Shown piece after piece: positions 1 to 64,000 of a stretch of 64,000 nt of DNA. The translations under genes and the position numbers were made by a program. Under the pieces are notes generated by a model. It was not told the DNA's origin, did no database searches, and saw nothing but the letters and a program-made list of their open reading frames with translations. Source of the DNA: Salpingoeca rosetta (taxonomy: Eukaryota > Protista > Choanoflagellata); NCBI GenBank assembly GCA_033442325.1, contig JAWQFM010000008.1, positions 1,658,287-1,722,286 on the forward strand, in the 5' to 3' direction. Numbering within the stretch: position 1 is the stretch's first letter; the number at the start of each line of letters is the position of its first letter.

Positions 1-4901
<4,901 letters not shown>

Positions 4902-5047
4902 GTTGACGTGTTGAGGTGCGTGCGTGTGTGACTGACTGGGCGTGGCTTGGCTCACTCCCTCCTTTTTGCGTGTGTGATGCGTACGTGTTTGCCCCTCACC
5001 AACACAAAGGCAAAGACAGGGTCAGGGGTGTACGTGTAAAATCAGCG

Positions 5048-5122
5048 ATGGCACCGTCAGTTTTCTACACTGCACTTGGCGCGAACAACGTTGCTGAACA
5101 GCAGGTGTGTTGTGTGTGTGTG

Positions 5123-5167
<45 letters not shown>

Positions 5168-5186
5168 CGTGTGTGTGCGTGCGTGC

Positions 5187-5220
<34 letters not shown>

Positions 5221-5808
5221 GTTGTGTGTATGTGTATGTGTATGTGTGCGTGTTGTGTGCATGTGTGCAGCGATCTGTGGTGCAATCGTCTTCTGTGTCC
5301 TTTGCTTCGTCATTCAGCGCGCAGAGATCAACAGGTGCCATCACATCCTGATGCCAATCATCATCATCACCATCTTCGTCGTGCATCGATGCACGTCACT
5401 TCTGTCTTGCACAGCTACTGCGACGTTTGGGCCGTGGACATGGATGCAACGGAGCTGGAGGACGCGCCCGTGGATGACGTGCTCGATGCCATCTTTGGTG
5501 TGCTTCCAGGCAGCCACGCCAGCTTCGGCAGCAAGGATCGCCAGGCTGGCAACGACGGCCAAGGAGACCGCAGCGATGCGGACGGGGACAGCGAGGACGC
5601 TGATGACCTAGGACAAACGCATCAGGAAAAGGAAACCCGCGAAGTCCTCAAGGAGCTCGATACCCTGCTCAACACGCCAACCGTCATGGTGAGGCGATCT
5701 CGGCGTGCCATCACAATGCCGGAGCGCACACTCGAATGGCATATCTGCTTTTGCCAGTCGCTTGCTTCATCCGCGCTCACAATGCATGTAGCCCAGTGTG
5801 CATGACAC

Positions 5809-5882
<74 letters not shown>

Positions 5883-6462
5883 CACAGACAGACACACAGA
5901 CACACACACAGACAGACACACAGACAGACACACAGACAGACACACAGACAGACAGACAGACACACACACACACACAGACAGACACACAGACAGACACACA
6001 GACACACTCACTCACACTCACACTCACTCTCTCACTCACTCTCACGCTCACACACACACGCTCACACACTCATACCCCTCAACTCATTCACGCATTGGCA
6101 GGAGCGCGCCATTGAGGAGGAGTTTCGGCTGAATGGCAAGGATGTGTTCTTGTTCTGTGATCACGACACCGCAGAGGAGTGCGCCCAGCAGTCTGTCTCT
6201 GGCATGCCCTGCGACAGGCTTCACTTTCGTCGCGTCATTCAACCCCACACAACCCGTGAGGGCACGTGGCGTTTGCATGTACTGGGCACCACCCTGTGTG
6301 CACGGCTGCAAGCGTGTGTGTGCATGGCTGCAAGCGTGTGTGTGCATGCGCGTGTGCGCGCGTGTTTGTGTGTGGAGCATGCGGTTGGAACTGCATAGGT
6401 GCGATTGTGTCTGTGCAGTGCCATCAGCATCGGCTTCCGCTGCCGCTTGCTCTCCCTCACAG

Positions 6463-6527
<65 letters not shown>

Positions 6528-8253
6528 TACACTCACTCACTCACACATTCGGGTAGATCGGTACGGGAACTGCCGATACCTGGATCGCTGCTTTGACATG
6601 CGTACATGCAAGGCCGTCCACTACGATGTGGATGAGAGCGACGTCGAGTGCATTCGCAGGCGGCTCAAGCACAAGAGAGAGCTCGCAAGGCAGGTGGGCA
6701 GGCAAGGAGACGCAGTGCACGCGCATGCGTGTGGTCGCTGTGGTTGTGATCACTGTGCTGGTTGCAGCTGCCGTTGCAGTAGCTGTTGATGTGTTGCTCA
6801 TCGTGCACGTTGGGGACGTGCATGCGCGTGTTCCCGGCAGCTGCGTGACAACCCCTCCCCCGATCCATTCCTATTCATACGAGCATGTGTACATGGCACC
6901 ACCCAAATATCGCCTCTGTTAAGCGGCCGGATCTGGAAGCCCATATCGACCTGAACGTGTTCCGCACGTTTCCCGCGCAGGTTGGTGAGCTGCACACACA
7001 CACACACACACACGCACGCACACACAAACACACACACACACAGACACACACACATACACACACACATACACAGAAACAGAGAGTGTGTGTCTGTGTATGT
7101 GTGCGTGCATGCATGCACATGCATGCAAGTTCCTATGACGGACACGATTGCCTGCATGCACTCATCTCCGCCCATCCTCTCCACCCCTACCCCAATTCAG
7201 TGGATCCAGTGTGATGTTCGTTACATCGACTTCAGTGTCTTGGGCAAATTCAGGTGCGGGCGCATGGCAGTATTGAAAGGTGTTTCGGTGGTAGGGTTTC
7301 TGGTGTTTCGTGCCGCACTCACCACCCACACGACTTGCTTAGTTTCCCATCACGCGTGCAAGCAAACACACGTTGACACACATGTGTGGAAGCGGTCCCG
7401 CACACATGCACAGTACCATTCACACAACACGACACAACACAACACGACACGACACAACGCACGCCGCGTTTGCCTTTTGCTTCCGTGCAGCGTGATTATG
7501 GCGGACCCTCCGTGGCGCATCAACATGGAGCTGCCATATGGGACCATGAGCGACGAGGAGATGAGGCAATTGCCCGTGCAAGACCTGCAGGTGCTGATCA
7601 CCACCGGTGCAGCGATGCACGTGCTTGGGAGGGTGAAGATGGCGGTTGCGGTGGTAGCTGCAGAGCGTGCGCGCGTGTGCGAGTGAGTGTGTTTGTGCGA
7701 ACGTGTATGAATGTGTGTGAGTGTGCGTGTGTATGAATGTGAGTGAGTGAGTGTGAGTGAGTGTGCGTGTTGTATGGCGTGCACGTATTTGTGCAAGGCA
7801 CGCTTTCTCTCTCCGCACTTTGGTCTCTGGCATCACACGCTACGGTCCGCAAACACACTGACACAACAACACAACAACACACACATGCACACCACGTACA
7901 TGTGCACACACGTGTGCATCTGTGCCCGCTCGCGTCATTGCGTGTCAGGACAACGGTGTGATCTTCCTGTGGGTGACAGCGCGCTGCGTTGATCTTGGAC
8001 GGGAGCTGCTTAAGGTTGGTTGTTGCGTGTATGGTCATGCTGACATTGTGGACAGGGGACTATGTCTCAAGTGTGGGTGGCGTGAAGTGTTACACACACA
8101 CACACATGCACATAGTGCTCAGACTGCGTGCACTCATATGTGTGTATGTGTGTGTGTGTGTCTCAGCGATGGGGATACAACTACGCCAATGATCTCATCT
8201 GGATCAAAATTAACCAACTGCAAAATCTAGTACGCACCGGCCGCACAGGTGCG

Positions 8254-8338
<85 letters not shown>

Positions 8339-8710
8339 GTGTGTGTGCGCGTGCGCGTGTCTTTTTGTGCAATGCTACATATGCACGCTTCTGTTTGCAC
8401 AATCACCCGCGTAACGCATCCTTCCCCCCTCACTCACACACACGCACATGTTTCAGGCCACTGGATGAACCATGCTAAGGAGCACTGCATGATTGGGGTC
8501 AAGGGCAATCTTGACGGCATCTACCCAGGCATCGACTGCGACGTGCTGGGTGAGTTGCAGTTTGGAGATGAAGGCAGACGCTGTGTGTTTTGGGTGTTTT
8601 GGTGTCTTGTGCTGCTATTGCATTGTGCTGTTGTTTTTGGGGCGTGCGGTTTGCTGCTGGTGGTTTCTCCGCCTCATCCTCTGGTCCGTCATATCCAAAC
8701 ACCAATGCTC

Positions 8711-8753
<43 letters not shown>

Positions 8754-8994
8754 GCACACACATGCGTGCACACGCACACACGCATGAAAACATACCGCCA
8801 CCACAACCATCCTCTCCCGTTGCAGTGTCTGAGGTGCGGGACACGAGCCGCAAGCCGGACGAGATCTATGGGCTCATTGAGCGCCTCTCACCGGGCACGC
8901 GCAAGATTGAGCTGTTTGGGCGTCCACACAACGTGCAGAGCAACTGGCTCACACTCGGCGACCAGCTCCAGGTGCCCTTGTGTGTGTGTGTGTT

Positions 8995-9025
<31 letters not shown>

Positions 9026-10550
9026 GTGCGTGTGTTTGTGTGTGCTTGTGTTTGTGCGTGTGTGTGTGTGTGTGTTTTGTGTGTGTTTGTGTTTGTGCGT
9101 GTGTGTGTGTGTTTTGTGTGTGTGTTCACTCATGATGTGCTCTTGTCTCATGTTGTTGAAGCATGCTTGTCGCTGTGCTGTTCAGCCTGCACAACGTTGT
9201 CCCGTTTCTTGTTGCGGTCTGACACACACACACACACATACATACACGCGCGCGCACACGCGCCCACACACACGCGCATACACGCGCACACAGGGTGTGC
9301 AACTGGAGGACGACGCACTGGTTCAACGGTTCACAGAGCGGTATCCATACTCCCCCGCTGACACGCTGTCGCTGCTGCTGCAGAACAAGCTGCCCTCCTC
9401 AAGCACAGCACACAAGGCCCGCGGCGAGGAGCACAGCGACGTGGACACGAGCGCAGGGCCACGCGCACGCCAGCAGTCGCACCGTCACCAACACAACCAT
9501 CGTCACCAACATCACCTCGACGATTCACACAATCGCCATTCACAAGCCCATCATCACCAGGAGCGACCCAGCAGCCGCCACCGGCCCAGTCACCAGCACC
9601 GCCATCATGATGATGGCGGTGGTGACGATAGTGCTGAGCGCGCTTCTCGGTCCGGGCGGGCGCGAACGCCGTTGCGGACAGTGCACACACAGCGGCGGCG
9701 TGACAGCAGCGAAGGGCGAGATGAGCCCGTGGCAGTGAGGGGGCGGAGCAGGAGCGTGGGTCGGGATGCGCTGCAGGCGTATGGGGGAGGCAGGAGTGCA
9801 AGTGTAAGCGGAGGCCACAGCAAGGCGGATGAGTTGATGCACACGTATGGACACCACGGTCCTCGCCGCCACGACCGCCAACACCAGCATCAGTTTCGCT
9901 CTTCGCCCCGACAGCAGCAGCTGCAGCATGTTTATTACCAGCAGAGGAAGCCAGGGAGCATACCTGAGTCAAGGAGCATGTCAGTGGACCGCACTACCAG
10001 TCATGGCAGCAGCCGTGGTAGTGGTGATGGCAATGACACGGGGCACAACGCCAGTGCCGGCAACAGACCCGTGTTTGTGCCGAGGTCGAACGCCGTGGAA
10101 GGCGAGGTGGTGCTGAACTTGCGTGGGCACTCTGGATACTGGAAGCGGGATAGGCACGGGTCCAAGATCTTCATCCGCGTGCTACCAAAGCGGAAGGACG
10201 ATGATGATGATGATGGCGGTGATGATGGTGGTGCCGGTGATGATGGTGGTGATGATGTTGATGGCGGTGGTGGTGGGGTTGACGGTGGTGATGGTGACAC
10301 ACCGCTGGTACCACCAGCGCAGCAGTCACCTCTCGCTGCCTCTGTGGCACCCCATACTGGCTCCGTGACACCACCAACCCCTCAAACACGCCAGACAGTA
10401 TCACCAACACCACCACAAACGGGGGTGCATGCGGATGCAACGACAACTGCACCAAGTGCAGCACCAACAGCTGCAAACACAACGGCGACACCTGCGACGC
10501 TGCCTGCGTCTTGGAGTGCAGCAGACCTGTGGGGTGACAAGGTGGAGTGA
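5048..10550 (+). CDS. METTL3: mRNA m6A methyltransferase catalytic subunit (MT-A70 family) with a long C-terminal extension
   Basis: Tandem CCCH zinc-finger region ([48 protein letters not shown]), [17 protein letters not shown], catalytic [81 protein letters not shown]. About 14 exons; stop at 10548-10550. The 5' exons are less certain. Confidence 0.95.
5805..6010. repeat. (CAGA)n/(CA)n compound microsatellite in a METTL3 intron
   Basis: Directly visible. Confidence 0.9.
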
Positions 10551-11026
10551 ATATGCTTAGCAGACACACAAACGGAGACAAGCAAGCGAGGCCACAGACG
10601 CAGGAGCAACGCAGACACGCACTTCTCGCTTGCATCCCATGTCGTCATTTGGCATTCCACATCCCAAGGCCTTGACAGTCTTATGGTAGCGTATGCAGGA
10701 TCGTATGACGATCATTACTTGAAAACATAAACAACAAACGTTCGTCTGTGTTTTCGAACTTGACATTCCAAACGTGGTCGCGACAAAGACCACGACCAAC
10801 CTCAAAAAAGTCGTTGCCTGACCGAGGTTGAGAGAGTTCAGTCAGGCAACAAGACGGCAACAACAAGCAAGCGACAAGAGGGCAAACAATCGCACGGCAG
10901 ACGTGGTGGTGAAGAAAGGCGATATCTCCCAAGGACAGCCACCCACACCACACCACACCACAGTCCTCGACCACACTACAACGCCCCTTGCCCCTGCTTG
11001 CACCCTGTTTTGTGTGAGCACAGGTG

Positions 11027-13901
11027 ATGGAAAGCATTGTTGGGCTGAATGTAGGTGGAAGAACAACAACAGCCATGACAACCACACGGCAAGACCTGGA
11101 CCAGCGAAGGCGGTCCAGCCCGCTCTCGGGTTCAAGTCGTCACGCAAGCAAACGCACATCCGTGCAAGAGGAGCAACAGCAACAACAGCGGCAACAGCAA
11201 CAGCAGCGGCAACAGCTCAAGGCACACGCAGCGTCACCAACACGCCTGCCCGCACTGCTGGAAACCATGCTTGAGATGGAAGACACAGCGGAAGGCAGCA
11301 GCAACCCCAGCAACACCAGCACAGATCTCTTGCGCAAGAAGCGCGACAGCTTGGAGCCGCGCACCACGGGTTCTTACACCATCCAGTTCTGCCTCGAAGA
11401 AGAAGAAGAAGAGGACGATGACAATGATGACGATGATGACGATGACAACGACGATGACGGCGGCGGCGACCATGATAGTGGTGAGGGAGAGGTCATGCGT
11501 ACCCCAACCAGCAGGGCAGCACATAGTAGAATGCACAGCAGCACCAACAGCAGCACCAACGCCAGCTTGGTGTACACATGTGAGCAGCAGCAGCAGCGAC
11601 AGAGTGAGGCTGATGCACCCACGGCACACACGTTTGTTGGTGTTGTGCTCGAGGAGAACATGTCTGGTGCCAGTGACACCGGTGACCACGCACAGCCTCA
11701 ACTGCGCAACGAAGGGCATGATACCACGCCCGCACACAATCTCAGAGCTAAAGCTGCACGTAAGTCCACTTTGGGCAGAGGCGGGGAGGGGTAGCTTGAC
11801 ACGTGCACTGTGTCAGGGCGTGTGCTGTAAGCGAACAAGCAACAGCACACTTGCTTCCACAAACACACAACATAATACTTGCGCACTCACACATGCCCCT
11901 GCTGTTCTGGTGTGCTTCAACCACACACACACACACACACACACACTCACTCACTCACACACACACACATGCACACACATGCACACACACACATGCACAT
12001 ATGCACACACACACACAGTGCGGGCACCTGCTCCACCACCACCGAGGACACCACCAATAGCACAGCAGCAACAGCAGCAGCAGCAGCCGGCGATACAAGC
12101 TGGCAAAGAAAAGGGGCCGTCAACCACACCAACAGGGCCACCCTCAGTGTCAACACCAAGCCCGGGGCTGACGCTGCTTCATCGGCGTGTGCTTGCAGCC
12201 CAGGATGCAAGCAGCCGTGCGAGCTCCTCGACCTCGCTTGGGTCAACGAGCACACGCAGCTCGCTTCCTGCCGGCAACGAGCATGATCTCCCGCATGCCG
12301 CACAGCAGCAGTGGGCCCTCTTCTTGGAACCGCCAAGGCCGGCGGCACACGACACCAGCTTGCCTGCAGGCACACAGAGCACGTCTTCCACAAGCCAACC
12401 GTCGTCACCACATTCGCCACACTCGCCGCACTCGCCGCACTCGCCGCACTCGCCGCACTCGCCGGCTTGGAGCCCCCGTTCTGCACCACGCCATTCGCAG
12501 CACCAGCACCAAGACCTTGCCTCGCCATCGGCCGCCATCACCGCTCAGCCCCATCTGCTTGCACATCGACAGCAATACAGCAAGCCTGCAAGCAACGACA
12601 CCTTTCGTCCACGAAGCGCCAGTATGGCCTCGCAAAAGGTGAAGGGTTTCCACTTGCTCGCTTCTCCATTCTGTCATCCACAATGTCTCTCGTTCACAGG
12701 TTTCTTCGACTTACACAAGCTCACACGTGTCCGTTCGCTCTTTCTGCGCGGGCTCATGTGTGTGCTTTCATGTCAATACCAGGATCTGGTCAAGCGTGCC
12801 ATCTCCTATCTTGCCAGAAATGGCGCCAACTCGAGGGAAGGCATCGCGTTCACAGAATCGCTCATTCTCGCACACCGACACCTCAACTTCTCGTCCGGTA
12901 CGCAGTAGAGTTTGGGGTGGTTGTATTGGGGCAGGGGATGGGGAAGAAAGCACGAGACAGAAGCGTGTGCGTGTGTGTACGTGTGTGTATGCGTGTGTGT
13001 GTGTCTGTGCGTATGTGTGTGTGTGTGTGTGCGTATGTGTGTGTGCTTCATTCATTGGAAGAAGAGAGAGAGAGATAGGATAAAGAAAAGAAGCAAGGTT
13101 GGGTACGTGCCATGCCACAGCTCTCTCTGTGCACAACCTCTTGTGTGTCTGTCTCATTCGCGCGCACGTTGTTGTTTTCTGTCGTACAGAGGCAATGATG
13201 AAGGAGCTCCTCAGCATCTACAACATGAGCGACATCGACAACAACTTGTCCAAGGAAGAGGGCAACGCGCTCAAGTCCGCGGTTATCGCCTTTCTTCGCA
13301 TCTGGTTCGTGCATGCGTGATCGTATGCATGTATGCTTGCGTGTGTGTCTGCGTGAGTGCGTGCATGCGTGTTCATATGCGTTTGTGCTGTCTCCATGTG
13401 TACACTGGTGCCTTCAGACGCATATGCACTTCTCATGCATGCCCACCGCCCCCTTTACAAGCTCACACAAGTACACGCTCTTTTTCCTGCTCCAGGTGGC
13501 GGCATCAAGCGTGCATGTCCTCAACGGTTCGCAAGTGGATCTACAGATTGGAACGGCAGAGTGTGGTTGAAGGGTTCACACGGAAACAGGCCATCATCAC
13601 AAACCAGTACGGAGAAGATATGCGTCTAGCCGGCTGGGCATGCGTGTTGGCGTGTTGGCGGACAGGAAGCTCGTGTCTGACTGCTTCTTGTCACAACACA
13701 CACACACACACACAACTCACATACACGTACGTACTTGGTATAGGCCGCGTCGTGTTCACACCCCGTCGATGGTTGGCGCCAGCAATCGCTTCTCAAGCCA
13801 GACTTTCGCACCTTGTCAGTTCTACTGCTTGCAAGCACCGTAGCACAAGAACTCGAAAGTGTTGCGCCCGGTTGACAGGACTAGCACACACACACACACA
13901 C

Positions 13902-13946
<45 letters not shown>

Positions 13947-14046
13947 CACACACACACGCACGCACGCGCGCGTTTCCTTTCACAAGGAATCGTGTTGACT
14001 TGTGTCATCTCTCTTTGCCTGAGATGGAACTCACTCATACATGCAT

Positions 14047-14086
<40 letters not shown>

Positions 14087-17000
14087 CTGCAGTGCTTGGC
14101 AAGTCAGCCCGCACGCTGGCGGAACATCTGACGGTGCTCGACTTTGAGGGGTATCGGTCGCTCACTGCCGGCGATTTGCTGGACGAGGTAACGCTGCAGG
14201 TGCAACAGAGCAACAGCACGAGTGAAACACGTGGAAAGGGTTGACGGATGAATGAGCACATCCAAGAGGGCAAACATGCATTGCTCGGGTGCCTGGTTGC
14301 GCTCGTGTCTGTGTTCTACATCGACGCTGTTACGCCTTGGCTGTGTTGCGCGTGATGAGAATCTCACCATGTTCTCTCTGTGTCTGACTGTCTATCTGTC
14401 TGACTGACTGTCTGTCTGTCTGACTGTCTCTTTCTCTATCTCTCTGGCACACGCACACACGCACACACACACACACTCTCTCTCTCTGTCTCTCTTACCC
14501 AAATGCATGGATCCGTCATACTCACATTCCTGCACTGCGTCAATTCAGATCTCCGTCGGATCGTGTCCGGCCGTCTGGCGCGTGCGCAACACAACGTTGC
14601 ATCTTGGCCGGTGGATTGCAGCCAGCATCTTGACCCAGAAGGGGACACGGGGCCGTGTCAACGCCCTGACCAAGTGGATTCAAGTGGCGGTTGAGTTGCT
14701 GTCCCTCGCAAGCTTCAACGCTCTGTTTGGTGTTGTTGTTGGCGTCAATAGCAGCGCCATCACTCGTCTCAGCGAAACCATATCTCTAATCCCCACCCAC
14801 ATGGTAGGAAGCACGTGTTGTTGCTGAGAGTTCGGGGGAGGGGCTTTTATCACAGTGCGTTTCATACCCATGCATGCACTGCAGCCACCCTGAAAGAACT
14901 GGAATTGATAAGTGCCATGTCTGCTGCTCGTATATGTGTATATGTGTATATGTGTGCATGTGTGTGTACGTGTGTGTATGTGTGTGTACGTGTGTTTCCA
15001 TGTGTGAATACGTCTTGCATAACAGGCTGAAAGCTACCGCTTGATCAAGAGCCTCAAACCCGTTGGAGACCAGTTGCAGACTTATCGATCCATTCTTCGC
15101 GAGGCACAAGGTGGGCAGCAGCCTGGCTTGGGGAAGTGCGTGTGTTATTGTCATCTCTTCTGCTTTGTACGAGCTGGTGTGCCCTGCAGACAAGCTGCCT
15201 TTTCCTCCGATGAACACGCTCAACCACATTTGACATTGCACACACGCACACATGCACATACATCTACGCATTCACGCCCAAACCGAAACTTGCATTGTCA
15301 CTTATTCACACACATACGCACGACTCAACATGGTTGTAGATACAGCAGCAGAGCACAGCTCGCACCCGTGCATTCCGTTTCTTGGGCTTGTGTTGCAGGA
15401 TCTCAATTCGCTTTATTCGCGTCTTCATCACGGCAACAACGGCGCAATTGATTGTGGTGCTGACCTGCAAACATTCCAAGGTGTGTGTGGTTGACAGATG
15501 AGGGTGGGGGGGGGGTGGCAGATATTTGTGTGATGTGTGGAGGCAGTGTACCTTTGTCCACATCTCACGGCTCAACGCTTTCTGCCTGTCCTTCTGTCCG
15601 TCTCCGCCCCCCCCCCAAATGCGTGTTTCCTGTGCAGAGATGCACGCCATTGTCGATTCCTATCTGCAGTATCAACCGCGGACGTTCTCGTTCTCCCTCG
15701 ACCATCAGCTCTTGAGCGACCTGCAATTGGCAACAAGGCAAGTTTCGGTGGCGTGTAGTACACCGTGTAACCATTGTATTCCTCCATGCCATGGATTGCA
15801 CTTTGTTGGTTTGACAACTGTGCGACATGCTGTTACATTTGTTGCCATACGGTTGCGCTTCGTCCTCATGCTCACGGTCTGTGTTCGTGTGTGCATGTGT
15901 GTGTATGTGTGTGTGTGCATGTGTGTGTGTGCATGTGTGTGTGTGCATGTGTGTGTATGTGTGTGTGTGTGTGTGTGTACATGGGTGCGTGTGCAGTGTT
16001 CACTGGTCGAGCGAGGAATTGCTGGAACTGTCGCAAGCGTGCGAGCCCATTCTCCTCGAAGGCCTTCGCTGCCTCAAGGTTTGTCACAATTTTCGTCACT
16101 CCCGTGTGCCCGTACACCATGGATGCGTCAGTGATATGAGGCATGTTCCATTGCTTTGAAGAAGCTTGCGTTGCTTCTGGTGCCGCGTTCTCTGTGACGT
16201 CACATCACGCGCTTTGGTTTTCTGTACTTTTGTTGTGTCACATTAGGTTGATGCTCGGGAGCGCGTGAAGGAGGCGTGTTGTGGTTCAAACATTCCTGAC
16301 GACTTTGCATCCTGGATTCGCACGTCTTCGCCGGCCGCGCTGCTCTCGTCCCTCAAGCTTGCAGGCACGTCAAGTTGTGTGTGTGTGTGCGTGTGTGTGT
16401 GTGTGTGTGAGCGGAAGAGGGCGACTTTATCCGCCTGTTTCTCGATACATTGACTAATTGTTCGTTGTTCATGTTGCATTTATATTGTGCTTGCAGGATT
16501 TGCGATTCCATCGCAGCGAAGCAAAGGGGAAGATCTTGAGCGAGACGTGAAACACCTGGCCAACCAGGTCAGCAGTCGTTGCAGTGCGCGTGTGCATGTG
16601 TGCATGTGTGCATATGTGTGTGTGTGTGAATGTGTGTGTGTGTGTGTGTGTGACATATGTGTGTGTGAATGTGCATATGTGTGTGTGTGTGAATGTGTGT
16701 GTGTGTGAATGTGCATATGTGTGTGTGAATGTGTGTGTGTGTGTGTGGACGTGTGTATCTGTGCGTCAAAGCGACTCACCATGCTTCTTTACGCGCAAAT
16801 GTGGTTGTTCTTGGGCGTGCTTCGCAATTCACCTCATCCTTTGATGGTCTGGTGTGGTGTGCTTCTTCCTTTCCTCTTCAATATCCAGATCTTTGCACGA
16901 TATGCACCGACGCAACAGCACATGGACCCTGCAACATGGGCTGTCGTTCGACAAGGCTTGCCCCTCTTTGGTGCGCTCATGGCACATACACACACATACA

Positions 17001-19743
17001 CACACAGTTTTGGGTTCTGCGCATCTCTTGATCTTGTTCGCTTGTTTGAAGGATGTCGCACCGATGCGCACAACGTCACATATGCCGTGATATGCATTCA
17101 CACGTGTGGGTACCAACAATAATCGCCTTGCTTTGCTTTCTCACCACACGTCTGACGTGTTCGGTTATGACTTGTGTTTTGCTGTTGATTTTATTTTTGC
17201 AGCGACATTTGAGGACATGGACGAATACGGTGACGGTGTTGTGTATCCACACACGCTCGCAAGCTACATCAAGGAGGTCAGGCATCCAAAATGTACACGA
17301 CACCCACCCAGCCATTCAGCCACTCAAACACATATGCCACCGCACCTGTCACATACTCTCCCAAATACCCTCTTCAAATAGCTTCACGTGCTCTACGAGC
17401 TTACTTGTGTCAACACTACATTTCCGTTTGGTCGTGGCAGATTCACTTGTTTGCCGCGTTCAAGTGCATGCCGCACATCTTCGAGGCCGCATCAACACAC
17501 TCCCCACTCGTCTGTGATCACTGCAGCCAAACCATTCGACAGTAAGTGTTTGCACATGCAAACGGCACATGCACGTGTGCACGCGTGCACGAGATCGAGG
17601 GGTACTTGCATACAGTGCATGTCCATGATGTGTATTCTTCACTTACTGCACGTACTGCACCTTCAACTATCTTTCCCCCCTTTTGTTGCACTCACACCCC
17701 CCCCCACACACACACACCCACGCACACACATACATTCGGCTACCGTGTACTCGTCCAGTTGCGTGTACCGGTGTCGTGACTGCTCGAGACAAGTCCACGG
17801 CCGCTGTCGCGTTCTCGCCAGCAGAAACTGCAAACCAGTCTTCTCGGAATCAAGCGCCATCCGCTCCCCACTGCGTGCAGAGTACACCGCAGCCACCACA
17901 ACCGCCACCACAACCGCTACAATGCCGCATGGACGTGCTGGGCATGGCAGCGGGCGGATGAGCGTGGACAGTCCCGGAAGCGATGTGGCCCTGAGCGCGT
18001 CGCAAACCAGCACGCAAGCACAGCCGCAGCAGCAGCAGCAGCAGCAGCCACGGCTATCGAAGCGACCGAGCCAGACGCAGCTGCTTGCCTCATCCTGGTC
18101 AAACACACACTTGCACCAACAACAACAGCAACAACAACAGCACCGTGTGTTTGATCGTGAGCCGGCGAGCGGCCGTCGCGGTCGCCTTCGCCCGAAGCGA
18201 TTGAGTCTCGACGAGTCGCGATCTTCATACGATGCAGCCATGCTCCAGACACACGCGCACCGCCACTCCAACACCGATGGCCAGGGTGGTGCCCATGCAA
18301 GTTCATCTTCACCTTCGCCTGTGGAGGTGAAGCCGGTTTTGCGGAGGTGAGCGTGTTGTGTGGCGTGTGGTCGCCGCTTTGCTTGCGCGTGTTGTGCAAT
18401 GGGTTTGCCCTGCACTTGATGATATGTCACTTTGTTTGCCCTGTCAGACCTGCGATCGCCTGTTGTCACCTGCTGTCACCTGTTATCACGTCTTACGTGT
18501 TCTCATCCCACACTCTACATTCATCCGTGTGTGCGTGTGACTCAGGAGTTCCACGGATGTTGCGTTGACGGCGTTCATGATGAAAGATCGACAAGAGCAG
18601 GACAGGCAGGATGGAGGGCACGCCCACTCCAGCCTCGGCGCTGCTGTCGTCACTGCAGACGCGACACAGCCTAGTGTTGCTGTTGGCGCCAAAAATGCGG
18701 AAGCAACGGCTCGCTCTGCGATGCTTGCAGGCAAACACACAACCGTCGGGAAAGCAAAGCGTTTATCCTCTTCATCTTCAGGGCCATCGTCACCGCTCTC
18801 ACACGCCACCGTCACATCTGTTGGCAGTCACACAACCATTGCGTCATCAGGTTGGTTGATCGGTGTACTGTGTTGTGTTGTGCTGTGTTGTGTTGTTGGG
18901 TGCGCGGAAAAGAGGTGCCACTAACCCAGCTTGAAATCGCCTTGCATACATGCAAGTGTGTGTGTCTTTTTTTTGTGCCGTCATCTCATCCTCGTTGCTC
19001 GTGTGTTGCTGATGCTTCAGATTCTGGCGGATCGTCCACGAGCGGCCGCGATCAGCTCGACCCCTATGTGCGTTGGTGGGCTCATGCGTATCTGTGTGTG
19101 TGTTTTTGTACATACGTGTACATACGTGTGCATGTAGCGTGTGTGTGTGTGTGCGTGCGTGTGTGTTTGATGGTGGTGCTGGCATTCGTTGACAAGGGTA
19201 TCATTCGCGAGACCATGCATCACACTTTCATTTTCTCACCATTAACTTGCACATGCTTTCATTTGCGCTTCCACATCCACCCGCTTGCACATTGTGTGCC
19301 ATGTGTGCATTGTGTATTGTGCATTGTGCATTCTCTGTGTTCAATGTATTCTTCATCCCACCAGTACTCGCACTCGAGCCGCCGCCGCAGCCGCCGGTCA
19401 TCGCATATCGCTGCGCACAGACAACTCGTCACCAACACCCCCGACGGAAGGTTCGTGTCACTGTTGTGGTGTTGTGCTGCGATGCAGCGATTTCCGTGTC
19501 ATGCTCTGTGCATTTCAATTCGTCTTTGGGTGTGTGTTGATGGCATGTGTGAGCGACGAGGCGTGTATTTGCGTGTATTTGGGCCACGTTGCCTGTCTTG
19601 CATTCATTTCTCACTGCCTGTATTCCTTGCTTGGCACCCTTTACACCAATACCAACAATGCCCGTGCTTGATGATGTTTGTGTGTGCGTGTGTTCAGGAA
19701 AGTGCTGGTGACGTTGACTGGCGCTCGCCTTCGTGATGTGTAG
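11027..19743 (+). CDS. RasGRP-like Ras guanine-nucleotide exchange factor (REM, CDC25, EF-hand pair, C1) with long disordered termini
   Basis: REM-like exons at 12783-13306. CDC25 motifs: LAEHLTVLDFEGY, WIAASILTQKGTRGRVNALTKWIQVAVELLSLASFNALFGVVVG..ITRLSET, CIPFLGLVLQDL, SEELLELSQACEP. EF-like IFARY.. and FEDMDEYGDGVV. C1: HIFEAASTHSPLVCDHC..YRCRDCSRQVHGRC..C. Last exon KVLVTLTGARLRDV*, TAG at 19741-19743. The start codon is less certain. Confidence 0.85.
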
Positions 19744-19996
19744 TCGGAGCGCAAACAACGAACGACCCTCAGACCCAAAACACATACTGCTCGCATATCC
19801 ACACACATTTACACATATACATACACATATCCAAACACATTTACACATACACATACACATACACGAACACATGCAGACACGCACGCATTCATGCTCATCG
19901 TTTCATGTACCATCGTCCCCACAAGTCATCTTCATCATCATTTGGGCCACGTTGCCTGTCTTGCATTCATTTCTCACTGCCTGTATTCCTTGCTTG
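19577..19996. repeat. 57-bp perfect non-microsatellite direct repeat (19577-19633 and 19940-19996) flanking the last RasGEF coding exon
   Basis: atttgggccacgttgcctgtcttgcattcatttctcactgcctgtattccttgcttg occurs twice. Confidence 0.9.
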
Positions 19997-20447
19997 ACAC
20001 CTTGTCCCTTGGGTTCGATCTTTTCTCGTGTTGTGCTTTGCTTTCCTTCGTTTGCCCCCTCATGTACACACCAACACAGACACGGATACAGACACAAGAG
20101 TAAACTTGCTCGAAACCCAACATGGCCCATTCTCTCGTTTTCTTTGGGATGTGTCGAAACAACAGCCGTTTATGTTGTGGAGGTGTGAAGAACAAGAGTG
20201 GGACGCAGCAGCAGGTAAACCATGTGTTTATGCTTGTGTTGTGGGTGCGTGTATGAGCGTTTGGGGCAACAGCGGTGGGGAACCGGTGCAGAGGAATGAA
20301 CGGTAGGAGAAGAGAGGACCAAGGCACACAGGAAAACGACACAATTGACAATCGCCAGAAGTGCACAACACGTCCTCGATCAGATGAACAACAGCATCCC
20401 ACGAACACACGGCTCGTGTGTGCATGTGTGTGTGTGTGTGTGTGTGT

Positions 20448-21436
20448 TTAGGCCTTCATGAGCAGCTCGCGGATCTGCGTCTCCAGCTTGATCTGATGGC
20501 AATGATGGAAGGCAATGTAAGGTGGGAGAGAGTGCAGTCAGGAGATCATGGATGTGAGAGGCGCAGAGCGAATGGACAATCCACGTGACATCCCAAAAGC
20601 CAACACGGCAACCAAGCAACACGACAAGGAACCACGCGCTTGCATGCATACATGCAAGCAAGCAAGCATTCGTGTGGGCACCTGGTCCTGTGCAAACTTG
20701 CGGATGCCCTCCGAGAGCTTCTCTGTGGCCATTGCGTCCTCGTTGAGCATCCAGCGGAACTGCTTCTCGTCCAGGGAAATCTTCTCGAGATCGAGCGTCT
20801 TCGCCTTCTCCGCACTCAGCCGCTGCGTCACCTGCCGCAGTCAGGAAGGTAAGGAGGGGAAGGGGAAGGGGGATGTTTGTGAGTGTTTGAGTGTTTGAGT
20901 GAGTGTGTGTTTGTGAGGGAGTGAGTGTTTGTGAGTGTGTGTGTGTGTGAGAGTGAGTGTTTGCGAGTGAGTGTGTGTTTGCGAGTGTGTGTGTGTGTGA
21001 GAGTGAGTGTTTGCGAGTGAGTGTGTGTTTGCGAGTGTGTGTGTGTTTGTGAGTGAGTGAGTGAGTGTTTGTGTGTGCGGGTTTGTGAGCGAGTGTGTTT
21101 GTGGCGAGCGAGACGTGGGTCAAAGGCAACACAGCAGGGGCGGCCGTAAAGGGGCAGATGAGCAACAGACCGGGTCGGTGGACTCGGAAAGCTGCTTGAG
21201 GAGAGCAGGAGAGATGGTGAGCAGGTCCTGTATCCATCCACCACAACAACAAGGGGGATGGGCAGGAATTGTGAGCCGTAAGCGCATTGCAAGGGATGGA
21301 GGAGGTGGGGTAGAATGGCAGTCCGTGTCGTTCATACACACAGAGAAAGAGGCAGACAGACAGGGAGACAGACGAACAGACAAACAAACAGACAAGACGC
21401 ACAAACAAACAAGCATACACACAAACAAACAAGCAT

Positions 21437-21486
<50 letters not shown>

Positions 21487-23142
21487 GCGTCCATGGTGCA
21501 TGCAACTCACGCATCCTGCGAGGTGGGTGACCTCTCCCGTGTTGCGGAAGGAGGCGCCCATGACAACCGTCTTGTAGCCGTGCTTCTTGTAGTAGTTGTA
21601 GATGTTGGTCACCGACTCCACACCGGGGTCGTTCTCCGGCGCAATGTCCTTGCCGCCGTTGTGCGCCTTGTGCCAGTCGAGGATGCGCCCGACAAAGGGG
21701 GAGATGAGTGTCACGCCGGCCTCGGCGCACGCAACAGCCTGATCACGATGACGGGCAGTGTTGGTGGTGGTGACGGTGGTGCGACGGGGGGAAGGGAGCA
21801 GCGGTGGGTGAGATTGCGGGCGCAGCAAAACGGAAAGAGGAGGGTGGTATGCGAGGACAGACACACACACACACAGACATAGACACACATAGACACAGAC
21901 ACATACACAGACACAGACACAGACACATACGAACACACGCAAACACAGACACAGACACACGCACGCACACAGAATCAGCCACAACCTCCACGGCCTTGAG
22001 ACCGACCTGCGCAAAGGAGAAGAGGAGGGTGAGGTTGCAGTGGATGCCGTGCTTCTCCTCGAGCTCGCGGGCAGCCTGGATGCCCTCCCATGTGGAGCTG
22101 AGCTTGATGAGCACACGCTCCTTGTCAATGCCGTTGGCCTTGTACAGCTCAATCAGCCGCAGCGCCTTGGCAATCTGCGCCTCCCGGTCAAACGACAGCC
22201 TGCAATAATGGGAAGATGTACGCGTGTTGGTTGGTTGCGGTGACGTGGTGTGAGAGGACGTGATGCAAACACAGAAGATTGAAGACACAGGCGGACACAT
22301 GCAACCACAAGACAGACACCCACACGCACAAGCGAAGGGGCAACGTACCGAGCGTCGACTTCGGTGGAGACGCGGCCGGGGACGAGCTTGAGAATCTCGA
22401 CGCCAAAGTTGACAAAGAGCTTATCGCCAGCGAGCGTGATCTGCTCCTTGATGTCCTTGCCGTTCTCCTTGGCGTACTTGATGGCGTCCTCAACGACATG
22501 CTGTCAATGGACGCATTGTCGCAGCGCAGCGCAATGAGAAGAATGTGCGAGAGAACGCAGCCGACACAAGCATGAGGGCAAGGGCAGGAGCCACACCAAA
22601 CGAGAGTGTGCGCCCTCTACTTTCACCACCGCTCACCTTGTACTTGTCCTCCTGGGCAGCCTTGTACACCAGGGATGGGTTGGTGGTGGCGTCCTGAGGA
22701 GAGAACTGTGCAATGGCTGTGAACGGTGTGCCAGCAATAGTCCGGCGAGTGAGTGGTTCGGGATGATGACAGATGATCATGAGGGGGTATGATGAGGGGT
22801 GGCCATGAGATAGCAGGGCAGAACAAAAGGGGGAGAAAAGTGCACACAGACACAGAGAGACAGAGACACACAGAGAGAGACAGAGAGAGACAGAGACATA
22901 GAGAGACAGACACAGACACACAGACACAGACACACTGACAGACACAGACACAGACACAGACACACACAGCCGCGTTGATTGCGATCGAAACACAACCAAA
23001 ACACACTGCTAAACTCCTTCGACTTTAACAATCACCAGCCCCCAATGATCTGCACACACACAGGCACACACTCACTCTCAAAGTCGCCAGTGTCAGCCAC
23101 AACTGTGGTGAACTGCTTGAGCTGCTCAAGGGACGTCGTCAT
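20448..23142 (-). CDS. TALDO1: Transaldolase
   Basis: [132 protein letters not shown]. Eight exons. Confidence 0.97.
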
Positions 23143-23525
23143 CGTGGATGGTGGAAAAGGAGGAGTTGGCGGCTTTACGCAACAAGCAAGGAAGGAAAGG
23201 AAGACCTGGGGAAATGTACAAGCAAGTCAGTCAGTGTCCAACAGCAAGCAAGGAGAGCAAAGTGAACCGATCAGCGGAGATAAATGAAGAAGCAGCAGCA
23301 GGCCAACCACAACAGCACAACCAACAACGAAGAACAACGCCAGCACCACCGCTCTCCCAAGCAAGCAAAGCGTCCTCTTCCACACCGAAAAACAGATCAG
23401 TAGACCGAAAGAAAAATAGCCATCATGTCAACATGTATCTCACACATATTTGTGGTGTTGTGAATTCTACCAACGACACAACGACACATAAAGACATATA
23501 GTCATTGACACGTTGGTTGGCGAGA

Positions 23526-28641
<5,116 letters not shown>

Positions 28642-28695
28642 CATTGCTGCGTAGGAGAAGGACACTTGTCGCTGTGCTCGCAGCACACGTACACA

Positions 28696-28787
<92 letters not shown>

Positions 28788-29269
28788 GTATGTGGTGCTG
28801 TCACTGCTGTCTTTGCTTTGTTGTGTGTGTGCGCGTGCGTGTTTTAGCCAACCCCAAGAGAGCGCCAAGTCGTTGCGTGTATGCGAGTACACGTCGAGTA
28901 ATGTGATGTCATAATAAACGCTGTTCATTGTATGCAAAGGCACAAGATCAAGGCGAGGGGAGGAGGCTGTGGTTTGGCAGTTCGGCTTTATCGTTCATGC
29001 TGCCATCCCTTCCTATCCCCCCCCCCCAATCTCAATTTCAACTGTTAAACCTCAACCAGAACCAACCGTTGTATTGCAGACAACAGCAGCATCACGTCTG
29101 CGCAAAAACAGCAAGGCGATACGCAAACACACGAGCAGGACAGAGAAGAAAGAGCACAGGGGCAAGACGATTGATGCAAGCGAAGGAACCAAGCAAGCGC
29201 TTTGCAGACGGGATAGAGCAACACAGGCAGCCTAAGTGTCGTGTGCATGTTTGTGTGTGCGTGTGTGTG

Positions 29270-29307
<38 letters not shown>

Positions 29308-29328
29308 TGTGTGAACAAAGAGCAGGAG

Positions 29329-30857
29329 CTACGATTGTTCAGGCTGTGGTGCTTCAGACGTGCTCGTGTCATCATCGCCTTGACCTCCACTTTCAGCATG
29401 TTCCACCGTCTCACCGCCATCGCCACCACCACCACCATCATCATCATCACCATGCTCATTGCTTGTGGCTGCTTCCGCATCCCCATCGCTCGTGTTCGCA
29501 CCATCCGTTGTCGTGCCCTCCCCCGCGTGCTCCGCACTCTGTTGTTCATCCTGCTGCTTGCTGTCAGCGCGACTCGCATCACCATCGCCGCGCGTCTTCC
29601 CATCGCCGTCGGTGTCTGCTGCTTCCTGGCCGTGGGCTTCGGCTGTACCCGGTCTTGCGGTATCGTCGTCACCATCATCATCGTCATCACCGTTAGCGGC
29701 ATTCTGTTGTGTGTCGTCTGCACCTGCTTCCGCTTCCTCATCCGCCTTGTTGTCCCTCATCCCTTCCCCTTCCTCGTTCTCCTCTTCCTTGACTTCCTTC
29801 TCTCCTTCCACCTCCTCTTCCTGTCCTCGCTTGGCATCGGCAGCCTCGGCCTCGTCGTCTGTGGCGACACCACCGCCCATCAACGCCTCAGCATCACCGC
29901 CGTGTGGGTGCCGCAGCGCAGCCGTGTTCTCAGCAAACAGCGACAGCGTTGACGGGAACTCCGCCGTCAGTGCCGCATATGCGCTGTCAGCGTCCTCTGT
30001 TCCCCCGTGTCCAGCGAAAGTCGTGGTGGCAGTGGTTCCCGGCGATGGCGACGTGTTCTGTGAGCAGGCGGCATCAAGCTCCTTGAGAAGGCGAATTGTA
30101 TCGTCTTGCGGCATGTCTGCGACGAGAGGGGCGAGCAGCACGGCGAGGTTTTGGCGGGAAACGTCACCGCTCTCGTCCACCGGGCGGTCCTCTGCAAACA
30201 GCTGTGGGAACTGCACGTGCGCCGTGTCGTGTGCACGGAGTACGCTGTAGACGAGGCTCTTCGGGTGCTCGGCAAAGTGTGGGGCTGCGGTGTCAATAAC
30301 CTCCTGCATGCGTGCAATCGCCTGCTGCTGCTTCTCCTCCATGAGCTGCTTGCGCCGCTGCAGCTCGGCCTGGCGCTTGGCCTGCTGGTCCTCGGTGATG
30401 TCGTAGACGCGGTCTCGGAGCTCGAGCTCGACGCGTCGCATGGATCGCATGTATGGGGAGGCGTCTGCAAAGTTGCTGAAGCGCGGGTTGTTGCGCATGA
30501 GGGCCTGGGCAAGGTAGTTGATGGGGTTGAAGCTAGCAGTCATCTTGGGTGCCTCCAGGAGCTCGCGTCGCTCTGCTTCGCGCAGCAGCTTCTCCATGGC
30601 AAGCACCACGGACCCCAGACACGTCTCCACAAGGTACATGCGCGTTCGCGCGTCGGTGATTGTTTCGTTCAGCCATTCGGCCGCCAGCACGTCCAGAGGG
30701 ACCTTTGAACAGCACACGCCATGAAGGTGTTGGGTTGGTGATGTGATGAAACACTTGGTGGATGTAATTCAGCAAAGGTATGTTCACAGACACAGGTGAT
30801 GAACACACACATGTGATGTTCACACACAGACACAGGGGTGTTGACAGACAAACACAA

Positions 30858-30899
<42 letters not shown>

Positions 30900-31152
30900 A
30901 CACACACACACACACACCAGTGTGTATACACACCCCCCCCCCACACACACACGTACGCACCTGCCGGACTCTGTCGAGCTCTTCTTGCAGTTGAGCGCGA
31001 TCTTCCTCCTTTTGTTGTCGAGTTTGCTCTCTCCGCTCAAGCCGCTTCTGTGTCAGCCGGCGCTTCAAGCGCGACTTTGTGCTCACGCGTGCCGACGACG
31101 CTCGCGAGCTAGGCGTCGTAGGCGGTGTTGGACCCTTCACCATCCCCACCAT
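29329..31152 (-). CDS. EFCAB5 N-terminal-like protein (Dpy-30/RIIa-type docking helix) with an acidic tail
   Basis: Exon 1 (ATG at 31152 or 31143, to ~30961) splices to VPLDVLAAEWLNE..TRMYLVETCLGSVVLAMEKLLREAERR..FNPINYLAQALMRNNPRFSN, which resembles the EFCAB5 'F[DN]PINYL..L.RNNP' motif. Stop at 29329-29331. Confidence 0.7.
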
Positions 31153-31312
31153 CGTCTCACATCAAAGCACACAGCCGCGACTTCTGCTTCTTTGTGAGTG
31201 TTGTCAAGAACAATTTATGGTGTCGTATACGAAAAAGGCCAGCTGCAGCGGAGATCGAGAGCATCAGGTGGAGGGAAAGGGCGCAGACGAAGCAGCACCT
31301 TGTGCTTCGCTT

Positions 31313-31744
31313 CTACTCTTGTTTTTGCCTGTTGGCGTGCACGGCTGGGACGTCCGGGTAATTGGCGTGGCCGAGGTGGAAGAGGGCGTCGATGAGGAAG
31401 GAGATCATCTCAATGTCGTGCTGGTCGTCGACGTTGAGGTACTCGTCCGGGTTTCGGTTCACGTCGGCAGAGAGCATGCGGTACTGCCCGTCCTCCTCCA
31501 CAAAGTGCACGCGGTACACGCAGAAGCCTGTCCAGCTGCGATGCAAGTTGAGCGTGTTGTCTTGCATGTACACAAACCACTTGTCCTCCATTTCGTGAGG
31601 CATGATGCCCTTCTTCAAGACCTGCATCTGTGCTGGGGTGAAGGTGCGATGCAGCTGCACCGTTGTGTATTGCATGGGCAGAGGCTTGATCCTCCAGTCG
31701 CCCATCTGCACGGGGCGGCTCACGCCCGGCTCATCCTCCGCCAT
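31313..31744 (-). CDS. Intronless 143-aa protein of a bacterial-type uncharacterised family (P..MEDKWF.Y..LHRSWTG.C.Y)
   Basis: Microsatellite-free single ORF: MAEDE..DWRIKPLP..FTPAQMQVLKKGIMPHEMEDKWFVYMQDNTLNLHRSWTGFCVYRVHF..VNRNPDEY..DIEMISFLIDAL. Confidence 0.8.
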   Translation of the reverse strand: MAEDEPGVSRPVQMGDWRIKPLPMQYTTVQLHRTFTPAQMQVLKKGIMPHEMEDKWFVYMQDNTLNLHRSWTGFCVYRVHFVEEDGQYRMLSADVNRNPDEYLNVDDQHDIEMISFLIDALFHLGHANYPDVPAVHANRQKQE

Positions 31745-32172
31745 TGCGCACGGCCTGCTGGATGAGAAACAGCGGTGTTGGTGGCGGCGTTGCAAGGGCA
31801 AGTCAAGGGTGCTGCCCAAGTTCCACGCTTTCGATGGAACCCGAGATTGTAATTGTAGGCAACGTGCCGTGTGCCCTTGTCCTCTTGCTGTTGCTTGGAG
31901 TGGTTGGAGCGCTCCGGTGATGCTAAGTTGAGGCCGGTGGACTTGGACCAACAGCGACAGCACAGTCCTTGCTGGGCGTGCGACAGCCAGCGTGAATGCA
32001 GCACGGAGGGCAGGTGTTGGTGCGAGATCCGACTGAGCTTTTTGGTCGATCGTTCAGAGTGGAAAGAAAAAGTCGCCGAATCCAAATAAAGCAGCAGCAG
32101 CCGTGCGACCGAGTCACCCGAGATTAGTGGTGGATATCATTCGCAAATCGCCATCAAACCAAGTGAAGCAAG

Positions 32173-32763
32173 ATGCGGCGTGGTGGATATGGGGACGATG
32201 ATGATGACGGGGTTGGCGCAACTGGATTGCCTATTGGATTCTCGGCCTCACAAACAACTTTGTACGTCAAGAGGGAGGGAGGGACATAGAGAGGCGTGTT
32301 TGTGCGTGAAAATGAGCTTGTTTTGAGAAAAGGCGAGTGTGCTCCTCATCTCAGCACACGCTCCACTCAAACACACGCATACACACATGTATACACGCAC
32401 TCGACACACATACGCATACACACACACACATAAACGCACACACACACACATACTCTCTCCCTCTCTACACTCACACAATTTGGGCAGGGTTATGTGATTA
32501 TGTTGAGCGGTGCGCATGACATCTTGAAGAAGCTGGACCCCAATTTGGGGACGGGGGCCGTGCTGCTGGCGGACATCTTGCCCACGCTGCTGATCAAGTC
32601 CACTGGGCCCATGTTCTTGTTCCGGTTCTCCTACTCGGTCCGCATTGTCACCTGCATCATCGCAGCTCTCGTCAGCTTTCTTCTCGTGAGTATCAACAGC
32701 TAGATGGTGGAATAGAGAAAGGTAGAGAAGTACAAATGTGGCGTTGTGTGTGTGTGTGTATGT

Positions 32764-32804
<41 letters not shown>

Positions 32805-33055
32805 TGTGTGTATGTACGTGTGTGTGTGTGTGTAGAGTATGTACGCAGAAATACGACCAGCCACCCCCCCCATTTCACACAACACACACAACCATCCTCC
32901 TGTGACTTGGACAGGTTGCGTTTTCGACGACGGTGGCCATGGCGCTTGCCGGCGTAGTGTTTGCCAGCATCAGCGCGGGCCTGGGCGAAATTACCTTTCT
33001 CAGCATGACCGCCTGCTACCACAAGGTGTGTGCTTGTGTGTGTGCTTGTGTGTGC

Positions 33056-33105
<50 letters not shown>

Positions 33106-33382
33106 TCGTGCTACATGAAGTGCAGCCACCACTGGTGCTGGCAGCTTGCGAGCACGACGTCTTGCAGCAGAAGAAGTGGCGGCACTGTGGGCTCACGCAT
33201 CGCCGCTGTTCCCCCTTGCATACGCCGCTGCAGAGTGTCATCTCTGCGTGGTCGAGCGGTACTGGCGGTGCCGGTGTTGTCGGCGCGCTGGCGTATCTTG
33301 GGCTGACAGAGGTGGTGTCACCGTCGCAGGCACAACTCGTCATGACGTGCATCCCCGCCCTCATGGCAATCAGGTGAGAGTA

Positions 33383-33417
<35 letters not shown>

Positions 33418-33445
33418 AAGAGACAGAGAGAGAGAGAGAGACAGA

Positions 33446-33476
<31 letters not shown>

Positions 33477-33676
33477 TGTGTGTGTGTGTGTGTGTGTGAG
33501 TGTGTGAGTGCAACGTGCTGCTTAAACGATGATGACGACGCTGCCAACTCATCACGTGTGTCCACGTCTCCGGTGCCAATGTCCTCCGCCACTTTCTCAT
33601 CCTTTTCACTTTGGTGCTTGTCCTCTCTCCTGTACATTATCATGCATGAATATTTGTGCGCGAACCTACCCACCTT

Positions 33677-33723
<47 letters not shown>

Positions 33724-34528
33724 CACAGCTACTTTGCGATGCTGACGCACCGCCCCAAGTCGCTGATTGGTCCAGCCGGCGCTACGCCCACCGGTGATCC
33801 GTACACCTTCAAGCAGAAGGTCCGTGGTGGTGATCGCTGATGTTTTGATGTACATTTATGGGTGCTCCCTGTTGCTCACTCGATGCCACGCTCGTTATCA
33901 CAATCACCCACGTACGTCCATTCACACACACACACTCGCTCACACACTTGCTCACACCCTCTCGCACGCATGCGCACAGCTTGCGATGACAAAACGGCTG
34001 GTTGTTCCGTTTATGCTGCCGCTGTTTGTGGTGTATTGGTCCGAGTACATGATCAACCAGGGAATCTTCGAGAATATGCTCTGGCCCCACCAGCACATCT
34101 CAACAGAGTACGACACACGCGGCATATGCACGTGTGCGTATGTGATTATGCTGTGTTGCGGTGGTTGTGGTGCGTGTGCGTGCGTGTGCGTGCGTGTGTG
34201 GTAAACTTACCTGCGCAGGGATGCGTGTTCGTCGCCGCAACAACATCTGAACCACCACCACCACCACCACCACCACCACCACCACCACCACCACCGCACC
34301 ATGTCACGGCCACCAGTGCGCAGTACCGTCTGTACCAGCTGCTGTATCAGATTGGTGTGTTTCTCTCCCGCAGCAGTCTTGCGATCTTTGCCCTCTCAAG
34401 CGTGTGGATCCCCGCTGTTGTTCAGGTCAGCACATCGCAGCCGTGTGTGTGGGTGTGATATGCACGTGTGTGGGTGTTTGTGTGATGTGCGAGTGTGTGA
34501 GTGTGTGTGTTTGTATAATGTTTGAGTG

Positions 34529-34618
<90 letters not shown>

Positions 34619-34894
34619 TCCGTCCAAGCCCCACCATTGAATGCACACGTCGCGCACAACTTCAATATCATTCTCACATTCTCACACCCACGTACACCCA
34701 CGTACACACACCCACGTACACACACACACACTTGTGTTCATGTCCACACGTGTGACTAGATGGCCAACTTTGCCGTGCTGTTTGTTGAGGCGCGTGTGCA
34801 TTTCTTCCCCGGCATTTGGCTCACGTGCATCTGGATCATCTTCGAGGGTCTTCTCGGCGGTCTCGTATACGGTACCATCAACACCAGCTCATCC

Positions 34895-34949
<55 letters not shown>

Positions 34950-35038
34950 TCACAGCGAGCGAGGAAGGAGAAGAGGGGTCGTTGTTGTTTAAGTTGTTGT
35001 TGTTTAAGTTGTTTAAGTTTAAGTTGTTGTTGTTTAAG

Positions 35039-35070
<32 letters not shown>

Positions 35071-35560
35071 GCTTTACATGTCCTCTCTCTCTCTCTCTTT
35101 TGTGTGGATGTGTGCGTGCATGTGTGTCATCTCTATCGTGCGTGACTGTGAAGGAATGCAACTCGTTTGCCACGTACGCATGTACATGCATGTATTTGCC
35201 TTGTCTCACTCGCCCTCCCCGCCCACACACCACCTGCTGCTCCTGCTATGTATGCGTGCGTGTGTGTACGTGCAGTGAACGCGTTTGCGCTGATTTCGAA
35301 GCGGACGAAACCAGAGCACCGCGAGTTCTCCATGTCCATCGCCAGCGTCGCAGACTCCTGCGGCATTGCCCTCGTACGTACATGTGTGTGTGTGTGTGTG
35401 TGGGGGGGGGGGGTGTGTCTTGAATCACGTCTATTTCCCCGTGCTAATGCATGCTGCTCGTGTGCTCACACGCCCTTCTCCCCTCATTTACCCACAACAC
35501 CAGGCCGGCGCGTGTTCTCTGGCCATCAATGCGTATCTGCGACACCACCAGCGCACGTGA
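32173..35560 (+). CDS. CLN3: Battenin (CLN3/BTN1) lysosomal membrane protein; exon 1 has an apparent frameshift
   Basis: [16 protein letters not shown]|[129 protein letters not shown]. Stop at 35558-35560. The start is uncertain. Confidence 0.93.
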
Positions 35561-35940
35561 CGCACACACTCACACACACACTCTCGCACTGCTGCAATGC
35601 AATACTCGCATCCCACCCTCTTGTCTTTCTCGTCTCCTGTGTTGGTGCCTCCTTCCTTGACTTGCTTGTTGATATGTAGTTACATTAACAGTAAACGCAC
35701 TCTTTTGACACACGTGTGGACGGAGGGGAGTGTGGTGGTGGTGGTGATGGTGGTGATGGTGATGGTGAGAGGGATCGTGGTGTGAATGGTGAACTGGCTG
35801 GAGCCACAAAACACACTGCATTTTGTGCTGTTGTGACCATTTTTCTGATTTGCGCTGCAAATCCACCACCCACGTGTTCGCAAGCACACCATAAGCATCA
35901 AGCAGCAGCAGCGTGGCAGGAGACAGACTGACAGCCAGCC

Positions 35941-44246
<8,306 letters not shown>

Positions 44247-45417
44247 TGCCAGTGTTGACGGTGGTGGTAATGGTGATGGTGGTGGTGGTAATGGTGGTGG
44301 TGGCGGCGACAGCGCGATTGCTTGGCGCTGTTGTGAGTGTTGTCTGTAGTCGTGTGCATGCTCAAGCATGTCGGTGAGGTGCGCTCAGGTGTGCTCGTTT
44401 TTCGTTCATGTGGTGCTTGTGTTCGTTTGCTCATGTGTGCCGTTGTATCGTAATTGACAACATCCAAACCAATGAACAACCCAACCCATCAGCGGGAGCC
44501 AGTGAAAGAACAGAAGCAGTGGTGGTTGTGTGTGTGTGTCACGTCGGGGTATCCGCGACAACGGTGGCTGTCATGCTTAGTTGCGTGTGTCGTGTGCACG
44601 TGTCCCTCTCATTTTCTCTGTGCTTCGTTGTTGTCTTCCACTCGTAAGAGGCAATGACTGTTAACCTTTGATTTCTTGCTAGAAGACAGCACAATATCAT
44701 GACGTGACAGGCCACCACCACCACCAAGCAGGAAGCAGCGGCAAGGAGCGCAAGAAAACACACACACACACACACACCACACATACACAAATGAAACAAG
44801 CATACACGCTTGCGTGCCAGTCACGGAACCACACAAAAGTGGCACGTGGTGACCTGGCACAGTATGCATGCCAAGGAAGGGAAAGCGCAATCATGCCGTG
44901 CTTGCAAGCAACAGTTGCACGCAAAGCAAGACAGCAGTTATGGGCAGGGGGGGGGAAAGCAGCAAAATTGGGGAGCACAAGCGCGGAAACCGATAAGGCT
45001 GAAAGCGCAAGAACAGGAGGGAAAGGGGGAGGGGGTAGAGGCGCGGAAGAAGTGGCACAAGAAGTGCCACCACCACCAGCATTTGCGACGGTTACAAACA
45101 AGCGAGGCATGGGAAAGGGAAGGGCGTCGAGTAGGAATAGGATACACACACACACGCGCGCGGAAGCACCACCATCGACGAGTGATACAGCGGGGAAAAC
45201 AACAAGGCCTCATCCAAAGAAGAAAGCGACAGAGCAACACACACACACATCATCATCATCGTCCTTCGATTATATGAAACTCCAGCCATCAAAACCGTGC
45301 ACAAACAGGATACATCACACAATACACGCACAGCCACAAACGCACACACTTGCCAGTGCACAAGGCACAGGCAATCGACATGCATACATACACACAGTGT
45401 CCGTCCCAAAGAGAACA

Positions 45418-47000
45418 TCACCAGTTGCCCGTAAACATAGGCTGGAAGCCTTCAAGCGACTGTGGTGGTTGACTCAACTGTACCACGTTAGCATACTGTC
45501 CTGGTGCCATGGTCACGGCAAAGGCGGGGGCGCCCTGAACCATCTGATGCTGCTGTTGGTGGTGGGGGTGCACCATCTGATGTTGCTGCTGCACCTGTTG
45601 CTGCTGGACGTGTTGTGTCTGCTGCTGCTGTGTGGGTGTCTGGAACGTGGACGTTGCATACTTCTTGTGTGAGGTCTTTGACTGCGAAGCAGCGCGCTTT
45701 GCTCGCTCGAGTGCACAGTTGTGCTTGGCCTTCTTGGGGAAGAACCCGCACTTGCCACACTTGTACTCGCCCCGCTTCGTTGCCGTTCCCTTTCGCGCTT
45801 TGCTGCGCGTGGGGCGTGCGGTTGTGTGCTCGCTGTGGCTGTTGGAGGTCGATGCCATGTGCTGCTGCTGCTGTTGCTGCTGCTGTGTGGGCTGCGGCGC
45901 GGGCACATGAAGCACTTGGCCTTCCTGCTGCACCGTATGCCCAGCCTGCGTTGCAGTAAACACGTGATGCTGCTGGTGGTGTGACTGCTGCTGCTGCTGC
46001 TGCGGCTGCTGCATGACTTGAGATTGTGGGACAAACGCCTGTCCGTTCACCACCATGCTGTGTGGCACCATCATCACAGCTGTTGTGGCCGCTGTAGACG
46101 TCGGAGCGGCAGTCGTCTGGGATGTGTCTTGCACCACCTGCACGTCAGCGGTGGCGGACCTGCCCAGCGGCGATGAGGTGGCAAACCCGTTGACAGAGGT
46201 GTCGTGGTCGCCCTGGGACATGGCGGAGGACGAGCTCATGTCGAGCGCAGATGTGTCGCTCACGGTGCTGTCGTCCAGCAGGCGACGCTTCGAGTGCTGC
46301 ACGCAATGAAACAAAGCACAAGAGAAACGAACACGCAACTTCCGTGAGTGACACAATAAGAGCGAGAGAGAGTGTGTGTGTGTGTGTGGGTGTGCGTGCG
46401 CGCGTGTGTGCGTCTCAACCGTCGTGTTACATACATACATGCATGCACGCATCGTGCACGCGAGTTCAAGCAAGAGCAAAGGCATGCCCCACCTTCTTTT
46501 TGGCACCGCTGCCTCTGAGAATGTCTGCAGTGTGGCAGGCGTATGCGTTGCCAGGGCTTGACATCATGGCAAAGGGGCTGTTGACAGGGAATGGCTTGAG
46601 CGACGGGGACTTGAACTTGGGTGTCGCTGTGGTTGGGAAGGCAGTCAGGCCACCTTCAAGCGTAAACTGGCCAGGGCGTGGCGGAGAGAGCACATACTGG
46701 CCTGAGGGAGACATAATCATGGACGAGTCCAGCTGCGCAGCATCATGTGTTCATACCGAGAATGCAAGTGAGCAATCGTTAGCACAAAGCAACAGCACGG
46801 CACAAGCAAGCGAAAAGGAATGGAAAATAGCGCGTTGAGGGATGGGGAAGAGGGGGGGGGGGGTTGATGCATACATCAAGGAGGGTGGGTTGGCGGGGAG
46901 AGCATGCAACATAAAATACCACAACGACGACAACAACAATAAGAACCACGACGACGACGACGACAACAACAACAGCAACAACAACAGCAACAGCAACAGC

Positions 47001-47050
<50 letters not shown>

Positions 47051-47565
47051 GATGGCAGGAGCGCACGGGGGTACCAGCACGATCAACGCACCACCATGCT
47101 TTCCATGCCGCTGATGTCGGCATCAAGGCCAGAGAGGAGCGTGGAGGCCGTCGCGGTAAACTCCGACTGGAAGAGTGGATCGTTGGGGTTGAAGCGGGTG
47201 AACTGCCGCGGGGGCGTGAAGAGCATATGGCGGCCAGGCTTTGGGGTACGGCCAGGTGTGTTGCCGCTTCGCAACATGGAGTCTGCGACGCGCCTGTTGA
47301 GGATGAAAAGAACATGCACAGGATGATACCAAGCAAGCAGGTGTTGCGCGGGCGATGTGGTGTGAGGGAAGGATATGTGTGGACGGAAGGGAAGGCATGA
47401 GGATAGGTTGAGTGTGTTCTCAAGACATACTGGCACGACGATGGGCAAACAAGACGAGATACAGGCTGATGGATTGACAGGCGTGGACAAGAAGAGAACA
47501 CAACATGCGGTCAAGGAAGCGGCAATTGGTGGTGACACTTACGATGGAGAAAGCGGGTCTGACAT
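45418..47565 (-). CDS. Uncharacterised disordered protein with clustered CDK sites, a KRRL motif, Q-rich tracts and a C-x2-C-x8-H-x-C zinc knuckle
   Basis: gccaccATG at 47565 (MSDPLSPS|gtaagt). Phase-compatible exons at ~47293-47095, ~46732-46493 and ~46296-45418. Contains KRGEYKCGKCGFFPKKAKHNC. Confidence 0.75.
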
Positions 47566-48242
47566 GGTGGCTGCTGATGTGTTGGTCGAAACTCGTGAGG
47601 AGGAAGAAGGAGAAGAAGAAGAAGTGGTGTGGGGGTGAGGAGGGATTGTTGAGGAGAAGAAGAGACGATCAAAGACTTGCAGTCGTTGGTTTGTTGATGT
47701 GGATGTTCAAGTGAGAGAGACGGAGGGTGAAGTTGCTCTGTGGCTGTGATCGACACCGTCCGAGGTGTGCTTGTTGTGGTTGTTGTTGTTGTGGGTTGTG
47801 GGCTGTTGTTGTTCTCGCTCTTGCTTGTTGATGCTAATGGGTGAAGTGACTGGTGTCTTGGGTGGCGGTGGGTGCGCTTGCTTGCTTGTCTTGGTTGCTG
47901 TTGGGGATTTCCGTTGGAAAGTCTGGGTGGACTGCACGCGCGGTTTGCTTTGTCGAATGCTCAAGGGGCGCAAGCTGGGAAGTGAAGGAGTGCGAAGCGA
48001 AGAACAACGCAACCGAACGGAGCAGACAGAGGTGGGGGGCACACAAGAGGACGGCGGGGCTGTTGTTGTGTCTGACTGCCTGCTTGCTTGCTTTCGTGCA
48101 AGCACGCGAGCGAGCGAGAGGGGGGAGAGAGAGGCTGAGCTGACTGATGAGTGCGTGCGCTTGTGTGTGCGGTGATTGTGCGGAAGGACGGAGAGTGGGG
48201 AAAGTGCTTTTGTGCAACCGCACAAGCGACCAGCAGAGCGTG

Positions 48243-48451
48243 TAACGGTGGTTTCGGTTGCAACGGTTGTTCAAACTTCCCGCGGGCAACGGCGTCATGT
48301 TTTCCGCGTCGAAAACACCGTTTTCCGATCTTTCCAACGAATTTGCTGGCGTCAGCAAAATATCAAATCAGGTTGATCCTGCTTTTGGATGTATCTGCGA
48401 CACACGACATATAAAAATATTCAAGAACAGCAACATCACAAAGGCGCCAAA
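48243..48451. promoter_or_regulatory. Putative cell-cycle promoter module: CDE/CHR-like element, MYB/MSA-type AACGG sites and an E2F site in a divergent intergenic region
   Basis: The minus strand at 48285-48270 reads CCGCGG-GAAG-TTTGAA. AACGG cores occur at 48243, 48261, 48287 and (reverse) 48318. TTTGGCGC is on the minus strand at 48451-48444. Confidence 0.5.
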
Positions 48452-48501
48452 GCAGAGAGACGAAGGACGAAACGAGAGCGAACAGACACAACACACACAC
48501 A

Positions 48502-48535
<34 letters not shown>

Positions 48536-48673
48536 GCAAGAGGAACACGAACGCGCGCGCAAGGCACCGCAGAGGAAGCAACAGCAGCAGGAGGAGCAGC
48601 AGGAAGGACGTTGGAGGAGGAGGAGAGACTTTGAACCGAAACGCACAGGCCACGAATCACAGCAGGAGGCAGC

Positions 48674-54590
<5,917 letters not shown>

Positions 54591-54645
54591 AAGCGGGGGT
54601 GTGACAGGCGAGTCCTCTTCATTGCACCACTGTGCTACTCCCCGG

Positions 54646-54716
<71 letters not shown>

Positions 54717-55100
54717 ATTGTACATGCTCCTGTTCTTTTTGTTAGGCGTTGTTCTCATAAACGATGGTCTGTCTATTGAAGCAGCCCCAACCTACACATT
54801 CGCAACACCCTCACCCACATTCACAGATATTCACGTCATGTCACACCCTCGTCGCACAGTTAAAACAAAGACAAGCGCAATGGGCACACGTGTGTGCTTC
54901 GCAGCAGCTGAAGAGGGAGAGGAGGAGGAGGAGGAGGCAAAAACATGCAAGCGGAAGGAAGGGGGGGGGGGAAACAGGAAAGGTGCAGAAGCGAATAGAG
55001 AAAACGAAGCAAACAAGCGATAGGACAAAGAGAAATGCCACGACGCAAACGACACAGCGTCAAAGAACACAAGACAAAACGACAACGTAAGCAAATAGCG

Positions 55101-55133
<33 letters not shown>

Positions 55134-55324
55134 GAAGGCAAGACAGCCTGGCTCCTGGCGTACAAGGAAGGTGTTGCACCCGGCCAAGCGTTCAAGCACA
55201 ATTCAATCATCAGCACGCAGCTACGAGCAGCATCGTGGGTGCAACCACCACTGCTGCCCAAACACGTCACTGACCTGGCCGTGTTGTTGGATTTCTTCCA
55301 CCGCTGCACCACTCGGCACTACCA

Positions 55325-58255
55325 TCACCTCGGCATGTGCGCGCCAGCGTGCGTGTGTCCAACGGCAGAGCGCCCAGCCTCCTTTGGAAGCGAAAGCGGC
55401 GAAAACACCAGTCCGTGCAACGGCTGTTGTTGCTGCTGCTGCTGCTGGTATTGCTGCTGTTGTTGTTGTTGCTGCTGGTGCTGGTATTGCTGCTGGTAGC
55501 TGTACTCACTCGTCTGCTGGACATGAATGCGCTCCTGCGTGTACTGGCACTGCTTTGTCGTGCTCGCTAGCGCGTGTGTCAGCGATGATGAAGACGATGA
55601 CGGCGGCACGTCGCGCCCAGTGACGACGCGTTTCTGCTGCTCGTGGTACTGCACATTCAACGTGTCAATGGCGGTGACTGATGATGATGCTGGCGCTGCT
55701 GCAAGTGTCTTGGCTGATGGTGGTGGCGTGTGTCTGTAAAGCCTCTCCTGGCTCTTGGGCGAGTACCCAAGTGCCATCTGGATGTGTTCCGTGATGGGAT
55801 ATGGCGCAAGCCCCTCTCGCCGCGACGGGCCTTTGTAATACATGCGCTGCTCCGACGATCCGCCCTGGTGCTGATGCTGCTGGTCGTTGTGGTGATGGTG
55901 ATGGTGCTCTTGCTGGTGCTGCTGTTTGTGGTTGTTGGTGTGCGCGGAGGATGCGTGCGTGTATGCGGGCGTGCCTGTGTTGGAGACGGTGTCGCCTGCA
56001 AACCCTGGCGAGCTGAACTGCGGCGACTGATCTGCGTTAGACACATAAACGCGGGAGCGGTACTGTCGCGATGACGCGGACGAGCGGGACATGGTGGATG
56101 GGGCTGCGTTGCTCATGACGCTGCGGACAGACGCTGTCGTGGCGGACGAGGCAGAAGAGGCCGTGCACGGTGTGCGCACGACAGCATGCGGCGGGGTGAA
56201 CACCGATGCCATCGAGGTGTCGGTGGGCTGCGTGTCAAAGGCGGCCGACAGCGGAATCACGCCAGCACACTCCTCTGGTACTGAACTGCAGATGGAAACA
56301 CCAGGCACGTCCCTGCACCGCTGCTGCTGCTGGTACTGAGCTGGTGCGTCTTGCGTGCGCTGTGCGTGAGCGTCGGTAGCATGAGACTGGTGTGTGTGCA
56401 CTTGTGGTGCGTGGGTGGCGTAAGTCTGCTGCTGCTGCTGCTGCTGTTGAGTTGCAGCGTCGTTGAACGAGAATTGGGGCAACGACGACTGCTGCTGCTG
56501 TTGATACTGTTGTTGATGTCGGTGCTGTGCTGAGGACACTGCCACCGCGGCTGTTGCTTGCGCCTGGCCCGTCCCTGCCGGTGCCACCGACGCCATTGAG
56601 GTGGAGGCGGTGTTCGTCGACAACGGCGAAGCGTTGTGCGGTGTGACGAGCGCCGACTGTGGGAAGCGGAAGGGCAGGCGCGTCTGTGGCGTGTCAGCGG
56701 CAAACGAGGGCTGCCTGCCGAGTGCACGCGAGCGGGCGCGACTACCGGTGGTCGACGTCCGCTTGGGTTTCTTCGGGCCACGCGTAGGGCTCCCTTTCCC
56801 CTGCAGGGTGGAGTCATTCGTGTTGGGGAGTGACATTAGTGAGGGAGTTGTGTGAATGCGCGTGCGTATGGGTGTGAATGTGCGTGCGTGCTTGTGCGCG
56901 CGCATGTGTGTGAATGTGCGTGCGCGCGCGTGTGTGAATGAGGGGTATTCGTGTACCTCAGGCGAGTCTGGATGGAACAGGCTCTGTTTCTGGTTTCGTC
57001 TGTTCGTCTCTGTTCGGGTGCGAATCTTCACTTTGGACACTGAAAGACAGGCGGTCGTGATGTGGTGCAGCAGTGGTGGAATGCGGCACAGTGAGCGGGC
57101 AGATGTACCGCGCAACATAACCGATAGCGTCATCATCAACAGTCACCTGTTCGAGAAACAATGCAGACTCGCACAACCAATGCCCTTCAGACAGAAAGAC
57201 AAATACACACAAACACAGGGCACCATGCACACACACGCACACATACACACCTGAGGCTGCCTGCAGGGACGAGAGGTCGATGCTTGACCAGCGAAACACG
57301 GCGCGTTTGTTGTCGTGGCGTGACGGAGGTTCACTGACTTTCGCAATCAGGTTCAGGCTCATCAAGATGTTGCTGATGTCATACAGGCGGCGGATTTTCG
57401 CTGTTGGAATAGGAATGCGTGCACACGCGCGCGTGTGTACAACAATGGGCGAATGAATGGGCGAATGAATGATTCAATAAATAAATCAAGCAAGCAAGCA
57501 AGCGAGCAATCAATCAATGTGTTTATGAATTAATGAGCGATGTGAACGAATCAATGCATGCAAACTCAGCAACAACAGGCAAACGAGCACAAGCATCGCC
57601 ACCACCACCACCACCAACAGCACTGAACGCACTCTTGCTTCGCTTCTCCTCGGGGCAGCCTGGCCCAAAGATGAGTTTGTCTGCTGCCTCGTCCATGCTC
57701 ACCATACCGTCCTGAGCACGAGAAGAGAGATAAGTGAAGAGAGACAAGAGCAGTGTTGATGAACGACAAGCTGAGACAAGAGACCAGGCGACAGTCCAGA
57801 AACACTGGAAGTATGCTGCAAGCTGATGCTTGCAAGAGAGAAGCAAACAGGCGCGACGACAAGAGGGCACGGTTACATTGGCGTGGGCGTACCGGTGCTC
57901 GCATGAAGAGCATGATGAACCGCTGTGCAAGAACACCCAGCGAACGCTCTTTCTTCGTCGCCTCGCTCTCTGCACACACAGACACCCACGTGTGCAAAAC
58001 ATGGCGTGCTGTGAGATGGGAAGAGGGCAACACGACATATGCACAGACACGGCAGTGGCTGCATTGGTTGTTTGCATTGCATGTGTATGTGCACGTGGGT
58101 GCGTGTAGAAGCAACACCACACACCTTGAAGCGGAGACTGTTGGACATATGATTGTGTGTGATTGATGACGCAGCGAGGCATCATGATGAGGGAGAACAG
58201 CACAATTGAGACGATGTTGTTATGCGCACATGTGATGGTATCGGGCAGACAACAA

Positions 58256-58287
<32 letters not shown>

Positions 58288-58309
58288 GCAACAGCAACAA
58301 CAACAACAA

Positions 58310-58374
<65 letters not shown>

Positions 58375-59650
58375 GGTGGGGTGTTTCACCTGCTGTGGAG
58401 CGTCAAGCGTGTGAGATGGGCGAGTGGGGCTGTCGAGGTGGGTGATGGACAGCGCCTGTGGACAAAAGAGGCAGCGCAGCGCACGTTGAAAAGCGTGTGA
58501 GCTGAAGGGAAAGGCCGCACATACAACAACCAGAACAAGAACAGCAACCATAACAGCAACAATGAAATTAAACGAACAGCAAAGAGTCAGACGACACCGC
58601 GTGCTGACTGCTTTGCACGCGCACAGCCGAGACCTCATCACCGCACCTTGAGCTTTGCGAGCGTCCCGTTGATGTTGTCAAATCCTTTCCAAATGTATGT
58701 GTTCTTGCCCTTGCGCGTGACAAGTTCCAGCCCTTCAAACACATTCACCACGTCATAGATGCGACGCCGACCAACACCTAAACAGAAAGGAAGAGGAGGA
58801 GGAGGAGAGAGAGAGAGCGTATGGTTGCGTATGTGTTTGTGTATTTGTGTTGGGTGAATGTTGCAATGTATGTTCTGCTGCTGCTGCTTCTTCTTCTTCT
58901 TCTTCTTCTTCTTCTTCTTCTTTCTTCTTCTTCTTCTTCTTCTTCTTCATCATCATCATCACCACGTGTGATGTTGCAACGACCAAGAGAGGACGAGGGC
59001 ATACCGAGTTGTCGTGCCACGGTGTCCAGGGCAATCTCAGCGCCAATGTCGCCTTTGCAAATGTCGCAGAACCTGGCAGCACGCCCACGTGAGTTGGCAC
59101 AATTAGGCACACACAGACACACACGCGCGTGCGCAGACACTCTCGCGCACACGAGCACACAACAACAAACGCACAACAACACACAGACACCATCACACAC
59201 GCGCATATGCACACGGACGGCACTCACTGCGTGGTGATGCTCATGAGGGTATTCCCCTTGCGCCCGCTGCCCTGCTGACAATCGCCAGTTGTTGGCGAAT
59301 CATCTGTCTGAGGCGATGAAGACGACTGAAGGTTTGGTTTTGCGCGCGCAGGCGACGCCTGCAGCTCTTGCGCTGCCACCGCCGTCAGCGTGCGCAGTGC
59401 CTGAAAGGCCAAAACAAAGGGCTGGTCAGTGGCGCAAGTGATTGTGCACTGCAGCAGAAACAACAACAGCCGTTGTAGCAATCAACACGCACAATTTGCG
59501 CGCGTGTTGTCCCTCACCGCATCACCCCCACACTATCTCAATCGCTCAGGTGCACGCCCACACACACGCCCACACACACACCTACTCACCCACACACACA
59601 CACACACACATGCACACATACACATACACACACACACACATGCACCTACC

Positions 59651-59681
<31 letters not shown>

Positions 59682-60194
59682 CCACACCCACAGCTCCAAC
59701 CTGCGCGCTCTTTTGTCGCTGTAGCGACTGCGTCTGGCGATCCTCCCTTGGGGGGCTGGCCAGCTGCGATAGGAGCTTGAGGTTGGCAAAGGGGCTGGCG
59801 TTGACGGCAGCGCCGCTTTCCGTCGTGCTCCGCGCATTGCGTGGCGGTGTACACGGAATGCCCGCAGGTGACGAAGAGCACGCAGCTTGACTCATCTCGG
59901 GAGGCAATAGAGGGAGTGAACACTGCTGCTGCTGCTGCTGCTGCAAAAACAAAGGCACAGGAGCACGCGTGCGTGCATGTGAGTGTGTGAGTGTGTGTGT
60001 GCGTGTGTGTGTGAGTTTCGTGGCAAATGGACAAGAGCTGCCCACTGCCAGTAGCATTGCTGGAGCGTGTGTTGTGTTGTCACACCACCGCGTGTCGATT
60101 GATGAGCACAGGAGCAAACGCGTGCGTGGCGTTGCGTGGCAGCGCTCACCTCGTGCTGCTGCTGCTGCGGATGATGGTGGTGGTTGTGTGACAT
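55325..60194 (-). CDS. E2F7/8: Atypical E2F transcription factor (E2F7/8, DEL type) with two DNA-binding domains
   Basis: N-terminal SPFANLKLLSQLASP (compare E2F7/8 TPTANLKMLISAASP). DBD1: [42 protein letters not shown]. DBD2: KKERSLGVLAQRFIMLF..VSMDEAADKLI..KTKIRRLYDISNILMSLNLIAKV..FRW. gccATG at 60194; stop at 55325-55327. Confidence 0.95.
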
Positions 60195-60298
60195 GGCGAT
60201 GGCGACGGCAATGGGGACGGGTTCAACAACGTGGAGGTGGCACTACTTGATCCTGCTGCGTTGTTGCTGCGTGCACATGCAATGCCAGGGGCATGGGG

Positions 60299-60896
60299 GC
60301 GCCAAAACAGCACAGGGCAAATACCGGATCGACAAGAGGGAGAAGGGTGTGTAGCGTCGGGTGAGTGGGAAAGAGGGATGACACAACACGCGTTTCTACT
60401 TCAGCACAGGGACTGAGGGTGAAAGTTGAAGAGGTGCATCGGCACAGAATGGCGATACACAACAAGACGCAGGAAAGATGGCGCGCCGTGACTGCCATGA
60501 TCCCCCAGCAGCCACAAATTATAACGGTCAAATGTGGCGGCATTCAGCACAGAAAAGCCGTGCGACCGCTGATGGTGATGATGAACAGGAGCTCGACACA
60601 GCTGGCCATACCAAGCGGGCGAAGGGATGGAGTCGTGGGCCTCTTGCTCGCTCGAACCCACGGTTGAATGTCGAGCAGACACACACCAGCCAGTGCAGCC
60701 AGCCAAACCAAAGGAGCGCAAACGGCAATGGCAAGCAAGCGGGGAAGGAGGGGACAGTCAGGTGAACACGGTAAGTCGAGCAAGCTGGCTGCCCGGCGCG
60801 CCTTTGTTGTGTGTGTGTGTGTTGTGTGTGATGTGACAGTTGTGCGCCAAACCGCCTTTCGAGCGGTGCGCGGCAGAAGACTTGCGTTTGCAACGG
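60299..60896 (-). promoter_or_regulatory. Candidate E2F sites (TTTGGCGC at 60306-60299 and 60851-60844) and a CAACGG site upstream of E2F7/8
   Basis: Exact matches to TTTSSCGC. The motifs are short, so chance occurrence is not excluded. Confidence 0.35.
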
Positions 60897-61150
60897 CGCG
60901 CCGGCAACTTTTGCGTGCTTGCGCCCACTCAAATTATTTTGTCAGTAAATGAGAAGTTCGACCTTACATTCTTCTGTGATGTTTTCTAAAGCTTTTCGCT
61001 AATCGCTGTTGATTCTCATTGTCGAACATCAGCACTGCCGCATTACTGGATTTCTTTCGTCATTTTTCTCCGCCCTCAGGCTTTTGCCTTGTTGTCGCTC
61101 TCTCCAACACAAACGGACCACACTTTCCCAACACACCAAACCCACCAACC

Positions 61151-61629
61151 ATGGTGAGCGGCGATATGAGAAGGAGAGAGACGGAGAGAGAACAAGTGTG
61201 CGTGTGTGTGTGTGTGTGTGTGTGTTGTTGCCTTGTAAGTTTTTCACGATGTACACACCACTCACGTACCACTGCGTGTGTGTGTGTGCGTGTGTGGCAG
61301 ATTCGCTTCTTCTTGATTCAAAATCGGGCGGGCAAAACCCGTCTGGCAAAATGGTGCGTGCTTGATGTATGCTCTTGTGCCAGTGGTGGTTGTTTTGGTT
61401 GTTTGGTTTGCGGGTAGTGTGCCTGTTCTCTGGTGCTGCTGCCCTTGCTCACCTTTTCCACTCACCTTTTTTGGTCTCAGGTACATGCCTTTTGAGGACG
61501 ATGAGAAGCAGAAGTTGATTGAGGAGGTGCACGCTCTTGTCTCCGTTCGTGGCTCCCAACACACAAACTTTGTCGAGGTGCGGTTGCGTGCGTCATGTGT
61601 GTGTGCGTGTGTGCGTGTGTGTGTGTGTG

Positions 61630-61662
<33 letters not shown>

Positions 61663-62906
61663 CACTGTGTTTATTATGTGGTGTGGGATTGCGACGAAAG
61701 CACAGAGGTGCGGATGAGTGAAGAAAGCGTCTGTGGTGCCCCGTCACTTCTTCACTGTCACTTGTCACGCTCACTCCAGCTGGTACCCCCTTCACGTGCT
61801 GTCTTTTCTTGTGTCTTTTGCAGTTTCGCACATTCAAGATTGTGTACAGACGATATGCCGGCCTGTTCTTCTGCTTGTGCGTGGACATCAACGACAACAA
61901 CCTTGCGTACATGGAGGCCATCCACAACTTTGTCGAGGTGCGCAGAGACACCCTTTGTGTGTGTGTGTGCACTGGCGCTTTGTAGTTTTGTTTGTTTGGT
62001 GTTCGTGTGTGTGTTTCGTGTGTGTGTGTGTGCGTGTGTGCCGTTTGCATTGCACGCACATGCCTGCCTTTCTCTTCTCTGACTCAAACTTGTCGGTTGT
62101 GCTTGTGGCTGGCAGATTCTCAACCAGTTTTTCACAAACGTGTGCGAGCTGGATCTCCTGTTCAACTTTTACAAAGTGTATGCGTTGGTGGACGAGATGT
62201 TCTTAGCGGGTGAAATCCAAGAAACCAGCCCCGCAAAGGTAGGACACATGTGCGCGTTGCCTCGCTTTGGCTCTGCCCCCCTCCCCCTCTTCTTCTCTTC
62301 TGCTCGCCGTTTCCTTTACTTCTCTTCCGCTACTCCCACTCGATGTTTCCTTATGTTTTGCAACTCGCCCTCGGATCTCCTTCCTCCCTCCTCCCTCCTC
62401 CCTCCTCCCTCCTCCCTCCTCCCTCCCCCCTCTTTTGCCTTCTGCACCCTCCCCACGTCCCTTGCTTCCTTCCTTGTCCACCAACAACCGCAGGATAAGC
62501 CGGTTGCTTTGATGTTGCACTGATTATGCAACGGTAGCCCCTGCGAACACGAACATGCACACTTTTTATGTCTGATGACTGAACTCGACTTGCCACCCTC
62601 TCATGGGCGGCATTCTCCCATTCAGCCATCCTAGTGGTGTGCGAAACCTTCCTTTCAAACCTTTTGCACCTTTCCCCTCTTGTTGATCTCATACCTCCTG
62701 CTTTCGTGTTAACATCTTCTTCGTCGTTACGCTTTGTCCTGTGCAAGCGCACACACTCACTCTCACTCACTCACGTACTCACACTCAACGCACGCACACA
62801 CACACACACACACACAATGACCCACTCGTCCCCCTCACCCACTTCGCCCGCCCTTTTTTCTGAACAGGTGTTGAAACGGCTGGAGATCCTCACCACCATG
62901 GATTGA
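61151..62906 (+). CDS. AP2S1: AP-2 clathrin adaptor sigma subunit
   Basis: ATG|gtgag first coding exon, then [18 protein letters not shown]|[23 protein letters not shown]|[31 protein letters not shown]|[38 protein letters not shown]..|[12 protein letters not shown]. Confidence 0.97.
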
Positions 62907-63397
62907 TCAAGCCATGCCGCATTTGTTGCGGGCACGACGTGTTGTGCTGTCATCAAGCGTCCCCGGCTTCTGTTCTCATAGTTTGATCCACCGTTTGCTG
63001 CTGTTACCCCGTGCGCTGATCCTTACCGCCGATGGCTGATGACATCATGTGCATCACAAAGCCAACCCATTCCGCGACACCTCTCCTCCTCTCTTCCGTT
63101 CTCCCCTCCCCTCCTTTTTAACTCTGTTTTCCCTCTTTGACTGTCGTTTACTTGCTTGTGTGTACATATGGCAGCAAGGTGCGCACAATCGCTGTTTGCG
63201 CCTTGCGTCCTCCTCCTTCTGATCTGTATAAAAGTACATGATCCCAATATGGCAAGGTGACGCATCCAAACGAGCTTGCAACGTGTTTGTGCCGGTGTTG
63301 GTGGTGTCTGGTGTCAGCAGTGGCACGGTCTGTCACACACACACACACTCTCTCTCTCACAAACAACACACACGCACACACGCACGCACAATGTGTG

Positions 63398-64000
63398 TCA
63401 GCATCGGTATTGGCGGAGGATGTGGGTGTGGAGACGTGGAACGATGAGCAGTTGTACAAGTGCGACAAGCACAAGAATGGTCGGTATCAGCCACACCACA
63501 GACGTTGGAACCAGCCCAAACACAACGTTCTCCTCAACGACAAGCGTGAACCGTAGCACTGGCTCCCCATCTCTCTGATGTCGGTACATGGGCACACTGG
63601 CGTACTCTCCGGTGACGCACAGAGTGCTGCAGCCACCGGCGCCCGGTGAGATGGGCGCTCCCTTCACATCTGTTCTAAAGATGATCTTGCTCGTGTCGAG
63701 CAGCTGCCGTCGTTGTTGCTGTTGTTGCTGTTGTCGCTGTTGTCGTTGTTGCTGTTGTTGTTGGAGCCGTTGAACACGCCTGGAGCCGGTGTGATCCACA
63801 ACAGCCGTGTCATCGCCTTGGTCGGCGAGAACAACCCCAAGTGAAGCAGGCTCGGGGGAAAAGCTGTCGTGCTCCTCGGCATCCTTGCCACAGGCGAAGG
63901 TGAGTGTAAACAGGGACGGCACCACACCAACATACGACACGCGCGCCTCATAGCTGGTGGCGGGCCTCAGCCCAGCAACGTCAAAGCACACCGTCTTCCC
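63398..64000 (-). CDS. Type I membrane protein, possibly Pga1-like (GPI mannosyltransferase II accessory subunit); 5' end lies outside the window
   Basis: GLRPATSYEARVSYVGVVPSLFTLTF..RRQLLDTSKIIF..FTLVVEENVVFGLVP followed by a C-terminal TM helix. It resembles the recalled plant/fungal 'YEVKISYPASIP..RRLLNTEKIIF' family. The family call is tentative. Confidence 0.55.
   Translation of the reverse strand, partial: GKTVCFDVAGLRPATSYEARVSYVGVVPSLFTLTFACGKDAEEHDSFSPEPASLGVVLADQGDDTAVVDHTGSRRVQRLQQQQQQRQQRQQQQQQQRRQLLDTSKIIFRTDVKGAPISPGAGGCSTLCVTGEYASVPMYRHQRDGEPVLRFTLVVEENVVFGLVPTSVVWLIPTILVLVALVQLLIVPRLHTHILRQYRC

Follow-up and report, generated by a model that had tools for sequence, protein, structure and literature searches.

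A candidate E2F/LIN54-type composite site in a divergent promoter of the choanoflagellate Salpingoeca rosetta

A hybrid E2F/LIN-54 motif is known in worm, fly and human (PMC3093354), promoter-proximal in position and made up of a GC-rich E2F-like half and, only a few bases further along that strand, a CHR-like TTYGAA. LIN54 recognises the consensus TTYRAA, its tyrosines reading the DNA in the minor groove (PMC4974476). For the mammalian CDE/CHR promoters of CDC25C, CDK1, CCNA2, CCNB2 and PLK1, PMC3287175 and PMC4176359 describe a GC-rich CDE, a 4-nt spacer and a canonical TTTGAA, with the CDE distal to the gene; by definition, a CDE is a GC-rich element that precedes the CHR on its own strand, with the 4-nt spacer between them (PMC4176359). 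The element described here is of a known kind, DREAM/MuvB and the hybrid E2F-CHR site being well described in worms, flies and mammals. For choanoflagellates and Capsaspora, we found no open-literature description of cis-elements of the CHR or DREAM type. The site lies in a window of 64,000 nucleotides, the whole stretch of DNA analysed, and positions below refer to that window unless a contig or locus is named.

Mapped over 45000-50500, the reads and contigs of three RNA studies reveal two divergent transcripts, with RNA depth essentially nil across 48312-48495. Because the transcripts diverge and RNA depth is nil between them, 48180-48490 is a ~300-bp divergent promoter common to both genes. 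The initial annotation had supposed a promoter in a unicellular holozoan, and this was borne out, the organism being S. rosetta and the sequence lying between two divergent transcription start regions. The genome contains one copy of a 271-bp core, for which Rfam gave no match, and a repeat or ncRNA origin of the promoter was rejected on these grounds.

The minus-strand transcript (exons ..46296, 46493-46732, 47092-47292 and 47542-48173/48178, with GT..AG introns on the minus strand) was assigned to PTSG_03404 by 100% identity in a homologue search. Its product of 447 aa is S/T-P-rich and predicted to be disordered, with one C2HC-like knuckle; Pfam returned no family, the Atlas no useful neighbour and the homologue search one weak match only, and judged by its sequence PTSG_03404 is an orphan disordered protein. 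The plus-strand transcript starts at or before 48561, with RNA depth rising from 48496 on (48496-48679 bin), and is spliced at 48983/49297, 49814/50002 and 50158/50446. It has an acidic first exon, and UQ_con exons lie downstream at 53126-53290 and 53583-53801; taking the exons to be linked across an N gap, we assume that this is a ubiquitin-conjugating (E2) gene. Assembly gaps (N runs) at 50760-51500 and ~53990-54560, flanked by long CA repeats, interrupt it, so that the window does not give its complete model. Spliced models were inspected one exon at a time, and two contig joints with inserted letters (45571/47771 and 48602/49311) were discarded as cross-mapping at GTT/CAG repeats. At 49326, an A>G difference appears in most reads (8/12 and 7/13) of two 2026 RNA runs and is absent from the older contigs; it could be a strain allele or RNA editing.

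The features of the locus are as follows, the motifs being read directly from the sequence.
45418..47565, minus strand: coding range of PTSG_03404, four exons, start codon 47565, stop 45418.
47542..48178, minus strand: exon 1 of PTSG_03404, with start codon 47565; RNA contigs end at 48173/48178 (approximate TSS).
48243-48248, plus strand: MYB-type core TAACGG, within the left-hand unit of a 13-nt direct repeat, TGYAACGGTKGTT, and the left arm of a dyad.
48261-48266, plus strand: MYB-type core CAACGG, separated from the CHR by 3 nt.
48275..48270, minus strand: CHR hexamer TTTGAA, a LIN54-type site by sequence, part of genome match C8:1706556-1706569.
48283-48277, minus strand: E2F-like core GCGGGAA, with a single base between it and the CHR; the window site is GCGGGAAgTTTGAA.
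48287-48280, minus strand: GC-rich CDE GCCCGCGG, followed by the 4-nt spacer GAAG (CDE and spacer together 48276..48287).
48287-48292, plus strand: MYB-type core CAACGG, abutting the CDE.
48300-48308, plus strand: degenerate E2F-like box TTTTCCGCG, outside the E2F consensus TTTSSCGC.
48318-48322, minus strand: MYB-type core AACGG (AAACGG, not YAACGG), in the right arm of the dyad.
48411-48418, plus strand: TATA-like box TATAAAAA on the plus-gene side, its function presumed.
48443-48451, minus strand: consensus E2F site TTTGGCGCC (TTTGGCGC(C)), a perfect TTTSSCGC match.
48561..48983, plus strand: first exon of the plus-strand gene, start codon 48674; contigs extend 50 letters 5' of 48561 over a CA repeat.

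All the motifs named in the initial annotation were found in place, the plus-strand AACGG cores beginning one base further on than had been given. Its CDE, 4-nt spacer and CHR are present on the minus strand at 48287..48270 as GCCCGCGG-GAAG-TTTGAA, and the arrangement CGCGG-GAAG-TTTGAA is among 63 genome matches to SGCGG-N4-TTYGAA; the hexamer TTTGAA agrees with TTYGAA and with the LIN54 consensus. Two E2F sites had also been proposed. The one at 48443-48451 stands as a perfect consensus, at or just before the start of the plus-gene transcript, and the box at 48300 (TTTTCCGCG) is E2F-like only. The composite points toward PTSG_03404, its CHR being nearer to that gene than its CDE is; taking contig ends as approximate TSSs, the CHR lies ~92 bp upstream of the RNA 5' end of PTSG_03404 and ~200 bp from the start of the plus gene. 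Around it, an imperfect 22-nt dyad (48235-48256 / 48310-48331, 77% complementary) places the CDE at its centre, and GTTTTCCG occurs twice, 21 bp apart, at 48299 and 48320 (second copy 48320-48327). A CRE/ATF-like half-site, TGACGCC, is also found twice on the minus strand of the same promoter, at 48292-48298 and 48350-48356.

Compared with the mammalian CDE/CHR, the GC-rich CDE, the spacer length, the canonical TTTGAA and the distal position of the CDE are the same. Mammalian CHRs, however, lie on or very near the TSS (PMC4176359), whereas here the distance is that given above. Mammalian promoters of this class are usually, though not obligatorily, TATA-less with an upstream CCAAT, whereas this one has a TATA-like box and neither CCAAT nor ATTGG in 48180-48500. 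Nor is either flanking gene a known G2/M gene, or recognisable as a mitotic or other known cell-cycle gene, and FOXM1-type activation is not assumed. The likeness to the DREAM/DRM hybrid motif of C. elegans, Drosophila and human (PMC3093354) extends to the order of the two halves, their shared strand, the short distance between them, the promoter-proximal position and the presence of the factor genes. It differs in that the element is that of a choanoflagellate, in that its commonest local form is GCGSSAAA abutting TTYRAA, and in that only part of the S. rosetta neighbours are recognisable cell-cycle genes.

The initial annotation had called for a genome-wide examination of motif enrichment and spacing, and in the 55.4 Mb assembly the composite proved over-represented, with a sharp spacing preference. 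The pattern GCGGGAA-N0-10-TTYGAA gives 37 matches, against 13 for a control in which the pattern is reversed. Counts for spacings 0 to 10 are 1, 9, 6, 7, 2, 0, 1, 3, 2, 3 and 3, so that 22 of the 37 pairs fall at spacings 1-3, nine of them, the window site included, at spacing 1, compared with ~2 per spacing at 4-10. Relative to spacings 4-10, spacing 1 is enriched with P = 2e-4; for spacings 1-3, P = 4e-7. At position eight of the E2F half the window site has G, where most spacing-1 sites have A. A broader class, GCGSSAA-N0-3-TTYRAA, has 109 matches against 54 in the control, which corresponds to ~0.02 sites expected in the ~30 promoters we estimate for the window (109 sites per 55.4 Mb). Among the matches listed for this class the spacing is bimodal, with 41/100 at spacing 3 and 35/100 at spacing 1, and with 0 and 2 rare. 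Its recurrent 14-mers include GCGGGAAATTCGAA, GCGCGAAATTTGAA and GCGGGAAATTCAAA; since their flanks are unrelated, they count as independent sites, not as members of a repeat family. The classic SGCGG-N4-TTYGAA shows a modest peak, its 63 sites comparing with a mean of ~46 across the other spacings 0-9 (P = 0.014), and in nine of them GAA opens the spacer, giving a GCGGGAA core that abuts the CHR.

These counts bear directly on chance co-occurrence, in which a genuine promoter would hold a composite and AACGG cores that nothing binds, picked out as familiar motifs. Single motifs in the 64-kb window are not enriched (TTYGAA 27 seen, 36 expected; YAACGG 47 seen, 51 expected), about half of the broad composites can be put down to background (54 in the control against 109), and no cell-cycle role is known for either flanking gene, all of which speaks for chance. 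Two or three composites also appear to be coding (L055, L062), while most lie in promoter-like, AT-richer DNA beside CA/GT leaders. On the other hand, the GCGGGAA class at spacing 1 numbers 9 where about 1-2 would be expected, so most of these sites are not background; the window site sits inside the RNA-free promoter gap, at the centre of the 22-nt dyad and beside the 13-nt direct repeat; and an AACGG cluster such as that around it arises in just 1% of shuffles. We therefore regard chance as unlikely.

ORFs and Pfam matches were collected beside the composites. Most first exons have no domain, and the only cell-cycle genes recognised in this way encode a Polo-like kinase and TIMELESS. At the Polo-like kinase gene (Pkinase and POLO_box; L064:4950-5770 = C19:1203509-1204329), the composite GCGCGGGAATTTTCGAA stands directly before a CA-rich leader, the order being an inverted CCAAT box (ATTGG), 30 bp, GCGCGGGAATTTTCGAA, TTTTGAGGTTTGAGGG and the leader, which holds a GT..AG intron (L064 5352-5750) ahead of the start codon at 5762; this layout is strikingly like that of an animal G2/M promoter. 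The TIMELESS composite, TTCGAATTTCCCGCC (L070:4994-5008), lies 210 bp upstream of the start codon at 5211 (L070:4870-5215 = C7:50142-50487), in a promoter that also has TTTGAA at 4875 and a consensus E2F site, GCGCGCCAAAA, near 5111 (L070). When the coordinates of known cell-cycle loci were compared with the lists of sites, CDC45 gave the one coincidence, which taken alone is not significant: a broad-class composite at C26:181850 (-) lies ~1 kb upstream of the exons at C26:179093-180875, and CDC45 probably carries the element on this sequence evidence. A second CDC45 match, in L067, was set aside as weak and low-complexity, the real CDC45 being on C26.

Most of the neighbours that can be named are not cell-cycle genes (O-methyltransferase, CRAL-TRIO, ROCO, ankyrin, HECT, MYRF, acyl-CoA dehydrogenase), and by locus coordinates against the site lists the exact composite is absent at the cyclin, kinesin, NDC80/KIF15, PIF1, MCM and SMC loci. 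Among known mitotic genes, where the initial annotation had proposed to look for the element, Polo kinase has the composite, and cyclins, kinesins and NDC80 lack it in its exact form. In mammals, a CDE is present in just 23% of CHR promoters (PMC4176359), and S. rosetta promoters with a CHR only may for this reason exist. Taken as sequence evidence, the link of the composite to cell-cycle genes is suggestive, not proven. By eye only, an MRE11-like exon ('FWGHEHKCEIDP') was noticed in L034 (C1:722115-725137); ~400 bp away is a GCGGGAA...TTCGAA pair whose halves are 10 nt apart.

The same neighbours bear on whether MuvB need be invoked at all. Plain control by E2F/DP, of the G1/S type, would make GCGGGAA and 48443-48451 ordinary E2F sites and TTTGAA incidental. 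The perfect E2F site at the start of the plus gene fits such control, as do TIMELESS and CDC45, two of the three composite-bearing genes identified, which are S-phase genes in animals; CDE sites are, moreover, half E2F sites (PMC3287175, PMC4176359). It leaves unexplained, however, the peak in TTYGAA spacing after the E2F core, as well as the excess of additional CHRs lying up to 100 bp from composites (6 seen, 1.6 expected), and Polo kinase is a late-cycle gene in animals. We consider E2F/DP acting without MuvB to be less probable even than chance.

The S. rosetta genome encodes candidates for the proteins such a site would need. Its LIN54 has two CXC domains, CXC-N 'CLKLYC' and CXC-C 'CLQRYC', which align to 5FD3, a structure of human LIN54 with DNA, and both counterparts of the human tyrosines Y536 and Y610 are kept. 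LIN9 is encoded, and the match to LIN37 is weak. E2F_TDP domains are found at at least six loci, RB_B (pocket protein) matches are present, and three adjacent Myb repeats at C24:307337-308071 form a three-repeat MYB candidate in a genome with many Myb-domain genes. LIN52 and RB_A were not detected by a six-frame search, which is weak for split genes. LIN54, LIN9 and a three-repeat MYB, the factors that the initial annotation had asked for, are thus all represented, the last as a candidate. Within the window, 9 kb from the promoter, two E2F_TDP winged-helix domains lie ~1.3 kb apart on one strand (57330-58781, minus); from its sequence, the pair looks like an atypical two-domain E2F7/8-like repressor gene.

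Plant MSA elements are bound by R1R2R3-MYB in G2/M genes of tobacco and Arabidopsis, and their extended consensus is about YCYAACGGYY. The promoter resembles them in having several AACGG cores within ~80 bp in a genome that encodes a three-repeat MYB candidate. Nowhere in the 64-kb window apart from the four cores within 80 bp (48244-48322) do three or more AACGG cores cluster, and 5/500 dinucleotide shuffles (about 1%) reach four in 80 bp. Unlike MSA elements, none of the four matches the extended consensus in the form given here: their contexts are gtgtAACGGtg, ttgcAACGGtt, gggcAACGGcg and gaaaAACGGtg, none with C two bases before the core. AACGG does not cluster genome-wide, triple YAACGG giving 70 matches against 113 in the control, mostly in coding sequence or tandem repeats; nor is it associated with the CHR, CHR-N0-6-CCGTT giving 107 where the control gave 260. 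One AACGG was seen near the 22 other composites, with 5.6 expected, if anything a depletion. On the counts near composites and beside CHRs, a combined MYB and CHR grammar as a class was rejected. A minority of mammalian CHR promoters, furthermore, have MYB sites (PMC4176359), and repeated AACGG is accordingly not a plant-only feature. The earlier idea that plant MSA and animal CHR grammars are combined here is not supported by these results, AACGG being linked neither to composites, nor to CHRs, nor to itself, and the MSA consensus going unmatched. The cluster is an oddity unique to this promoter and reflects no general rule.

A stronger version of MYB involvement may be imagined, a pre-animal Myb-MuvB 'double-lock' in which four MYB sites in dyad symmetry round the composite would hold MYB on the DNA beside LIN54, driving G2/M expression of PTSG_03404 as a lineage-specific CDK substrate or cell-cycle regulator; we give this little credence, somewhat less than we give to control by E2F/DP alone. 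Least probable of all, the AACGG/CCGTTRC and GTTTTCCG repeats would be sites of an unrelated factor (another Myb/SANT or an ETS-like protein) for housekeeping or cell-type expression, the cell-cycle reading being wrong here, which the organised repeats (TGYAACGGTKGTT twice, GTTTTCCG twice at 21 bp, the dyad), the abundance of Myb-domain genes in S. rosetta and the lack of a link between AACGG and other composites would allow, but which leaves the composite itself, of an enriched class, unaccounted for and for which no alternative factor could be named.

The reading that we favour, with moderate confidence, is that the composite is a DREAM/MuvB-type hybrid site for E2F/DP and LIN54, placing mainly PTSG_03404 under proliferation-linked control. 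In the predicted assembly, 48180-48490 would be a nucleosome-free promoter common to both genes, an E2F/DP dimer would occupy the GC-rich half of GCGGGAAg-TTTGAA, and the two LIN54 CXC domains would make their contacts in the minor groove, at the TT and AA steps of TTTGAA. Linkage of E2F/DP to LIN54 by a pocket protein would give repression in non-cycling cells, and MuvB, possibly with three-repeat MYB, would activate later in the cycle; this timing is predicted, as are binding and the choice of PTSG_03404 as the gene controlled. The separate E2F site at 48443-48451 would serve the plus-strand E2 gene. On either side of the composite, the four AACGG cores may offer MYB direct DNA contacts, at this promoter alone.

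For the locus itself, with the 'plant plus animal grammar' removed, the value is the narrower one of an uncharacterised gene pair predicted to be under E2F/MuvB control. More broadly, the element stands at Polo kinase and TIMELESS at least, and probably at CDC45, in S. rosetta, suggesting that it and its spacing predate animals. If this is true, the origin of animal cell-cycle and quiescence transcription would be testable in a transfectable choanoflagellate.
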